A stretch of 64,000 nt of DNA from a virus (IMGVR_UViG_3300013102_000030:96001-160000); one strand, 5' to 3'. Positions 1 through 64,000 are shown, counted from the first letter of the stretch. Numbers and translations are program-made. Notes: generated from the letters alone by a model not told the origin.

Positions 1-108
1 GACCCAACACCTACGCCTATTCCAACCCCGGAAAAAGCGGTAGATGAGGAAGCCGTCATTGACGCATTCCTCGCTTTCCTCAAGAAGGAATACTTCCTAA
101 AGAAGTAA
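1..108 (+). CDS. 3' end of a gene (Pro/Thr-rich linker, ends ...KEYFLKK*), partial
   Basis: Frame 1 is open to TAA 106-108 and is followed by a terminator. Confidence 0.7.
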   Translation, partial: DPTPTPIPTPEKAVDEEAVIDAFLAFLKKEYFLKK

Positions 109-122
109 CTCGTACCACGAAG

Positions 123-153
123 AGGCAGGGACGATTTGTGTCCCTGCCTTTTC
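123..153 (+). terminator. Intrinsic terminator
   Basis: AGGCAGGGAC-loop-GTCCCTGCCT followed by TTTC. Confidence 0.75.
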
Positions 154-235
154 TGGTATAAACTGTTCATTGTCATTGCCGCTCCCCTACCAGAAAGAAA
201 AAGGCAGCCTAGAATCCCCACGACCCATTGGACTT

Positions 236-895
236 ATGAATACTCAAACAAAACTCACTGCAATTGCCTCTACTATCCTGCTCTCCGTGTGCTTGGCAGG
301 CCCCGCAAAAGCCACAACCGAGACTGACCGAACAATCCCTCCGCTTGAAGCAGTAGACGTACCAATCTCTGCGCCCACCACATCAGCACTGACCTACGAC
401 AAGCCAACTGTCACCACCAGTGCTGCTCCTGTTGTTCAGGAAGTCGCACCCGCAGCAGCGGTACAGAGCGCTCCAGCAGCCAAGACTGCTCCAGTAGCTC
501 CCGCCCCTGTTCAGACCGCTCCTGTGGCCCCTAAGGCTGCTCCAGCGCCTGCTACACCGGCACCCGCAGCACCGGCAGTTCCAGCTTCCAGCAGGGGCGC
601 TCTCCTGCTTGCATCTGCGTACTCCCAGATCGGAATCACACAGGACTGCACCGCCATGGTTGAGCACGCTCTCGCGTCCATCGGAATTATCTCCGGTGAT
701 CTCGCCCCAGCCCAGTTCTTCCGCTTTGGCCCTGTAGTCGGGTCTCCAGAACCGGGAGACATCCTCATCTCTGCTGGTCACGTAGGAATCTACGCTGGCA
801 ATGGACAGATGATCTCCGGTGGATTCAACGGAAGCCAGACGGTTCTACACCCCGTCAGTTACGTTGGTGCTTACTCTGCTGTACGAGTTGCGTAA
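236..895 (+). CDS. Secreted NlpC/P60-like peptidoglycan endopeptidase
   Basis: Signal peptide, Pro/Ala linker, C-terminal QDCTAMV...PGDIL...GHVGIYAGNG catalytic motifs; ATG 236 preferred over TTG 170. Confidence 0.8.
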   Translation: MNTQTKLTAIASTILLSVCLAGPAKATTETDRTIPPLEAVDVPISAPTTSALTYDKPTVTTSAAPVVQEVAPAAAVQSAPAAKTAPVAPAPVQTAPVAPKAAPAPATPAPAAPAVPASSRGALLLASAYSQIGITQDCTAMVEHALASIGIISGDLAPAQFFRFGPVVGSPEPGDILISAGHVGIYAGNGQMISGGFNGSQTVLHPVSYVGAYSAVRVA

Positions 896-925
896 AGTCT
901 CTCCATAGACTATAATTGAATGGAT

Positions 926-996
926 GCCTCAGGTCTCTGGCGAAGCGCGGTTCTCTCATAAGGAACTGGTAGGTGGTTCGATCCCACCCTGAGGTA
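926..996 (+). tRNA. tRNA-Met/Ile2 (CAT), degenerate D-arm
   Basis: Acceptor GCCTCAG/CTGAGGT, anticodon arm GTTCT-CTCATAA-GGAAC, T arm GGTGG-TTCGATC-CCACC; G at position 8, weak D stem. Confidence 0.75.
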
Positions 997-1022
997 CGTA
1001 ATACTCAATGACAAAGGTATAA

Positions 1023-1742
1023 ATGACAACTCCCTTCTACGAACTGCCCCTGCTCTCCCTTGACACGGAAACGACAGGTGTTGACGTGTTCACGGATCGC
1101 GTGGTAACATGTAACATCACATATGACTACCCTGACGGTCGAGATCCCTTCATTGCTGACTGGATCATCAATCCGGGAGTTCCGATCCCGCAAGGTGCAT
1201 CGGATGTGCATGGCATCACAGACGAAATCGCTCAGAGAGATGGCGGTGACCCGTTCACGGTGCTCACCAACGTAGCACAACATCTCAAGTACTGGGGCGA
1301 TCTTGGACTTCCTTACGTTATTTACAACGCTAGTTTTGACACTACTATCCTTATGGCTGAATTTGACCGTTATGGCATTCCTCAGCCTACTGGGTGGAAT
1401 TGTGTTATTGACCCTTTGGTACTGGATAAAGGGGTAGAACCATATCGAAAGGGAAGCCGAAAGCTGATTGACACAGCGCGGCACTATGGCATAGAATTGT
1501 CGGAAGAAGACGCGCACAGCGCAAACTTTGACTCCATGGCTTCTGTCAAGATCTCACGAGCCATCGGGCGAAAGTATGAGATCGACTCCCCACTGGATGA
1601 GGTCCACGCGCAGCAAGTCATCTGGAAGGCAAAGCAGGCCAAGGGTCTACAGGACTACTTCCGGAAATCCAAGAATGATGACACCATCGTCATCAACGGA
1701 GAATGGCCGTTCCAGACAAGAGAGTTGACACCAACTTTCTAA
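1023..1742 (+). CDS. DnaQ-like (DEDDh) 3'-5' exonuclease
   Basis: LDTETTG, VHGIT, YNASFD and AHSANFD motifs. Confidence 0.9.
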   Translation: MTTPFYELPLLSLDTETTGVDVFTDRVVTCNITYDYPDGRDPFIADWIINPGVPIPQGASDVHGITDEIAQRDGGDPFTVLTNVAQHLKYWGDLGLPYVIYNASFDTTILMAEFDRYGIPQPTGWNCVIDPLVLDKGVEPYRKGSRKLIDTARHYGIELSEEDAHSANFDSMASVKISRAIGRKYEIDSPLDEVHAQQVIWKAKQAKGLQDYFRKSKNDDTIVINGEWPFQTRELTPTF

Positions 1743-1761
1743 GTATGGTACAATAGAGTCT

Positions 1762-1842
1762 TATGGAGTAGAGAAGTTCGGTATCTCGCTGGTTTCATAA
1801 GCCAGAGGACGCATTCAAGTGGTTCAAATCCCGCCTCCGTCT
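1762..1842 (+). tRNA. tRNA-Met (CAT), initiator-like, T-stem disrupted by an insertion
   Basis: 1:72 mismatch, D arm GAGA/TCTC, CTGGT-TTCATAA-GCCAG; about 8 extra nt (ATTCAAGT) before the T loop. Confidence 0.7.
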
Positions 1843-1882
1843 CTAGTAGTACGTCACCGCCTTTGACGATAAAAAGGCACCG

Positions 1883-1954
1883 ACCCGTGTAGCTCAAAGG
1901 CAGAGCGGCGCACTGTTAATGCGTAGGTTATAGGTTCGAATCCTATCATGGGTG
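1883..1954 (+). tRNA. tRNA-Asn (GTT)
   Basis: ACCCGTG/CATGGGT, GCGCA-CTGTTAA-TGCGT, TTCGAAT T loop. Confidence 0.92.
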
Positions 1955-2087
1955 CAAACGCATCACTTCCCTGCTTAGGCTGGTGAGTGGTCGGGAGTAG
2001 GTCTTGTATTGCTACGGCCAACCTACTCTAATTATGGTGCAGATTCACGTCCCTCTGTCCGAGCAATCGGTTAGGCACTGCATCGAT

Positions 2088-2160
2088 GGGGACTTAGCTC
2101 AGTTGGTAGAGCGGTTGCTTTGCAAGCAGCATGTCAGGAGTTCGATTCTCCTAGTCTCCA
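2088..2160 (+). tRNA. tRNA-Ala (TGC)
   Basis: GGGGACT/AGTCTCC with G3:U70, loop TTTGCAA. Confidence 0.95.
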
Positions 2161-2274
2161 CGCAATCTAATGCCGCGAGGCCGTTAAACATCCCAACAGT
2201 GTTGTGAACCAGCCACACGTCCGCCTGACGTAAAAGGCCCCTAAGCTTTGTCCCTACAATACAATGGAGTATTC

Positions 2275-2403
2275 ATGCCAGATAACGACCCCGATTACAA
2301 AACAATCGTGGAAAAGGCGCTTCACGAACTTCAACTAATGAAGGATCGAAGCTGCATCGATTATGGCAGACTCCGATGGATTCTAGAGGGACGACCAGTT
2401 TGA
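2275..2403 (+). CDS. Small hypothetical protein (42 aa, MPDNDPDYK...)
   Basis: GGAG RBS, ATG, open to TGA; below the ORF-track cutoff. Confidence 0.55.
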   Translation: MPDNDPDYKTIVEKALHELQLMKDRSCIDYGRLRWILEGRPV

Positions 2404-2475
2404 GCGGTTAGAGGCGCGGCTGCACTCTAATCCCCTTTGTGCGAGTGCCGGAACGCACGCTCAACTTCCGGCTTT

Positions 2476-2548
2476 CCCCTCATAATATAGCGGCCTAATA
2501 TGCTCGCCTGTCTAGTGAGTTACACGGGTTCAAATCCCGTTGAGGGGA
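2476..2548 (+). tRNA. tRNA-Asp (GTC), atypical U37/A73
   Basis: CCCCTCA/TGAGGGG, CTCGC-CTGTCTA-GTGAG, ACGGG-TTCAAAT-CCCGT. Confidence 0.85.
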
Positions 2549-2585
2549 CTTTTTCATGCCCAAAACAAATCAAAGTAAAGGAAAT

Positions 2586-3557
2586 ATGGAACGCCAGCTT
2601 GTCACACTTGAAACTATCTCAGAAATCAACCCCATTCCTGATGCAGACGCTATCGAAGTCGCCAAGGTTCGCGGGTGGAATGTTGTCACTAAGAAGGGCG
2701 AGTTTCAGCCCGGAGACGAAGTCCTCTACTTTGAGATCGATTCTTTCCTTCCCATTTCCGACCCTCGGTTCGCTTTCCTTGAACCACGTGGTGTCCGAGT
2801 ACAGGATGGAGTTACGGGACACGTTCTCAAAACTGTACGCCTTAGAGGCCAGTACTCTCAAGGACTTATCAAACCAGTATCTGAATTTCCTGAGGGACTT
2901 CCGGATATCGTCAAGTTTGACCCTCCCCTTCCCGCAGGTCTTGAAGGTGCAGTAGAAGGCCAGTTCCTCTACCAGTTCGCTCCCAAGACGGATGCAGAGC
3001 GTATTCAGAACCTTGGACGAGTCCTCAATGAGATCCATGAGCACGAGTGGACTGCCACTGAGAAGATCGACGGAACATCTACCACAATCGTCAACGATGG
3101 CGGAACCATCCGGATCTGCTCCCGTAACTGGGAGATCAGCCGCCCCAGCGCACGGTTCGATCTTGCCGACAAGCTGAACCTTGCGGAGATCCTTCCTGTG
3201 GATCACGCGATTCAGGGTGAGTACTTTGGTGAGAACATCCAAGGTAACCCTCTCGGGATCAAGGGCACGGACTTCAAGGCGTTCAACCTCTACCGGAAGA
3301 CCGATAATGGCCCTGTAGCTGTTCCGTTCAATGAGTGGGGCGAAGAGCTTAGCGCTCTACAGGTCCCTGTGCTTCCTCTGACGCTCCCGCAGGCCATCCA
3401 TGAGATTGTGGATCAGGCTGATGGTTTGAAGTCTGTAATCAACCCACAGCGCCTTGCAGAAGGTATTGTGTGGCAGGGACCGAAGGGCTTCCCGTTCTTG
3501 GGTAACCGTCCCGGATTCAAGGCCATCTCCAACAAGTACCTTGCCAAGCAGAAGTAG
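2586..3557 (+). CDS. RNA ligase, DRB0094 family
   Basis: N-terminal IPDADAIE...GDEVLYFEIDS; TEKIDGTS, QGEYFG, EGIV and FKAIS ligase motifs; AAGGA RBS before ATG 2586. Confidence 0.9.
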   Translation: MERQLVTLETISEINPIPDADAIEVAKVRGWNVVTKKGEFQPGDEVLYFEIDSFLPISDPRFAFLEPRGVRVQDGVTGHVLKTVRLRGQYSQGLIKPVSEFPEGLPDIVKFDPPLPAGLEGAVEGQFLYQFAPKTDAERIQNLGRVLNEIHEHEWTATEKIDGTSTTIVNDGGTIRICSRNWEISRPSARFDLADKLNLAEILPVDHAIQGEYFGENIQGNPLGIKGTDFKAFNLYRKTDNGPVAVPFNEWGEELSALQVPVLPLTLPQAIHEIVDQADGLKSVINPQRLAEGIVWQGPKGFPFLGNRPGFKAISNKYLAKQK

Positions 3558-3576
3558 AGCATGATACAATAGTATC

Positions 3577-3650
3577 GGTGGCTGTAGCTCAGTTGGTAGA
3601 GCGCTTGCTTGTGGCGCAAGATGTCGCGGGTTCGAATCCCGTCAGTCACC
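3577..3650 (+). tRNA. tRNA-His (GTG)
   Basis: G-1:C73, GTGGCTG/CAGTCAC, loop TTGTGGC. Confidence 0.95.
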
Positions 3651-3661
3651 CTCAGATTGCG

Positions 3662-3702
3662 AAAATAGTCTAGACCTGATACAATGGTCTAGACTATTTT
3701 TG
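3662..3702 (+). terminator. 15-bp perfect inverted repeat/terminator with TGATACAAT in the loop
   Basis: AAAATAGTCTAGACC-TGATACAAT-GGTCTAGACTATTTT. Confidence 0.75.
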
Positions 3703-3722
3703 TTCCCCGACGAAAGACAATA

Positions 3723-4742
3723 ATGACAGAAAAAATCCTCCTGACCGGTGCTGGTGGAGCAATTGGCGTTCATATGCTAGCCCACCTGATGCACAACACG
3801 GACGCTACTGTAATCGCAACCGGAAGCTTCCGTAACAAGGGGTACTACGACCGCATTACCCGAGTCTGTAGGAATCATCCGGACTGGAAAGATCGTATTG
3901 AGATTCTAGTTCACGACCTTACAGTCCCGTTCTCCACCCGTCAAGTGGAATCCCTTCAGGGCGTTGACCACATCATCAACCTTGCTTCCCTCTCGGATGT
4001 CTACGATTCCATCGAGAATCCGGTACCGTTTGTCCGCAACAACGTTGATCTTGTCCTGAATATGCTGGAACTTGCGCGTCAGATCAAGCCAAAGACTTTC
4101 ATTCAGTTCTCAACCGATGAAGTCTACGGCCCCTGTGACGTAAACTCCAACGGACACAAGGAATGGGACACCATCCTGCCGTCCAACCCGTACGCAGCCT
4201 CCAAGGCAGCGCAGGAAGCCATTGCCATCTCCTACTGGAGAAGCTATGGAGTCCCTGTCATTCTCACAAACACTATGAACAATTTCGGTGAGATGCAGGG
4301 AGTTTCCAAGTTTACTGCTATGATTCAGAAGAAGCTTCAGGAAGGCGAGAAGGTAACAGTTCACGCAGCTTCTGACGGACAGATCGGCACCCGCTACTAC
4401 TTGCACTCCCGCAACGCGTCGGATGCTGTTCTGCACATCCTGAAAAACCTACCGGCAACGCTCCACCAGCCGGGAGAAATCGACCGTCCAGACCGCTACA
4501 ATGTGGTTGGAGACAAGCAGGTTTCAAACCTTGACCTCGCTCAGACCATTGCGGATCTGATGGGCAAGGAACTGGATCACGAGCTTGTAGACTTCCACTC
4601 TGAGCAGCCCGGACACGATTTGCACTACGGACTCGATGGTGCTAAGCTCAAGGCGACAGGATGGGAATCTCCCTACTCCTTTGAAGACTCCCTCAAGAAC
4701 ACCATTGAGTGGCAAGTCCGCAATCCCGAGTGGATGAAGTAA
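3723..4742 (+). CDS. NDP-sugar 4,6-dehydratase (RmlB-like extended SDR)
   Basis: TGAGGAIG, STDEVYG, YAASK, PGHDLHY motifs. Confidence 0.9.
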   Translation: MTEKILLTGAGGAIGVHMLAHLMHNTDATVIATGSFRNKGYYDRITRVCRNHPDWKDRIEILVHDLTVPFSTRQVESLQGVDHIINLASLSDVYDSIENPVPFVRNNVDLVLNMLELARQIKPKTFIQFSTDEVYGPCDVNSNGHKEWDTILPSNPYAASKAAQEAIAISYWRSYGVPVILTNTMNNFGEMQGVSKFTAMIQKKLQEGEKVTVHAASDGQIGTRYYLHSRNASDAVLHILKNLPATLHQPGEIDRPDRYNVVGDKQVSNLDLAQTIADLMGKELDHELVDFHSEQPGHDLHYGLDGAKLKATGWESPYSFEDSLKNTIEWQVRNPEWMK

Positions 4743-4751
4743 TCTGATCGA

Positions 4752-4782
4752 GCGGTCCCAGCACCCTTCTGTGCTGGGGCCG
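4752..4782 (+). terminator. GC-rich hairpin, likely terminator
   Basis: GCGGTCCCAGCAC/GTGCTGGGGCCGC. Confidence 0.55.
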
Positions 4783-4814
4783 CGCCCTCTAACAAACTAA
4801 AGGAAAAAGTACAT

Positions 4815-6986
4815 TTGAAGATCGAAGTAAAAGAAGCTACAGTTCTCTCCAACGTTCCACAGGGAAACGTCACCGCAATGTCTATCTCGGTGGACGGCAT
4901 GGAACACATCATGTCCCTTCTGACCAACCTGTACAAGGACCCTGAACTCGCTGTCATCCGTGAGTACTACACAAACGCACTGGATGCTCACGTAGCAGCC
5001 GGAGTCACCGACAAGCACGTTCTGGTCACCCTCCCGTCTTGGGACTCCCCCACATACGTTGTACAGGACTTTGGCATCGGTATGTCTGAAGAAGACATCA
5101 AGAACATCTACGCACAGTACGGTGCCTCCACCAAACGCAACACCAACGATCAGGTTGGCGCTTTCGGTCTTGGATGCAAGTCCGCCCTCACCATTGCCAC
5201 TCAGTTCACCATCGTATCCGTCAAGGATGGCTGGAAGACCACCGCCCTGATTTCCAAGACGGAAACTGGTGTCAACACCATCAACATCATCAGCCGCATT
5301 GATACGTCTGAAGGTAACGGAACCACTGTCAAGATCCCTGTTCCGGATGACTACAGCTTCAACCGGAAGGCTGAGAAGTTCTTCCCGTTCTCTGCTCCGG
5401 GACTGGTCAAGGTCAACGGCAATGAACCGAAGTACGTTCTGGAAGGTCTGACAAAGGTCACCGACCCCAACGATCCAACCCGTGAAGTCTTCCTTCAGCC
5501 TGACACCTACGGAACCTCTTACCTTATCATGGGTAACGTTGGATATGCCCTGTCCGATGATGAAATCAAGTCCTCCCTTGCACGTCTGAAGCGTGAGCAC
5601 AGCCGACTCTTTCTCAACATGCCCAAGTACTTCCCAGTACCCATCGGATCTGTTGACCTTACTCCGTCCCGTGAAGGTCTGCGGTTCACTGAGAAGACCG
5701 AAGACCTTGTTGACGAACTGATCACCTTCATGCTTGACGATCTCGCCCGTATCGCACAGGAAGAGATTGACAACTCCACTAACCTAACCGAATTCTGGAA
5801 GGCTCAGGAGAAGTGGGGAAACCTGCTTGAGAAAGACAAGATGAACGTCTGGAAGGGCGAGCACGTTCCGGCATGGATCGATCTGGACAACGAAATGCGG
5901 ATCATTGAACGATCTGACTACTACGGCTCCAGCCACCAGACCACCAAGCGGTTCAACCTCAAGCGGGATTCCGAACGTATCCTTGTCACCGGCTTCTCTG
6001 CCGACCAGTACAAGCGCGTCAACTCCTACCTGACCCCCTACATGAAGGCTGTGGATCTGGACTCCGCTGTCTTCGTGATCACCGACGACACGGAACTGTT
6101 TACCAACAAGTGGATTCCATTCCTTGAAAAGGTGACAGTCGTCTCCGGTGATGATATCATTGCCAAGGGCAAGGAACAGCGCAAGAAGGATCGAGCGTCA
6201 GCTTCGTCCTCCGCAGGTCCGGTCACTCGTGAGAAGACCAAGTACCCTGTTGTCTTCCTTGACGATGAGAAGATCCGCTGGGTTCCCTCTGATGAGATCC
6301 CTGATGATACTCCGTACTTGATGCGTACCCACGTTTGGCAGAACAGTCATCTTGACAACTTCGTGAAGAACCTGTACTATTTTGATCTGAACACCGATAA
6401 GGATCTCAGCGCGGATCGAGTCAAGGCTTTTGAAGCCCTGACGAAATCTCGCACGATTATCCTGATGGGTGGCGGTCGATCAGAAACCACGCTGCTGTCT
6501 CGCGTTCCAACGACTTATCCTCTCGCGGATGATGCCAAGGCCGCAGCAGTTGATGTAAAGGCTCTGATCACTCCGGAAGTTCTGGCCCACTACTCTGTGA
6601 CCAAGAGTTCTTGGCAGCAGTTCCTTGACCGTGCTGGTCTCCGCAACAAGATCGACCGGATCAAGGACAAGAAAATCAAGGCAGTCATCATCCCTGAAGA
6701 AGCCACTCGTAAGGCTTACGACAAGGCAAAGGCTACCATCGATACACTCTCTTGGGCCATGATCAAGGGTGTTGAAATCCCGTCCATGGAACTCAACGAC
6801 ACCAAGGATTCCACCTTGGAACTGACCAAGAAGTACCCTCTGGTCGATGCCATCACCACATGGCAACTGAACGACAAGAGCCGTAACCATCTCATCACGT
6901 ACCTCAATGCTGTACACGATGAGACGGAAGCCGCGCTCGCGTCAAAGGTTCTACCGCCCATCCCGGCTGTACCTGCATCTGTCTGA
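4815..6986 (+). CDS. rIIA: rIIA-like protein (N-terminal GHKL/Hsp90-type ATPase)
   Basis: IREYYTNALDA, DFGIGM, GAFGLG, GTTV and LTPSREGL motifs; directly upstream of the rIIB-like gene. Confidence 0.85.
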   Translation: MKIEVKEATVLSNVPQGNVTAMSISVDGMEHIMSLLTNLYKDPELAVIREYYTNALDAHVAAGVTDKHVLVTLPSWDSPTYVVQDFGIGMSEEDIKNIYAQYGASTKRNTNDQVGAFGLGCKSALTIATQFTIVSVKDGWKTTALISKTETGVNTINIISRIDTSEGNGTTVKIPVPDDYSFNRKAEKFFPFSAPGLVKVNGNEPKYVLEGLTKVTDPNDPTREVFLQPDTYGTSYLIMGNVGYALSDDEIKSSLARLKREHSRLFLNMPKYFPVPIGSVDLTPSREGLRFTEKTEDLVDELITFMLDDLARIAQEEIDNSTNLTEFWKAQEKWGNLLEKDKMNVWKGEHVPAWIDLDNEMRIIERSDYYGSSHQTTKRFNLKRDSERILVTGFSADQYKRVNSYLTPYMKAVDLDSAVFVITDDTELFTNKWIPFLEKVTVVSGDDIIAKGKEQRKKDRASASSSAGPVTREKTKYPVVFLDDEKIRWVPSDEIPDDTPYLMRTHVWQNSHLDNFVKNLYYFDLNTDKDLSADRVKAFEALTKSRTIILMGGGRSETTLLSRVPTTYPLADDAKAAAVDVKALITPEVLAHYSVTKSSWQQFLDRAGLRNKIDRIKDKKIKAVIIPEEATRKAYDKAKATIDTLSWAMIKGVEIPSMELNDTKDSTLELTKKYPLVDAITTWQLNDKSRNHLITYLNAVHDETEAALASKVLPPIPAVPASV

Positions 6987-7014
6987 ATTACAAACAACTG
7001 AAAGGCAATACTAG

Positions 7015-7971
7015 ATGACATTGTTTTCCCTCTCCGAAGACCGCAAGGGCAAGACTCTTACGATCTTCTTTGACAACGGAGACTGTGAGCCGATCCCGGA
7101 ATCTCACGTCAACTTCAAGAAGATCCTTGGAATGTGGCTTGAAGGTGGCAAGATCGATGACACCGAAGTCCGAGAACTGACAAAGATCATGGAGACGGTT
7201 GCCAAGAAGCTTGCCGTCCTGTCCGAGCGTATCACTGTGGACTCCGATGGAGTGTACTTTGATGGTGATCCGCTCAACGGTGAAGTCTCCGAACTGATCA
7301 AGAACGCGTACCTGAACGACGAAGAGCTTCAGGTTGGCTCTCTGGTCAACTTCATTGAGAAGGCTATGACCAACCCGTCCCTGAAGTCGCTGGATGATCT
7401 CTACCGCTGGATCAAGAACGGTGACTTGGTCATCGATCCTGACGGTGATATCCTTGCCTACAAGGGCACCGTCCTGAACTCCAAGGGCATCCCTGAGTCG
7501 GTCCACTCCGGTACGGCATTCGTCAACGGTGAGAAGATCACCGGCAAGATCCCGAACGTCGCTGGAACCACCATCACCATGCCGCGCTCCAATGTCAACG
7601 ACAACGAAGCCATTGCATGCTCCACAGGTCTGCACGCTGGTACGTACCGCTACGCCTCCAGCTTCGCTCAGCACTTGATTCAGGTCAAGATCAACCCTCG
7701 TGACGTTGTGTCTGTCCCGAAGGATGCCCGTGACCAGAAGATGCGTGTCTCCCGGTACATCGTACTGGACAAGATCACCGAGCGCGTCAAGACGACCTTT
7801 GCCAAGGCTCCTGTAGCCGTCAAGGAGATCTCCGAGACCAAGAGTGAGATCAAGACCGAGAAGCCTGCTGTACCCGCAGCAGAACGCATTGGAGCCGTCC
7901 GTGACTCCAAGGGCCGCTTCATCAAGGGAGCCAAGGTTCCCCGTGACGAGAAGGGACGGTTCATCCGATGA
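7015..7971 (+). CDS. rIIB: rIIB-like protein
   Basis: NPS...DG.ILAYK, MPRSNV, CSTGLHAG, INPRDVVSVP; C-terminal RD.KGRFI repeated twice. Confidence 0.88.
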   Translation: MTLFSLSEDRKGKTLTIFFDNGDCEPIPESHVNFKKILGMWLEGGKIDDTEVRELTKIMETVAKKLAVLSERITVDSDGVYFDGDPLNGEVSELIKNAYLNDEELQVGSLVNFIEKAMTNPSLKSLDDLYRWIKNGDLVIDPDGDILAYKGTVLNSKGIPESVHSGTAFVNGEKITGKIPNVAGTTITMPRSNVNDNEAIACSTGLHAGTYRYASSFAQHLIQVKINPRDVVSVPKDARDQKMRVSRYIVLDKITERVKTTFAKAPVAVKEISETKSEIKTEKPAVPAAERIGAVRDSKGRFIKGAKVPRDEKGRFIR

Positions 7972-8189
7972 GCCAGAATACAGAAACCTCTAGCAAGAGT
8001 GGCATCGGCTTTGTCGGCCTGCTGACTCTGCTCTTCATCGGCCTCAAGCTGGCCGGTATCGGTGTGGTTGCAACATGGTCTTGGTGGTGGGTTCTTTCCC
8101 CAATCTGGATCACATTCTCCCTTGTGTTTGTGATTGCACTTGTTGCATTCATCATCTTGGGCATTGCGTTCCTCATCAAAAATAAGTAG
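7968..8189 (+). CDS. Small membrane protein
   Basis: GIGFVGLL...LKL...WSWWWVLSPIWI hydrophobic motif; ATGA overlap. Confidence 0.8.
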   Translation: MSQNTETSSKSGIGFVGLLTLLFIGLKLAGIGVVATWSWWWVLSPIWITFSLVFVIALVAFIILGIAFLIKNK

Positions 8190-8227
8190 TACAATAGGTT
8201 TACCGCTCCTCGGGGCGGTATTCCTTT

Positions 8228-8301
8228 GCCCTTGTAGCTCAGCAGGATAGAGCGTCCCTCTCCTAAAGGGAAGGCCACCAGTTCGAATCTGGTCAAGGGC
8301 A
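8228..8301 (+). tRNA. tRNA-Arg (CCT)
   Basis: GCCCTTG/CAAGGGC, TCCCT-CTCCTAA-AGGGA. Confidence 0.93.
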
Positions 8302-8362
8302 CGTGACAAAACAATTTGAAGATGATATAATGGTTTCATCAACAAGTTATGTCCGTTGAAAT

Positions 8363-8434
8363 GCTTCCTTAGCTCAGTGGTAGAGCGCATTCTTGGTAAG
8401 AATGAGGTCGCGGGATCGATTCCCGCAGGAAGCT
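8363..8434 (+). tRNA. tRNA-Thr (GGT)
   Basis: GCTTCCT/AGGAAGC, CATTC-TTGGTAA-GAATG; T loop ATCGATT. Confidence 0.92.
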
Positions 8435-8436
8435 CT

Positions 8437-8558
8437 ATGTTTCTGCGTCCCCCATGATGTTTTAGGCCGAGTGGGTACGTTGATAGACCTGAGTCCCCAT
8501 TTAGCGTCAACGCGCAAGGGCGAGGGTCCGTGGGTTCGAATCCCACACGCAGAGACAT
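8437..8558 (+). ncRNA. tRNA-like ncRNA lacking a canonical anticodon arm
   Basis: 12-bp terminal stem stacked on a perfect T arm GTGGG-TTCGAAT-CCCAC; about 80-nt non-tRNA interior. Confidence 0.65.
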
Positions 8559-8564
8559 TGACCT

Positions 8565-8639
8565 GCGGGTATGGTCGAAAGGCAAGGCGGCTGACTGCAA
8601 ATCAGCAGAGTCCCGGTTCGATTCCGGGTTCCCGCTCCA
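8565..8639 (+). tRNA. tRNA-Cys (GCA), CCA encoded
   Basis: GCTGA-CTGCAAA-TCAGC, U73, CCA. Confidence 0.92.
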
Positions 8640-8663
8640 CTACGATTTTTGAAAGGACTGAAT

Positions 8664-9178
8664 ATGACAATCGCTACACTGCCAGTAAGGGTGCTCAATG
8701 CATCCTACGAAGACCTAGGACCGACTACGCTAGATCGTGCCATGGCGCTTGTCGAAGTTCAGGGCCGAGCAGAAATCATCATGGTTGACGAAACCAAGAC
8801 CATCCGAACAATGGGCGGACGAGAGTTCTTCCTGCCGAAGATGATTCGACTTCTCACATGAAAAAGGTTGATGTATATTGGGCACCGAAGACATGGTCCC
8901 GAGAAGGAGTAATCAAGCGAGACGGAGGTATCTGCGGATACTGTCTCAGCAGGAACGGTGACACTGTTGACCACATCCTAGCAAAGGATCTCGGTGGTAA
9001 GGGCGAATGGTTGAACACCATGGCCTGCTGCCTCAAATGCAACGGAGCCAAGTCCAACATGACTCTGGAAGCATGGGGAAAGCCCATCCTCCATGACATG
9101 AGCAAGGAGAGGGCTATCCCGAAGCAAATGTACTACCGGAGTGAATTCTCCAGACGCAAGCGTAAGAAGAACCACTAG
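8664..9178 (+). pseudogene. HNH endonuclease split by a -1 frameshift (8664-8861 and 8858-9178)
   Basis: VLNASYE...P..IRL N-terminal half, then RD...CGYC...TVDH...GG...N..CC..CN..K HNH half in another frame. Confidence 0.75.
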
Positions 9179-9229
9179 ATTGTCCCGGTTACCCAGTAGC
9201 CGGGACTTTCTGTTGCCCAAAAGGTGATT

Positions 9230-9451
9230 ATGATAGACTATCTAAAATGGCTGTTCAATAGGAAATGCCAACACGAGAGAATCCGCTGCATTCACGGAGA
9301 CGAAATCATTCAGGCTGGATACAAGAGGGCGACATGCCTTGACTGCCCGAAGCTCTTTGATTCCCTGCCGGAGTATTGCTCCTTCACTCTGGAGAAGCAT
9401 CCGTCCTTTGTTGTCCCTGTGACACACACAATGGACCCTCACCACAAATAA
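9230..9451 (+). CDS. Small Cys/His-rich hypothetical protein
   Basis: C.H...RCIHGDEI...C..C; AAAGG RBS. Confidence 0.7.
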   Translation: MIDYLKWLFNRKCQHERIRCIHGDEIIQAGYKRATCLDCPKLFDSLPEYCSFTLEKHPSFVVPVTHTMDPHHK

Positions 9452-9484
9452 GAAGACCCCCTCCGAAGAGGGGGTCTTTCTTTT
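9451..9484. terminator. Bidirectional terminator between convergent genes
   Basis: AAGACCCCCTC-CGAA-GAGGGGGTCTTT. Confidence 0.8.
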
Positions 9485-10904
9485 ACAATACTGTAAAGCT
9501 TTGGAGATCAAAGCCAATCTCAGAATCAATGACGAATGCCATCAATCCGGGATCGGAGTCAGATCCTGTCTTGTTGGCCCACCAGTCGGAGCCGTTGTCC
9601 AGCGTTGGAGTGGCGATCCAGTACTTCTGCTTACCAGTCTTGCGGGACCGGCCTGAAGGCTTTAGTCCTAGTGTATGGTAGTGAGCGGTGATCAGGATGT
9701 CTGATTCGGCAATCGGAGAGTTTCCGTGAACCTGCTTGGCCCACCAGTTCTCCATCTGCGCCAGCGAGGAGTCTTCACCGTGCACAAGGCCGATGCCAAG
9801 GCCCTGAACGTCGATATTGAGGCTCTTTTCCCAGTCTCCGGGGAATCGGAAGTCTACGTGCCCGTAAGCCTCTGGAGCGAGCTTGTACGCCTTCTGGATC
9901 TGCTTCAGGAGGAAGAGGCCCCAGTCGTCTGACGGACGGCCTAGAATGTCCTTGCCCTTTCGCCATGCTCCGTGATTGGAGGGAACTCCGGCTACGGTAA
10001 CCTTGTCGTGTGTACCGGCCAGCAGCGTGATAAACTCCTGCTCAAGCGTTCCCGCAAGGTCAAGCTGCTGCATGATGCTGAGGTCATTGGTGAATCCCTG
10101 CTGAGCGGTGTTTTCGAAGCTCTCAACAACGTCTCCACCATCAAGGAAGACCGCTTCAGAGCATCCTTGTTCTTCAATGTACTTGGCAAGCTTTTCCTTC
10201 TTCTCCATGACTCGCTCAATCAGAGCCTTGGAATCTCCACGGGAGCCGACCTTACCGGCCTGAAGATCCGAGAACGGAACAATTAGTGTACGGTTTGGGT
10301 TCTTGATCTTCTCAAGGGGACGGAGACCGTTGATGTTGATGGAGCGGTCACGGACTCCAATGGTGGAAGCGTAGGTTTTGACTTCTGCAAAGAGTGTAGT
10401 AAGGTCGAAGGTGTCAGGAGATTTCTTGCGGATGTTGAACTTGTAGTAGGAGAGCCAATCTCCACCGTACTGCTGCCACTGACGGACCTGTACAGTTTCA
10501 TTGAGAACTTCAAAGACTTCAGGATCGATCTTGAAGAAGCGCAGGATGTCGGAGAAGTCCTTCATATCCGGCTTGTTCTGAGCGGGGGAGACGATCTCAC
10601 CCTCATCACCAACAAGAGTGGCTTGAGGTTCCCATCCCTTAGGGGGTTTGACGACTCCCAGCAAAGGTGCTACGGTAGTTGTAGGAGTTCGGGGGATGCC
10701 AACAGGACTTGGAGCACAGTGCTTCCGGAAGTGGTTGGATACAGCGTCTGCCGAGATCTTCTCGTGGTTGTCTGTGATGTACTTGGCGAGAACGGTGTAA
10801 GGGGTTGCATCTTCTTCACGCCATGAATGAACAGCTTGAGACATGTCATGAGGCAGGTTGCACGTCACACACTGCTCTTCATATTTCGTAATGGGGTTTG
10901 TCAT
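9483..10904 (-). CDS. Metallophosphoesterase (Mre11/SbcD-like fold) with N-terminal Zn-finger-like domain
   Basis: SDLQAGK, GGDVVE, SNHG, VHG, AHYH motifs; C..C...HFRKH N-terminus; leaderless ATG 10904. Confidence 0.8.
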   Translation of the reverse strand: MTNPITKYEEQCVTCNLPHDMSQAVHSWREEDATPYTVLAKYITDNHEKISADAVSNHFRKHCAPSPVGIPRTPTTTVAPLLGVVKPPKGWEPQATLVGDEGEIVSPAQNKPDMKDFSDILRFFKIDPEVFEVLNETVQVRQWQQYGGDWLSYYKFNIRKKSPDTFDLTTLFAEVKTYASTIGVRDRSININGLRPLEKIKNPNRTLIVPFSDLQAGKVGSRGDSKALIERVMEKKEKLAKYIEEQGCSEAVFLDGGDVVESFENTAQQGFTNDLSIMQQLDLAGTLEQEFITLLAGTHDKVTVAGVPSNHGAWRKGKDILGRPSDDWGLFLLKQIQKAYKLAPEAYGHVDFRFPGDWEKSLNIDVQGLGIGLVHGEDSSLAQMENWWAKQVHGNSPIAESDILITAHYHTLGLKPSGRSRKTGKQKYWIATPTLDNGSDWWANKTGSDSDPGLMAFVIDSEIGFDLQSFTVL

Positions 10905-10967
10905 ACGGACCATTCTATCATATAGTACGGTTTTGCGTAAATCGGAGCGATATGATAAACTGTCGTC
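10905..10967. promoter_or_regulatory. Divergent leaderless promoters
   Basis: Plus strand TTGCGT-N17-TAAACT-6nt-ATG10968; minus strand TGA-TAGAAT-7nt-ATG10904. Confidence 0.65.
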
Positions 10968-11360
10968 ATGACAATCACAACCCCTAAGCCAGAACGCGTC
11001 GAAATTCTCAACGAAGCCGCAGGTCTCATCGTAGGCCAGCGACAGGAGGACTACGGTACTCCCGAAGAGAACTTCCAGCGGATGGCTGATTACGCAAACA
11101 TTCACTTCAAGAAGAACCTTGAGAACAACATCCCCATCTCAGCGCGTCAGACCGCTGAGTACATGATCCTCCTCAAGATGGCCCGTACCATCAACAGCCC
11201 GACCCGCGACTCTTACGTGGACATCGGAGGCTACGCAGGCATTGCCGGTGAACTCGCCAAGAATGAAAAGACTGCAAAGCTCATCGTGGACGGCTCAATC
11301 CAGTTCATCCCCAACTCTGTCGCCAACACCGGCATCACTTCCGTGAAGGTTCAGGGCTAA
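10968..11360 (+). CDS. DUF6378-like protein
   Basis: A..LI.G.RQ.DYG.P.ENF...LLK.AR...DS.VDI.GYA. Confidence 0.8.
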   Translation: MTITTPKPERVEILNEAAGLIVGQRQEDYGTPEENFQRMADYANIHFKKNLENNIPISARQTAEYMILLKMARTINSPTRDSYVDIGGYAGIAGELAKNEKTAKLIVDGSIQFIPNSVANTGITSVKVQG

Positions 11361-11551
11361 TGCTGGGAAACTACCAGAAGTACGAAGTAAACGTCAAGTT
11401 CATCTACGAAGGTGAAGTCTTTCCCGGAGATCCGGATGATGTTTACCAGCTTGCAGAGCAGGAAAAATCCTTCATCCGTGGAGAACTGGACGCGCTGTTT
11501 GAAACAGCAGAGGTCAAGAGTCTCACCGTAACCCCTGTTATAGGAGAGTAA
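11360..11551 (+). CDS. Hypothetical protein
   Basis: TAATG coupling at both ends. Confidence 0.7.
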   Translation: MLGNYQKYEVNVKFIYEGEVFPGDPDDVYQLAEQEKSFIRGELDALFETAEVKSLTVTPVIGE

Positions 11552-12609
11552 TGAAAGTACTTGGACTAGCCGCTGACAATGGGGGTTGCGGCTTTTATCG
11601 TCTCCGTGCTCCCGCTGAGGCAGCACTTGCCCTCGGTGTTGATATCACGATTGCAGACGGTATCGATGCAAAAGCCACCAAGTTTCCTGACGGCACGGTT
11701 CAAGTAGATGAACTCCACACGGACGCTGACCTTATCATAGTTCAGCGTCCGTTGGACAACTCAATGACCGCCATTATTGAACAGGCCAAGAAGCAAGGCA
11801 TTGCTACGATGGTGGAGCTTGATGACGACTTCTCCACCGTTCATACTCGAAACGTAGCGCATTCTTCCATCACTGGCAAGGCCACTCTTGGTAACCAGTG
11901 GGTAGAGAAAGCTGCTGCCACAGCGGATCACGTATCCATCTCCACTCCACAGCTTGCCAAGTACGCCCGTCATGGCCGATACTCAATCCTCAGGAACTGT
12001 GTCCCTGAGTCCATCTTTGATGTAGTCAACGTCAAGTCGGAAGGACAGAAGTGGCCCCGTATTGGCTGGTCAGGCACTGTCCAGACTCACCCGTTCGATC
12101 TTCAGGAGACCAAGGGACGAGTAGCTGACGTACTGGCCGAGAATGGTCTTCCATTCAACGTAATCGGTGACGGGCAACAGGTGGCAACGGCCCTCAGGCT
12201 CAAGCCTGATCATCCGGTCTATGCTACGGGATGGGTTCCAATCGAGCAGTACTACATGCATCTGTACTCTTTTGTTGACATCGGAATCGTTCCGTTGGAG
12301 ATCTCTCCCTTCAATCAGGCCAAGTCGGCTCTGAAGGGTCTTGAGTACGCTGCCCTTGGAATTCCGTTCGTAGCTTCTCCTACCCGCGAGTATGAGCGGC
12401 TGGCAGCTTACGGAATCGGTAAGATTGCACGCAATCCGGCTGAGTGGAAGAAGCACCTTCAGAGGATGATTGATCGTCCTGCTGAAACCGAAAGAATCGG
12501 CAAAGAGTCTCGTGATAGAATTAGAGCAGAACACACCTACCGTGTGAACGCTCCCCAGTGGATTGAAGCTTGGGAGAAAGCTATACACTATCGAAAGACC
12601 CAGCCATGA
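11551..12609 (+). CDS. Glycosyltransferase (GT-B)
   Basis: GCGFYRL, ELDDD, IGWSG, DIGIVPL...FN.AKS.LK.LEY. Confidence 0.88.
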   Translation: MKVLGLAADNGGCGFYRLRAPAEAALALGVDITIADGIDAKATKFPDGTVQVDELHTDADLIIVQRPLDNSMTAIIEQAKKQGIATMVELDDDFSTVHTRNVAHSSITGKATLGNQWVEKAAATADHVSISTPQLAKYARHGRYSILRNCVPESIFDVVNVKSEGQKWPRIGWSGTVQTHPFDLQETKGRVADVLAENGLPFNVIGDGQQVATALRLKPDHPVYATGWVPIEQYYMHLYSFVDIGIVPLEISPFNQAKSALKGLEYAALGIPFVASPTREYERLAAYGIGKIARNPAEWKKHLQRMIDRPAETERIGKESRDRIRAEHTYRVNAPQWIEAWEKAIHYRKTQP

Positions 12610-12854
12610 ATAAACCGCAACTAATCGCTGAGATCAACAAGCTTCCAGACAACGTTGAGTTTCTAGTCTCCAAAGATGCTGAGGGCAACGCCTTCTCACC
12701 ACTTGAAGCCTTCTCCCTTGAGTATGTGGATGAACTCGATTATGACTCCGGCATCATAGAAAACGTTTTCACGGAAGAGGATCTGCGGGAGGACTCAGAG
12801 GACGGCGAGATCCCTGACAACTTCAGGCTTGTAGCGGTCGCTTGGCGTAGGTAG
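12606..12854 (+). CDS. Acidic hypothetical protein
   Basis: ATGA overlap; D/E-rich. Confidence 0.7.
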   Translation: MNKPQLIAEINKLPDNVEFLVSKDAEGNAFSPLEAFSLEYVDELDYDSGIIENVFTEEDLREDSEDGEIPDNFRLVAVAWRR

Positions 12855-12885
12855 TACCGGGCATCCAAAAGTTTTTCTCATAGTG

Positions 12886-12915
12886 TTGACAAGGTGAATT
12901 TCCTAAGACTATAGT
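12886..12915 (+). promoter_or_regulatory. SigA-type promoter
   Basis: TTGACA...TATAGT upstream of the DUF932 gene. Confidence 0.65.
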
Positions 12916-12964
12916 AGAGGCATAAGCAAAAGAGCACACCACTACATAGCAAAGGAGATTCACC

Positions 12965-13975
12965 ATGGCACATGATCTGGATTTTGACGAACAGGGTAAC
13001 GCCCGTTTCTTCTCCGGAGAAGGAAAGACCCCTTGGCACAACGTTGGCAAGGTCATCTCGGGAGAGGCAACCGCTGAGGAAGCCCTGAAGCTCGCTGGAC
13101 TCGACTGGACGGTCAACCTCCGTCCCACGTACCACGAGATCCCGTCCAAGTACGACGACGAAGGCAACGTAGAGGAATGGAAGCTCGTCAAGATTCCAGA
13201 CCGCTTCTCCGCTGTCCGTGACATCGACAACAAGAGCCTCGGAATCGTTGGCAAGGGCTATCACGTCTACAACAACGTGGAGTCGTTCGCCTTCCTGAAC
13301 AACCTGACGGACACCGGTTCCGGAGACGCTGTCTTCTCGACCGCTGGTGCCCTGAACGGTGGCAAGTCGGTCTTCATGACCATGAGGATCGGTGACCGGT
13401 TCATGGTCGGTGATCAGGATGCTCACGATCTGTACATCATGGCAACCAACAGCCACGATGCCAAGCAGTCCTTCATCGTCTCCATCACTCAGATCCGGGC
13501 AGTCTGCCGGAACACGGTTACTCTCGGACTGGCAGCAGCCAAGACCAAGTGGAGCCTGCGGCATAAGATGTCGCTGGAAGGACGCGTACAGGATGCACGA
13601 GACATCCTGAAGATGTCCTTCAACTACGAGAAGGAGTTCCAGAAGCTCGTCTCTGAGATGATCGACATTGAGGTCAACAAGCAGAAGTTCTACGAGATCA
13701 TTGATGAATGCCTGCCTGAGTCTCCGCAGCAGCACACCAAGGACCTTGACGCGATCATGAACGTCTGGGAGAACGAAGAGACCTGCCGGATGGGCGGCGG
13801 TGACAAGGCCAACGGCTGGAGGGCCTTCAACGCAGTTACCTTCTGGACCGACAACGTCAAGGACTACCGCACCCCGGAGTCCAAGTTCAACTCCATCATC
13901 GGAGCCGGTGTCGGAACCGGTCTGGCTGAGAAGCTTCGCCCCGCAGTCCAGAAGCGGATCATGGCTCTGGCCTAA
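12965..13975 (+). CDS. DUF932 family protein
   Basis: PWH..G, AGLDW.V, TAGAL.GG, NSHD, R.VC.NT, W.AFNAVT. Confidence 0.88.
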   Translation: MAHDLDFDEQGNARFFSGEGKTPWHNVGKVISGEATAEEALKLAGLDWTVNLRPTYHEIPSKYDDEGNVEEWKLVKIPDRFSAVRDIDNKSLGIVGKGYHVYNNVESFAFLNNLTDTGSGDAVFSTAGALNGGKSVFMTMRIGDRFMVGDQDAHDLYIMATNSHDAKQSFIVSITQIRAVCRNTVTLGLAAAKTKWSLRHKMSLEGRVQDARDILKMSFNYEKEFQKLVSEMIDIEVNKQKFYEIIDECLPESPQQHTKDLDAIMNVWENEETCRMGGGDKANGWRAFNAVTFWTDNVKDYRTPESKFNSIIGAGVGTGLAEKLRPAVQKRIMALA

Positions 13976-14051
13976 GAGTTGCGGAAATAACTAAACACTG
14001 GTAGGATGGGTCTAGAAATAGATCCATCCTACTACTGTATAAGGACCCATA

Positions 14052-15173
14052 TTGCCTTGGAGCGCTGACGAGAACCGCGAGTGGATTCTCTCCCAGATTT
14101 TACCTTCTGACCACATTCTTGACGTAGGAGCCGGAGCCGGTATCTGGGCTGACCTTCTACGCGGAAAGGGAGTCAGCAAGCGCAACATCCACGCAGTGGA
14201 GATCTTTGAGCCGTACATCTCCCGGTTCGGTCTGGAAGAGAAGTACAGCAAGATCTACCTAGGCGACTTCCAGACGCTGGGAATCCGTACCGATTACTAC
14301 AACGTACTCATCATGGGTGACGTTCTGGAGCACTTCAAGATGGAAGATGCCCTGAAAGTCTGGGAGAAGGCTCGACAGATCGTCGGCCCTCAGGGCATTG
14401 TCCTGCTATCAACCCCCATCATCGACTTCCCGCAGGGTGAGGAAGAGGGGAACATCCACGAAGCACACCTGTCAGCGTTCGACATGGAAGCGCTCAAGGG
14501 CCTCTCAGGAGTCTACGGACACGCTGAGGGTACAATCATCGGCTCTATCGCTGCAAAGGGCGCAGATACGCCTGTAGCGCAGGATCTGAGTGTCCTGATC
14601 ACCACCATCCCGACCCGGTCTGAACTCATGGTGGAGGCTCATCGGAGTGTAATCCAGCAGTCCCTTCTTCCCAAAGAGATCATTGTTCAGGAGGACACCG
14701 AAAGACTAGGAGCGCCCGGCAACCGTGATGCCGGTATCGACAAGGTCAAGACGAAATACGTCGCGCTGCTGGATGACGATGACTACTTCTACCCGGACCA
14801 CTTGGAAACACTATACCAAACTGCGCTTGACACAGATGCAGACATTGTGTATTCTTGGTTCGACGTTGACGGTGGAGAAGACCCCTTCCCGGAGAACTTT
14901 GGAAAGCCTTGGAACCCCAAGAAACCTGTCCAGACGACCGTAACTGTTCTTGCCAAGACCGATGTCATCCGCAAAGCCGGTGGATACACCAACAAATTCG
15001 ATCTGAACATGGATGCTCTGGGTGAAATTGCCCAAGGGAGCACTGCTGGAGAAGATTACCGAATGGTTTTCAATGCCAATTCTCAGGGTGCCAAGATCGT
15101 CCATGTGCCCAAAAAGACATGGGCCTACAGGCATCACGATTCCAACACGTCAGGACACTCTGACCGCTGGTAA
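14052..15173 (+). CDS. SAM methyltransferase-GT2 glycosyltransferase fusion
   Basis: LDVGAGAG, GDVLEH; then ITTIP.R, LDDDD, GED. Confidence 0.85.
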   Translation: MPWSADENREWILSQILPSDHILDVGAGAGIWADLLRGKGVSKRNIHAVEIFEPYISRFGLEEKYSKIYLGDFQTLGIRTDYYNVLIMGDVLEHFKMEDALKVWEKARQIVGPQGIVLLSTPIIDFPQGEEEGNIHEAHLSAFDMEALKGLSGVYGHAEGTIIGSIAAKGADTPVAQDLSVLITTIPTRSELMVEAHRSVIQQSLLPKEIIVQEDTERLGAPGNRDAGIDKVKTKYVALLDDDDYFYPDHLETLYQTALDTDADIVYSWFDVDGGEDPFPENFGKPWNPKKPVQTTVTVLAKTDVIRKAGGYTNKFDLNMDALGEIAQGSTAGEDYRMVFNANSQGAKIVHVPKKTWAYRHHDSNTSGHSDRW

Positions 15174-15247
15174 GATAAGTATGCTGACTGGATAAATCCA
15201 CATGGTACACTGGTTGGGGAGGCTCCATCACCAACTGGAGAATAATC

Positions 15248-15541
15248 ATGACCAAACCAGACTACGCTCTAGAGTACGTCTTTCGACGTAGCCAGTTCAA
15301 CCGTACCATGTGGATTCTTGTCGCTATCTGGGTGGCACTGCGCCTTTGCCGTGCCCTCATTATCCTCACTGTGGGACTCACATGGCTTGCGTCTATCCCT
15401 GCCATGATCATCTTCTGGGGATCAGGTCTCATCTGTGGACTGATCCTTGCCACATACTATGTATACCGCCGCTCCGTGCGTATTGATTCAATCGAGCGCG
15501 AGAGGAGTAACATAGCCAAGCTAAAAGAAAAGGTAAAATGA
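15248..15541 (+). CDS. Membrane protein (2 TM)
   Basis: Hydrophobic segments; GGAG RBS. Confidence 0.75.
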   Translation: MTKPDYALEYVFRRSQFNRTMWILVAIWVALRLCRALIILTVGLTWLASIPAMIIFWGSGLICGLILATYYVYRRSVRIDSIERERSNIAKLKEKVK

Positions 15542-16722
15542 CCGAAACGTACATCTTTGACCTCATCAATGGTGCAGAGCTTTTCAAGATGCAGCAGGAA
15601 GGCCGCATCAACCGACAGGTTCACCCTAAGCTTCCGATCTCCATCTTCAACTACACAGCCGCAGCACAGTTCAAGAACATCTGGACTGACGCTGAGCGGA
15701 TCTGCCGTGGCTTGATCATTGAGGACGGAACCGGTAAGGTGATTGCCCGTGGACCGTCCAAGTTCATGAACTATGGTGACCCCAAGGCTGCTGAAGTCTC
15801 TCTGGAGGACGAGGTCTGGGTTACCCGGAAGGAAGACGGCTCCCTAGGCATCGGCTGGGAGTACAATGGTGAGTTTGGTGTTGCTACCCGTGGTTCCTTT
15901 GACTCTCCTCAGGCACGACACGCTACGGCCAAGCTGACTGAGGAAGAAAAGCAGGACATCCTGAGTGAGCGCACCAAGGGCCGAACCGCCATCTGGGAGA
16001 TTGTCTACCCTGACAACCGAATTGTCCTAGACTATGGTGATAGGGATGAACTGATCAAGATCGGTGGAGTCCGCAACGATTCCGGCCTCATCTCTTTGCG
16101 CCCTTTCAAGCTCTTCATGTCCATCCGCAAGGGTGGAAATCCCGTGATGACCTTCAAGGAAGCCCTTGAGCTTCCAATTCCGGATGACCAAGAGGGTTAT
16201 GTCATTGACATCCTGAAGGACGGATGGATTCAAGGCCACGTCAAGCTCAAGGGTGAAGCCTACAAGCTTCTTCACGGCCTGCTGACCAACACCAACGCTC
16301 GCCGGATCTGAATGCAGCTTGCGTGGAGGGCATGCAAGGATCTTCTGCCCAACGATCCCAAAGTGATTGCGTTCCGACTCGGAAACGACCCTCGGGACTT
16401 TGAGCGGATTGACACTACCAAGACCATTGAGGAGACCTTCCTTGAGAAGGTTCCCGATGAGTTCTACGGATGGGTGACCAAGCAAATTGACAGCATTGAA
16501 GACAATGTGTACAGTCTTACAGGTCAGGCAAAAGTCCTGATTGACAAGATTGCTGATGTCTCGGACAAGCGTGAGCGCTGGGAAATGGCCAAGGATCACC
16601 CGCTCTGCACTGAGATTCTGAGGGCTAAGAACTCTGAAGACCTCTCCGGATGCACCGTCTTGGCTTGGAAACTGTCCCGTCCGGGTGACGAGACTCCCTT
16701 CAAATCAAAGGAAGAAGACTAA
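15538..16722 (+). CDS. T4 Rnl1-like RNA ligase interrupted by an in-frame TGA at 16309-16311
   Basis: CRGLI, KF.N, KEDGSL, ATRGSF.S.QA, NRIVLDY, EGYV, VKLK motifs; ORF 16312-16722 continues in the same frame. Confidence 0.85.
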
Positions 16723-16723
16723 C

Positions 16724-17218
16724 TTGAAGAAACTGATCATTGCCGGTATTGCCGTCGCAGCGCTCGCGCTCACTGGATGTGGGGCCTCCGGCAGTCGCGG
16801 CTTTGAGAGTGACGATTACGACTACGGCGGATACTCCAGCAATGGAGGATGGACCGACTCTGATTGGGACATGGACCGAACAACGGTCTATAACAACAAC
16901 ACGTACTGCCAAGGCGGAACGTACATGCCTCTGGCAAACAACCAGTACTCGTGCAACCGGAACGGAGTCGTCACGGCTCCTCTGGTCCGTCCCAAGCAGA
17001 TCATACCTCCCAAGTCCCAGCAGAAGGCTCCTGCCGACGTTCTGAAGCGAGTGGAGCAGCAGAAGGCTGAACGCCTGAAGCAGCGTCAGGAAGCTGCAAA
17101 GAAAGCTGAGCAGCAGAAGCAGCAACAACAATCACAGAAGAATGCCCCAGCGCAGAAGGCACCGGCTCCCGCCAAGCCTCCTGCTCCTGCAAAGGCTCCT
17201 CCTGCCAAATCCAAGTAG
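16724..17218 (+). CDS. Lipoprotein with Gln/Lys/Pro-rich tail
   Basis: TTG start, lipobox LTGC. Confidence 0.75.
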   Translation: MKKLIIAGIAVAALALTGCGASGSRGFESDDYDYGGYSSNGGWTDSDWDMDRTTVYNNNTYCQGGTYMPLANNQYSCNRNGVVTAPLVRPKQIIPPKSQQKAPADVLKRVEQQKAERLKQRQEAAKKAEQQKQQQQSQKNAPAQKAPAPAKPPAPAKAPPAKSK

Positions 17219-17227
17219 AAAGAGAAA

Positions 17228-18178
17228 ATGCTAAACCCTAACCAAGAACTTCTGATCCTGCGCGGTTTGCAGGGTTCAGGTAAGACCACCTTCGCCCACC
17301 AGTGGGTAGCTGAAGATCCGGACTGGCGCTTCCGTGTCAACCGGGATGACCTCCGCAAGCAGGGCTACAACATGCTGTGGGGCCTGTCAAACCACATGGA
17401 GGGAACAATCTCCCTCATGGAGGAAGCCTGCGCCAAGGCAGCGCTCGCGGCTGGTTTGTCTGTCGTCATCGACGCAACGAACCTCAAGGCCCGTACCGTG
17501 AAGGAATGGTACGCAGTAGCTGAAAAGGCCGGAGTTCCCGTCCGTGTCCATGACATCGACACTCCTCTTGACATATGCATCGAGAGGGACAAGAATAGGG
17601 AGAAGAAGGTTGGCGAAGATGTCATCCGACGCTACAACGACCGGTTCTTCCAGAAGGGGAAGCTGCCACCGGTTCCCGAGAATGTCAAGAAGGAAGGAGT
17701 TTCTGTGCAAGGCCGAGCTTACGTACCGAATCCTGACCTTCCAAAGGCTATCTGGGTTGACGTTGACGGCACGCTGGCTGAGAGGGTCCATCCCGGAGCC
17801 AACCAGCCTGTCCGTGGACCGTTTGACGAAGACCGAGTGATGGAAGACGCACCGATCCCACACATCGTGGAACTGGTCCGAATCCTTCACGCTGCCGGAT
17901 TCAAGATCGTCATCATGTCCGGACGTACAGATGGATGCAAGGCTCTTACGGAACAGTGGCTCATCGAGCACGCTATCCCGTACGACGACATCTTCATGCG
18001 CCGTACCGTAGAAGATAAGAACCGCAAGGACAACATTGTCAAGCACGACCTCTTCTGGGCGAACGTTGCCCCGAAGTACAATGTGGTCTACGCACTGGAT
18101 GACCGTCAGCAGGTTGTTGACTTCACCCGTGATGTCCTGAAGATCCCTGTGTTGCAGGTAGCTCCCGGACTGTTCTGA
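17228..18178 (+). CDS. pnk: Polynucleotide kinase/3'-phosphatase (Pnkp)
   Basis: GLQGSGKTT, NRDDLR, DATNL; HAD domain DVDGTL, SGR, DDR. Confidence 0.93.
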   Translation: MLNPNQELLILRGLQGSGKTTFAHQWVAEDPDWRFRVNRDDLRKQGYNMLWGLSNHMEGTISLMEEACAKAALAAGLSVVIDATNLKARTVKEWYAVAEKAGVPVRVHDIDTPLDICIERDKNREKKVGEDVIRRYNDRFFQKGKLPPVPENVKKEGVSVQGRAYVPNPDLPKAIWVDVDGTLAERVHPGANQPVRGPFDEDRVMEDAPIPHIVELVRILHAAGFKIVIMSGRTDGCKALTEQWLIEHAIPYDDIFMRRTVEDKNRKDNIVKHDLFWANVAPKYNVVYALDDRQQVVDFTRDVLKIPVLQVAPGLF

Positions 18179-18186
18179 TTCGACAC

Positions 18187-18228
18187 AAAGCAGGTTGAGA
18201 GGTATGATTATCTCTCAACCTGCTTTTC
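18187..18228 (+). terminator. Inverted repeat/terminator with TATGAT in the loop
   Basis: AAAGCAGGTTGAGAG-GTATGATTAT-CTCTCAACCTGCTTT. Confidence 0.7.
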
Positions 18229-18246
18229 TATCATCTAAGGAGAAAT

Positions 18247-18567
18247 ATGACCACCGAAGTCATTGAGAAGGAACAAGAAGAGGCCACCGAAGTCTCCGAC
18301 GAACTCAAGGTCATCGAGCTTGAGGCCAACAGCAAGAAGTTTGAATTCGATACCCGCCATCGTTGTGACCACAGCGGTGTTGAAGGTACCAGCACGTCCT
18401 GCGGTGCACAGGCATATATCCGTGCCACGCTGAAGAACGGTGACACCCTCATCTTCTGCTCCCACCATGCCAACGAAGTAGAGGCCGCTCTGAAGCCGCT
18501 CTGCTCCGAATGGTACTCAGAGACCAGCCGCCTTGTCCATGACCGCAAGAAGGGATCAGAGAACTGA
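18247..18567 (+). CDS. Small actinobacterial Zn-binding protein
   Basis: RCD...CGAQAY...L.FC.HH motif; AAGGAG RBS. Confidence 0.8.
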   Translation: MTTEVIEKEQEEATEVSDELKVIELEANSKKFEFDTRHRCDHSGVEGTSTSCGAQAYIRATLKNGDTLIFCSHHANEVEAALKPLCSEWYSETSRLVHDRKKGSEN

Positions 18568-19391
18568 CCACGATACTATATCCCGGACCATCCGCTCCAA
18601 CGTACTTTCCTCACGTAGAGGGTCGCACCTTTGAAGAGGAACTGCTGAAAGGCTTGATTACTCCACCTGATATCAAGATCTACCTTGTAGGTGGAGCCGT
18701 ACGTGAGATCACCCGTGGATTCCCTGAGAAGGTCAAGGACTGGGATTTTGCTGTGGAGGCTCCGAGCTACGAAGGTATGAAGCAGTGGCTGGATCACAAG
18801 GGCTTTGAGATCTTCGTTGAGACTCCGCAGTACTTCACCATCCGCGCCCGAGCGCCCAAGGGACTCTTCAAGTTCGCTGGAATCGACATGTCACACAAGA
18901 CGTTCGACTTCACGCTCTGCCGCACTGAAGGTGAGTACTCAGACGGACGACGGCCTGATGAAGTCAAGCCCGGAACCCTGCTGGAAGATCTCTCGCGCCG
19001 TGACTTCACGATGAACGCAATGGCGCTGGATTCCCGTGGGACGGTCATAGATCCGTTTGGTGGTCAACAGGACATCAAGGATAAACTGATTCGTCTGGTA
19101 GGTGGTACAGACCGCCTGAAGGAGGACTCCTTGAGGATGCTCCGTGCCATCCGCTTTGCTGTCCAGCTTGACTTTGAGATGGATAATGATGTCTACGCCT
19201 TCCTCTTCAAGGAAGATAATGCAGAACTTCTGAAGAACGTTGACGAAAATCGAATCCGTGATGAACTCACCAAGTGCTTCAAGATCGACACGCTGGAAAC
19301 CCTGTGGATGCTCCAGAGCTTCCCTGCTATTGCGGACAGATGCTTCAGAGGAGACATCTGGCTCATGCCCACCGTCAAGGGAGCTAAGTGA
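18564..19391 (+). CDS. tRNA nucleotidyltransferase (CCA-adding/PAP class II); probable CTG start
   Basis: YLVGGAVR, D.D, EDL.RRDFT.NA, ED.LR.LRA.RF; frame open from CTG 18564 (CTGA overlap, GAAGGGA RBS); first canonical start is TTG 18654. Confidence 0.88.
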   Translation: MTTILYPGPSAPTYFPHVEGRTFEEELLKGLITPPDIKIYLVGGAVREITRGFPEKVKDWDFAVEAPSYEGMKQWLDHKGFEIFVETPQYFTIRARAPKGLFKFAGIDMSHKTFDFTLCRTEGEYSDGRRPDEVKPGTLLEDLSRRDFTMNAMALDSRGTVIDPFGGQQDIKDKLIRLVGGTDRLKEDSLRMLRAIRFAVQLDFEMDNDVYAFLFKEDNAELLKNVDENRIRDELTKCFKIDTLETLWMLQSFPAIADRCFRGDIWLMPTVKGAK

Positions 19392-19534
19392 CACCAGACC
19401 AAGAGCAAGAAAAACAAATCAACTACACTCAATTTCGACTTGACGAACTGAAGGTACGTCGTGATAAGATCGATGAAGAGATTGCCTACGAGCAGCGAGT
19501 GCTAGACAAGCTGCTCGGAGGAGTGGTAGAATAG
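19388..19534 (+). CDS. Small coiled-coil hypothetical protein (48 aa)
   Basis: GTGA overlap, AAGGGAG RBS. Confidence 0.65.
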   Translation: MTPDQEQEKQINYTQFRLDELKVRRDKIDEEIAYEQRVLDKLLGGVVE

Positions 19535-19580
19535 TGTAGTAAGTCCTCACCAGAGGAAACTACCACAGTAAGTGACAAAC

Positions 19581-20852
19581 ATGGCAACAACCGTAGTTCT
19601 GGACACATCCGTTCTCCTCTCCGCAGGAAGGACGGCACTGTATTCCTTTGGTGAAAACAACGTAGTCCTCCCCCTCGTAGTTGTAAGTGAGCTTGAGAAA
19701 AAGCGCAATGACCCGGATCTTGGTCTCGCGTCTCGCTCCGTTCTACGGGAGCTTGATATCCTCCGGTCACAGGGGGATTTGGCTAATGGAGTCTCCCTAG
19801 GGGAGGACTACGGCACACTTCGTGTTGAAATCAACAACACTCACAATGTACCACTCGCGGTTCAGAACCGTAAGACTAACGATGCCGAGATCATCACAGT
19901 AGCACACAACCTTGGACGATTCCAAACGGTTGTGCTGATCTCCAAGGATATTCCGATGAAGATCCTTGCCGACATCGTTGGTGTCGAGACAGCAGACTTT
20001 GTTCCGGCCAATATCTCCGGAGACTTCATCGATAAGACTGAGACCTACTGGGTAACGGCGGAAGAGATCAACCAGATTCACGAACACGGAACTGTCCGTC
20101 TGACTCTGGATGTGCCCCGCAACGTTGGTGTCATCCTTCGCTCCGAAGAGAATCCCAAGAATACAGCCCTTGCCATTGCAGGACCGGAGTTCAAGTTCAA
20201 CAAGGTTCAGTCCTTCAACGTTTCCGGACTTGAGTCCCGTTCCGCTGAGCAGGCTATCGCCATTGACTACCTGATGGATGATTCTGTCAAGATCGTCTCC
20301 CTTGGTGGCCGTGCCGGTACTGGTAAGACTACTCTAGCACTCGCTGCCGCCATTGAGCAACTACAACAGTACAAGAAGATCACGGTCTTCCGCTCCATGC
20401 ACGCTGTAGGTGGAGAAGAGCTTGGATTCCTCCCCGGATCTGAGGCTGAGAAGATGGACCCTTGGACTGCTGCAATCTACGATAGTCTAAACTCATTCCT
20501 CACACCGGCCCAGATCAATGCTCTGAAGACCAAGCAGGCCATTGAGGTTCTCCCGCTGACACACATCCGTGGACGTACGCTGAACAACTTCATCATCATT
20601 GATGAGGCCCAGAACCTTGAGCGTGCCACCATCCTCACAGCCCTCTCCCGTATGGGTAAGAACGCAAAGGCTGTCATGTCGTGGGATGTCTCCCAGCGAG
20701 ACAACTTCCGCGTAGGCCGACACGATGGTGTCTATGAGGTCACCAGCCGCCTACTGGGTGAAAAGCTGTTCGCCCATACGTCCCTCCAGAAATCAGAGCG
20801 CTCACCGGCAGCAGAGCTTGTTTCCCGCAAGCTGGATGATTTCGACATCTAA
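19581..20852 (+). CDS. phoH: PIN-PhoH (PhoH2-like) protein
   Basis: VLDTSVL PIN; GRAGTGKT, GFLPG, RGRT, DEAQN. Confidence 0.92.
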   Translation: MATTVVLDTSVLLSAGRTALYSFGENNVVLPLVVVSELEKKRNDPDLGLASRSVLRELDILRSQGDLANGVSLGEDYGTLRVEINNTHNVPLAVQNRKTNDAEIITVAHNLGRFQTVVLISKDIPMKILADIVGVETADFVPANISGDFIDKTETYWVTAEEINQIHEHGTVRLTLDVPRNVGVILRSEENPKNTALAIAGPEFKFNKVQSFNVSGLESRSAEQAIAIDYLMDDSVKIVSLGGRAGTGKTTLALAAAIEQLQQYKKITVFRSMHAVGGEELGFLPGSEAEKMDPWTAAIYDSLNSFLTPAQINALKTKQAIEVLPLTHIRGRTLNNFIIIDEAQNLERATILTALSRMGKNAKAVMSWDVSQRDNFRVGRHDGVYEVTSRLLGEKLFAHTSLQKSERSPAAELVSRKLDDFDI

Positions 20853-20861
20853 CCACTACCA

Positions 20862-20898
20862 CAGAGAAGCCATCGAGTCAAACTCGGTGGCTTTTTCT
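20862..20898 (+). terminator. Intrinsic terminator
   Basis: AGAAGCCATCGAG/CTCGGTGGCTTTTT. Confidence 0.75.
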
Positions 20899-20960
20899 GT
20901 ACCCGTATGGTAGAATAGGATGGACTAACTTTATGCTTCTTTACTCTTTAGGAATAGCCC

Positions 20961-21770
20961 GTGGCGCTACCAACAAACATTAGCTATGGCACAGTAGTAG
21001 GACAGTTCTTGGCCGCGATTCAAGACGGGCCTGACCCTGACAAGCTCCCAGAAGGTATCCCTATGAAGGGTACCGTCACTTTTGTGGCTTCTCCTGTCTA
21101 CGTTCTAGACTACACCGCCAACCCCAACCCTGTCACGATCCTCAAGACACCTATCACATGCTCTCTGGACTCAGAGGGCTATCTGTGTGCACCTTACTCA
21201 GCGTCTGACTCTCCTCTGTCTCGTGGAGTTCCGCTGATTGCTACGGACGATCCTGACATCCTGCCTATCGGCTGGACATGGAGTGTCATCTATAACCTCA
21301 CGGACCCGTACGGCAACCGAGCCAACCTGCCAACACAGAACATTGCTGTTCCATCCGGAGTCACTACTGACCTTACCACAGCAATGAACATTGCTGCTGC
21401 CAACGGCTCCATCATCACCAAGGGTGCCACCGGAGATCCCGGAGACCTTGTCGGAGTCACCAACGGAGGATCATGGGGAAGCTCCGTCACGCTTTCCGCG
21501 TACCCTCAGACCTACATCTCCACCCTGTCTGCCTCTGTCACGTCCCTGACGCTGCCTACAGAGGTCTATCCGAATGAGTCTGGAACAATCACCCTCGTAC
21601 TCACTCAGGACGCTACAGGAGGCCGTACAATCACGTGGCCTGCTTCCGTCAAGTGGCCTGAGGGAATTGCTCAGCAGCCAGCAGCGGCTGCAAATTCAAT
21701 TTCGGTGATTCATCTTCTTTGGACAGGAACAACATGGCTGGGAATGCTAGGAGGTAAGAGCTTTGCGTAG
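20961..21770 (+). CDS. Minor tail protein
   Basis: YGTVVG.F N-terminus, L.ATDD...P.GWTW, short GXX linker, LTQDATGGRTITWP. Confidence 0.75.
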   Translation: MALPTNISYGTVVGQFLAAIQDGPDPDKLPEGIPMKGTVTFVASPVYVLDYTANPNPVTILKTPITCSLDSEGYLCAPYSASDSPLSRGVPLIATDDPDILPIGWTWSVIYNLTDPYGNRANLPTQNIAVPSGVTTDLTTAMNIAAANGSIITKGATGDPGDLVGVTNGGSWGSSVTLSAYPQTYISTLSASVTSLTLPTEVYPNESGTITLVLTQDATGGRTITWPASVKWPEGIAQQPAAAANSISVIHLLWTGTTWLGMLGGKSFA

Positions 21771-24700
21771 AGACAACTTTGACAGCGGAAGTCAACCAGT
21801 CCGCAACCTTGCCTACATCCCAAGCTTTGAAGTTGCCAGCGGAACAGTCAACACCCGAACTAACCTGTACAAAGATCCTCACTGTGAGGGTGTCAGTGGG
21901 TCAGTAACTGTCCGTACAAACCTCTGCACAAACCCCGGACCACAGGCTGTAGGCGGAACCACAACAACCATCCGCACCAATCTAAGCACTAACTCACGTG
22001 GTGTCAGTGCCTTGCCCGACTACAACGGTGCTAGTTATCAGACCATCACTACAGTAACAGGGATAACAGGGCATCCGGAAGGCATCACGACTGCCAACCG
22101 AGTAAGCTACAATGCAGGGGCAACCAATCCGGGAGTAGCTCTGCTCAATCCTGCTCAAGCAAACACTAAGTACACGATTAGTGCATGGGTATACCACGAG
22201 ACCGTACCTCCAGCAGGAGGTCAAGCCTTCGCCATGGCAGGACTCACCAGCAGTACACCAACAACACCTGTAGCAGGGGTTTGGCAACGTTTGTCATGGA
22301 CCTACACTACCACAGCATCACCTAGTTACTTTGGTTTCCGTGTAGCATCTCCTACAGGATCAGGAAGCTTCCTCATCACCGGAATTCTCATTGAGAGGTC
22401 CGGATTTCTTGGTGACTTCTTTGACGGTGCAGGAGCCAGTAGAACCAATCTCGCCAATGATCCCCGCGCTCTAACCATTACTGGCACTACGGGAGTAGGA
22501 TGGCGCAATAGTCGTTGGTTCGGTGGGAACGGTACCACTGTCGGTACTCATACTAATATCACCGGTATGCAGGATGGACCTACACCGCAACTAACCACCT
22601 ATATCCGTAAGCAGTGGACTGGGGACAACCTCAGCACCAGTAACGGTGACACCGGATTTGAGTTGTCCACAGGCTTCAACACTACAGCAGGCGTAGCTTA
22701 TGCCGGAGGATGGAGTGTCCAAGCCGGTGTCACATACTCTCTTTCAGCATGGCTGCGCCCCACCAGTGATAAAGGTAATGCTGGATTTGATATGACGTGG
22801 AGAGATAGTGCAGGATACTATATCACACGAAGTACCTTCTCCACGTATACGCTTCCCGCGAACGTCTGGACCCGTGTCACTGCCACAGTAACCGCACCCT
22901 CAGGAGCGATCACAGCAGGTCTCGTATTGGACGTAGATGGCGGTTCGTTGTGGAAGTCAGGGGAATCTCTCGACGGCACTGGTCTCATCATTGAGCGCAC
23001 AGACACTCCCAGCACTATCTTTTATGAAGGAACTGGTGACTTCAGCTACTCATGGACAGGAACAGCCAACAATTCGGCCAGTATCCAGACCGCCGCAGGT
23101 ACTCCAGCTATCGGTGGAGCTAACAACGGAATAACGTACAGAAGTGGTATCTCAGGGAACTACTTTGCCCGAACTTTCTTCACCAGCGATCAGATCATGG
23201 ACAGTGGTCCGAGCCTTCAGGGTACAGCCCCCGGACTAACAGCCAGCAAGACCTATACCTTGTCTGTAGATGTATGGGTAGATCGAGACCGCACCTATAG
23301 ACTAAGCGTACAAGGGAACGGTACCACCAACACTAGCACCAGCTTTACGCAGACCGCAGGAACCACCGTCCGCAGAATCATCACATTCCAGACGAATGTG
23401 TCGGCTACAGGACCATCAAACGTTGCACTGTACGTGCTCCGTAGTGATGTGCTGCCCGGATATATTGATGTATCTAAAATCCTCATCGAAGAGGCCCCCC
23501 AAGCTCTTCCATATTTTGATGGTAGCAATCCTGTCCGTAATCTTGCGGCAGGCACTAACCCTTCTGCACTAAGTGGTATTACAATGACCTCTGGGGTCTC
23601 CTACAAAGGAGATACATGGAGGCGAGCCAGTGTTGCCGCAGGAAACAGTGGTTGGATTGTTAGACAATACGTCAATCTTTTCGACCTGATTCCGGGGCAA
23701 ACCTACACCGCAGCAGTCACCGTTGCCAATGACAGTACCGCTGATAGTGTAAGCATTGCGCTGGATTGGTGCGACACAGCAGCAACTACTGTTACACTTG
23801 CCCCCGGTGAGGTACGTCGCCTCAGGGTCACTAACAGTAAGGCATCCTACAGCAACGTATACCGGTTTGCCGACCTACAGGTAAACCAGAATACCGCAGG
23901 TAGCCGCAGTGTACTTTTCAAGGATTTCACTGTAGAGTTTGGTGCTACACCCGGCTATCAAGGCGCAGCAGATTACACTACCGCGTGGACTGGTGTAGTC
24001 AACGGCTCCACTAGTACGATGACGGCTCCGCTTCCCGGAGGGTGGTCTAAATCTGGCAACACTGTCGTCATCCCGACCACTGAGGGAATCAGCGGTAAAG
24101 GTATCAAAATCATCAAGAATGGAGGGTACGGATTCGTTGGAACCACTCTCAGCGGTCTAGCTGTAAGCACTGCCTACACATGGTCAGCGGATATTTTGAC
24201 GAGTCAGACCACTGTCAACACTGTGGACCGAAGCAGTCTCGTCGGCGGGTATAGCCCGAGTGACAGAACTGTCGTGTCCGATCTCGTGACCAGAATTCAA
24301 AGGACCTTTACCACTGGACCGAGTGAGACTACCAGAACCATCAGTATCGCTGGATGGGAGAATGCTACCGTGCCGGATGGCAGCATCCTTATCATCGACA
24401 ACATACAAGTAGAAGCTAACGGGCAGGCTACTCCCTTCTTCTCGGGAGACACACCAGCAGCTAATGAGTTCACCTACGCATGGACCGGAACTCAGCACGC
24501 CAGCACCAGCACCGAGACAGCACCGGGAGCCAGTGGATACACTGGATCATACAGCAACCGTATCGCATGGCAGTCTACCCAGTGGAGCGCCAGTGGTACC
24601 AAGAGCCTTGCAGTTGCCGGTGGTGCCCCATCACAGGACAGCTTCAGCCAGTTCGGACAGCCGTATCCATTCCCAGCGGACTTCGCCGGGAAGACTTACA

Positions 24701-25611
24701 CTATACTTGCCCGACTCCGTACTGAGGAAGCTTTCCCCGTAGGGGCAGACGGTCGAGCATGGGGCGTTCATATAGCCGTCAACACCACTGGGGCGCAGGT
24801 ATTTTTTAGCCTCCGTCCAAACAACTATAACACTCTTCCGGCAGGGGTCTATGAGGTCCGTCAAACTATCACCATGCCTGCCAATGCCACAAACATCTCT
24901 TTCATGAGATTCTATAACGGCAGTCCAAACCGGACAACCGTATGGTGGGACAACTTCATGGTGGTGGAAGGACGCTACGATGGAGGATATATCAACCCCG
25001 ACCAAAACCCCCTTGCCAAATGGGACGGTGCGGCGAACGTTAGCACAAGTGTAGGATATCCTCCTACCCTTCTTGAACTTGCCGGAAAACCTAGCCTTGA
25101 GTTGGTAGGGGAAGGCATCTCTCCTACGACTACAGTTGACGGTTTTGTTGCCAGAACGCTCTATGCTGTATACGAGGTAACAGATATCAACCAAGGTAGC
25201 TGGCAGGTTCCGATTATCTATGGAGTAGCAAGCAGTGAAGGATACACCCTTCAGTCCAACTCAGCAGGAACTATCCAGATGGTACCACGAGCAGACTTTG
25301 CTACTGGTGGCGGAAATACCAATGCCACCACTGGATTCAATACAAGGACTTCGGGCAGAGTCCATGTTATGGCTTTTGCCTTCAATGATGGCTTGACGAG
25401 CATGCTTGGAATGGGAAACGGAGCTACTGATGTACAAAGAACATTGGTACCCGGAACTGTTGGGTGGACTAAGCATAAGCTTGAAATCCGCCCCGCAGCC
25501 CAAGGTATGCGTGGTGTGTACGCGTCTGTGTATATGGGGGAGCATTCCCGAGCTACCCGATTGGCTATTAGCCGATATCTCGGAAATAAATATGGAGCAA
25601 ATGTCGCCTAG
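21763..25611 (+). CDS. Large minor tail/receptor-binding protein with about six CBM-like repeats
   Basis: Repeated RTNL..NP, Y.[LI]S.W, ...E...FDG and W.G...S.S motifs; Thr/Gly/Ser-rich. Confidence 0.8.
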   Translation: MRRDNFDSGSQPVRNLAYIPSFEVASGTVNTRTNLYKDPHCEGVSGSVTVRTNLCTNPGPQAVGGTTTTIRTNLSTNSRGVSALPDYNGASYQTITTVTGITGHPEGITTANRVSYNAGATNPGVALLNPAQANTKYTISAWVYHETVPPAGGQAFAMAGLTSSTPTTPVAGVWQRLSWTYTTTASPSYFGFRVASPTGSGSFLITGILIERSGFLGDFFDGAGASRTNLANDPRALTITGTTGVGWRNSRWFGGNGTTVGTHTNITGMQDGPTPQLTTYIRKQWTGDNLSTSNGDTGFELSTGFNTTAGVAYAGGWSVQAGVTYSLSAWLRPTSDKGNAGFDMTWRDSAGYYITRSTFSTYTLPANVWTRVTATVTAPSGAITAGLVLDVDGGSLWKSGESLDGTGLIIERTDTPSTIFYEGTGDFSYSWTGTANNSASIQTAAGTPAIGGANNGITYRSGISGNYFARTFFTSDQIMDSGPSLQGTAPGLTASKTYTLSVDVWVDRDRTYRLSVQGNGTTNTSTSFTQTAGTTVRRIITFQTNVSATGPSNVALYVLRSDVLPGYIDVSKILIEEAPQALPYFDGSNPVRNLAAGTNPSALSGITMTSGVSYKGDTWRRASVAAGNSGWIVRQYVNLFDLIPGQTYTAAVTVANDSTADSVSIALDWCDTAATTVTLAPGEVRRLRVTNSKASYSNVYRFADLQVNQNTAGSRSVLFKDFTVEFGATPGYQGAADYTTAWTGVVNGSTSTMTAPLPGGWSKSGNTVVIPTTEGISGKGIKIIKNGGYGFVGTTLSGLAVSTAYTWSADILTSQTTVNTVDRSSLVGGYSPSDRTVVSDLVTRIQRTFTTGPSETTRTISIAGWENATVPDGSILIIDNIQVEANGQATPFFSGDTPAANEFTYAWTGTQHASTSTETAPGASGYTGSYSNRIAWQSTQWSASGTKSLAVAGGAPSQDSFSQFGQPYPFPADFAGKTYTILARLRTEEAFPVGADGRAWGVHIAVNTTGAQVFFSLRPNNYNTLPAGVYEVRQTITMPANATNISFMRFYNGSPNRTTVWWDNFMVVEGRYDGGYINPDQNPLAKWDGAANVSTSVGYPPTLLELAGKPSLELVGEGISPTTTVDGFVARTLYAVYEVTDINQGSWQVPIIYGVASSEGYTLQSNSAGTIQMVPRADFATGGGNTNATTGFNTRTSGRVHVMAFAFNDGLTSMLGMGNGATDVQRTLVPGTVGWTKHKLEIRPAAQGMRGVYASVYMGEHSRATRLAISRYLGNKYGANVA

Positions 25612-25686
25612 GGGTTGACACGTTGTCTTTCTGTAGAGTATCGTAATTCTTATCAGGAACACCGATACTCTACAGAAGGGCACATC

Positions 25687-26544
25687 ATGAAAAAGATCGC
25701 AAGCACCGCAACCGCTGTACTCCTCGCCTCCTCGGGGCTTCTCTTCGTAGGGCAGGCCGCGAACGCCATGCCCTGTGACCTCCCCGGAGCAGGATGTACG
25801 GGTGACAGCAACACCGGCTATCCCGGAGGAGTCGCACCGACTCCCGATCCGGGGAAAGGACATGATCCTGTGACATTCTGCCACAACGGAATGCTGAAGA
25901 CAACTGACGACGACGGAGAACTCCATGGTCACAAGACCAAAAAGGGAGAGCACGTCAACGATGTCTTCCGCGAAGACCTTGGACGTGAGGTAACAGAAGC
26001 TGACTGTGCCGTCGTCACGGAACCGGTGAAGCCCCCTCAGCCTGCACCGGAGTTCCCGGAAGGCAACGTGGACATCACCTACCAGTGTGACGCGGTTCCC
26101 ATGACCCGAACCGATCACATCACCTACAAGCGGATCGACTACGTCTACGACGCTCCCAGCAATTCGTGGGTGAAGGGTCCGGAGCAGGTCACGGACGGGG
26201 TCTACGTCTTCCCGCTGACTGACGAGCAGGCGCAAACGTACTGCGGAGTTGCCGTCACCCCTCCCGTACAGGAGACTCCTCCGGCTGTGACTCCTGACGC
26301 TCCGGCTCCCGAACAGGCTGCACCGGAGGCTCCGGTAGCTCCTGCTGTCGTCCCTGCCGCTGAGCCTGCACCGCTGGCAAATCTCGGTGGACAGGTCCCT
26401 GCAAGCAACGTGGAGCAGGCAGCACAGACGCAGGCACCCGCCGAACTTGCCTACACGGGCTTCAACTGGGGAATGTTCGGAGCCGCGATCCTCTCGCTGC
26501 TTGGCGGATTCGGACTCATGCGGCTGAAGCGGAAGCTCGCATAA
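25687..26544 (+). CDS. Cell-wall-anchored surface protein (LAxTG sortase motif)
   Basis: Signal peptide AANA, Pro/Ala linker, LAYTG, TM helix, RLKRK tail. Confidence 0.8.
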   Translation: MKKIASTATAVLLASSGLLFVGQAANAMPCDLPGAGCTGDSNTGYPGGVAPTPDPGKGHDPVTFCHNGMLKTTDDDGELHGHKTKKGEHVNDVFREDLGREVTEADCAVVTEPVKPPQPAPEFPEGNVDITYQCDAVPMTRTDHITYKRIDYVYDAPSNSWVKGPEQVTDGVYVFPLTDEQAQTYCGVAVTPPVQETPPAVTPDAPAPEQAAPEAPVAPAVVPAAEPAPLANLGGQVPASNVEQAAQTQAPAELAYTGFNWGMFGAAILSLLGGFGLMRLKRKLA

Positions 26545-26552
26545 CTTCCACA

Positions 26553-26589
26553 AGGTAGACCCTCTCCTTCGGGAGAGGGTTTACTTTTT
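26553..26589 (+). terminator. Intrinsic terminator
   Basis: GACCCTCTCC-TTCG-GGAGAGGGTT followed by a T tract. Confidence 0.8.
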
Positions 26590-26615
26590 GCCCTGAAACT
26601 GCTAAGATGTACCGA

Positions 26616-27272
26616 ATGACCCAAAAAATCATTCTTGAAGCCGTCACTGGCTCAAAAGCCTACGGGCTGAATCACGCACAATCCGACACCGACAAGATGG
26701 GCATCTTCGTTGCCCCTACTGTACACGTAGCTGGCCTTGGATGGGCCTCAAAGCACGAGTCATGGTCCAATGCTGGACCGGAGGGTGATGACTACACCTT
26801 GCACGAGGTTGGCAAGTATCTCAAGCTTGTGCTAAAGTCGAACCCTACCCTTGTGGAACTGCTCTTCATCGACCAGTACGAGACTCTGACTGATGAAGGC
26901 AGAGCCATGATTGACCTTCGTGGGAAAGTCCTGTATACTAAGGGCATCCGCGAAGCCTACTATGGATACGCTAAGGCTCAGTACGAGCGTGTAATGAGGG
27001 AATACCCTCTCCATAAGCCCAAGATGGCACGACACTGTGTACGGATCGCCATTCAGGGGCATGAGCTTCTGACCACAGGGACCACGAACGTAAAGGTTCT
27101 TGACCCTCAATACCTGTTTGATCTGAATGACATGGGCCAAACAGATCTGTTCAACACTATGGCTAAGCATGTGCAATCCATTGATGATGCAAAATCTGTC
27201 CTTCGGGACGAACCAGACCGCAAGTCAGTTGCCGCGTTTCTGGAAGATATACGACGACAAAATCTAGGCTAA
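26616..27272 (+). CDS. RlaP-type (Pol-beta) nucleotidyltransferase
   Basis: GS.AYGL...SDTD.MGIF, NP..VE.L, K.A.H..R; leaderless ATG. Confidence 0.85.
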   Translation: MTQKIILEAVTGSKAYGLNHAQSDTDKMGIFVAPTVHVAGLGWASKHESWSNAGPEGDDYTLHEVGKYLKLVLKSNPTLVELLFIDQYETLTDEGRAMIDLRGKVLYTKGIREAYYGYAKAQYERVMREYPLHKPKMARHCVRIAIQGHELLTTGTTNVKVLDPQYLFDLNDMGQTDLFNTMAKHVQSIDDAKSVLRDEPDRKSVAAFLEDIRRQNLG

Positions 27273-27283
27273 GAAAGAAGGAA

Positions 27284-28666
27284 ATGAAGGGACTTGAACG
27301 CCTCAAGGGCACTCTGAAGGAGGATGGTGAATCCCGCAAGGAAGCCACATTCCTCTCACGGGATGTGCTTGAACTCGCTATGCTTGCAGCAACCGCAAGC
27401 AAGAACCCCAAGCTCGCCAAGGCGGTCACCATTGGCTCTGCTGCCATTACGGTAGGCACTCTCGCCAAGGATATCTGGAAGTTCTACAGGAAGTCCACAG
27501 CGGACGAAACCTACACCATCAAGATCATGGAAGATGACGGGATCTTTGAGGTTGTAGAAGACTGGTTCATGGAAGCTCTCCCTGAAGAGAAGCAGCGCTC
27601 CGTGTACGCACACTCAACTGTGCAGCGCCATGATCCTCATAGCCGTATGGCTGCTAGACTGGCGGCAGAGGAGGACCCTGAGAAGAAGGACAAGGTCAAG
27701 ATCAACTACTCCTTTGACGGGACAATCGTACAGCAGCTTGACATTGCAGGACAGAAGGTCTCCATCTGGATCTCAGTTCCCGAGCAGTCGGCCAAGAGTA
27801 CCGGCAGTGGAAAGAGCCTGCTCCAGCGCTCCATCAACATCATCTGCCCCACGGTGGAAGCCAAGAGGGCTATTCAGGAAGAACTGGACAAGCAGTCCCA
27901 GTTCCTTTCCAAGTCCCAGCCGCGCATGTTTGTCTCCAGCAAGTGGGGCAACTTCAACAAGCGCTCCCACATCCAGACGCGCTCCGTGGAATCGGTCATC
28001 CTCAAGGAAGGACAGATGGAGCGTATCCTTGGTTACCTGAACAGCTTCCTTGAAAACAAGGATGCCTATCTGAAGGCTGACCTTCCCTACCGCACGGGCA
28101 TCCTGCTCTACGGTGAACCGGGAAGTGGCAAGTCGTCAACCGCGCTGGCAATCGCCAACGAACTGCGGATGAACGTCTTCATCATCTCCCTGACCTCACT
28201 GGACAGCGACGATGCTCTGAATGAGTGCTTCTCATCCATCCCTCCGAACTCGATCATCATCCTTGAGGATATCGATATCGCTCACTCGGTCAAGGACCGT
28301 GATGAGGATGACGGTGTCACCATGACCGGCATGCTGAACGTGCTGGACGGCTTCCAGTCCCCTCCGGGAGTCATCACCATCATGACCACCAACCGCCTTG
28401 ACGTACTGGATGAGGCAATCATCCGTCCGGGCCGCGTGGATCTTCAGGAGGAACTGAACTGTCTGGATACCCACCAGCTTTCCCGAATGTGTGAGTACTT
28501 CACCGGATCGGTTCCCGAGAACCTTCCGGAGATCACCCCTGCCGATGGTATCACGTCGGCTGAGATTGTGGGTGTTGTGCGGAAGCATCTTCCCAACTTT
28601 GAGAACGCTGGTGAGGACATTGTAACTTTTGTAAGTGACAAGCTCTTGACACCAGCCGCAGCATAG
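27284..28666 (+). CDS. BCS1-like AAA+ ATPase
   Basis: YR.GILLYG.PGSGKSS, LEDID, G.LN.LDG, MTTN, RPGRVD; N-terminal hydrophobic segment. Confidence 0.85.
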   Translation: MKGLERLKGTLKEDGESRKEATFLSRDVLELAMLAATASKNPKLAKAVTIGSAAITVGTLAKDIWKFYRKSTADETYTIKIMEDDGIFEVVEDWFMEALPEEKQRSVYAHSTVQRHDPHSRMAARLAAEEDPEKKDKVKINYSFDGTIVQQLDIAGQKVSIWISVPEQSAKSTGSGKSLLQRSINIICPTVEAKRAIQEELDKQSQFLSKSQPRMFVSSKWGNFNKRSHIQTRSVESVILKEGQMERILGYLNSFLENKDAYLKADLPYRTGILLYGEPGSGKSSTALAIANELRMNVFIISLTSLDSDDALNECFSSIPPNSIIILEDIDIAHSVKDRDEDDGVTMTGMLNVLDGFQSPPGVITIMTTNRLDVLDEAIIRPGRVDLQEELNCLDTHQLSRMCEYFTGSVPENLPEITPADGITSAEIVGVVRKHLPNFENAGEDIVTFVSDKLLTPAAA

Positions 28667-28739
28667 AGTAGGCTACCGCTTTACATAAAAGCTGTCATAG
28701 TGTAGAATGGAAGACATAAGTTTCTATCGAAGGACACTA

Positions 28740-29024
28740 ATGTCTTCTACTGCTGACGCAACCCCCACATATAACTGGCTGGTCCACTACCAGTTTTCCT
28801 TCCCCAAGTCAGACCTCCGTCCAGAGGATCAGCGCTGGGGTACGGGCACCATTCCCATCCAAACGGATAAGGTTCCTGAAACTAAGGAAGAGTTCAAAGA
28901 AATTGCCAGAACCATCGGCAAAGAAGGTGGCTACGAGCGCGTAGCAATCACCAAGCTAGATGTAACCGATCACTTCGTTGAAGATAAGGCAGAGATCCTA
29001 GAAGGACTCATTGTCAATGACTAA
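28740..29024 (+). CDS. Hypothetical protein
   Basis: AAGGA RBS. Confidence 0.7.
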   Translation: MSSTADATPTYNWLVHYQFSFPKSDLRPEDQRWGTGTIPIQTDKVPETKEEFKEIARTIGKEGGYERVAITKLDVTDHFVEDKAEILEGLIVND

Positions 29025-29445
29025 CGAAAATTGGATCAAAGACGCGCCTTGTGCCCGACCTGTAAAGACGGATGACTCTGAAGAGCCTCGTATGATCGAG
29101 TTCTACAGTAGTGACCCGGAAGAGCAGAATCGGGCCAAGGCCGTCTGTGTTACATGCCCCTTCCGTCGTGAATGCCTTCAGTACGCGTACGATGGCAAAG
29201 AACGTTTCGGAGTCTGGGGAGGCGTAGGAGGGGAAGAGCTACGCAAGAATCAGGCCATCAATGCTCTTGGAGAAGCACACGTCTCCAAGCTGGGAAAGAT
29301 CCGCTGTGCTTTCTGCGGTCCTCGTACTACGGACCAGCTAGAGGTAGTGGAGCGAAAGCGTACCCGAACGCACGTCATGTGCTCAGAGTGCGGCCTTTCG
29401 TGGACCGTCCGCAAGGCGATCAATAAGAAGGAAACCAACTGGTAG
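29017..29445 (+). CDS. whiB: WhiB-family transcription factor with C-terminal zinc ribbon
   Basis: C...AKAVC..CP...EC, GVWGG; then C..CG...C..CG..W. Confidence 0.9.
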   Translation: MTNENWIKDAPCARPVKTDDSEEPRMIEFYSSDPEEQNRAKAVCVTCPFRRECLQYAYDGKERFGVWGGVGGEELRKNQAINALGEAHVSKLGKIRCAFCGPRTTDQLEVVERKRTRTHVMCSECGLSWTVRKAINKKETNW

Positions 29446-29508
29446 ATTGACACTGACGCGTCCTACCAGTACAATGTACACGCAAATTACAAGATAAAAA
29501 GGTAGGAC

Positions 29509-31605
29509 ATGGCTACTCAGTGGTCTGATATTTTCGCGCCCGTAATGGGACAAGGCCGAGAGATCCGTCAAGGGCAAGCTATGCTTGGTCAGGCGATCAT
29601 CGACGCAATAGAGAACAAGACGAGCCTTCTGGCTCAAGCATCAACAGGTACCGGTAAATCCTTCGCCACTCTCATCCCGATCATCGATGCCATTCAAAAG
29701 GCACATGCCAAGGGACAAATCTACCGTGGAATTGTATCCACTGAGACGCTGACCCTTCAGGATCAGTTGGTGAAGAAGGATCTTCCATTCCTTTCAACAC
29801 TATACAAAGACTTTAGCTTCCGCAAGCTTATGGGCCGTACCAATTACCTGTGCCTTGAGGTTGCCGACAACGCCTCTGTTGGTGACATCGTCATGAACAA
29901 GATGGTCGAAAAGCTGAAGATGCGTGCCTCCAATCTTGGGAACGGAGAGCGTGCAGACGTAGAGCGGGTTTTGGGCCGCGAGATCACCAACGACCAGTGG
30001 TCCAAGATCGCTTCCTCCTCCACCTTCTGCCCGGACAACCAGTGCAGCGGTAAGGTGTGCTTCTCCACCAAGGCACGAGCAGAAGCAATGAGTGCTGACC
30101 TTGTCGTCGTCAACCATGCCATCCTTGCTACCGACCTTGAGATGAAGGCCGGAGACCCGCTGGCAGATGGTATGCTGGGAATCTTCAACGTCCTTGCAGT
30201 CGATGAGGGGCACCAACTGGAGCCTGTCCTTGTGTCCCAGTGGACCAAGGAACTGACGGAGCGCGAGCTTGAAACCATGGCCGGTTCCGTCACTGATGGC
30301 GTTGAGACTGCCAAGTCAGCGGTATCCAACGCACAGATCTCCTACACTGCCAACACCGCCATGGACGCTGTCCGTGATACACTCGCCAACATCAAGAAGT
30401 TCTTCTTCCTGCTGGATGAAGCACAGGGTGGAGAATGGCAGGACTCCTCCACAGCACTCTCCCTGAAGTACCCTGTAGGCATGCCTTCCGGTCCTGTCGC
30501 GTTCGCCATGAATGAGTTTGAGACCGAGAACCCTGTCCGCCTTGCTCAGGCTGAGAAGCAGCTTGAAGAGGTCATCAAGTACCTTGAGCCTGCCCTTCAG
30601 ACGGCACGCGAGAACAAGATCAAGGGTGTCCGCAAGATCAGCAAGGGCCTCCGTGCCTCCAAAGACCTGCTGGACACGGTCAGGATCATGTCTAAGGCTC
30701 TGGAAACTGACGATGGGATCATTTCCCAGTACGGCACATACGGTGCGTTGGTGGATGGCTGGGTCCGTAAGAAGGACGGCACTCCGGGAATGACGATCCG
30801 TCTGGTTCCGCTGGATGTCTCCGCACGTGCCAAGGCTCTGTGGGGCAAGGAGGGTGGACAAACCAACATTCTGCTCTCTGCCACCCTGACTGACCTGACG
30901 GACGGCTCCTTCCGGTACGCCCGTGAGTGTGTCGCCTTCCCGCCATCGGCTGAGATCAACGTGGACACTCCATTCTCGCTCCAGACGCAGCAGCTTGTCT
31001 ACATCACTCCTGCCACCGGTACTCAGGTGGAAGGTGCGCGGTACGACTTCCAAGAGCTTCTTCAACTGATCAATGCTTCCCGTGGCAGTGCTCTCGTGCT
31101 CTTTACATCCCGTAAGGAACTGGACTATGCTGCTGAACAGATCCTTCGCCTGAAGGCGCTGGGACACTTCCCGTATGAGGTCTTCGTACAGGAGAAGGAT
31201 TCCAACAAGGATAAGCTGATGAAGGGCTTCAAGGCCGATACGCACTCCGTGCTGCTGGCAACCAAGTCCTTCTTCGTCGGCATTGACGTTCCGGGTGAGT
31301 CCCTGTCCCTCGTGGTCATGGTCAAGTTCCCGCTGCCGCGCTTCTCTGCGGAGTGCCGCCAGCAGATTACCCACTGGAAGTCAAGAGGCTTCCACCGCTG
31401 GTATGAGCGTGAGGCTCTGACCATCTTCCAGCAGGCATCCGGCAGGCTCATCCGCTCCTCAGGTTGTAAAGGAGTCGTTGCCCTGCTAGACTTTAGAGCC
31501 ATGGACACCACTTCCAACGTCTACAAGACAATGAAGCTGGGTGTTGACAGTCTCGGATCTCCGGTCACTCAGAACATTGGAGCCGTCCAGCAATTTGTAG
31601 CGTAA
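29509..31605 (+). CDS. DinG-family helicase
   Basis: R.GQ, A.TGTGKS, GR.NYLC, DEGH, LSATL, LFTS, GID.PG, QQ..GRLIR. Confidence 0.92.
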   Translation: MATQWSDIFAPVMGQGREIRQGQAMLGQAIIDAIENKTSLLAQASTGTGKSFATLIPIIDAIQKAHAKGQIYRGIVSTETLTLQDQLVKKDLPFLSTLYKDFSFRKLMGRTNYLCLEVADNASVGDIVMNKMVEKLKMRASNLGNGERADVERVLGREITNDQWSKIASSSTFCPDNQCSGKVCFSTKARAEAMSADLVVVNHAILATDLEMKAGDPLADGMLGIFNVLAVDEGHQLEPVLVSQWTKELTERELETMAGSVTDGVETAKSAVSNAQISYTANTAMDAVRDTLANIKKFFFLLDEAQGGEWQDSSTALSLKYPVGMPSGPVAFAMNEFETENPVRLAQAEKQLEEVIKYLEPALQTARENKIKGVRKISKGLRASKDLLDTVRIMSKALETDDGIISQYGTYGALVDGWVRKKDGTPGMTIRLVPLDVSARAKALWGKEGGQTNILLSATLTDLTDGSFRYARECVAFPPSAEINVDTPFSLQTQQLVYITPATGTQVEGARYDFQELLQLINASRGSALVLFTSRKELDYAAEQILRLKALGHFPYEVFVQEKDSNKDKLMKGFKADTHSVLLATKSFFVGIDVPGESLSLVVMVKFPLPRFSAECRQQITHWKSRGFHRWYEREALTIFQQASGRLIRSSGCKGVVALLDFRAMDTTSNVYKTMKLGVDSLGSPVTQNIGAVQQFVA

Positions 31606-31619
31606 AGGAAAAAGTCTAA

Positions 31620-32903
31620 GTGCGAGTACAACTCTCCGATGTTCACGGAGATATCAAGATCGATGCCTCACAGGCGGTGAGCTTCCTCAAGGCATGGTTC
31701 AATCCGGATGACGTGATCTCCCTCGTGGGACGGGCATCCGAAAAGAAGGGCAAGCTGGATACCCTCTCCCAGTTCGTACCCGTCAAGGATCTTTACTCCC
31801 TCACGAATGAGGATCTGGACTCACTGGTTTTCTCTGACGGTGAGAAGTGGAACCTCTATTTCGGTGCTGCTCCCGTCAAGGAAGCTGTCTCCCTGTTCCG
31901 TCGTGGAACTGAGGACAACATAGCACGGTTGGTAGGGGTTTGGGCTGATATCGATGTGAAGGAGGGCGGGTTCAATTCTCAGGATGAGATCCTGCTCTTC
32001 CTTCAGACCCTTGCGCTCCAGCCTACCATTGTGGTAGCATCAGGTTCTGGAGGCATTCACGCCTACTGGAAGCTGGATGAGAAGTCATCCGCAGCAGGCA
32101 AGACCCGTGAGACCTACAAGGAACTCACTCTTCGCTGGTGGGCCTACATCGATGACGCAGCAGGAGAATCCCGCAAGATCGACCGTCTCTATGACCTGAC
32201 CCGAATCTTCCGGCTTCCCGGAAGTGCGTACTTCCCTCGTGAAGGTTCCGGAGGAAAGGCAGGCAGTGTCCGTCTTCTCTCTGTGAACTCCAACGTCTAC
32301 TCCGCTGAGCAGATCCTGTCAATCTCACAGGCTGCTCACGTGAAGAAGGAAGAGGAACGCAAGCGCGTTGCCATGGAAGACAAGCAGCTTCGTGAGCGGA
32401 CCATCGGTGAAGCCATGCGGCAGGTCAAGCTGGGCCACGGCTATAAGTTTGAGGAGTATCAGAACTGGTCCGATGTCATGGCGTATGCTGAGATTGAGGA
32501 CTACGTCAACACCAGCTATACGTGGGACTTCCTGAGGGATTACGGCTGGACATTCCTGCGGACTCTGCGGGACGGCTCCGATGAGTGGGCGCGTCCGGGA
32601 CGAAACGAACGCTCTGCGGTGGTCAACTACCGTGAAGATGACAGGGGACCGGCATCACCGGTCATGAGCCTGCTGTCCATGTCCGATGAAACCGGACTGC
32701 TGGATCTGTTCGATGCCAACGTACCTTTGACCAAGTTCAGAGTCATGCTACGCTACAAATATCAGGACAATGGGCTTGCCATGGTCGATGACATGCGGGA
32801 TGAAGTTGTGTCCTTCATGAAGGCCAAGGAAGTAGCCCTCAAGCAGGAACAGGTCTACGCGCAGTACGCGCTCAATCTCACCAATCAATTCAGGAAGGCA
32901 TAA
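31620..32903 (+). CDS. RepB-like/AEP DNA primase
   Basis: WADID, SGSGG.H.YW, R.FRLPGS, W.RPG. Confidence 0.75.
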   Translation: MRVQLSDVHGDIKIDASQAVSFLKAWFNPDDVISLVGRASEKKGKLDTLSQFVPVKDLYSLTNEDLDSLVFSDGEKWNLYFGAAPVKEAVSLFRRGTEDNIARLVGVWADIDVKEGGFNSQDEILLFLQTLALQPTIVVASGSGGIHAYWKLDEKSSAAGKTRETYKELTLRWWAYIDDAAGESRKIDRLYDLTRIFRLPGSAYFPREGSGGKAGSVRLLSVNSNVYSAEQILSISQAAHVKKEEERKRVAMEDKQLRERTIGEAMRQVKLGHGYKFEEYQNWSDVMAYAEIEDYVNTSYTWDFLRDYGWTFLRTLRDGSDEWARPGRNERSAVVNYREDDRGPASPVMSLLSMSDETGLLDLFDANVPLTKFRVMLRYKYQDNGLAMVDDMRDEVVSFMKAKEVALKQEQVYAQYALNLTNQFRKA

Positions 32904-32905
32904 CC

Positions 32906-33043
32906 ATCTCTTACATCTACGACAAAATGCTCTACGTCTACTGCTACATTGAGGTCTTCGTGTGGCAGCAGGTTGAACGGGTCCGGGACTTCCGTGCGAA
33001 CGTCCAGTGGATCAAGAAGAACGGAGTCTACAGGGGGGAATGA
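32906..33043 (+). CDS. Small hypothetical protein, probable ATC start
   Basis: AGGAAGG RBS 7 nt before ATC; stop overlaps the next ATG (ATGA). Confidence 0.55.
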   Translation: MSYIYDKMLYVYCYIEVFVWQQVERVRDFRANVQWIKKNGVYRGE

Positions 33044-33657
33044 AGCTCTTTGACAAGCTCTCCCGCCTCAAACCGGAGAGCGATACGGTAGAGGTCTTTG
33101 AAGCAACTTATGACCAGCTTCGGCAAGACATCAGTGGCTTCCTGAACCAACGTGAGATCCGTGGATACCTGCGGGGAAGTGGAAGGGATGAGGACACAAC
33201 AGAATTCGAAGACCTGCTTATCGGTGCCGACGTTCTGTTCTGCTCCCTGAAGGCTGTCCTTGAGTCCATGAATGAGGCTCAGGAGATCATCAACAACTGG
33301 GATGAGGAAGACACAGAAGAGTCTCCTGAGTACGCTCAAGCGTTGGGAGAAGTCATGATGACCAAGCGACTCTTCCTCAAGCTTGTCCGTGATTACGAGC
33401 GGCTGGAGGATGCCCGAGCATACAGCATGCGGGACGCGCTGGAGAGGAGCCGTCCGGGTGCCTATGGGTACAACGGGGGCGCATCTAGGGTAGACAAGCA
33501 GACTGTCCGAGTATCCTTCTCCAGTGTCCAGTCCTATCGACGTGATGGAGACAGGCGGGATATCCCTCATCCGCGCCAGTTCAAGGGGTACTCGTACACT
33601 ACAAACAGGCCATCCTTCAGTACAACCACCCTTCCTAAAGACTGGAAGATCTTCTAA
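33040..33657 (+). CDS. Hypothetical protein (acidic helical N-terminus, basic tail)
   Basis: ORF; ATGA overlap. Confidence 0.7.
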   Translation: MKLFDKLSRLKPESDTVEVFEATYDQLRQDISGFLNQREIRGYLRGSGRDEDTTEFEDLLIGADVLFCSLKAVLESMNEAQEIINNWDEEDTEESPEYAQALGEVMMTKRLFLKLVRDYERLEDARAYSMRDALERSRPGAYGYNGGASRVDKQTVRVSFSSVQSYRRDGDRRDIPHPRQFKGYSYTTNRPSFSTTTLPKDWKIF

Positions 33658-33663
33658 GCGTCT

Positions 33664-33691
33664 CCCCTCTCTGCTTGCAGGGAGGGGTTTG
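33664..33691 (+). terminator. Hairpin terminator
   Basis: CCCCTCTCTGC/GCAGGGAGGGG followed by TTT. Confidence 0.6.
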
Positions 33692-33721
33692 ACGTTTCAA
33701 GGTAAATGAAAGGCTAAAGAA

Positions 33722-34006
33722 ATCACTGTAACACGCGGTACAAGCAACTCAAACGAAAGGGGATCTGCTGAAGCCAGACGCATACGCAAGCAATGGCTGC
33801 TGGATGTCTTCGGCAACGGAACCATAGCGTTCTGCTGCTTCCATGGCTGCAAGGAAGCCCTCACCTTTGAGACTATCACAGTTGATCGAATCCAACCCGG
33901 ATGTGAGGGCGGCACCTATCGTCGCGGAAACATCCGTCCCATGTGCGGATTCCACAACTCATCCACAGGCTCCAAACTGGGCCATGAGAGAAAGAAAAAG
34001 AAATGA
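33722..34006 (+). CDS. Actinophage-type HNH endonuclease; ATC start; absent from the ORF track
   Basis: RGTSNSNERGS..RR.RKQWLL..FG.G...C...C...TVDRI.PG..GG.Y...NIRP.C..HN; in-frame TGA four codons upstream; GAAAGG RBS. Confidence 0.8.
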   Translation: MTVTRGTSNSNERGSAEARRIRKQWLLDVFGNGTIAFCCFHGCKEALTFETITVDRIQPGCEGGTYRRGNIRPMCGFHNSSTGSKLGHERKKKK

Positions 34007-34395
34007 CGAAACACTACAATGAACTCAACATCACCTACAAGCATGGTGATGGACGAACGTTCCGCCTTGAACGTGGAAAGGCCACCATCGATCTCGGATA
34101 TGAATCGCATGGGATGTTCGTAATGAAGCTCAAGTATGACTGGGGAGCATACTGCTACAACTCCATCCTTCTTGATGACAAGGATGAGTTTGACATCCCC
34201 GAAGATAAGAAGTATATGGGAGACCTCATCAAGGCGGTCCTCAAGGTGTTCGGAACGGACTACCTCTCTACCATCAAGGATCTTGAGACGTACATCATCT
34301 TCAACGACAAGAGAGATCCTGTTGGTTTTGTCAACATCAAGGACAGTCAGAACTACATCATCTTTGACGACTTCTTCAAACTGTATACCAAGTAG
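34003..34395 (+). CDS. Hypothetical protein
   Basis: ORF, ATGA overlap. Confidence 0.7.
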   Translation: MTKHYNELNITYKHGDGRTFRLERGKATIDLGYESHGMFVMKLKYDWGAYCYNSILLDDKDEFDIPEDKKYMGDLIKAVLKVFGTDYLSTIKDLETYIIFNDKRDPVGFVNIKDSQNYIIFDDFFKLYTK

Positions 34396-34468
34396 ACCCA
34401 AAAAGGAAAGTATGGTATCATTGATTGTCCCCAAGGACAAGGCAATATCAAAGAAATTTTAGGAACCA

Positions 34469-34807
34469 ATGATCGACAAGACAAAAACACGAGCAGACTA
34501 CGCCCCCAATGAGAAGAAAGTATGGCGCGGTGAATCTGCACAGCAGGTCTTCCTCCCTGAAGAGATGGAGAAGGAAGTCACTGAGGACGGGAAGCAGAAG
34601 TTCCCACCCGGAATCTACTTCCTCGCCATCGAAGAACTACAAGGCGCATGGATTGACGGTGAGTGGGAAGAAGCTGGCTTTGATGCTGACGGCAACGAAA
34701 TCCCCCGTTCCCGCAGGTACGTCCTGAAGCGCTTCACCGAAACTGGCTTTGCCGAGAACGCGTTCTCTGCTGGCTATGCTGGACCTCGCAAGTACCAGAA
34801 AAACTAA
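34469..34807 (+). CDS. Hypothetical protein
   Basis: AGGA RBS. Confidence 0.7.
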   Translation: MIDKTKTRADYAPNEKKVWRGESAQQVFLPEEMEKEVTEDGKQKFPPGIYFLAIEELQGAWIDGEWEEAGFDADGNEIPRSRRYVLKRFTETGFAENAFSAGYAGPRKYQKN

Positions 34808-34855
34808 TTGACGCAGTGACAAGGAAAATATGAATCTAAACACAAAAGGCACAAC

Positions 34856-36514
34856 ATGGGAGAAACCGAAACACTTCAAAACCTCTTCGTCACGCTCAAG
34901 CTTGACAAGTGGGGAGAAGAGCTTGTAGGTCAGAAATTTGACTACAGCAACTTTGACATCACACTGGCAGAGAACACCCTTCCGCGTACCGAACTGAAGG
35001 CTGCTAAGGCTATTCGGGACAAGTTTGAGAGTGTCCTCTCCTACACAGAAGCACGTAACCAGTGGTATCTGTGGGATGGCCGTATCCACACTCCCTGTGA
35101 GGGTGATGGTATTGCCATCAAGGTAGCAAAGTACTACTATAAAGCTATGGCGGATGCCCTTGAGTTCATCAAGGGTTACTACGATGTACTGGCCCGTCAG
35201 GCAGCTTCCTCCGGTAGTGCCACGGCAGCAGACGATGCCAAGAAGATCCGCGCCCTGTACGACAAGGGAGAGATCGCCAAGCACAAGAACTTCCGTGATA
35301 GGATGGCAAGCGATTCAGGAATGAACGCGCTCATCCGTGTCATGAAGACCGAGTGTGACGTGCCTTCCGACTACTACGACAACGATCAGCGCTGGTTCGT
35401 CATGCGTGACTTCGTGTTGGATCTTGACGCTCTCCGTAACGGTGAGTGGAAGATGGTTCCGCATGATGCAGCACGGCCTGTCACCAAGTACTTTGATGCC
35501 AACTACGACGGCAAGAAGAACCTTGGCTACTGGGATGAGTTTCTGGAACGGTCCATTCCCTCAAAGGAAGCACGTGACTACCTCCAGAAGGTCACAGGAG
35601 CCGCGTTCATGGGTGAGTCGAAGCTTCGTACCATCCTGAACCTGCACGGCCCTCCGGGGTCCGGTAAATCCGTCTTCATCAACACCTTCTTCAAGCTCGG
35701 GAAGTCCGGAGCAGGATACACCTGTATGCCTGACTCCAAGTCCATCATCAAGGTCTCGGGACAGAACTTTGAGCAGGACTCCTTCAAGGGCAGGCGCTTC
35801 ATTGGTGTGTCCGAACCTCCCATGGGAGACTCAGTTGACAATGAGTTCCTGAAGAAGTTCACTGGTGATGAGTGGGTTGAAACCCGTACCCTGAACGTGA
35901 AGAGCGCTGGATGGGTTCCTCAAGGTGTACTCTTCGTGGCCTCCAACAAGCCACTGAAGATCAACACCCGTGACAAAGCCATCGTTGAGCGCGTGCAGAT
36001 GATTGAGTTTCCTATCGAGTTCGAAAAGGATCACCCTGATCCCGCCCGTCGTCGTATCAAGGGACTTGAGGATCTGATCATGGAAGACCGTGAGCGTGTG
36101 CTTGCATGGGTAATCCGTGGTATGCTGGATTTCGTCAAGGAGGGAAGGCAACTGAATCCTCCGGCTGAAGTAATCCAGCTTCAGGCGAGTGTTGTCACAG
36201 AAGCTTCCACGGCCCTTCGCTGGGTTGAAGACTTCATTGAAGACGGCCTGATTGTTGTGGATTTCGATGCACAGCCTCAGTACTTCATCCCCATCAACGA
36301 TGCTTACGCACGTTACCAACTGTGGATCACCATGAACGGTGAACACAAACCTCTTCCGAAGAGGTACTTCCAACAGGATATTGAGAACAAGTATGGCCTG
36401 AAGGTCCGTGAAGGCGGACAGGCAAGGTTCCTAGGTCTCACAGTCACAGCGGAATACAGGAGAGTGCACGGAGCACACGGGGTTGCGGCCCTTGCGAGCG
36501 CCGGAGCTTTCTAA
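34856..36514 (+). CDS. D5/P4-type SF3 helicase (primase C-terminal type)
   Basis: W..WDG, GPPGSGKS, K.FTG, ASN, R...I.F. Confidence 0.88.
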   Translation: MGETETLQNLFVTLKLDKWGEELVGQKFDYSNFDITLAENTLPRTELKAAKAIRDKFESVLSYTEARNQWYLWDGRIHTPCEGDGIAIKVAKYYYKAMADALEFIKGYYDVLARQAASSGSATAADDAKKIRALYDKGEIAKHKNFRDRMASDSGMNALIRVMKTECDVPSDYYDNDQRWFVMRDFVLDLDALRNGEWKMVPHDAARPVTKYFDANYDGKKNLGYWDEFLERSIPSKEARDYLQKVTGAAFMGESKLRTILNLHGPPGSGKSVFINTFFKLGKSGAGYTCMPDSKSIIKVSGQNFEQDSFKGRRFIGVSEPPMGDSVDNEFLKKFTGDEWVETRTLNVKSAGWVPQGVLFVASNKPLKINTRDKAIVERVQMIEFPIEFEKDHPDPARRRIKGLEDLIMEDRERVLAWVIRGMLDFVKEGRQLNPPAEVIQLQASVVTEASTALRWVEDFIEDGLIVVDFDAQPQYFIPINDAYARYQLWITMNGEHKPLPKRYFQQDIENKYGLKVREGGQARFLGLTVTAEYRRVHGAHGVAALASAGAF

Positions 36515-36583
36515 GGGAATGCCCTGCTGGTCAGGGCATTTCTTGTACTATCAATCTAAACCATGAAAGAGAGCTATACACAT

Positions 36584-36868
36584 ATGTCAGAACTGTCCGG
36601 TGAAAAGATCGAGCGACTTCTCTGGAAGGCAGGGTGCGAAGTTGAACACAACGACGGCTTGGAAGAGATCAGCCCGATCAAGGTGACTGTGGGGGACACC
36701 GTAGTTATCATCTCGGAAGCATGGTTCGAAGAGGGAGAGTGGTTCGTTGACACTGACACCCTCACGCTGGATAAGCTGGTAGAGGGTGAGAAGGTCGATG
36801 AGGACTTGGACTTCATTGACACGGAGGAAGACCTCGTGGAACACATCCTGAAGCTGGGAGGGGAATGA
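36584..36868 (+). CDS. Very acidic small protein
   Basis: D/E-rich sequence. Confidence 0.7.
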   Translation: MSELSGEKIERLLWKAGCEVEHNDGLEEISPIKVTVGDTVVIISEAWFEEGEWFVDTDTLTLDKLVEGEKVDEDLDFIDTEEDLVEHILKLGGE

Positions 36869-37032
36869 AAGGCTCAATCGTCCGTATAGCTCCCAAGTTT
36901 CCCATGCCCACCGGCTACGAGCGCAGGGGCAAGGTCATCGGAGAGAATGAGACCTCAGTCGTTGTCCAGATCGAAGACAAGCCTGTGTCCATCCTCGTCC
37001 GCAAGACCCACATTGCCGTGATGTCGGCATGA
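36865..37032 (+). CDS. Small SH3/KOW-like protein (55 aa, MKGSIVRI...)
   Basis: GGAGGGG RBS; ATGA overlaps at both ends. Confidence 0.65.
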   Translation: MKGSIVRIAPKFPMPTGYERRGKVIGENETSVVVQIEDKPVSILVRKTHIAVMSA

Positions 37033-37175
37033 CATTCAAAGAAAAGTTCCAAAACTGGGTAGACCGTACCTATTACACGTGGTACGCTTGTCGAAGAGGC
37101 AAGCACTACATGAAGTTCAGTGGCTGCGTCTACTGTGGAAGCACTGAGTACCGGGCAACAAATTACCGGGATTAG
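37029..37175 (+). CDS. Small Cys-containing protein (48 aa)
   Basis: C...H...C..CG; ATGA overlap. Confidence 0.6.
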   Translation: MTFKEKFQNWVDRTYYTWYACRRGKHYMKFSGCVYCGSTEYRATNYRD

Positions 37176-37178
37176 CGC

Positions 37179-37207
37179 TTGACAGGGTTCCAGAACTCCG
37201 ATAGTCT
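37179..37207 (+). promoter_or_regulatory. Early promoter
   Basis: TTGACA-N17-TAGTCT. Confidence 0.8.
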
Positions 37208-37252
37208 TTAGATATCAGAGCAACACCGACAACCAACTGGGAGGAAAATACA

Positions 37253-37654
37253 ATGGCAAAGACAGCAGTCAAGGCAAAGCCCACCACTATCGCGGAGGAG
37301 CTTGCAGCGGTTGAAGCGGAACGCACGCGTCCGTCGAAGCCGATCTCACCGTCCGCCTACAAACTGGTGGAAGAGATGCACGACATCAACGAATTCCTCG
37401 CTCCGTACATTGCACGGAAGGAGGAGATCAAGGCCAAGGTCGCCGCCGAGATGGACCGCAAGGGCGTTGATGTCCTGACCCGCAGGGGCGTGGAAGTCGT
37501 CTCCCGTGACGAATACGAGTCCACGTCCTCCGACATCAAGGGTCTGGAGAAGACCTTCCCGGAGATCGCTGCTCAGTTCATCAAGCACTCCAAGAAGTTC
37601 CGGTTCAACTGGAAGAAGCGGGTCACGTCGGCAGCACCCGTCATCCCCGAATAG
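37253..37654 (+). CDS. Hypothetical protein
   Basis: GGAGG RBS; biased codon use. Confidence 0.8.
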   Translation: MAKTAVKAKPTTIAEELAAVEAERTRPSKPISPSAYKLVEEMHDINEFLAPYIARKEEIKAKVAAEMDRKGVDVLTRRGVEVVSRDEYESTSSDIKGLEKTFPEIAAQFIKHSKKFRFNWKKRVTSAAPVIPE

Positions 37655-37708
37655 CTGGTACGGCGGTAGCTCTCGGGCTACCGCCCCAGCCTGACCAAGG
37701 AAAAGAAC

Positions 37709-37966
37709 ATGACAACCCAGAACTACGATGTGCTCCGTGACCAGATCAAGAGCACCATCAGCAACATCGAACACAACACCGTCACCCGTGAGGACCGCGT
37801 CTTCATCACTCATCTGCTGGAAGAGGTCCAGTCCCATCTTGACACCGTGGAGAATCCCGGATACTTCGGATTCGCCCTGATTGGTCAGGCGTTTCAAGAT
37901 GTGGTAGGCTCAACGCAGGAACTCATCAACGACGGTCTGATACAGGAAGAGAAGACCTCCGAATGA
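37709..37966 (+). CDS. Hypothetical protein
   Basis: AAGGA RBS. Confidence 0.75.
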   Translation: MTTQNYDVLRDQIKSTISNIEHNTVTREDRVFITHLLEEVQSHLDTVENPGYFGFALIGQAFQDVVGSTQELINDGLIQEEKTSE

Positions 37967-38241
37967 TGATTCAACCCATGCTCCCGGCACTTCCACCAGC
38001 CATGAGCCACATCCCGGCCCGATCTCCTGAGTGGAAGAGCCACGAGAACATCGGCCATGCCAAGAACGCTGTCTCCCAGAAGGTACCACTGACCTCTTGG
38101 GGAAGCCGGAGGGCAGGCGCACTGTGTGACATGCACATCTTCGTCTTGGAAGATGGGCAGTATGTTCCCAAGTGGGTAATCCCTCAGGGAATGCAGTTCG
38201 CTGATCTTCCATGGAAGAACGAAAAGAAGCAACGCCCTTGA
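37963..38241 (+). CDS. Hypothetical protein
   Basis: ATGA overlap. Confidence 0.7.
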   Translation: MMIQPMLPALPPAMSHIPARSPEWKSHENIGHAKNAVSQKVPLTSWGSRRAGALCDMHIFVLEDGQYVPKWVIPQGMQFADLPWKNEKKQRP

Positions 38242-38266
38242 CTTTCCAGTCGTGGTCCTGTAAAAT
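38238..38266 (+). promoter_or_regulatory. Promoter of the putative sRNA
   Basis: TTGACT-N17-TAAAAT. Confidence 0.75.
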
Positions 38267-38271
38267 GGATC

Positions 38272-38383
38272 ATGTTGGTAGCCAGTAAATCCCCTCCTAG
38301 TTTACTGGCGAACGATCCGGTTTGGTACCCGGATCGGGGAAGTCCCGCAGTTGTAGCCTTTGCTCCTGCGGGACTTCTTTTTT
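38272..38383 (+). ncRNA. Putative three-hairpin sRNA with anti-SD loop
   Basis: Stems 38281-38309, 38313-38336 and 38339-38377 followed by T6. Confidence 0.65.
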
Positions 38384-38424
38384 GACCAAAATCTCTAACA
38401 GAAACAACAAGTAAAGGATCTATC

Positions 38425-38675
38425 ATTTCCACTGCAACCATCTCCGCTCCTGCTGCCACTGCCGATCAGGAAGTGCTGCACACCACGTCTGTAAGCTGGT
38501 AGCCAACACCAGCAACTGGCGCAAAGTCGCCAAGGATCTCATCGGTGATGAGCCTGTGACGTACGCTGAGCGGTCCAAGAAGGACACCCTGAGGAAGTTC
38601 CCCATCATCAACATCTCCTCCTCCGACAAGGAAGCTCTGGATCGCGTGTTGACAAAGGCAGCAGAGGTCGAATAG
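38425..38675 (+). pseudogene. Small gene with ATT/ATC start and an apparent -1 frameshift near 38481
   Basis: AAAGGA RBS; frame A ISTATISAP...VLH stops at 38502; frame B (HVCKL...AEVE*) has no canonical start near its 5' end. Confidence 0.45.
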
Positions 38676-38678
38676 AGT

Positions 38679-38870
38679 ATGACTAAAGGAATGATCTGGA
38701 CCGCGCTAATCACAGCGTTGGTCCTTCTGACCGGAGTCCTCATCGGACATGCACACCATGCTCAGAATGAGCAGGTCAAGAACTTCAACATGGAATGTAT
38801 TCAGGCTGGCGGAACCATGGAAGTCCACAAGGACATCGAAAAAGTCTTCTGCCAGAAGAACAAGAACTAG
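38679..38870 (+). CDS. Small membrane-anchored protein
   Basis: N-terminal TM; C...GG...C. Confidence 0.7.
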   Translation: MTKGMIWTALITALVLLTGVLIGHAHHAQNEQVKNFNMECIQAGGTMEVHKDIEKVFCQKNKN

Positions 38871-38880
38871 AAAGGACAAA

Positions 38881-39315
38881 ATGGGATACAAGAAAGACGT
38901 TGCAAAGGGCATCGGTGGAGGCACCCTTGTTCTGATCGTGGTCCTCGTGATCGGCGGTCTCATCTCGGGAGGCATCTGGCTCTTCGGAGTAGCAACCTCC
39001 GGCATCAAGGGTCAGGGTGACGCTGTCAAGATCAACAACAGCGCTGAGAACTGGACGAAGAACCAAGCGTACTTCCACAAGCAGTTCGAAGCTGTCAAGG
39101 CAGCGGACCAGAAGATCGGAACCTACAAGACCGTTCTGGACACCGACCCCAAGGACAAGACCGCGCTGACCAACTACACCAGCATGGTCAACCAGTGCAA
39201 GAACTACGTCGCTGAGTACAACGCCAAGTCGGCAGATGTACTGGCCCGTTACTGGAAAGATCCGGAACTGCCGACCACCATCAACGAACTCAACCCCGCC
39301 ACCGACTGCAAGTAA
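38881..39315 (+). CDS. Membrane-anchored protein
   Basis: AAAGGA RBS, TM helix, V..YNA.S motif. Confidence 0.8.
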   Translation: MGYKKDVAKGIGGGTLVLIVVLVIGGLISGGIWLFGVATSGIKGQGDAVKINNSAENWTKNQAYFHKQFEAVKAADQKIGTYKTVLDTDPKDKTALTNYTSMVNQCKNYVAEYNAKSADVLARYWKDPELPTTINELNPATDCK

Positions 39316-39326
39316 AGGACAAACAC

Positions 39327-39806
39327 ATGAAGAGCATTACCAAGAAAATCTCTGCCGTTGCTGTAGCCGGTCTGCTGGTCTTCAGCGCCACGGCCTGTTC
39401 CCCCAAGAGTGCGGAACTGAAGGAACGTGAAGCACTCCAGAACCAGTCCGCCAAGAAGGACTCGCTGGAACTGAAGAACCTCGCCGCCAAGCGGGATCTG
39501 GAGAACAACCCGGAGACGCTTCGCTACGTCTACATCATGAACTTTGGTCAGATCGTCGGCTACTACACGGCCAAGGGCAAGATCTCCTCGTCGGCTTCCC
39601 AGATCGCCCCTGAGCAGGATCTGATCAAGATCTGTGAGAACTGCTCCGACCGCCTCATCATGGACTCTGCCAAGGATGACGGCTCCTACGGTGACGGTGA
39701 TCCCGGAATCTTCTTCTTCACCCCGGATGGTACGATGATCGAGACCAGCCTTGATTACATCGTCTCCACCAACCCCGTCGCCATCGACGTAAAGCGTCTG
39801 GGCTAA
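39327..39806 (+). CDS. Lipoprotein
   Basis: Lipobox ATAC; DDGSYG..DPGIFFFT. Confidence 0.8.
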   Translation: MKSITKKISAVAVAGLLVFSATACSPKSAELKEREALQNQSAKKDSLELKNLAAKRDLENNPETLRYVYIMNFGQIVGYYTAKGKISSSASQIAPEQDLIKICENCSDRLIMDSAKDDGSYGDGDPGIFFFTPDGTMIETSLDYIVSTNPVAIDVKRLG

Positions 39807-39810
39807 AACA

Positions 39811-39845
39811 AAAGACCCCTTCTCTTAGGAGAGGGGGTCTTTCGT
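39811..39845. terminator. Bidirectional terminator
   Basis: AAAGACCCCT...AGGGGGTCTTT between convergent genes. Confidence 0.75.
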
Positions 39846-41285
39846 TTATCGTCTGTAGAAGTTCTTTGTTCGGATCGAGCCGGAGATCCTGCTTCGTCCT
39901 GATCCCATCGTCTGGGGAAGCTTCCTGCTGGCTGCTGAAGAGGCCGCATAGCGTCCTGCCCTCAGTCCGGGAGGAGGAGTAATGACCGCTGCGGTCACGC
40001 CCCACACCATGGCATCCAGTCTGTCAGGGCTGTAGCGGCTGCTCTCCGGGTCCCAGAACAGGCACTGGTCTTCCAGTTCAGGCATGATGCCATTGAAGCG
40101 CACACGGCCCTGCTGCATGGCAATGACGACCGGTTCTGCACGAGTCTGCTTACCACGGGTAGCGACAACAGGGAACGTGATCAGTCCGTCATCAACAGCG
40201 TTGATCGCCATCTGGATCAGTGCGCCGCCTTGGTTTTTCTCATAGACTACGAACTTTGTGTTCCACTTCTTGGCTGCATTCACAACAACCTTGGACCAAA
40301 CGTCCGGTCCAGCCTTGATTGAGAAATCTTCTAGGACATATACCTTGCGTTGTGTGAGATCGCGTTCTTGGGTACAACCCATGACCATGATCCCACATTC
40401 GTCTTTTGGGTTTTCTGCCACTGAAGGGTCCACCGCCACAAACCTCAGGGGAAGGTACGGGGGCCTTCCGGATTTGTCGATGGCCTTGTCCAGCATCTCC
40501 TGTGTGAAGACGACACCCTCAGCATCCTCAAGCATCATTCCGTCAAGCTCCTGCTTAGCCAGATCGGAGTTACCGTACTGGCCCACAAGGTTGTCGATGT
40601 AGTTCTTGGAGAGGGAGGTATTGTCAAACGTGGAACCTGTGATAATCTTGATTCGACGTGAGGGATCTTTAGCGTTCTCCATCAGGTCGCGCATAACCGC
40701 AGTCCTCTTAGGAGTCGTTGCCAGCAGAAGCTGGGGGTTCTCTCCCAGACGGGTAGCAGCAACAAGGTTGGAGAACAGGGTAGCACCGGAAGCGTCAACG
40801 TTCGTCTTCCACGCCGCGAACTCGTCACCCACACCATAGTGGAACTGGGGACCACGAGCGGAGTCAGGAGACTCAGAGGACAGCAGGAGGGCCTGTGATC
40901 CGTTGGGCCAGTGCAGTGTCTGGACGTGCTGCTTGTACTCTGGACGTTCGTCTGGGTGGTGTACAGCCAGTACTCCGGACTCACCAAGGATCATTGTGTT
41001 ACGTACGTCAGCGACGGTACGTGCAGCAATGGCGATACGGCATCCGGGATTCTCCAGAGCCTTGCGCCTGATCCACTGGGAGGCTGTCAGAGTCTTGCCG
41101 AAACCACGGCCAGCGACTAGGGCTGTGATGAACCAGTCACCATCGGGAACCTGTTGCTCCGGCCTCAGCCAGAACTTTGCGTCATACTGGAGATTTTCAA
41201 AATCCTTCTCCGTATAACCCTTGAAGATCTCAGCGCGTTCTGCATCAGACAGCGCTGCAATCTCCTCAGCTAGGGATTTTGCCAT
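39846..41285 (-). CDS. terL: Terminase large subunit
   Basis: AGRGFGKT, GESG, RGPQ..DE, TTPK, VDP, E.NQGG, K..RAEP, SPDR.DA. Confidence 0.93.
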   Translation of the reverse strand: MAKSLAEEIAALSDAERAEIFKGYTEKDFENLQYDAKFWLRPEQQVPDGDWFITALVAGRGFGKTLTASQWIRRKALENPGCRIAIAARTVADVRNTMILGESGVLAVHHPDERPEYKQHVQTLHWPNGSQALLLSSESPDSARGPQFHYGVGDEFAAWKTNVDASGATLFSNLVAATRLGENPQLLLATTPKRTAVMRDLMENAKDPSRRIKIITGSTFDNTSLSKNYIDNLVGQYGNSDLAKQELDGMMLEDAEGVVFTQEMLDKAIDKSGRPPYLPLRFVAVDPSVAENPKDECGIMVMGCTQERDLTQRKVYVLEDFSIKAGPDVWSKVVVNAAKKWNTKFVVYEKNQGGALIQMAINAVDDGLITFPVVATRGKQTRAEPVVIAMQQGRVRFNGIMPELEDQCLFWDPESSRYSPDRLDAMVWGVTAAVITPPPGLRAGRYAASSAASRKLPQTMGSGRSRISGSIRTKNFYRR

Positions 41286-41553
41286 TGTGTGCTCTTTCGG
41301 GTAGTGTGGACTCTGTTGCCGCCCATGGATTGACGATTAGAACCGTTGATCCGTCACCCGCTTTCGCTCTCGTGGCCTCAATCTGATCGCGTAGATCGAC
41401 TGGGACATGATCCGGTGTTGACTCATGTACCGTGAAGTGGTACTCTGAGTCTGGAAAGTAGGTGTCGCGTACAGCTTCAGCGATCTCGATCACACGAGTG
41501 GTGTCTGTCAGTACGAAAACGGCACTATTGAAGGAAGTCATAGAGTTAGTCAT
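41266..41553 (-). CDS. Hypothetical protein upstream of terL (leaderless)
   Basis: TGG-TAAAAT-6nt-ATG. Confidence 0.65.
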   Translation of the reverse strand: MTNSMTSFNSAVFVLTDTTRVIEIAEAVRDTYFPDSEYHFTVHESTPDHVPVDLRDQIEATRAKAGDGSTVLIVNPWAATESTLPERAHNGKIPS

Positions 41554-41591
41554 TACTCTATTTTACCATATTCAACCTAAAAGGAGTTCGA

Positions 41592-42062
41592 TTGAAAAAC
41601 GTCACGCCCGTCCTGAACCGTCTTGAGTACATCGTGGAGAAGGAAAACGTGTACAGGAATCCGGGAGACGCAGCGGTTCGTGCCGTCAAGGAGATCGATG
41701 AGAAGTTCATCGTGATTGCACGCAACACCCTTCCCATCGTTGAGAAGACGAAGGACCCGTCCGTCTGGGGATGCGGACAGGACATTCATCGTGTCGGTGG
41801 TGTCACCGATCAGAACTCCGATCCCGACTTCCACCGCAAGCGTGCAAAGGAGCACCTTGCCATGGCCGTCCATCTCATCCAGAAGAAAGAAGAGAAGGCT
41901 GAGAAGCTGACTGCACAGCGAAAGAAGATCTGGCTGGAACTCTTCCCGAGCGCAGTGGCTACAGATTCCTTCTCCTATGAAGGACAGCCCACTCACGTCA
42001 AGCTCGCCATCGATAAGATCGTCTCTCTGGAGAATACGATTTCGACTTCCGCCCACTTCTAG
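41592..42062 (+). CDS. Hypothetical protein
   Basis: AAGGAG RBS, TTG start. Confidence 0.75.
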   Translation: MKNVTPVLNRLEYIVEKENVYRNPGDAAVRAVKEIDEKFIVIARNTLPIVEKTKDPSVWGCGQDIHRVGGVTDQNSDPDFHRKRAKEHLAMAVHLIQKKEEKAEKLTAQRKKIWLELFPSAVATDSFSYEGQPTHVKLAIDKIVSLENTISTSAHF

Positions 42063-42092
42063 GCTAAGCTAGATACCAACAGCAAGGACCAA

Positions 42093-42317
42093 TTGAAAAA
42101 GGAGAGCATGCAGATCATCACCAAGGGCGAAGCACTGGAAGCCCTGAATAATGTACGTCGGGATGAGCGGGAACAGTTCTCCATCAATGGTAATCCGCAC
42201 CAACTTGGTCCGGTTACCATCTATTGTGTGACGGTGTGGTCCGAAGACAACGTGGACTTCCCGGAAGTAATGTTCGTTCGTGAAAAAGGAAAGGTCAAGG
42301 TACATGGCACAGCATAA
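42093..42317 (+). CDS. Hypothetical protein
   Basis: RBS and ORF. Confidence 0.7.
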   Translation: MKKESMQIITKGEALEALNNVRRDEREQFSINGNPHQLGPVTIYCVTVWSEDNVDFPEVMFVREKGKVKVHGTA

Positions 42318-42379
42318 GGAAAGCGGTCTGGACGTTCTGGATCAGATGTTCGACGCACAGGAGTTCGGAGAGGCGGACT

Positions 42380-42697
42380 GTGGAGCGTAACTGGGACAAC
42401 ATCATCACGGACCCGGAGACGGGCCTGCCGGATCTTCCCAGCAATATGTTCTGGCGGGTGAAGGAGACTTCCGTTGGATACTTTGAGGTCCGCCTCATCG
42501 AGAAGCGAGAGGTCCGCTACTTTATCTTCTGGAAGAAGGTCAAGGAGTTACCGTCTACCCACTACGGTGTAGGCAAGGTACTGGACAAGGAGACTATACG
42601 TGCCCGTGCCGAGTTCGCTTACAGCGACTGGCGCTCGTGGGTTCGGTTGCAGCGTGCCAAGGATCTTCTGGGAGACTACCCGCCGAAGTCCCTCTAA
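42380..42697 (+). CDS. TGLP-LP...G.YPPK family paralog 1
   Basis: Terminal motifs shared with 46573 and 47142. Confidence 0.75.
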   Translation: MERNWDNIITDPETGLPDLPSNMFWRVKETSVGYFEVRLIEKREVRYFIFWKKVKELPSTHYGVGKVLDKETIRARAEFAYSDWRSWVRLQRAKDLLGDYPPKSL

Positions 42698-42750
42698 TAT
42701 ACCCCTTGCGGAATATGATACAATGGAAGCTCACCATTGATTGGAGAATC

Positions 42751-42903
42751 ATGAGTACCATTGCGTCTATTGCTGCACTTGTAATCGGAATCCTTCTCAT
42801 CCTATGGACCGTCCACATTGTCGTCACCGTTCTTGGGTGGGCACTTGTGGTCATCGGAGCGATCTATCTACTGAACAACTTGCTTGGTAAGAAAAGTCCC
42901 TGA
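42751..42903 (+). CDS. Small 2-TM membrane protein
   Basis: GGAG RBS; hydrophobic. Confidence 0.7.
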   Translation: MSTIASIAALVIGILLILWTVHIVVTVLGWALVVIGAIYLLNNLLGKKSP

Positions 42904-42924
42904 TCCATAGCATTGCGTGAGTAA

Positions 42925-42963
42925 CAGTGGCCTCATCCGAGCAATCGGGTGAGGTCACTGCTT
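42925..42963 (+). terminator. Long GNRA-capped hairpin
   Basis: CAGTGGCCTCATCCGA-GCAA-TCGGGTGAGGTCACTG. Confidence 0.65.
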
Positions 42964-43001
42964 TACCCAAAGAAAACATCAAAGACTAAAGAAAGAGTAC
43001 C

Positions 43002-43217
43002 TTGAAAATCACCCTCAGCAAATGGGTTATGAACGTGAACATCTTTACCACCATCGTTCTCGTCATCGTCCTGTTCTTCGCTGCACCCGTTGTCCTCCCT
43101 TCCGTGCCGGTGCTGGCAATCCTCATGTGGATCTTCGCGGGATGGTTCTCGATCTCCACACTTCTGCTGATCCTCAGCCAGTGGCTGATCGACTCGATCA
43201 AGGAAGACGCAAGGTAG
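43002..43217 (+). CDS. Small membrane protein
   Basis: Two hydrophobic segments. Confidence 0.7.
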   Translation: MKITLSKWVMNVNIFTTIVLVIVLFFAAPVVLPSVPVLAILMWIFAGWFSISTLLLILSQWLIDSIKEDAR

Positions 43218-43285
43218 ACACAAGAATCCCAATCGTGTAAGTTAGAAGCCTTGGTCTCAACGATACGAAAGGTCTACTGCCCTGA

Positions 43286-44002
43286 ATGATTGAATTTGTC
43301 ATCAACTTCCTGAAGAAACTGTTCGGGAAGGAAGAACCACCACCGGAGCCGGAAGCTCCACAAAAGTTCACTATCCCCCATCCTTGGCCCTTCAAGTCTG
43401 GCCCTCCCAAAGATGAAGACCCGCTCATCCGGGAGATGATCAGAGGAGTCCAAACCATCCGTGGACATGCGTTCTATGTCTACAGAGGCCAGACTCGCAG
43501 GCATCTGAGGAATGAGAAGGGCCGCGAGACACATATGGCCCGACACATCGTCTGGTGGATGGAAGGACGCAAGTTCCCAGACACCGCACGCGGCCTCACA
43601 ACGACCTGTGGGGAGCCGAAATGCATCAAGCTGGATCACCTTGCACTGGTCCCCAAAGGACCGGAACTGGGGCCTCAGAGGTCCAAGGAGATCCCCAAGG
43701 CCAACCACGTTGCAAAGCGCAAGCAGCCTCCGGCACCATCAGCACCAAAGAACAAGACACAGCAAGAGAAGCCACACCTTGAGAAAGGTGACCGCAGCAA
43801 GTGCCCCACATCCAAGGTCTACTTCAAGACGCAGGGTGAAGCACGCAGGCGAGCCACCATCCTCAACGCTCCAGAAATCAGGGGAAAGGGCCGAAGGGTC
43901 TATCCTTACGACACACCATGCCCCTACTGCTTTGGCTGGCATCTCACCAAGATCAAACCGGGAACCTACAAGCGGAACCCGATCAAGAACTCCTCCTACT
44001 GA
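43286..44002 (+). CDS. His-Me/HNH-like domain plus C-terminal Zn-finger (C..K..F...R.Y...C..C.GWHLT)
   Basis: TCG...C...HL and CPYCFGWHLT motifs. Confidence 0.65.
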   Translation: MIEFVINFLKKLFGKEEPPPEPEAPQKFTIPHPWPFKSGPPKDEDPLIREMIRGVQTIRGHAFYVYRGQTRRHLRNEKGRETHMARHIVWWMEGRKFPDTARGLTTTCGEPKCIKLDHLALVPKGPELGPQRSKEIPKANHVAKRKQPPAPSAPKNKTQQEKPHLEKGDRSKCPTSKVYFKTQGEARRRATILNAPEIRGKGRRVYPYDTPCPYCFGWHLTKIKPGTYKRNPIKNSSY

Positions 44003-44011
44003 AAGGTACAC

Positions 44012-44275
44012 ATGGCACAGCCCATTCCTGAATTTGTTATTGACCACCTTGGGAAGGAGGTTCGGCCCGGAGATTACGTCGTCTACGCGGTACGCTCGGG
44101 CAACACCGGAGCCATGGAACACGGAACCGTTGTCGGTTTTCAGTTCTCCAAGCCGAAGTACTGGGACACTCAGATCCTCAAGATCAAGATCCAAGGTCCG
44201 CACGCTGACCGTCGTCCGTCCCTCATCGAAGAGCAGCACAAACGTTTCGCAAAAGTAGAGCCTCCGAAGTTGTAA
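44012..44275 (+). CDS. SH3-like small protein
   Basis: D.LG.EV.PGD.VVY; GAAAGG RBS. Confidence 0.75.
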   Translation: MAQPIPEFVIDHLGKEVRPGDYVVYAVRSGNTGAMEHGTVVGFQFSKPKYWDTQILKIKIQGPHADRRPSLIEEQHKRFAKVEPPKL

Positions 44276-44349
44276 ATCTGGCAGGCATGCAGTACCATTG
44301 AAATAGCGCAAGACGCTCACAACGTAAAGAACAAATCGGAAGGAACAAA

Positions 44350-44667
44350 TTGTCCACTCTTGCAGAACCGAAAGCTCCTGAACATCTGACTGACGCGGAG
44401 CTTGACTTCTCGGTACTGGATGCACTCGATTACGCACCGCCGTGCGAGATCCCCACCCACGCCACCAACAGCATGTGCAGCAAGTCTGACGCTGAATGGA
44501 TCGTGGAAACCCACCACCTGTGCGCTCCGGCCACTCGCCTTGTCTGTGAAGGCTTCAAGGACTCCATGGTCCAGCACGGCAAGGATCTTGGCGGCAAATA
44601 CACTTGCCGTAAGTGCGAGGAAACCGTAGACTTTGAGGAATTCTTTGACGTGATCGGCAAGATCTGA
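44350..44667 (+). CDS. Cys-rich Zn-binding hypothetical protein
   Basis: PPCE...C...A.W...C...C...C..C; TTG start. Confidence 0.75.
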   Translation: MSTLAEPKAPEHLTDAELDFSVLDALDYAPPCEIPTHATNSMCSKSDAEWIVETHHLCAPATRLVCEGFKDSMVQHGKDLGGKYTCRKCEETVDFEEFFDVIGKI

Positions 44668-44957
44668 TGAGTGAATCAGATGTAATCGCACGTCTGGCTA
44701 GGGCCTGTGCCCGTGGAGAACGACAGCTAGCCTTTGTCAACGAACTGCTGGCTGATGAAGCCTACGTCAAGCTGGTACCGATCCCGGTATACTGGGGCGG
44801 AAGGCATCAGGCAGAAGGAACGTCCTACGGAAACTCCGGTATGGGCGGGGAAAGCTGGCGGTCCCTGAGGAAGCGCCTGATCTCCAACGGATTCATCATC
44901 AAGGGTGATCCATGGAAAGGCAAGTCACGGCAGATCCACATGAGGTTCAGTGTCTAG
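44667..44957 (+). CDS. Hypothetical protein
   Basis: TGATG coupling. Confidence 0.65.
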   Translation: MSESDVIARLARACARGERQLAFVNELLADEAYVKLVPIPVYWGGRHQAEGTSYGNSGMGGESWRSLRKRLISNGFIIKGDPWKGKSRQIHMRFSV

Positions 44958-45174
44958 GGAGCCAGTCACACGCAGTGGCTGGTGCCTGAAGTATCCTGTC
45001 ACCGAATGGAACCAAGCTGAGCATGACAAGTGTCCCATGCACTTTCCACAGAGGTCTTGCACCTGTGACTGTGGGCATAAGGGTGAACGTACTCTTGAGA
45101 GTAGGGGCATGACATATCAGCCCTTCATCCCGCCCAAGGCAGTCATAGCGAAAGAAGAAAGTGAAGAGTCGTAA
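44950..45174 (+). CDS. Small Cys/His protein
   Basis: C...H..C...C.C.C.H. Confidence 0.65.
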   Translation: MSREPVTRSGWCLKYPVTEWNQAEHDKCPMHFPQRSCTCDCGHKGERTLESRGMTYQPFIPPKAVIAKEESEES

Positions 45175-45532
45175 GACAAGGTCCCTGTCTCTGGGGATTG
45201 CTGGCCTGCTTGCCAGTGCCATGATCACCGGCTGTACCCCTAGCGGTGAAGTCATCGATGCTGACTACGCCAAAGCCTGTCAGGACAAGCGGACTGAGAT
45301 CCGAGTAGAAGACAACAACTGCTCTGAGAATGGCCGCTCCGGAGGCTACTACGGCTGGTACTTCTATCAGACCGGAGGAGGAACTGTTCCACCTGTTGGA
45401 AGCAAGATGACAGGAGGAAGCACCACTGCTCCTGCTGCTGGCAAGTCAGTTGCTCCGGCTCCTGTCAAAGGTGGAACTGTTGCCCGTGGTGGATTCGGAA
45501 CCAGTGCAAAAGGTGGCTCCATCGGGGGTTGA
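45161..45532 (+). CDS. Lipoprotein with RGGFG tail
   Basis: Lipobox ITGC; RV.D..C; RGGFG. Confidence 0.75.
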   Translation: MKSRKTRSLSLGIAGLLASAMITGCTPSGEVIDADYAKACQDKRTEIRVEDNNCSENGRSGGYYGWYFYQTGGGTVPPVGSKMTGGSTTAPAAGKSVAPAPVKGGTVARGGFGTSAKGGSIGG

Positions 45533-45557
45533 CATCCCGGCTCTCCTCAATTAGTCT
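45529..45557 (+). promoter_or_regulatory. Early promoter
   Basis: TTGACA-N17-TAGTCT. Confidence 0.8.
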
Positions 45558-45597
45558 AAGTGTATCGAAGTTACCAACGATTGAAGGAGGAGAAGTC

Positions 45598-46014
45598 ATG
45601 ACGGAATGGATGGACAGGGAACCCAAGGCCGAAGAGCCTGAGGAGATCAAGCGGGACAGGTGGGGAGGTATCGTCGGTGCCACCAATGAAGTTCCCGGCA
45701 TGGTCCGCTGGGTCTCTGGAGAGTCCCACTACTTCCTGAAGCACAACTCGCCCGGACGGCCCATCTTCGCTCTGGGGCTGGAGCACCGGATCGGAGACAT
45801 GGCCTACATCTTTGACACGTCCATTGAGTTCGATGACGACGAAGCTGTAGACCTGATCGACCGGATCGCCTCATTCCAAGACCTGCCCACGTACTCCGAA
45901 CTGATGGATGTCAGCAGCAAGCTCAACGCTCTGCTGTTGGAGACCGAACGCATGGACCGGCCCGAGGACCGCTACTTCCGGGACAAGCTCCGGGACATTC
46001 TGGGCAAGTCATGA
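45598..46014 (+). CDS. Hypothetical protein
   Basis: AAGGAGG RBS. Confidence 0.75.
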   Translation: MTEWMDREPKAEEPEEIKRDRWGGIVGATNEVPGMVRWVSGESHYFLKHNSPGRPIFALGLEHRIGDMAYIFDTSIEFDDDEAVDLIDRIASFQDLPTYSELMDVSSKLNALLLETERMDRPEDRYFRDKLRDILGKS

Positions 46015-46244
46015 AGCACGTCATTGCCATCAACGTCCTCCGGGATGAGATTGAGCAGACGCAGAAGGACATCCTGTACCTTCAGTCCTGTCTCGCCAAG
46101 TCCAAGATCAAGTCGGCCCTCATGCCCAACCGTGAGGCCACCATCCTCAGCGTCAGCTTGCGCTGGAAACGACAGATGAAAGAAAAAGTCAAGAAGGTGA
46201 AGGCCCTTGAAGAGGCAGTCGCCGCGCTGGAAAGGGATATTTGA
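46011..46244 (+). CDS. Hypothetical coiled-coil protein
   Basis: ATGA overlap. Confidence 0.7.
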   Translation: MKHVIAINVLRDEIEQTQKDILYLQSCLAKSKIKSALMPNREATILSVSLRWKRQMKEKVKKVKALEEAVAALERDI

Positions 46245-46558
46245 AAGACGCAATTCGCTTGCAGGGTCTCCGGTTCGTCGGCTTTGAAGAAGCCAGCGAG
46301 CCGGAACCTCGCATGTCCTACCCCATCAAGACACAACAGCAGTACGAGTTCCTGTTCCACAGTCTCAGCATGGGACGGAACTGGATGCAGATCTTCTTCC
46401 CTCCGCGTGAGGAACTGTTGACCCGACTCAACCGCAGACTCAAGGGGTTCAAACTGGATGAACCTCACAACTGGCGCGGCCTCCGTGAGGAAGATCTGAT
46501 TGACAAACAGCAAAAGTTCCCCTATAGTGGAACAAGTGCCCGAAACCATACCAAGTAA
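46241..46558 (+). CDS. Hypothetical protein
   Basis: TTGA overlap, GAAAGGG RBS. Confidence 0.65.
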   Translation: MKDAIRLQGLRFVGFEEASEPEPRMSYPIKTQQQYEFLFHSLSMGRNWMQIFFPPREELLTRLNRRLKGFKLDEPHNWRGLREEDLIDKQQKFPYSGTSARNHTK

Positions 46559-46572
46559 AGGATCAAACACTT

Positions 46573-47145
46573 TTGAAGATTGACGAAAAGACCGGCCTTG
46601 TCCAGCTTCCCGAAGACCTGTTCTGGAGGGTAGAGGAAGACAACCGCAAGGCCGATGTCTACGACAACCGCAGGGAACTCAAAGGACTGAAGCTAGCACT
46701 CGTCCGCAAGACCACCACGACCGTTCCGGGTGAAGAAATCACCACCACCGAACAGGTTGAACGGACGGGCTTCTGGAACCGCCTGTTCCACGGCCCGTAT
46801 GAGACCAAGACTGTCGTCACAAAGGGGGAGGACAAAGAGGAGCCGGATGAGGATGTCATCTACACCAAGTCCTCCTTTGAGACCTACTCCACTAAGGAAG
46901 ACTACAGCGATCACAAGGTCCGAGAAGGATTCTCCTACTGGCATCAGGACACATGGAGCAACCGTCTCTACTACATCAAGCAGTTGCCCACCAGCGCTGA
47001 AACCCTGACCAAGCTCTCTGAAGAGATCTTCAGCCTGTGGATCGACCGTGAGCATGGACGTGCCCTTGCCGAAGATGCAGCACGTTACCGTGACTCCTTC
47101 GTCGGTGACTACCCGCCCAAGTCTCTTGTAGGTGCCTCCGCTTGA
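46573..47145 (+). CDS. TGLP-LP...G.YPPK family paralog 2
   Basis: TGLVQLPEDLFWRV...GDYPPKSL. Confidence 0.8.
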   Translation: MKIDEKTGLVQLPEDLFWRVEEDNRKADVYDNRRELKGLKLALVRKTTTTVPGEEITTTEQVERTGFWNRLFHGPYETKTVVTKGEDKEEPDEDVIYTKSSFETYSTKEDYSDHKVREGFSYWHQDTWSNRLYYIKQLPTSAETLTKLSEEIFSLWIDREHGRALAEDAARYRDSFVGDYPPKSLVGASA

Positions 47146-47570
47146 TCGACATTACAACCGGCCTTCCTGAGCTTCCTGAAGGGTACTGGTGGGAGGTCAA
47201 GAGTGATCGGAAGATCAGCCAGTGGATTGACACGGCTGCTGTCTACGATGAGGGATACTCCGTCAACATCATGAAGATGTTCACTGAAACCATCGCTCTG
47301 AAGAGGAAACACTGGTGGAGTATCCGGAAGACTTATGAACCCGTAACCCCCTATGAGCGGGAGTTGACTGTGGAGAAGACGTTCATCCTCAAGCATGATG
47401 TCTTCAGCGCGTTTGACTCCACGGACCTCTCTGCCACCATCACACCGGAAGGTGTCCTGAAGGCAGCACAGCGCTGCAAGGATACATATGACCGACGAGT
47501 AGGCTCCTACCATCTGGTCGGTGTATACCCACCCAAGAAACTCGTAACGACGAAAGATGACAATGCTTGA
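47142..47570 (+). CDS. TGLP-LP...G.YPPK family paralog 3
   Basis: TGLPELPEGYWWEV...GVYPPKKL. Confidence 0.8.
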   Translation: MIDITTGLPELPEGYWWEVKSDRKISQWIDTAAVYDEGYSVNIMKMFTETIALKRKHWWSIRKTYEPVTPYERELTVEKTFILKHDVFSAFDSTDLSATITPEGVLKAAQRCKDTYDRRVGSYHLVGVYPPKKLVTTKDDNA

Positions 47571-47709
47571 TTTTGATGCTATGGTGGAAGCAGCAACAGA
47601 GATCCTGATGCCAGCCGCCGAAGAGACACTGAACGGTGTCACTGATCTGATTCCGGAACTGGATGACGTTTTTCCTCTGGATGAGTTCGGTACGGAGGGC
47701 CTGTGGTAA
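47563..47709 (+). CDS. Very acidic 48-aa protein
   Basis: 13 D/E and no K/R; fills the gap between neighbours. Confidence 0.6.
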   Translation: MLDFDAMVEAATEILMPAAEETLNGVTDLIPELDDVFPLDEFGTEGLW

Positions 47710-47864
47710 GCTTACGACAGGAGATCGCTGAAGCACTGTACAACCACTGGAGGAGTTCCGACAGTGAACTCAAAGTGTCGTGGGCCGATGCTCCCGACAA
47801 CCTGCGTGGTGTCTTTCTCCGACAGGCCGACGTGGTTGAGAAGGTGATCGATGGCGGGTCCTGA
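47703..47864 (+). CDS. Small hypothetical protein
   Basis: GGAGG RBS, GTG start; IAEALY...W...F...AD. Confidence 0.6.
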   Translation: MVSLRQEIAEALYNHWRSSDSELKVSWADAPDNLRGVFLRQADVVEKVIDGGS

Positions 47865-48051
47865 GGAGAAGATACGCAAAGTTCTTGAAGAGCACGAGGC
47901 ATACACCGTTATCCGGTACAAGGACAACGACGCTGACAATCGTGTAGGCTATCAGTGCAGATGCGGAGAAGAGGATGCTCCCGATGGAGAACTCTGGGGC
48001 CGATCATGGCTCATCAACCACCAGACGACAGAAATTGTCAAAGTACTATAA
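47851..48051 (+). CDS. Small protein (C.CG...HQ)
   Basis: AAGG RBS. Confidence 0.65.
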   Translation: MAGPEEKIRKVLEEHEAYTVIRYKDNDADNRVGYQCRCGEEDAPDGELWGRSWLINHQTTEIVKVL

Positions 48052-48067
48052 GAAAAGGGTAAGAGAA

Positions 48068-48901
48068 ATCGCTAATCATACTTTCGCACTAAATGACCTT
48101 GTCCACGTCACGCGTGGATTCTACAAGGGACAGGCTGGCCGGATCATCTCCAAGAGCCTGAACTCCGTCTCCATCAAGTCCTCGCAGGGAATTGTCACGG
48201 TGAACGTCGGAGATGTGGCCGCAGGGTCTTCACCGATCCCCATTCCTCCGGCAGAGAACGTCTACCCGTTCAAGCCCGGACAGACCGTCAGGGTCAACCG
48301 CAGGACCAGCCAGCACGACGGGAAGTCCGCCATTTATCTTGGCCCCGATCCGGATTACTCTGCCATTGCACGAGTACGTCTGGCAATGTCTCCCTACACC
48401 ATTGTCACGTTCTACTTCAGTGATCTGGTGGAAGTTCCTGAAGTCACGGCCAAGCCGAAGGAAGCTCCTTTCCTTTCAACCACCAGCCGCGTTGAAGGCA
48501 AGCAGATCCATTTTGATGATGTGAAGATCGGTGATACGATTACATCAACGCGCACCTACAAGAGCGGTGACGTGGAGACATCGGTTATCCATACGGGTGT
48601 CGTCTCCAAGCGTGGCTTCTCGGGTCTGTACACCAGTGACTCAAACTGCATCAACCCTCGGGGCACTGAAACCCTGACGCTGGTCAAGGCCGCTGTGGAG
48701 AAGGACGAACTGCTGGAGACGCTGAAGAGCTTCCAGTCCAATACGGTTCTGGTGTTCAGTACTTCTGTCACGTTCTCCTACACGGCTGTGAAGACCGGCC
48801 AGAGTTGGATTCTGACAGCATCTTCTGGCTCCACCCGAACCATCACCAGCGGTAAGCTCCGAGAGATCATCGGAAACCGCAAGTACACCAAAGTCAACTA
48901 A
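48068..48901 (+). CDS. Multi-KOW/SH3-like protein; probable ATC start
   Basis: Three barrel motifs (D.V.V..G.YKG..G; F.PG..V.V; I.FDDVK.GD.I). Confidence 0.75.
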   Translation: MANHTFALNDLVHVTRGFYKGQAGRIISKSLNSVSIKSSQGIVTVNVGDVAAGSSPIPIPPAENVYPFKPGQTVRVNRRTSQHDGKSAIYLGPDPDYSAIARVRLAMSPYTIVTFYFSDLVEVPEVTAKPKEAPFLSTTSRVEGKQIHFDDVKIGDTITSTRTYKSGDVETSVIHTGVVSKRGFSGLYTSDSNCINPRGTETLTLVKAAVEKDELLETLKSFQSNTVLVFSTSVTFSYTAVKTGQSWILTASSGSTRTITSGKLREIIGNRKYTKVN

Positions 48902-48922
48902 CAAACGAAAGGTCCACACTTT

Positions 48923-49789
48923 ATGACTATCAAAATTGGCGATTACATCCGCGTAGACATTGACAACGAATGGCTCCGCTCCGGCTGGCAGGGCATGGAA
49001 GGCGTTGTCACGGGCTTCTACCAGTCGTGGTCTGACAAGCAGCCGCTGGTCCAGTTCAAGGTCACCAAGGAAGCTCCCGGAGGCTCCTCATCCCGCAAGG
49101 TCGGTGACGTGGTCAACGACATGGGCCTGCGTCAGCCCAAGGTCAAGGTTCTCTCGTCCAAGTTCAAGCTCGGTGACCGTGTCAAGTACGTCGATCCCAT
49201 GTACTTCTCCTCCTACAACCCGATTGACTACGAGATCGTAGATTTCGTTCATGCATACGACGGCCTGTACCACGTTCGGTGCGCTGAGATCCGGAATGGC
49301 TCCCGTACCGGTCTGATTCACACTCACGGTCAGAAGGAACTGGCGCTCGCTCCCAAACAGCCCAAGGAGGGTGATGAAGTCTTCCTGAAGGACATCAAGG
49401 AGGGACAGACCATCCGGATCTCCGGTACCCGCCACGGTATCAAGATCGTCCGTGAGGCTGTCGTTGGATCGATCTCCGAGTACGGCATCTACTCTCACGA
49501 TGGCTCGCGGATCGACCACACCGGAGTCCAGTGGAAGTACGTTCTGGTCAAGGAAGCACCGGAGAAGGGTCCGAAGAAGGAGACGCTGAGCAAGATCGCC
49601 AATCTTCCCGGACATCACGTCGTCTACCAGAGTGGCAACGGCCACTTCGTGCAGGCCCTTACGAAGATCGGTGGTGAGTGGTCATGGCTTCACGTCAAGC
49701 CGCGCAACTCCGGTACCGAAATCGTGACCAACAAGGAAGTCGCTGAAGCCCTTGAGGCCGGTGCAGTGATCCTGAAGCCTGCCTCCTAA
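48923..49789 (+). CDS. Multi-KOW/SH3-like protein
   Basis: IKIGD.IRV, FKLGDRV, LKDIKEGQTIRI. Confidence 0.8.
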   Translation: MTIKIGDYIRVDIDNEWLRSGWQGMEGVVTGFYQSWSDKQPLVQFKVTKEAPGGSSSRKVGDVVNDMGLRQPKVKVLSSKFKLGDRVKYVDPMYFSSYNPIDYEIVDFVHAYDGLYHVRCAEIRNGSRTGLIHTHGQKELALAPKQPKEGDEVFLKDIKEGQTIRISGTRHGIKIVREAVVGSISEYGIYSHDGSRIDHTGVQWKYVLVKEAPEKGPKKETLSKIANLPGHHVVYQSGNGHFVQALTKIGGEWSWLHVKPRNSGTEIVTNKEVAEALEAGAVILKPAS

Positions 49790-49854
49790 TGGAAGGTACG
49801 CTGATCATCATCTTCCAGCTGCTCATCATTGCAGCTTCCCAGTAATAACTACAC

Positions 49855-49889
49855 GTGAAAGGGCGGGGCTTGACGGTCCCGCCTTTTCA
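49855..49889 (+). terminator. Hairpin with TTGACG (-35) in the loop
   Basis: GTGAAAGGGCGGG/CCCGCCTTTTCAC. Confidence 0.65.
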
Positions 49890-49920
49890 CTGTAAGCTAA
49901 TAACAACGCGAAAGGAACAT

Positions 49921-50151
49921 GTGAAAGTCTGGCTCACGCTGCTGACCCTTGTAGGAATCATGGCAGCAACCGTTATTACGATGGCGCTGGTGATGATTTT
50001 CAGCGCTCCGGTCTGGACCGCAGTACCTGTCACACTCGTGACCGTCGTGGGACTGGCGTGGCTGGGCACACGAGAAAATGTTGCCCCTCCGCTGGTCATG
50101 AAAGAATCCGTCTGGAATGACGAAGACAACGAACAGAAAGAAGACAAATGA
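49921..50151 (+). CDS. Membrane protein
   Basis: 2 TM; AAAGGA RBS. Confidence 0.7.
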   Translation: MKVWLTLLTLVGIMAATVITMALVMIFSAPVWTAVPVTLVTVVGLAWLGTRENVAPPLVMKESVWNDEDNEQKEDK

Positions 50152-50420
50152 CCTTCCCTTACAGCACCAACCGTGACGACTACACCGGCCCTCTGCTGCC
50201 TAAGCGCAGCATCAACACCATCCAGAAGGGTGTCTCTGTCTTTGCCGGAGCCGTTACCCTCGTGGTAACCCTGCTGGCCGCTGGCTCCTTCGCTCTCGCC
50301 ATGACCATCAGCCCGGGGTGGTTCATTGCCGTAGCAGTATTCGGCGGCTACGCGCTCATCTCAGCCATCTGGCTCTACGTCGTGCGGATGATGCTGAAGT
50401 CCGCTGGACAATGGCGGTAG
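50148..50420 (+). CDS. Membrane protein
   Basis: 2 TM; ATGA overlap. Confidence 0.75.
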   Translation: MTFPYSTNRDDYTGPLLPKRSINTIQKGVSVFAGAVTLVVTLLAAGSFALAMTISPGWFIAVAVFGGYALISAIWLYVVRMMLKSAGQWR

Positions 50421-50421
50421 T

Positions 50422-50679
50422 ATGTGCATAAACTGTGTAGACCATAACGTTCCCGGACTGCTGTTTCCGGAGCGTCCGGTCATCGGATCGGAACTGTGGC
50501 TGTCGGCTGTACGTGCTGTCTCCATTCAGGAAGACTACGTCAAGTCACTGGAGCGGAAGCTGGAAGATCCCAACAGGGATGTATTCCAGCGGCAGTTCAT
50601 CAAGTCTCTAATTGACACCGCGTCAACAAAGCTGGTAACGTTGCGTGCAGCACTGAAGGAAATCGATGAAGGGGGATGA
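50422..50679 (+). CDS. Hypothetical protein
   Basis: ORF. Confidence 0.65.
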   Translation: MCINCVDHNVPGLLFPERPVIGSELWLSAVRAVSIQEDYVKSLERKLEDPNRDVFQRQFIKSLIDTASTKLVTLRAALKEIDEGG

Positions 50680-50680
50680 C

Positions 50681-50890
50681 ATGAGCGAACAGAGCTTGAA
50701 CAAAGACCTGCTGGATGGTAGGATTGCAGCACTGGATACTGATGTATCCGACCTGACGGAGATGCTGGAAACGGATGACTCGATTCCTCCCGCAGCCATG
50801 GAAGTCTATGAGAGAAATCTTGAAGCAACCAAGAAGCGGCTGGAAGGGCTGAAGAACTTCCGGGAGATCATTGAGGATCTGGATGGCTGA
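50681..50890 (+). CDS. Acidic coiled-coil protein
   Basis: GGGGG RBS. Confidence 0.65.
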   Translation: MSEQSLNKDLLDGRIAALDTDVSDLTEMLETDDSIPPAAMEVYERNLEATKKRLEGLKNFREIIEDLDG

Positions 50891-51080
50891 CTTCAGCGCA
50901 GAGATCGTTATCAACTTCCCGACCGATAAGGGTCCGGCCAAGAAAGGTATCCTACTGGAGGCCAACTCCATTCAGGCGCTCAAGCACAAGATCTATCTGC
51001 TGAGCTTTGAAGAGGTTTGGGGAGAGAACGACGCAACACTGCGTCAGTGGAAAGCCGACAACCAGATCAGGACCAAATGA
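50883..51080 (+). CDS. Hypothetical protein
   Basis: GAGGA RBS. Confidence 0.65.
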   Translation: MADFSAEIVINFPTDKGPAKKGILLEANSIQALKHKIYLLSFEEVWGENDATLRQWKADNQIRTK

Positions 51081-51226
51081 TAGCACTCCTCCTGACCCTC
51101 GCATGCGCGGCAGTCGGCTGGTGGAACATTGTCAACGGAGTGTTCTGGATGGCATGGATCTGCTTCTTTATGTCCGCCCTCTGCCTGCTGCATTTCATTG
51201 AATGGCTTGTGCGGGACGCACGCTAA
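51077..51226 (+). CDS. Small membrane protein
   Basis: ATGA overlap; hydrophobic. Confidence 0.65.
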   Translation: MIALLLTLACAAVGWWNIVNGVFWMAWICFFMSALCLLHFIEWLVRDAR

Positions 51227-51257
51227 GAAATTTTTGTAACCGATATAGTAAGGAAAA

Positions 51258-51689
51258 ATGACAGAAACACTGAAGTACACCGAGATCTATTTCCACGACA
51301 TCAAGGTTGGGGATGAGATCAAGGCAGTCTACACCTACGACGATGGCTCCACCAGTGAGCGTACCGGTAAGGTTACCCGCAAGGATCACCTTGGAAACTT
51401 CACCAGTGAAGCCGGAAACCCCATTGCTCAGACACTTGACGTTACGTCGTGGAACAAGGTCTCACAGAGGGCCTTCTACCGCAAGGCAAAGCCTTACGTC
51501 TTCCCGAAGAATCCGGGAGCGGTCATCCTCGCGGACATTACCGGTGGCACCATCCGTGACCGCAGGTTCGTTTTCAACGGTGTTGTCTGGCACTGCGCCG
51601 GTATCAACGACCCGCGTCACCGCTCGGAGAGTTCGCTCCGAAGTGACTACACCAACTTCCGCACCATCTACGAAGGAGTCTCAGCTTGA
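51258..51689 (+). CDS. Two-domain I.F.DIK.GD family paralog
   Basis: IYFHDIKVGDEI; PYVFPKNPGAVI. Confidence 0.8.
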   Translation: MTETLKYTEIYFHDIKVGDEIKAVYTYDDGSTSERTGKVTRKDHLGNFTSEAGNPIAQTLDVTSWNKVSQRAFYRKAKPYVFPKNPGAVILADITGGTIRDRRFVFNGVVWHCAGINDPRHRSESSLRSDYTNFRTIYEGVSA

Positions 51690-52102
51690 TCAAGATCCGC
51701 AAGAAGGCTATTGCAGCCGCAGCCGTTGCACTGGTAGGTGCAGCCGCCCTGACCGCCTGTGGTCCGGGTACCTCAGACCGCGACATGGCAAACAAGAACA
51801 TGTCCACCGCAGCGGACAACTTTGAGATCACCCGCCACATCGTAGGCATCAACGGCATCACCGACAAATACCTCTTTGAGGTTGTCGGCAAGTGCTCCAT
51901 CAACGATCAGGGCAACCAGCTTGAGGTCTTGTGTAAGGAAGGGAACAACCAGTACAAGAAGTACATGATGGGTATCTCTGACAACGTGACCTACATGGTT
52001 ACTCCGCTGGACAACACCGACGTTTCGGTCACTCACACCCGCGTGATCTTCAAGCCGGAAACCCTCATCCCCGAAATCGAACTCTCTCTCGGAAAGCAGT
52101 AG
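51686..52102 (+). CDS. Lipoprotein
   Basis: Lipobox LTAC; N.S.AADNFE..R.IV.INGITD. Confidence 0.85.
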   Translation: MIKIRKKAIAAAAVALVGAAALTACGPGTSDRDMANKNMSTAADNFEITRHIVGINGITDKYLFEVVGKCSINDQGNQLEVLCKEGNNQYKKYMMGISDNVTYMVTPLDNTDVSVTHTRVIFKPETLIPEIELSLGKQ

Positions 52103-52105
52103 AAC

Positions 52106-52531
52106 TTGACAAACACATCAGCATGGGAAACCATTACCTTTGACCAGATCAAGATTGGTGACAAGATCCGCACCGTCTCCAAGGAGCCGGATGGTACCAA
52201 GCGAACCATTGTAGGTACCGCAAAGAGCAAGTCCACCATGTGGCGAGCGTACTACTCAGATGGTGGCAACACTCTGGTAGACGCTGACAACAAGTACTTG
52301 GTCTCGCTTGAACGCAAGCGCACGGATGTCTTCGTGCTTCCGAAGCGCGTTGCTGCCGTCGTTGAGGCTGTGCGTATCTCCTCAGGTGAAACGACCCGCC
52401 TTGTGCTGGCCGATCCGGAGGATGAGGACAAGTGGCATGACGTGGTCAACCAGTCGTGGATGAGTGATGACGAAGTGAAGAGCCGTTACCGCTCCCACAA
52501 GGTCATCAGCAAGGGGGTCAAGAATGCCTAA
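52106..52531 (+). CDS. Two-domain I.F.DIK.GD family paralog
   Basis: ITFDQIKIGDKIR; FVLPKRVAAVV. Confidence 0.8.
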   Translation: MTNTSAWETITFDQIKIGDKIRTVSKEPDGTKRTIVGTAKSKSTMWRAYYSDGGNTLVDADNKYLVSLERKRTDVFVLPKRVAAVVEAVRISSGETTRLVLADPEDEDKWHDVVNQSWMSDDEVKSRYRSHKVISKGVKNA

Positions 52532-52973
52532 TCCCGAGAAGTGGGAAGGGATCACCTTTGACGAGATCAAGAAGGGTGATGAAATCCGCTGCATCATCAC
52601 TGATGAAGGCGGATACCGCACTGACACCCGTGGATTTGCCAACGAATACAAGGCAGGCTATCCGGGACCGCGCTGGGTTCATGGCAGCGGCTGGGTAGCA
52701 GCCCGTAAGGAAGGCACCGGCACCAGTAAGTCAACCTTCTACCGGAAGAAACCGCCGCCGTTCGTCTTCCCGCAGAAGTCCCTTGCTGTGATCGAAGGAT
52801 ACAACAGGGGTGTGGGATCTCGGGTCAAGCTGTTCAAGCCTGTCCGCTCCCAACGAAGCAGGGAGAACGTCTGGCTCCCCGTCAATCCTGAAGGTGTCAG
52901 TTCCCGGTACACCGAGGAATACATCATCGGGTGGTCTGACCTGAAGGTACTGCACGAAGGCGTAGACCTCTGA
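52524..52973 (+). CDS. Two-domain I.F.DIK.GD family paralog
   Basis: ITFDEIKKGDEIR; FVFPQKSLAVI. Confidence 0.8.
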   Translation: MPNPEKWEGITFDEIKKGDEIRCIITDEGGYRTDTRGFANEYKAGYPGPRWVHGSGWVAARKEGTGTSKSTFYRKKPPPFVFPQKSLAVIEGYNRGVGSRVKLFKPVRSQRSRENVWLPVNPEGVSSRYTEEYIIGWSDLKVLHEGVDL

Positions 52974-53143
52974 GTGTACAGCCCGGAGAAGGCATTCATG
53001 ATCCCAGAGCCGAATGGGACACCTGCATAGCCGTCAAAGGCGAACACATTTGCTGGCGGCGACATGGACATGAGCGTGATCATGGCTGTGCCTGTGGTGA
53101 AGATTGGCCCTACGGAATAGGACACGACGAATACGACTGGTAG
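52970..53143 (+). CDS. Small Cys/His Zn-binding protein; CTG start; absent from the ORF track
   Basis: C...GEH.C...HGH...H.C.CG..W; CTGA overlap; no ATG/GTG/TTG anywhere in the frame; terminator follows immediately. Confidence 0.7.
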   Translation: MSVQPGEGIHDPRAEWDTCIAVKGEHICWRRHGHERDHGCACGEDWPYGIGHDEYDW

Positions 53144-53176
53144 AGAAAGACCCTCTGGAAACAGGGGGTCTTTCTT
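53144..53176 (+). terminator. Intrinsic terminator
   Basis: AGAAAGACCCTCTG-GAAA-CAGGGGGTCTTTCT. Confidence 0.8.
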
Positions 53177-53177
53177 G

Positions 53178-53206
53178 TTGACAGGGATCTGGTTCTCCTA
53201 TAGTCT
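53178..53206 (+). promoter_or_regulatory. Early promoter
   Basis: TTGACA-N17-TAGTCT. Confidence 0.8.
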
Positions 53207-53237
53207 TTCTATACAAGCCAAAGAGAAAGGGAATGAG

Positions 53238-53513
53238 ATGAAGGCCACCAAGACCAGCAGCGTCCAGACCGAGATCTTCCAAATTGAGGATGGTCCGATC
53301 ATGCACTCCGATCCCAACCGAATCCGTCACGTACGGTTCCGGGTCCAGATCCTGTCGATCTCAACCAACGATGGAGTTGTCCGGTCGGCATTTGTCCGTG
53401 GCCCCAACATCCTTTCGGACGGCAGTGAAGGCAAGCTGTATCACGACCGCACGCTTCTTCCGTCCTCCTTCCCGTACTGGCTCAAAGACTTCCTCGCAGA
53501 AAAGGACAAGTAA
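53238..53513 (+). CDS. Hypothetical protein
   Basis: AAAGGG RBS. Confidence 0.7.
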   Translation: MKATKTSSVQTEIFQIEDGPIMHSDPNRIRHVRFRVQILSISTNDGVVRSAFVRGPNILSDGSEGKLYHDRTLLPSSFPYWLKDFLAEKDK

Positions 53514-54211
53514 TGATTGACAAGAACCGCAAGTTCCGCGTAGGGGATACGCTGGCTCAGGACACCGACAACGCTCTTCCGAACAACGGACGGATTCTGT
53601 ACAGGGTTCTGAAGGAGGAAACCCAAGGCGGGAAGGTCTACCTTCAGATCATCGAGCAGGACCCTGCCCGGTTCACCGAGAACGCCCATCACGTCTCCTC
53701 CGACTACCTGCGTCGGGCTACGGAACTGATCTCCGAAGGTCCGGAACCGGAACCCAGCAACAGGGTTACGCACGTCCGTGGAGACCATGTCCGACTGGGA
53801 GAGACCATCCGGCACGAGAGCCACTACCCTCACCTGTCCGGAGACTTCCTCGTGGAGGGCATCGAGTACAAGGGTGACACTGTCCAGATTCTGACCCGTG
53901 ACAAGCCCGATGGAGTACTGCTGACAGTGCCCCAGCCGGTGAAGCTGCCCTTCATGAAGTACTCCATGATTCAGGTCATCGGAAAGCGTGCCAAGAAGCA
54001 TCCTCCTCTGGTACACTGGAACAAGCACACTGAGAAGGATGCTGACGTGAAGGTCACCAACCGATCAGGGATGCACTGGAGTATGCACTGTGGTGTCAAG
54101 CCTGCTGTTGGTGTTATGGCCCGGAACGCTGACTTTGTCACGTGCCCTCGCTGTCACGCAGATGCACTGGAATTTCGACGCACGAGCCTTGGAAGGGATT
54201 GGGGAGTCTAA
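53513..54211 (+). CDS. SH3-like domains plus C-terminal H..CG...VTC..C Zn motif
   Basis: FRVGD.L; VRGDHVRLGETI; VTCPRC. Confidence 0.7.
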   Translation: MIDKNRKFRVGDTLAQDTDNALPNNGRILYRVLKEETQGGKVYLQIIEQDPARFTENAHHVSSDYLRRATELISEGPEPEPSNRVTHVRGDHVRLGETIRHESHYPHLSGDFLVEGIEYKGDTVQILTRDKPDGVLLTVPQPVKLPFMKYSMIQVIGKRAKKHPPLVHWNKHTEKDADVKVTNRSGMHWSMHCGVKPAVGVMARNADFVTCPRCHADALEFRRTSLGRDWGV

Positions 54212-54429
54212 TGGAACCTGAAGTGGATATCCAGAAGATCAAGAAGGGCGACTTCTTTTGGAAGGGCACCAGCCCTACCGTTTACGAAGCGCTCAGTGAC
54301 GAAACCCAGCGCGGCTACGTCAAGTGCCGTGCACCATGGATCTCCGTGGCTCGGGACATGCGCTTCAACACCACCATCGATGACCTGACGATTCTGAAGG
54401 AGGCTGACCGTGTCCGCCTTGGGATCTAA
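54211..54429 (+). CDS. Small SH3-like protein
   Basis: IQKIKKGDFF; TAATG coupling. Confidence 0.7.
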   Translation: MEPEVDIQKIKKGDFFWKGTSPTVYEALSDETQRGYVKCRAPWISVARDMRFNTTIDDLTILKEADRVRLGI

Positions 54430-54706
54430 GATCGCACAGCGACTGGTGGATCTGGGCCGGATCGATCCTGATGTCTATGACATCGAGAAGACCGGCATCC
54501 ACCGGACTCGGGCAGGTCACTGGCAGCGCTCTCAAGGCGCATGGGTCTGGGATCTGGAACTGGTTCGCAAAGACGGAGGTATCGTGTATGATTCCTACGG
54601 GAGCCAGTACACGGCCACCGACTGCGCCAAAGCCAAGGCGTGGGATTTCTATTCAACAGGCATCGACCACGGGATCATTCCCATGAAGGAGGAACACAAT
54701 GGCTGA
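54410..54706 (+). CDS. Hypothetical protein
   Basis: AAGGAGG RBS; RT.AG..QRS.GAW.W. Confidence 0.75.
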   Translation: MSALGSKIAQRLVDLGRIDPDVYDIEKTGIHRTRAGHWQRSQGAWVWDLELVRKDGGIVYDSYGSQYTATDCAKAKAWDFYSTGIDHGIIPMKEEHNG

Positions 54707-54917
54707 GAACGACGACTACGAGTACGCGGTACAGCGCACTGAGGTAGGACACAGCATGATCGTCGGGGATCACTGGGGGAGCAGGACTTCCGCAGACCGT
54801 ACGTTTGCTCGGGAGGAACTGATTCAGGCGGCTCGGGAAGACGGCGGACGCGTCAAGTACGGGACCAGCTTCAAGGTGGTCAAGCGGCGCAAGGCAGGAC
54901 CCGTAGAGGACGCATGA
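54699..54917 (+). CDS. Hypothetical protein
   Basis: AGGAGG RBS. Confidence 0.75.
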   Translation: MAENDDYEYAVQRTEVGHSMIVGDHWGSRTSADRTFAREELIQAAREDGGRVKYGTSFKVVKRRKAGPVEDA

Positions 54918-55186
54918 CACCACCCGGCAAGACTCGGGGGAAGAAGTTCTCCCCGGAGCGAGCAGCACTGCTGGCTACGCTGATCGAAGACGAATGGCCG
55001 ATCCGGCAGATCACCAAGACTCACGGTTACAACTTTTCCACCATCAAGCGTCTCTACCCTGACTACAAGGGAATGACGCAGCAGGAGGGAGGTAGGCTCT
55101 CGTGGGCCATCAAGCAGGCTGACGAGAAGATGCGCGTCAGCTATTCCCTTGTTGACAAACACTACTGGAGGAAAACAAATGTCTGA
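54914..55186 (+). CDS. Putative HTH DNA-binding protein
   Basis: W.IRQI.K.HG...TIKR.YP. Confidence 0.65.
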   Translation: MTPPGKTRGKKFSPERAALLATLIEDEWPIRQITKTHGYNFSTIKRLYPDYKGMTQQEGGRLSWAIKQADEKMRVSYSLVDKHYWRKTNV

Positions 55187-55445
55187 ATGTCAAATCTCTG
55201 ATCCGTCCCTGCGGGAACTGCTTCCATGCAAGTTCACCGATTCCGGAGGAGTGCAATGTGAGCGCATGGACTTCCATACTGAGGCTGGGCACCGGATCTC
55301 CGGTCACACCATCCAGCACTCCATCTCTGGTAACGCGTGGGACTGCACGGCCTTCAATGAGCCGGTGGATACCGCAGCGTACCGCCTCAGGCTCAGGCGG
55401 CAGATCAAGGAACTGACAGAGGAATTGAAGTCTCTGGAGGGTTGA
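55179..55445 (+). CDS. Hypothetical protein
   Basis: GGAGG RBS. Confidence 0.7.
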   Translation: MSECQISDPSLRELLPCKFTDSGGVQCERMDFHTEAGHRISGHTIQHSISGNAWDCTAFNEPVDTAAYRLRLRRQIKELTEELKSLEG

Positions 55446-55470
55446 CACCCTGCTAGAACTCCGATAGTCT
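55442..55470 (+). promoter_or_regulatory. Early promoter
   Basis: TTGACA-N17-TAGTCT. Confidence 0.8.
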
Positions 55471-55506
55471 TTCATTACCAACAACCCGTTAGGAGAGGAG
55501 CTAGAC

Positions 55507-55959
55507 ATGAAGATCAGGCGCATGAAGGCCGGAGACCGCAGCTACTACTTGGTGGACACCGGCACCGGAGAGATCATTGCCACCGCTGCACAGACCGGCG
55601 AACGCGGACGGGATGACTACCCGTGGGAATGGTCACTCAGCAATGACATGATCTTCGGCAAGCTGAGCGCTCGGACTGGGCACAGTGTGGAGACGCTTCG
55701 GGAAGCCATTGACATTGTGGAGACCGGAGCCAACCAGTACGGACTGCTCAAGCCGGTCGGCCCTGTCGATCCGTTCGACATCAAGGAGAATCAGGTCTTC
55801 CGTGTCATGCAGGGCGGACGGTTCAACTACTACCGCTCCACGCAGAGCGCCTACGGGACCGGCTGGAACATCGAGATCCCTGCCAACCACTCCTCCGGTG
55901 AACTGACGGAAGTCCATCTCACTCGGGACCAGCACGTCACCTTGTACGAACCCATCTAA
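55507..55959 (+). CDS. Hypothetical protein with C-terminal FDIK SH3-like domain
   Basis: GAGGAG RBS; PFDIKENQVFRV. Confidence 0.75.
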   Translation: MKIRRMKAGDRSYYLVDTGTGEIIATAAQTGERGRDDYPWEWSLSNDMIFGKLSARTGHSVETLREAIDIVETGANQYGLLKPVGPVDPFDIKENQVFRVMQGGRFNYYRSTQSAYGTGWNIEIPANHSSGELTEVHLTRDQHVTLYEPI

Positions 55960-55991
55960 CCCGCTACACTCATCTTAGAAAGGAGCAGGAC

Positions 55992-56249
55992 ATGAACAAG
56001 GAACAGGTGGAGAAGATCGCTGAGATCATCCACAACACCAACCCTGAGATCTCCAGCAACGCTGAGGCTCAGAAGATCGCCCGGAATCTGGTCGAGCATG
56101 GAGTCCTGCTCGTAGTGGATACCAACGGTGATCCCATGCCGATCCGGCGCATTCAGGACCACGCGTGGATGCAGGGCTACGGCGCTTGCCGGGAAGGCCA
56201 GCAGCCGCACAGCCCGTACCGTCAGACCAAGTTCAAGGAGGAACAGTGA
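55992..56249 (+). CDS. Hypothetical protein
   Basis: AAGGAG RBS; AW..GY...PY. Confidence 0.75.
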   Translation: MNKEQVEKIAEIIHNTNPEISSNAEAQKIARNLVEHGVLLVVDTNGDPMPIRRIQDHAWMQGYGACREGQQPHSPYRQTKFKEEQ

Positions 56250-56563
56250 ACACGTTCAAGCAAGGTGACCGAGTCCGGGTCAACAAGCCTGACTTCTGGA
56301 ATAATGGCAAGCAGGCCACCGTCAGGAACCACCACCCGAACGGGATGGTGAACGTGGTCTTTGATGCCAGCCCGAGGGACCATGTCTCGGCTGTCTGGCA
56401 CGAGGATCTGGAACATATCCTGACCGATGAGCAGGAGGTCCAGAAGATCATGGATGTCCTGAAGGAGGTCATCCGGGACTGGACTGAGGACCAGTACCGG
56501 GAGACGGCACAGGGGATCTACGACAACGGTCTCCGGTACGATCAGAAGGCCACACGTGGTTAG
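56246..56563 (+). CDS. KOW/SH3-like protein
   Basis: FKQGDRVRV...GK.ATV...V.FD. Confidence 0.75.
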   Translation: MNTFKQGDRVRVNKPDFWNNGKQATVRNHHPNGMVNVVFDASPRDHVSAVWHEDLEHILTDEQEVQKIMDVLKEVIRDWTEDQYRETAQGIYDNGLRYDQKATRG

Positions 56564-56629
56564 GGACTTCATCATCGGCGCTGTCCTGTGGACGGCACTC
56601 ATCGTCTTGGTCATCATCTTCAAGGTGGG

Positions 56630-56658
56630 TTGACACCCGGCACGAAGTTCCATAGACT
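56630..56658 (+). promoter_or_regulatory. Early promoter
   Basis: TTGACA-N17-TAGACT. Confidence 0.75.
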
Positions 56659-56693
56659 ATCTATATCTTACCAACACCAATCAAGGAGAACTG

Positions 56694-56945
56694 ATGATCC
56701 AGAACAAGGGTGACAAAGTCAAGGTCATCTCGGGACAGCACACAGGCAAGCGTGGGGTCGTTGACTCCTTCTGGCTGGAGATGTTCTGCCCTGACGGCAG
56801 GACGGTGGAAGTCGAACTGGACTCGGGCCAGATCGAAGCCTTCAAGCCGGAAGAGCTTGCAGAGGATCTGACCGAGGAGCAGGAAGCTCGCAAAGCTGAG
56901 TACGATGTGACACAGACCATTCTTGGATTCCCTGAGGAGGACTAA
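56694..56945 (+). CDS. KOW-motif protein
   Basis: KGDKVKVISGQHTGKRGVV. Confidence 0.85.
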   Translation: MIQNKGDKVKVISGQHTGKRGVVDSFWLEMFCPDGRTVEVELDSGQIEAFKPEELAEDLTEEQEARKAEYDVTQTILGFPEED

Positions 56946-57173
56946 ATGAGGACCGGACGACACCTGATCACGGGCAGTAAGGTAACCCTGAACCGAGACA
57001 TCACCACTCTGGACATCACCACGAAGGCTCAGAAGGTCTTCGTCAAAGGCACTCCGGGGATCGTGGATGCCGTCTACCGCAAGGACGGGGAGCAGCGGTT
57101 CTACGTCGTGCTGGAGGGCACGGTTGTTGCCTTCTTCCACGCTCAGGATCTTGACGATGCCGACGAGCAGTGA
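56946..57173 (+). CDS. SH3-like small protein
   Basis: G.KV.L.RD...GT.G.V. Confidence 0.7.
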   Translation: MRTGRHLITGSKVTLNRDITTLDITTKAQKVFVKGTPGIVDAVYRKDGEQRFYVVLEGTVVAFFHAQDLDDADEQ

Positions 57174-57375
57174 GCGGCTGATAGCCCGATCCAATGCCTA
57201 TATGGAGGCAGCGTCTTCCATGGAGGTACTTGCAGAGCGGACCAATGATCCGCTAGAGTCAGAAGAGTACGAAAGACTTGCAGAGAAGCTGTGGGCCGAA
57301 TGCACCCGGATCAACGGTCTGGCATTCAAACGACAAGAGAAGGAGAAGCACCTTGAGCACCGACGTAAAACCTAA
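57157..57375 (+). CDS. Hypothetical protein
   Basis: ORF. Confidence 0.6.
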   Translation: MPTSSERLIARSNAYMEAASSMEVLAERTNDPLESEEYERLAEKLWAECTRINGLAFKRQEKEKHLEHRRKT

Positions 57376-57709
57376 TCTGGCGGTACGGACGCTGTCCAAC
57401 GCCTATGATTCCAAGCGGGAGTACCCGCAGGCCAAGGTGGAGATCAAGTCATGGGTGGCCGCTGACCTGCTGGACTACGTTCAGGAGCTTGAGGCCAAGG
57501 TGGCATCAGCCAAGGTTGACGCGCTCCGTGAAGCTGCTGCCGCTGTCCATGAGAAGGGCACTGGTGTGGACGGGATCGAGTCCCGGACCTACGACGGCTA
57601 CCGTGGGGAGCCTCGTGGCTTCTTGCAGCGCCACAACGTGACCTCTGTCGGGAAGTGGCTCCAGTTCCGGGCAGAGAAGATCGAGCGTGGAGAACTGGAC
57701 ACTCCCTAG
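57353..57709 (+). CDS. Hypothetical protein
   Basis: AAGGAG RBS, TTG start; ALREAA...WL..RA. Confidence 0.7.
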   Translation: MSTDVKPNLAVRTLSNAYDSKREYPQAKVEIKSWVAADLLDYVQELEAKVASAKVDALREAAAAVHEKGTGVDGIESRTYDGYRGEPRGFLQRHNVTSVGKWLQFRAEKIERGELDTP

Positions 57710-57758
57710 ACTTCTCTGATAGTCTTTAGGTATTGCAGGAACAACAAAGGAGAAAAGC

Positions 57759-58115
57759 ATGGCAACGGAACCCACACTCATGAAGCTGAGGCTTCAGCAG
57801 ATCAACAAGATCGTGTCCAAGTTCGACCGCTTTCCCTCGCTGAAGGGGGTCAGTGAGATTGTTCAGGGGAAGCGGATCGGGGAGAGCGACCTCGCTACTG
57901 AGATCCGTGATGTCCTGAACAGCATGCCCAAGGGCTACACCGTTCGGGACCGCTCGCTGAAGACTCGGGCCAAGATGCGCTTCGTGCAGTGGCGCGAGAT
58001 GCAGGCCAAGGGCGAGTGGCGTAACCTCTCTGAAGAGGAGCAGGCCCGTTGGATGGCCTACGCTGAAGCTGGTACCGACCTCGGGACGATCTACAAGAAG
58101 GAGACGTATCGATGA
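57759..58115 (+). CDS. Hypothetical protein
   Basis: Promoter TGGACA-N18-TAGTCT (57696-57725); AAGGAG RBS. Confidence 0.75.
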   Translation: MATEPTLMKLRLQQINKIVSKFDRFPSLKGVSEIVQGKRIGESDLATEIRDVLNSMPKGYTVRDRSLKTRAKMRFVQWREMQAKGEWRNLSEEEQARWMAYAEAGTDLGTIYKKETYR

Positions 58116-58318
58116 GCAAGCCGCTGAAGAACCCGGACAACGTTGACCTGTCAGACCCTCACTACCGGATCGTGGAGTCCTTGGGAGTCCACGTAGTTGT
58201 CACGGTGCAGGATTTCGACTATGCTGATTACAACGGATTCTCCACGCGGAGGATCTACAAGTACACCAACAAGGGTTTCAGGAAGGCCAGCAAGAAAGCC
58301 AGCCGCCTGAACGACTAG
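58112..58318 (+). CDS. Hypothetical protein
   Basis: ATGA overlap. Confidence 0.7.
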   Translation: MSKPLKNPDNVDLSDPHYRIVESLGVHVVVTVQDFDYADYNGFSTRRIYKYTNKGFRKASKKASRLND

Positions 58319-58332
58319 ACCTAGGAGGGGAA

Positions 58333-58764
58333 ATGATCAGGACCAAGATCAAGTTCGAAGACATCAAGGCCGGTGACATGCTGTATGTCGTCGGCAAACA
58401 CGCTGGTCTGAAGATGGAGACCACCGGCATTGCCTTTGAGAAGACAGGCAACGATACTGCCGGTCACTACTGGATGACTTCGGAGGGTGGCACACTCATC
58501 GATGACCGGTACGATGATGAGGTTATCTACCGGCTCGATCTTGTGACTGCGTTCTTCTCCGACATCAAGCAGGGAGACCGCGTTCGCGTCTCGGAGAAGG
58601 TTGGGAATGTCGTGACCAGCCGGGAAGACACGTGCGTCTTCAAGGTCAGTGCCGGAAATGAGTACTGGCTCAACGACATGGGGCAGGTTGTCGTGATGGA
58701 ACACGTTGCCCCCGACATTGACCGCAACATCGAGATCTTGGAACGGAAGGAAACGGGTGAGTAA
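58333..58764 (+). CDS. Tandem F.DIK.GD family protein
   Basis: IKFEDIKAGD and FSDIKQGDRVRV. Confidence 0.8.
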   Translation: MIRTKIKFEDIKAGDMLYVVGKHAGLKMETTGIAFEKTGNDTAGHYWMTSEGGTLIDDRYDDEVIYRLDLVTAFFSDIKQGDRVRVSEKVGNVVTSREDTCVFKVSAGNEYWLNDMGQVVVMEHVAPDIDRNIEILERKETGE

Positions 58765-59059
58765 GACCCTAGAAGAAGTCATCTATCAGGTCCGATGGGT
58801 GGACGGGATCAAGAAAGATCCTGCCATGGTGTCGGACGCTGGTCTGGCTAAGGCCATCGAAGAGGCTGGCTGGACTCAGGACCCGCTGGAGGACAAGATC
58901 CGGGAGAGGATCGAGACGCTGAAGGAGCGCAGGAAGGCCCTGTGGCAGGAGATCCTTCGCTGTACACAGTACGACTATCGTATCCGGGAGTCAATGGTCA
59001 GGGCTGAGTACGAAGAGGCCCGTGTTGAGCAACGTGTACTGGAGTCGCTTCTCCCGTGA
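58757..59059 (+). CDS. Hypothetical coiled-coil protein
   Basis: AAGGA RBS, GTG start. Confidence 0.7.
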   Translation: MSKTLEEVIYQVRWVDGIKKDPAMVSDAGLAKAIEEAGWTQDPLEDKIRERIETLKERRKALWQEILRCTQYDYRIRESMVRAEYEEARVEQRVLESLLP

Positions 59060-59817
59060 CCTACGACTTTCAAAACTTTCATAACCGTTCCCGTTTGACT
59101 GAAGAGCAGCGATATGCTATTCTGGATTTGCTGGAAGAAGACCCGCATATCTCGATGGCTGAAGTTGCCCGTCAACTGGACATCAAGTACTCGTCCGTCC
59201 GCATGGGATTCGAATATCTGAAGGGACGCGACTCACACCAGAAGAGCATTCAGTCGGCTGAAGATCTTCGGATCGCTCAGGCTGTCACGCCTCTGATGAA
59301 GCAGGGCAAGACCTTCACGGAGATCAGGAAGCTCACAGGCTTCAGCAGCAACCGTATCAGGAGTGCTGCGCGTCGTCTGGGCCGCAAGGATCTGATGAAT
59401 CCGGCAACCATTGTGCCGCACGGAACTGCTTCAGGCTATGGCTACCACGGGTGCCGCTGCCTTGAGTGCATCACCTTCAACACCAACCGGAGCAAGAGGC
59501 TGTACGAAGACCGCAAGGCACGTGCAGCCACCGATGCTCCGCACGGAACTGAGACGGCCTACCGAAACTGGGGATGCCGGTGCAGGCCCTGTATCGACGC
59601 AGGGAACAAGTCCAACAAGGAAGCTCTCACTGTCCCTAATCTGGACAAGTTCCGGGATCACATCGTGTGGACTCGGGAAGAGGATGAGCAGATATTCGAC
59701 TACTCCTTGACGGCTAAGCAGTTGGCTGTCAAGCTGGGACGTGGAGTCTCTGCCATCAATCTGCGCCGGTCTGGGATGTGGGTTGGGCGTGAGCCTGCTG
59801 CTGTGGTAGGCTCATAG
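59056..59817 (+). CDS. Multi-HTH DNA-binding protein with two HGT..Y...GCRC..C motifs
   Basis: SMAEVARQL, TEI..LTG, WT.EED...LA..LGR. Confidence 0.75.
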   Translation: MTYDFQNFHNRSRLTEEQRYAILDLLEEDPHISMAEVARQLDIKYSSVRMGFEYLKGRDSHQKSIQSAEDLRIAQAVTPLMKQGKTFTEIRKLTGFSSNRIRSAARRLGRKDLMNPATIVPHGTASGYGYHGCRCLECITFNTNRSKRLYEDRKARAATDAPHGTETAYRNWGCRCRPCIDAGNKSNKEALTVPNLDKFRDHIVWTREEDEQIFDYSLTAKQLAVKLGRGVSAINLRRSGMWVGREPAAVVGS

Positions 59818-59818
59818 C

Positions 59819-59992
59819 ATGAAGAAGATCTTGTGTGCAGGGGCCGTAGCCCTGAGCGTTTTGTTCGTGACAGGCTGTGGCGACACCGTTGAGGATGTAC
59901 GCAAGAAGGCAGAGTTCGTCAAGGTCTGCAAAGACAGCGGTGGTGACATAGCCTACGATGGGTTCAACGGCATGCACTGCTGGTTCAAGTAA
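59819..59992 (+). CDS. Small leaderless lipoprotein (57 aa)
   Basis: Lipobox VTGC; TGG-TAGGCT-6nt-ATG. Confidence 0.7.
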   Translation: MKKILCAGAVALSVLFVTGCGDTVEDVRKKAEFVKVCKDSGGDIAYDGFNGMHCWFK

Positions 59993-60019
59993 CAATCAAA
60001 CGATAGAGGAGAAATAATT

Positions 60020-60646
60020 TTGGGTTTCAACAAGGGTGACATCGTCCGTCTCAAGGCTGGACAGCAGACCCACAACAGGGACTTCTACGGCATTGACCTT
60101 GAGGTCGTGAAAGATGAACCCGGAGCGTCCAGCCGTGAGCGTCTGATCTCGGTGAAGAAGGTCGGCTCCGATGGGACTAGCTGGAAGGACGCGACGGAGT
60201 TCTTTGACTGGCGGCTGGAGAAGGTACGGGTCAAGCGCGTCGTCGGTGAGAAGATCGCTGCTGCTGACATCAAGGTCGGAGACACCATCCATGCCGAATG
60301 GGTGAACGACGATCTGAAGCTGATGCGTGAAGGTGTTGTTGCCCGTATCACTCCGCTGGGCAGTCTTCTCACCGCTGGGAACCGCCACATCGACATCAGC
60401 GTTGCGGATGACACCTACACCCTGATCAAGGCCGCGCCGGAAGTTGATCTGCTGCTGGAGAAGATCAAGGATACCCCCACGGGCGGTGTTGTCCAGTTCC
60501 ACCTTCCGACTCCCCGTTTCGCCCGTAAGGGGATCTTCGGCTGGGACATCTACGGTGCAGGCGGTGTGTTGACAAAGTCAAGCGCTGAGCTTGCTCAGAT
60601 GCTGCGTCCGCTGGATGGCACCCGCTCCCTGAAGTGGCTTTCTTGA
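60020..60646 (+). CDS. Multi-SH3/KOW family protein
   Basis: FNKGDIVRL; AADIKVGDTI...REGVV; TTG start. Confidence 0.8.
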   Translation: MGFNKGDIVRLKAGQQTHNRDFYGIDLEVVKDEPGASSRERLISVKKVGSDGTSWKDATEFFDWRLEKVRVKRVVGEKIAAADIKVGDTIHAEWVNDDLKLMREGVVARITPLGSLLTAGNRHIDISVADDTYTLIKAAPEVDLLLEKIKDTPTGGVVQFHLPTPRFARKGIFGWDIYGAGGVLTKSSAELAQMLRPLDGTRSLKWLS

Positions 60647-61239
60647 GCGAGGGCGTAGGAGTCATCGGCCCGGAGCAGTCCGCTGCTCTGGATGCGCTGG
60701 AGGAAGTGTTCGGCCCTGTCGATCCGCTGCTCCACAACGTGAAGGACTCGCATGGTTTGAAGTCTGAGTACGGCTACAAGCACTGGATCGAGCGTAGCCT
60801 GAAGGAAGCGCTGATTCACTGGGGCCAGTACAAGCACGCGCTGACGGTGGACTGGGAAGAGGTAGAGCGCAAGCGCCACGAAGCCTACATCAAGCAGCAG
60901 CTTGAGCGTGGAGACAAGGTCCGTGACAACGTCGTGGGCGGTGCGTTCAACCAGTTGATGAGCCGTGCGCGTGCGTCCAAGACGGTTGCTACCCTTCAGT
61001 ACGAAGAGGACGGCTACTGGAACCTGATCGCCTATGGCGCTGAGGATGTCAACAAGGAACTGTTCTCCATGAGCTACATGCCTGCTGACATGGAGGTCAC
61101 GGTCACGATTGGACAGGACACGGTGATCACTGATAGTGTTTCACGCATGGTGGGTAGTTGTTCACCGCGTCAGCAGTTGAAGGGTTTGGACGCTGTGTTG
61201 ACTTGGCTGGATGAAAAGGATTTCCTTGTTTCAAATTGA
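60643..61239 (+). CDS. Hypothetical protein
   Basis: TTGA overlap. Confidence 0.7.
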   Translation: MSEGVGVIGPEQSAALDALEEVFGPVDPLLHNVKDSHGLKSEYGYKHWIERSLKEALIHWGQYKHALTVDWEEVERKRHEAYIKQQLERGDKVRDNVVGGAFNQLMSRARASKTVATLQYEEDGYWNLIAYGAEDVNKELFSMSYMPADMEVTVTIGQDTVITDSVSRMVGSCSPRQQLKGLDAVLTWLDEKDFLVSN

Positions 61240-61495
61240 TGGGTTGCTGGGGCCGGTCGTCTGGCGTGATGCTGAAGACATCATTGATGAGATCGGCCTC
61301 GCGCCTCTCGATCTGATAGCTGAGATTCAGCGACTGGACAACAAGATCGCTCTGGCTTATCAGATGGCGAACCACTTCCACGGGAACGGAAATATGATAC
61401 AGTCGAATGGCAGGCCGTTCCCCAAGGACGCGACTGATCGGGCTTGGGAAGCCGCCGCACGGATGCTGAAAGGAACACTGGACAATGCACGCTGA
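61226..61495 (+). CDS. Hypothetical protein
   Basis: AAAGGA RBS, TTG start. Confidence 0.65.
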   Translation: MFQIDGLLGPVVWRDAEDIIDEIGLAPLDLIAEIQRLDNKIALAYQMANHFHGNGNMIQSNGRPFPKDATDRAWEAAARMLKGTLDNAR

Positions 61496-61838
61496 TCCGA
61501 GAAACCCGTTTGAGGTCTATGAGGCCATGTGCAGGCTGAGGGCAGCATGCAAGCAGAGCATGTACGTGACCGTCTACCACAGCCGTGACCCCCGCGTCAA
61601 GGAGGCACTGGAGCGTCACGCTACGGCCATGCGGAAGATCGGTGAATCGATACGGGCGGTGGATGGCTGCTGCTCTGCCCATGTGGATATCCTCTGGTGG
61701 GGTGAACTGACTAAGTTCAAGTGGTGGCAGTGGCGTGCAGAGCGTAAGTTCATAGACGACTCTGCCGAATGGAAAAGGAACAAGACAGAAGAACTTCGGG
61801 CTGCGGCCCGTTCGATCAAAGAATTGGAGTTGGTTTGA
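61485..61838 (+). CDS. Hypothetical protein
   Basis: AAAGGA RBS. Confidence 0.7.
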   Translation: MHADPRNPFEVYEAMCRLRAACKQSMYVTVYHSRDPRVKEALERHATAMRKIGESIRAVDGCCSAHVDILWWGELTKFKWWQWRAERKFIDDSAEWKRNKTEELRAAARSIKELELV

Positions 61839-62800
61839 CAATCAAGAGTGCGTCAATCATTCTGGGTGAACAGCGCCAGAGTGTGACGAATGTTGACACG
61901 TGCGTGAAGGCTGATGAGCTTCGCGGGAGGAAGGAAGGATCTGCCTCTATCAAGGATCTCCGGAATGTGGTGGACTACGTTCGTCATATGGAGAAGGAGC
62001 TTGAGAAGGCTCCCAAGCCTGAGAAGATGCTCGCTTCGGGTGGCTGGTCCACTCCTGCCGACAAGACGTACGATCTGACACCGGCCAAGAAGCCTACCGA
62101 CTACATGTCTCAGGGCTACACATCCAGCATCCGCAGGGTCCGCTACGGCTCCCGCTACTGGATGGACTGGACGGTCAAGTGGGGCGGTGTACAGGTCGCT
62201 GAAGGATCTGACCTGACCACTGAGGATGCTGAGCGCCACATCGTGCAGGCGATTGAACAGGAGATCAAGCGCCGCAAGGAACTGAACCGCAAGGAGACCT
62301 CCTACATTGCTGAGTCGGGCCGGAAGTACATGTTCTCCCACGAGGTCAAGCGTTTCCTGTACGGTGGAATTTCGTGGAGCGTCTGGAACGCTGAAGGCAA
62401 GATGATCGCCACTGGAATCACCCGCTCTCTTGCTGATGGCGATAAGGAAGTCATGCGCTCAATGAAGGAATGGGTCAAGGACAAGGAAGGCTCCAAGCCT
62501 GTCCACCGGAACGTTGAAACCGTTCGTGGAGACCGGACCTACAAGCACTCCTACGTGGTGATCAATCGTGGCGCTGGTGAGTTCCAGTGGACGGCTTTCG
62601 TTGAGACAGCGTTCCGGAACGGGACTACGACACTGCCTCTCGCAAATGGCAAGGCATCGTCTCTTGCACAGGCTGAAGCTAACGCCAAGTCGGAGATCAA
62701 CACGGACTGCAACCATCGGGAGATCAAGCTCTCGGTGCAGGCTGTGAAGGATCGGTACACAGTTCCGCTTCCTCCTGCTTCTCTGTTCTCTCTCCGCTAG
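61835..62800 (+). CDS. Protein with three W.V......A.G...S...A repeats (YegP/DUF1508-like)
   Basis: Internal repeats; TTGA overlap. Confidence 0.7.
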   Translation: MTIKSASIILGEQRQSVTNVDTCVKADELRGRKEGSASIKDLRNVVDYVRHMEKELEKAPKPEKMLASGGWSTPADKTYDLTPAKKPTDYMSQGYTSSIRRVRYGSRYWMDWTVKWGGVQVAEGSDLTTEDAERHIVQAIEQEIKRRKELNRKETSYIAESGRKYMFSHEVKRFLYGGISWSVWNAEGKMIATGITRSLADGDKEVMRSMKEWVKDKEGSKPVHRNVETVRGDRTYKHSYVVINRGAGEFQWTAFVETAFRNGTTTLPLANGKASSLAQAEANAKSEINTDCNHREIKLSVQAVKDRYTVPLPPASLFSLR

Positions 62801-62849
62801 GAAAGGGCGTGACCTTCGGGTTGCGCCTTTTTCTGGGTTCTGATAGTCT
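62801..62849 (+). promoter_or_regulatory. Terminator hairpin overlapping a promoter
   Basis: GAAAGGGCGTGACC-TTCG-GGTTGCGCCTTTTT; TTGCGC-N17-TAGTCT. Confidence 0.7.
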
Positions 62850-62878
62850 TTGGTTATTGGCACCGACTACAGGAGGAC

Positions 62879-63424
62879 ATGATGAATCTCAGCATTGCAG
62901 CACTGGAACGTCTTGTGGCTTACTACGTACGTCACCACCTGAAGGATGTGGAGCTTCCCATGGGGGAAGGTGTCTTCATCTCCACGGTCGCTGAGCGCAT
63001 TCAGGAGGAGATCATGTTCGGCACGGAGACTGTCCGGGAACATCTGGTTCGGGGTAACACGGACGAGTGGATCGAACTGGGGATGATCATCGATGAGACG
63101 CTGAATCCTGCGTACCTTGACGGTGTCGAGTCGGAGTACTGGATGACCGATGACTCAGAAGAGATGCGCCTGCCTCTGGGTGATGGTCTGGGGACCGCAA
63201 CGGACAAGTTCATTGCTCGCTGCGCTCATGAGAACTGCGCTATGTATCTGGAGGACAGTGAAGGTCGCGTCCTGCTCATCTGGGGCGGATCTCAGAGCGT
63301 GGAAGATGAGGGTCTTGTCGATCCCATGGCACCTGTGATGGGTGGCTGGCGGCTGGCTGAAGAGAAAGCCATGCTTCACTACTGGAACGTGGAGCGCCAC
63401 TTGGAAGGTCGGCCCGAGTTGTAA
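62879..63424 (+). CDS. Acidic hypothetical protein
   Basis: AGGAGG RBS. Confidence 0.7.
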   Translation: MMNLSIAALERLVAYYVRHHLKDVELPMGEGVFISTVAERIQEEIMFGTETVREHLVRGNTDEWIELGMIIDETLNPAYLDGVESEYWMTDDSEEMRLPLGDGLGTATDKFIARCAHENCAMYLEDSEGRVLLIWGGSQSVEDEGLVDPMAPVMGGWRLAEEKAMLHYWNVERHLEGRPEL

Positions 63425-63483
63425 TTGCTCGGGAAGTGTGTTTGAATAGTTGAAGACTTGTTGGATAAGAAAAGGAGAAGGAC

Positions 63484-64000
63484 ATGCCTGTAGGTGGAAC
63501 GATCACGCTCAAGGGAAGGATCTGGCAGGAGCGAGGATGCTCGATGATCAACTGGGAGATTCGGGACGGGTCGGATGTCAATGCGCGGATCGCCGGAGGA
63601 CAGGTGAACAACCGTCAGGCCGCACACAACAAGATCATGGGCCACGTCCAGTTGATGTCAGGCCGCTACGGCTGTAAGGTAGGGATCGACGTTGAGACCG
63701 CCTTTACCCCTGACCTCTCGGATCTGGAGAAGATCAAGGAGAACGCGCTGGAGATGGCCGGTGCGCGTGGTGCCCACATCGAAGAGGCAACGGAAACGAT
63801 TCTGGCTCTCGTGGAGGAGCTTCAGAAGACACAGCGGACGCTTCGGATGTATGAGCAGCGGACTGTCAACACCGTTGCCCGGAACCTGTTCCTTGACCGG
63901 AGCCGCCACAACACGGAGCAGGAGTGGGCGCACCTGCCCCTTCAGGCCGCGCAGGAGTGGTTCAAGGAAGCACGTCGTGTGCTGGAGATCAGAGAGCCGC
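63484..64000 (+). CDS. Hypothetical protein, partial (runs off the window)
   Basis: AAGGAGAAGG RBS; ATG frame open to the end. Confidence 0.7.
   Translation, partial: MPVGGTITLKGRIWQERGCSMINWEIRDGSDVNARIAGGQVNNRQAAHNKIMGHVQLMSGRYGCKVGIDVETAFTPDLSDLEKIKENALEMAGARGAHIEEATETILALVEELQKTQRTLRMYEQRTVNTVARNLFLDRSRHNTEQEWAHLPLQAAQEWFKEARRVLEIREP

Follow-up and report, generated by a model that had tools for sequence, protein, structure and literature searches.

A conserved phage RNA gene family with predicted complementarity to both ends of a shared mRNA leader in large Arthrobacter-type phages

To our knowledge, few regulatory RNAs encoded by phages have been described, and almost none in phages of Actinobacteria. 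The c4 antisense RNA of phages P1 and P7 uses two short loop sequences to pair with two sites in its target leader, one of them over the ribosome-binding site (RBS), and it derives by processing from the operon that contains its only target. The host-encoded RsaE/RoxS-type sRNAs of Firmicutes occlude the Shine-Dalgarno (SD) sequences of many mRNAs through C-rich unpaired motifs (CCCC). Proteins can act on the same element: RegB of phage T4 cuts GGAG in early SDs, and RegB and RegA switch off a temporal class of phage mRNAs via the SD. The actinobacterial 6C RNA has by definition two hairpin loops that each contain six or more consecutive cytosines. C-rich loops of this RNA pair with G-rich mRNA sites in Actinobacteria without the help of a chaperone (PMC6486639). 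Recurrent extended SD motifs are known from Cluster K mycobacteriophages, in which the SAS/ESAS motif (GGG-ATAGGAG-CCC) is located 3-9 nt before the starts of some non-structural genes, many of which have a SigA-like promoter (PMC3203893). Whether the partner of SAS is an RNA or a protein was left open in 2011 (PMC3203893), and its role was still called unknown in 2024-2025 (PMC11373665, PMC12699233).

The sRNA gene analyzed here lies in a window of 64,000 nt, taken from an IMG/VR virus record of 174,136 bp (bases 96001-160000) whose completeness is rated at 100%. The record belongs to a large soil phage of the Arthrobacter type; among named phages, those closest to it are Racecar, Mimi, Talia1610, and Atuin of Arthrobacter globiformis (approximately 194 kb). 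The window also carries eight tRNA genes (Met, Asn, Ala, Asp, His, Arg, Thr, and Cys) in two groups at 1762-8639 on the + strand. The promoter proposed in a preliminary description of the locus, TTGACT-N17-TAAAAT, was borne out: positions 38238-38266 contain a SigA/sigma-70-type promoter with a 17-nt spacer that agrees with the consensus at 10 of 12 positions (Table 1). The three hairpins followed by six T residues were recovered too, with 10, 8, and 14 pairs in the fold instead of the 9, 8, and 12 given originally. The minimum free energy of the region 38268-38386 was -54.6 kcal/mol (z = -5.96), and none of 200 shuffled sequences was as stable. Rfam searches at gathering thresholds over the whole window and at E <= 10 over positions 38100-38500 returned tRNAs only and no family for the sRNA, and ARAGORN detected no tRNA or tmRNA at this locus. 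A match to a Drosophila scaRNA model (38144-38292, + strand), which spans the end of the ORF 37963-38241 and the promoter, scored 28.5 bits against a gathering threshold of 55 and was judged to be chance.

Table 1. Features of the sRNA gene and of candidate target sites (positions in the window)
Feature	Position	Strand	Remarks
-35 hexamer TTGACT	38238..38243	+	overlaps the TGA stop codon of the ORF 37963-38241; TTGACA/T in 16/16 homologues
-10 hexamer TAAAAT	38261..38266	+	TATAAT, TAGAAT, TATACT, TATCAT, or TAAGAT in homologues, 6-7 nt 5' of GTTGG
sRNA gene, approximately 110 nt	38274..38383	+	predicted 5' end 38272-38274; fold, covariation, single copy per genome
Unpaired 5' end GUUGGUA	38274..38280	+	invariant alignment columns; complement of TACCAAC
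Hairpin 1	38281..38309	+	38281-38290 with 38300-38309; 9 Watson-Crick pairs and one U-G; 3 stem pairs with compensatory changes
Loop 1, UCCCCUCCUAG (DNA TCCCCTCCTAG)	38290-38300	+	carries the conserved core CCUCCUA
Hairpin 2	38313..38336	+	38313-38320 with 38329-38336, 8 bp; 3/6 stem pairs with compensatory changes
Loop 2, UUUGGUAC	38321-38328	+	invariant across homologues; complement of GUACCAAA
Hairpin 3 and T6, terminator	38337..38383	+	38337-38350 with 38366-38379, 14 bp; T6 at 38378-38383; 9/13 pairs with compensatory changes
In-window leader	45572..45600	+	TACCAAC, 7 nt, GGAGG, ATG at 45598; G000 141572-141590
In-window leader	55476..55509	+	TAGTCT -10, TACCAAC, then TTAGGAGAGGAG, ATG at 55507
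RBS of gene 58333-58764	58321..58331	+	11/11 complement of loop 1; top-ranked predicted target in G000; outside the leader class
CTGGGAGGGGA, overlapping the start of gene 36865-37032	36854..36864	+	predicted-target rank 5

A set of homologues was built from BLAST searches, three pattern scans of public collections, and a covariance model, which together yielded 16 distinct sequences from the phages Racecar, Mimi, Talia1610, and Atuin and from soil viral and metagenome contigs. The covariance model found the gene in single copy in each genome, with no second copies in the phage genomes, and it was silent at a hairpin RNA candidate with a CCCCC loop at approximately 170.6 kb (G000:C1:170600-170715, outside the window), which is thus not a paralogue. 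Scanning bacterial and archaeal genome contigs with the pattern GTTGGTAGCC-N20-50-GGTTTGGTACC identified no host or prophage copy. The scan gave eight matches in unrelated bacteria and archaea, which were considered chance because the sRNA architecture is absent from them and their number equals the estimated chance expectation; L003, L014, L016, L020, and L021 were rejected as homologues likewise.

All 16 homologues adopt the same three-hairpin fold, each behind its own TTGACA/T-N17-TAnnnT promoter. Compensatory changes were present in 15 of the 27 pairs, and 99.8% of the pair cells hold standard pairs. When the partners were slid by 1-3 columns only 2-5 pairs appeared compensatory, and none of 500 shuffles reached 15. 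The first bases of the RNA, GUUGGUA(G), are conserved over positions 38274-38281. The G of GUUGG is located 6-7 nt 3' of the -10 hexamer in every homologue (it is the eighth base in the window), and because of this fixed distance it is the likely 5' end. Within loop 1, CTCCT is invariant and CCTCCTA occurs in 15 of the 16 homologues, Atuin alone having CUCCUCA. Thus, three segments (the 5' end, the loop-1 core, and loop 2) stay unpaired and invariant or nearly so while the stems vary. The apical part of hairpin 3 and loop 3 differ among homologues in both length and sequence, and the U-tract is weak in several of them. Of the two loops for which complementarity had been proposed, loop 1 therefore retains its core among relatives and loop 3 does not; the match of loop 3 to the RBS of a DUF932 gene is due to chance, its complement AGCAAAGG occurring three more times in the window, which is the chance level. 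The gene has the properties expected in general of a trans-acting base-pairing sRNA: its own promoter and terminator and a non-coding sequence (these being sequence predictions only), a covariation-backed structure, and invariant seeds complementary to mRNA sites beyond chance (shuffles were exceeded in three of four genomes). The claim of a stand-alone sRNA was upheld in that covariation across the 16 homologues identifies a structured, conserved RNA gene and not a peptide gene. We regard it as a new and well-supported family of phage RNA genes whose predicted regulon is specific, testable, and unusually broad.

The predicted regulon emerged from the sequences upstream of phage genes. Leaders and targets were analyzed in the complete genomes G000, G001, Racecar, and Atuin, in which genes were called with a simple heuristic based on codon usage and SD sequences, and a fifth, independent partial genome, G002, was included. 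When 7-mers were counted over the 45 nt that precede each predicted start in the four complete genomes, TAGGAGG, CTAGGAG, and AGGAGGA, together with TACCAAC, ranked at or near the top, with 12-21 regions each versus approximately 1 expected. The loop-1 core CCUCCUA has TAGGAGG as its exact reverse complement, and the sRNA 5' end GUUGGUA has TACCAAC. Loop 2, of which GUACCAAA is the reverse complement, fits the TACCAAC motif over six bases. Atuin is an exception, with TAGGAGG being rare upstream of its genes (2/236 RBSs versus 49/728 in the other three genomes, P = 1.5e-4). Among the RBSs of G000 and G001, TAGGAGG (14-20) was more frequent than AAGGAGG (4-5).

The two motifs belong to the same leaders, which share a common layout: a -10 hexamer TAG(A/T)CT or TAAGCT, 6-7 nt, ACCAAC, a C/A-rich stretch, (GT)CC-TAGGAGG-(AC), 4-6 nt, and the start codon. 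The SD of this class is thus (C/U)UAGGAGG. Promoter geometry predicts +1 at the A of ACCAAC, with the T at -1, and leaders of 20-33 nt. In 30 of the 51 TAGGAGG RBSs the SD can be drawn as a UAGGA pentaloop in a 4-bp clamp (NNCC-UAGGA-GGNN) with covarying flanks. The composite TACCAAC-N4-25-AGGAGG occurs in 9, 9, 20, 13, and 8 copies in the five genomes versus 0-2 in the backwards control, and nearly all copies are on the strand of the sRNA. No other predicted transcript starting with GUUGGUA was found. Two leaders of the class lie within the window (Table 1), and most members of the predicted regulon are located outside it. One leader in G001 (102731) has five tandem ACCAACC repeats. Across the -10/+1 region of some leader promoters (G001 103685 and 105333, Racecar 7290, and Atuin 8614) there is a palindrome, GTTGGT(A)-N1-3-(T)ACCAAC, which could be a protein operator.

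Pairing was evaluated by duplex energy. Loop 1 of G000 gave a mean of -13.4 kcal/mol on leader-class RBSs versus -7.5 kcal/mol on those of other genes, whereas the 16S anti-SD tail, with the sequence that we take it to have, gave -10.8 and -8.4 kcal/mol, respectively. A two-site score was defined as the energy of loop 1 on the RBS plus the energy on the upstream leader of whichever segment paired better, the 5' end or loop 2, with a cut-off of <= -18 kcal/mol and 200 shuffled-segment controls. The cut-off was reached by 34 genes in G000 (control mean 13, maximum 32), 40 in G001 (mean 7.6, maximum 35), 39 in Racecar (mean 4.6, maximum 20), and 28 in Atuin (mean 13.1, maximum 35); the counts were above all 200 shuffles in the first three genomes but did not exceed them in Atuin. 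The predicted helices are short, 7-11 bp for loop 1 with the SD and 5-7 bp for the 5' end or loop 2 with the leader 5' end. The antisense strand of the sRNA gene reads GTACCAAA, approximately 20 nt, CTAGGAGG, which is the order of the elements in the leader. Collinear pairing with a leader is thus possible for loops 2 and 1, but not for the 5' end together with loop 1. The complementarity of sRNA and leader could have been inherited from an inverted copy of a leader.

Evidence that loops and RBSs have changed together was weak. Atuin leaders read (T/C)GAGGAGG, which its deviant loop CUCCUCA fits, and the genomes with the loops CCCCUCC (G000) and CUCCUCC (Racecar) have the most GGAGGGG and GGAGGAG RBSs, respectively, although these numbers are small. 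Taken together, these observations give weak hints of co-evolution across genomes. Cognate loops showed no preference over non-cognate loops across genomes, either in longest match or in duplex energy. The 5' end and loop 2 never vary, and therefore co-variation of these segments with their targets is impossible.

The predicted targets cluster in arrays of small orphan genes that each carry a separate TTGACA-17-TAGnCT promoter, an ACCAAC leader, and a GTCC-TAGGA-GGAC clamp. These arrays are located at G000:C1:100-7950 (L076, outside the window), at 99-110 kb in G001, and at 5.4-17.4 kb in Racecar, in every genome approximately 40 kb downstream of the sRNA gene. Of the top 22 predicted targets, 12 fall inside the array in G000 (0.1-7.6 kb, P = 2.6e-10) and 17 in G001 (99-110 kb, P = 2.6e-16). 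In Racecar (MN234206) the arrays are within an exact direct terminal repeat of 20,468 bp, and in Atuin (OK040794) within one of 17,312 bp. Ten array proteins were compared with Pfam, which returned no family, and with PHROGs, which returned at most families of unknown function. Heuristic and curated gene starts disagree for about half of the Racecar array genes. In Racecar and Atuin, about half of the array genes have a curated start upstream of the predicted promoter and a strong SD and ATG downstream of it. Location within the terminal repeat and gene size, together with the analogy to SPO1 and T5, suggest that the leader-class targets are probably early host-takeover genes.

We consider it reasonably probable, judging from sequence, that the RNA is a phage-encoded trans-acting anti-leader sRNA that shuts off the leader-class genes as a group. 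Starting from the gene structure, its conservation and covariation, the motif complementarity, and the enrichment, we infer a mechanism in which transcription start sites, pairing in vivo, repression, and timing are all predicted. A host-type (SigA) RNA polymerase would transcribe approximately 110 nt from the dedicated promoter, and the folded sRNA would expose the GUUGGUA 5' end, the CCUCCUA of loop 1, and UUUGGUAC of loop 2. Its targets would be 10-20 or more phage mRNAs per genome with 20-33-nt leaders starting with ACCAAC. Loop 1 would make a kissing contact of 7-11 bp with the SD, often presented in the UAGGA clamp, while the sRNA 5' end or loop 2 would take the 5'-terminal ACCAAC of the leader through 5-7 bp. 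The whole leader would then be occupied and 30S binding blocked. In addition, a short duplex would enclose the 5' ends of sRNA and leader alike, with a possible effect on 5'-end-dependent decay. The sRNA would in this way temper or shut off an early-type gene class. Its promoter belongs to the same host-type class as the target promoters, and therefore the timing is not readable from sequence.

As specific targets, the individual sites from which loop-1 pairing had been proposed are not supported. Loop 1 is indeed the exact reverse complement of the site that ends 1 nt before the ATG of gene 58333, GGAGGGGA directly adjoins the ATG at 36865, and a one-mismatch copy is present at 29224-29234 within a WhiB-like ORF (29011-29445); the sequence details given originally were all correct. 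However, Pfam found no SH3 domain in the proteins of 58333 and 36865, which had been assigned to the SH3 family. Gene 58333 has an orthologue only in G001, with an RBS (TTAGGGGAGA) that does not track the loop of that phage, and the RBSs of the 36865 orthologues in three relatives do not co-vary with the loop. The 36865 site is furthermore the coding end of the upstream gene (Leu-Gly-Gly-Glu). Because they rank first and fifth in the two-site score, the 58321-58331 and 36854-36864 sites may still be bound by the sRNA, but they are not what the sRNA family is conserved for. The preliminary interpretation is thus partly supported, being right in kind and wrong in particulars: loop 1 is always anti-SD, and a trans-acting SD-pairing repressor is the best reading of the kind of RNA, whereas the targets named for it do not hold, and the 5' end and loop 2 segments and the main leader-class regulon had been missed.

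These sites bear on a second explanation, close to the preliminary interpretation, by which the RNA is a general anti-SD mimic. Its loop would compete with 16S rRNA for strong SDs of the GGAGG type wherever they occur, on host or phage mRNAs; 58333 and 36865 would be among its best sites, and the UUGGUA segments would serve another role, such as stability, dimerization, or protein binding. This explanation is in agreement with a conserved loop core that equals the anti-SD core plus an A, with the ranks of the two genes in G000, and with the lack of cognate-loop preference. Any anti-SD-like loop pairs with SDs, which counts against the anti-leader reading. An 11/11 match to some RBS was obtained with approximately 1% of control loops in which the CCTCC core was kept and the flanks were randomized (P approximately 0.01), so that the match at 58321-58331 is rarer than expected for an anti-SD-like loop, which speaks for the general mimic. 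However, a general mimic does not account for the two other invariant unpaired segments, which complement the second most enriched upstream motif, nor for the A after CCUCCU, which matches the TAGGAGG bias of the phages and at which position the 16S tail presumably has a U, and the orthologue RBSs show no co-variation. We therefore regard this explanation as unlikely. Mimicry of the 16S 3' domain, which presumably shares GGUAGCC and CCUCCU with the sRNA, has no Rfam support and stays speculative.

A role linked to a protein is quite unlikely. UUGGUA, present twice, and CCUCCUA might bind an RNA-binding protein of phage or host, the sRNA acting as decoy or sponge, or GTTGGTA and TACCAAC might be DNA half-sites of a regulator at +1. 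Both UUGGUA copies are invariant, and loop 2 with its closing base gives the self-complementary GGUACC; the best argument is the GTTGGTA-N-TACCAAC palindrome at some promoters of G001, Racecar, and Atuin. Yet the sRNA bears the complements of the leader motifs and not the motifs themselves, and therefore cannot mimic leaders for a protein. TACCAAC is also strictly strand-specific relative to transcription, and it is covarying hairpins that display the sRNA motifs in their loops, a feature of the RNA rather than of DNA.

It is very unlikely that the locus is a cis-acting leader or attenuator, in which the promoter would drive the small-gene operon at 38415-39806 and the hairpins, the last one as terminator, would govern read-through or translation of the next gene. 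In 13 of the 16 homologues a Racecar gp205-family gene does follow hairpin 3 by approximately 40-50 nt, no other strong promoter precedes it, and the weak U-tract of several homologues makes read-through plausible. However, Atuin and L005 have a different gene directly downstream, and all 16 homologues have the same three hairpins, a common fold in which no alternative antiterminator structure is evident. Moreover, the downstream RBS, AAAGGA, is not complementary to the sRNA loops, and the match to the leader motifs is left unexplained. The gp205-family gene itself is unusual in the window. It lies at 38415-38675 (+ strand; C-terminal part LVANTSNWRKV...AAEVE) and is split by a 1-nt shift near 38490-38500 (GTAAGCTG; Val-Lys-Leu in the in-frame relative L004). 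The N-terminal frame has an in-frame TAG, and the gene is without an ATG, GTG, or TTG start. Because the genes of the window, L009, and L011 all begin with ATC ATT TC after AAAGGA, the sequences suggest that translation may start at ATT or ATC.

Finally, translation of a 37-residue peptide from the ATG frame 38272-38385, which overlaps the sRNA in the window as had been pointed out and is open there, is extremely improbable and was rejected, because frame and start codon are not conserved (only 4 of 16 homologues have the ATG, indels of lengths not divisible by three shift the frame, and stops lie at scattered places), there is no RBS, and the stem substitutions are compensatory, so that structure is kept and the frame is not.

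The anti-leader reading can be set beside the systems introduced above. In 6C RNA (Rfam RF01066; B11 in mycobacteria), likewise from an actinobacterial setting, pyrimidine- or C-rich loops act on G-rich or SD-like sites of many targets without Hfq or ProQ (PMC6486639), much as is predicted for the sRNA. Unlike 6C RNA, it is phage-encoded, has only one C-rich loop, which is a precise anti-SD plus A, carries two extra UUGGUA seeds, and is predicted to target its own leader class. RF01066 reached neither its gathering threshold in the whole window nor E <= 10 in 38100-38500, and the loops UCCCCUCCUAG and UUUGGUAC do not have the two-loop cytosine runs. Like c4 RNA, the sRNA is predicted to be a phage RNA repressor: loop 1 is complementary to the SD, loop 2 and the 5' end are complementary to the start of the leader, and loops 2 and 1 are in collinear order, so that two-site pairing of the c4 kind may occur. 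It differs from c4 in having its own promoter and terminator, in place of an origin in the operon that it represses, and dozens of predicted targets approximately 40 kb away; no Rfam family, C4 included, matched it. The RsaE/RoxS-type sRNAs have no sequence or structure match to it and no 5'-end seed for mRNA 5' ends. T4 RegB and RegA do the same job as that predicted here, but as proteins and not as a base-pairing RNA.

The leader motif is like SAS in being a recurrent extended SD with symmetric flanks (GTCC-TAGGA-GGAC) 4-6 nt before the start. It differs in sequence and phage group, a TACCAAC-type 5' motif has not been described for SAS, and here there is a candidate RNA partner. The 13-nt SAS (GGGATAGGAGCCC, <= 2 mismatches, 3-9 nt before a start) was not found in the leader motif, which reads (GT)CC-TAGGAGG-(AC). 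In the Cluster K1 Mycobacterium phage Adephagia (L077:30660-30720, record 58659-58719) the sole reverse-oriented SAS sits in the loop CCUCCUAUCC of a long hairpin, within the 432-bp non-coding gap between gp92 and gp93, a region conserved in 182 Cluster K phages. A generalization to all of Cluster K was rejected, because the anti-SAS loop is K1-type only and other subclusters have different pyrimidine-rich loops or a deletion; the hairpin is a lead and not evidence.

A broader proposal, which we put forward only tentatively, is that large actinophages mark a whole temporal class of genes by a common short leader, composed of a constant motif at its 5' terminus and an extended SD of the start-associated type, and control it with one anti-leader RNA that pairs with both leader ends. 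If this is true, it would be an RNA counterpart of T4 RegB/RegA in which the 5' end of one RNA is directed against the 5' end of another. SAS-type motifs, moreover, would gain the trans-factor long sought for them, with the anti-SAS hairpin loop of K1 mycobacteriophages as a second instance, and the purpose of recurrent start-associated motifs would become clear, a question raised in 2011 (PMC3203893) and still standing in 2025 (PMC12699233). The idea could be put to a direct test in Racecar, Mimi, Talia1610, and Atuin, which have been isolated, with Arthrobacter globiformis B-2979 as host, and the pair of leader and sRNA could serve as an orthogonal translational switch for Actinobacteria. 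For the phages themselves, a single RNA is predicted to read a shared leader "barcode" on dozens of their own terminal-repeat genes, which would make it a simple RNA switch.
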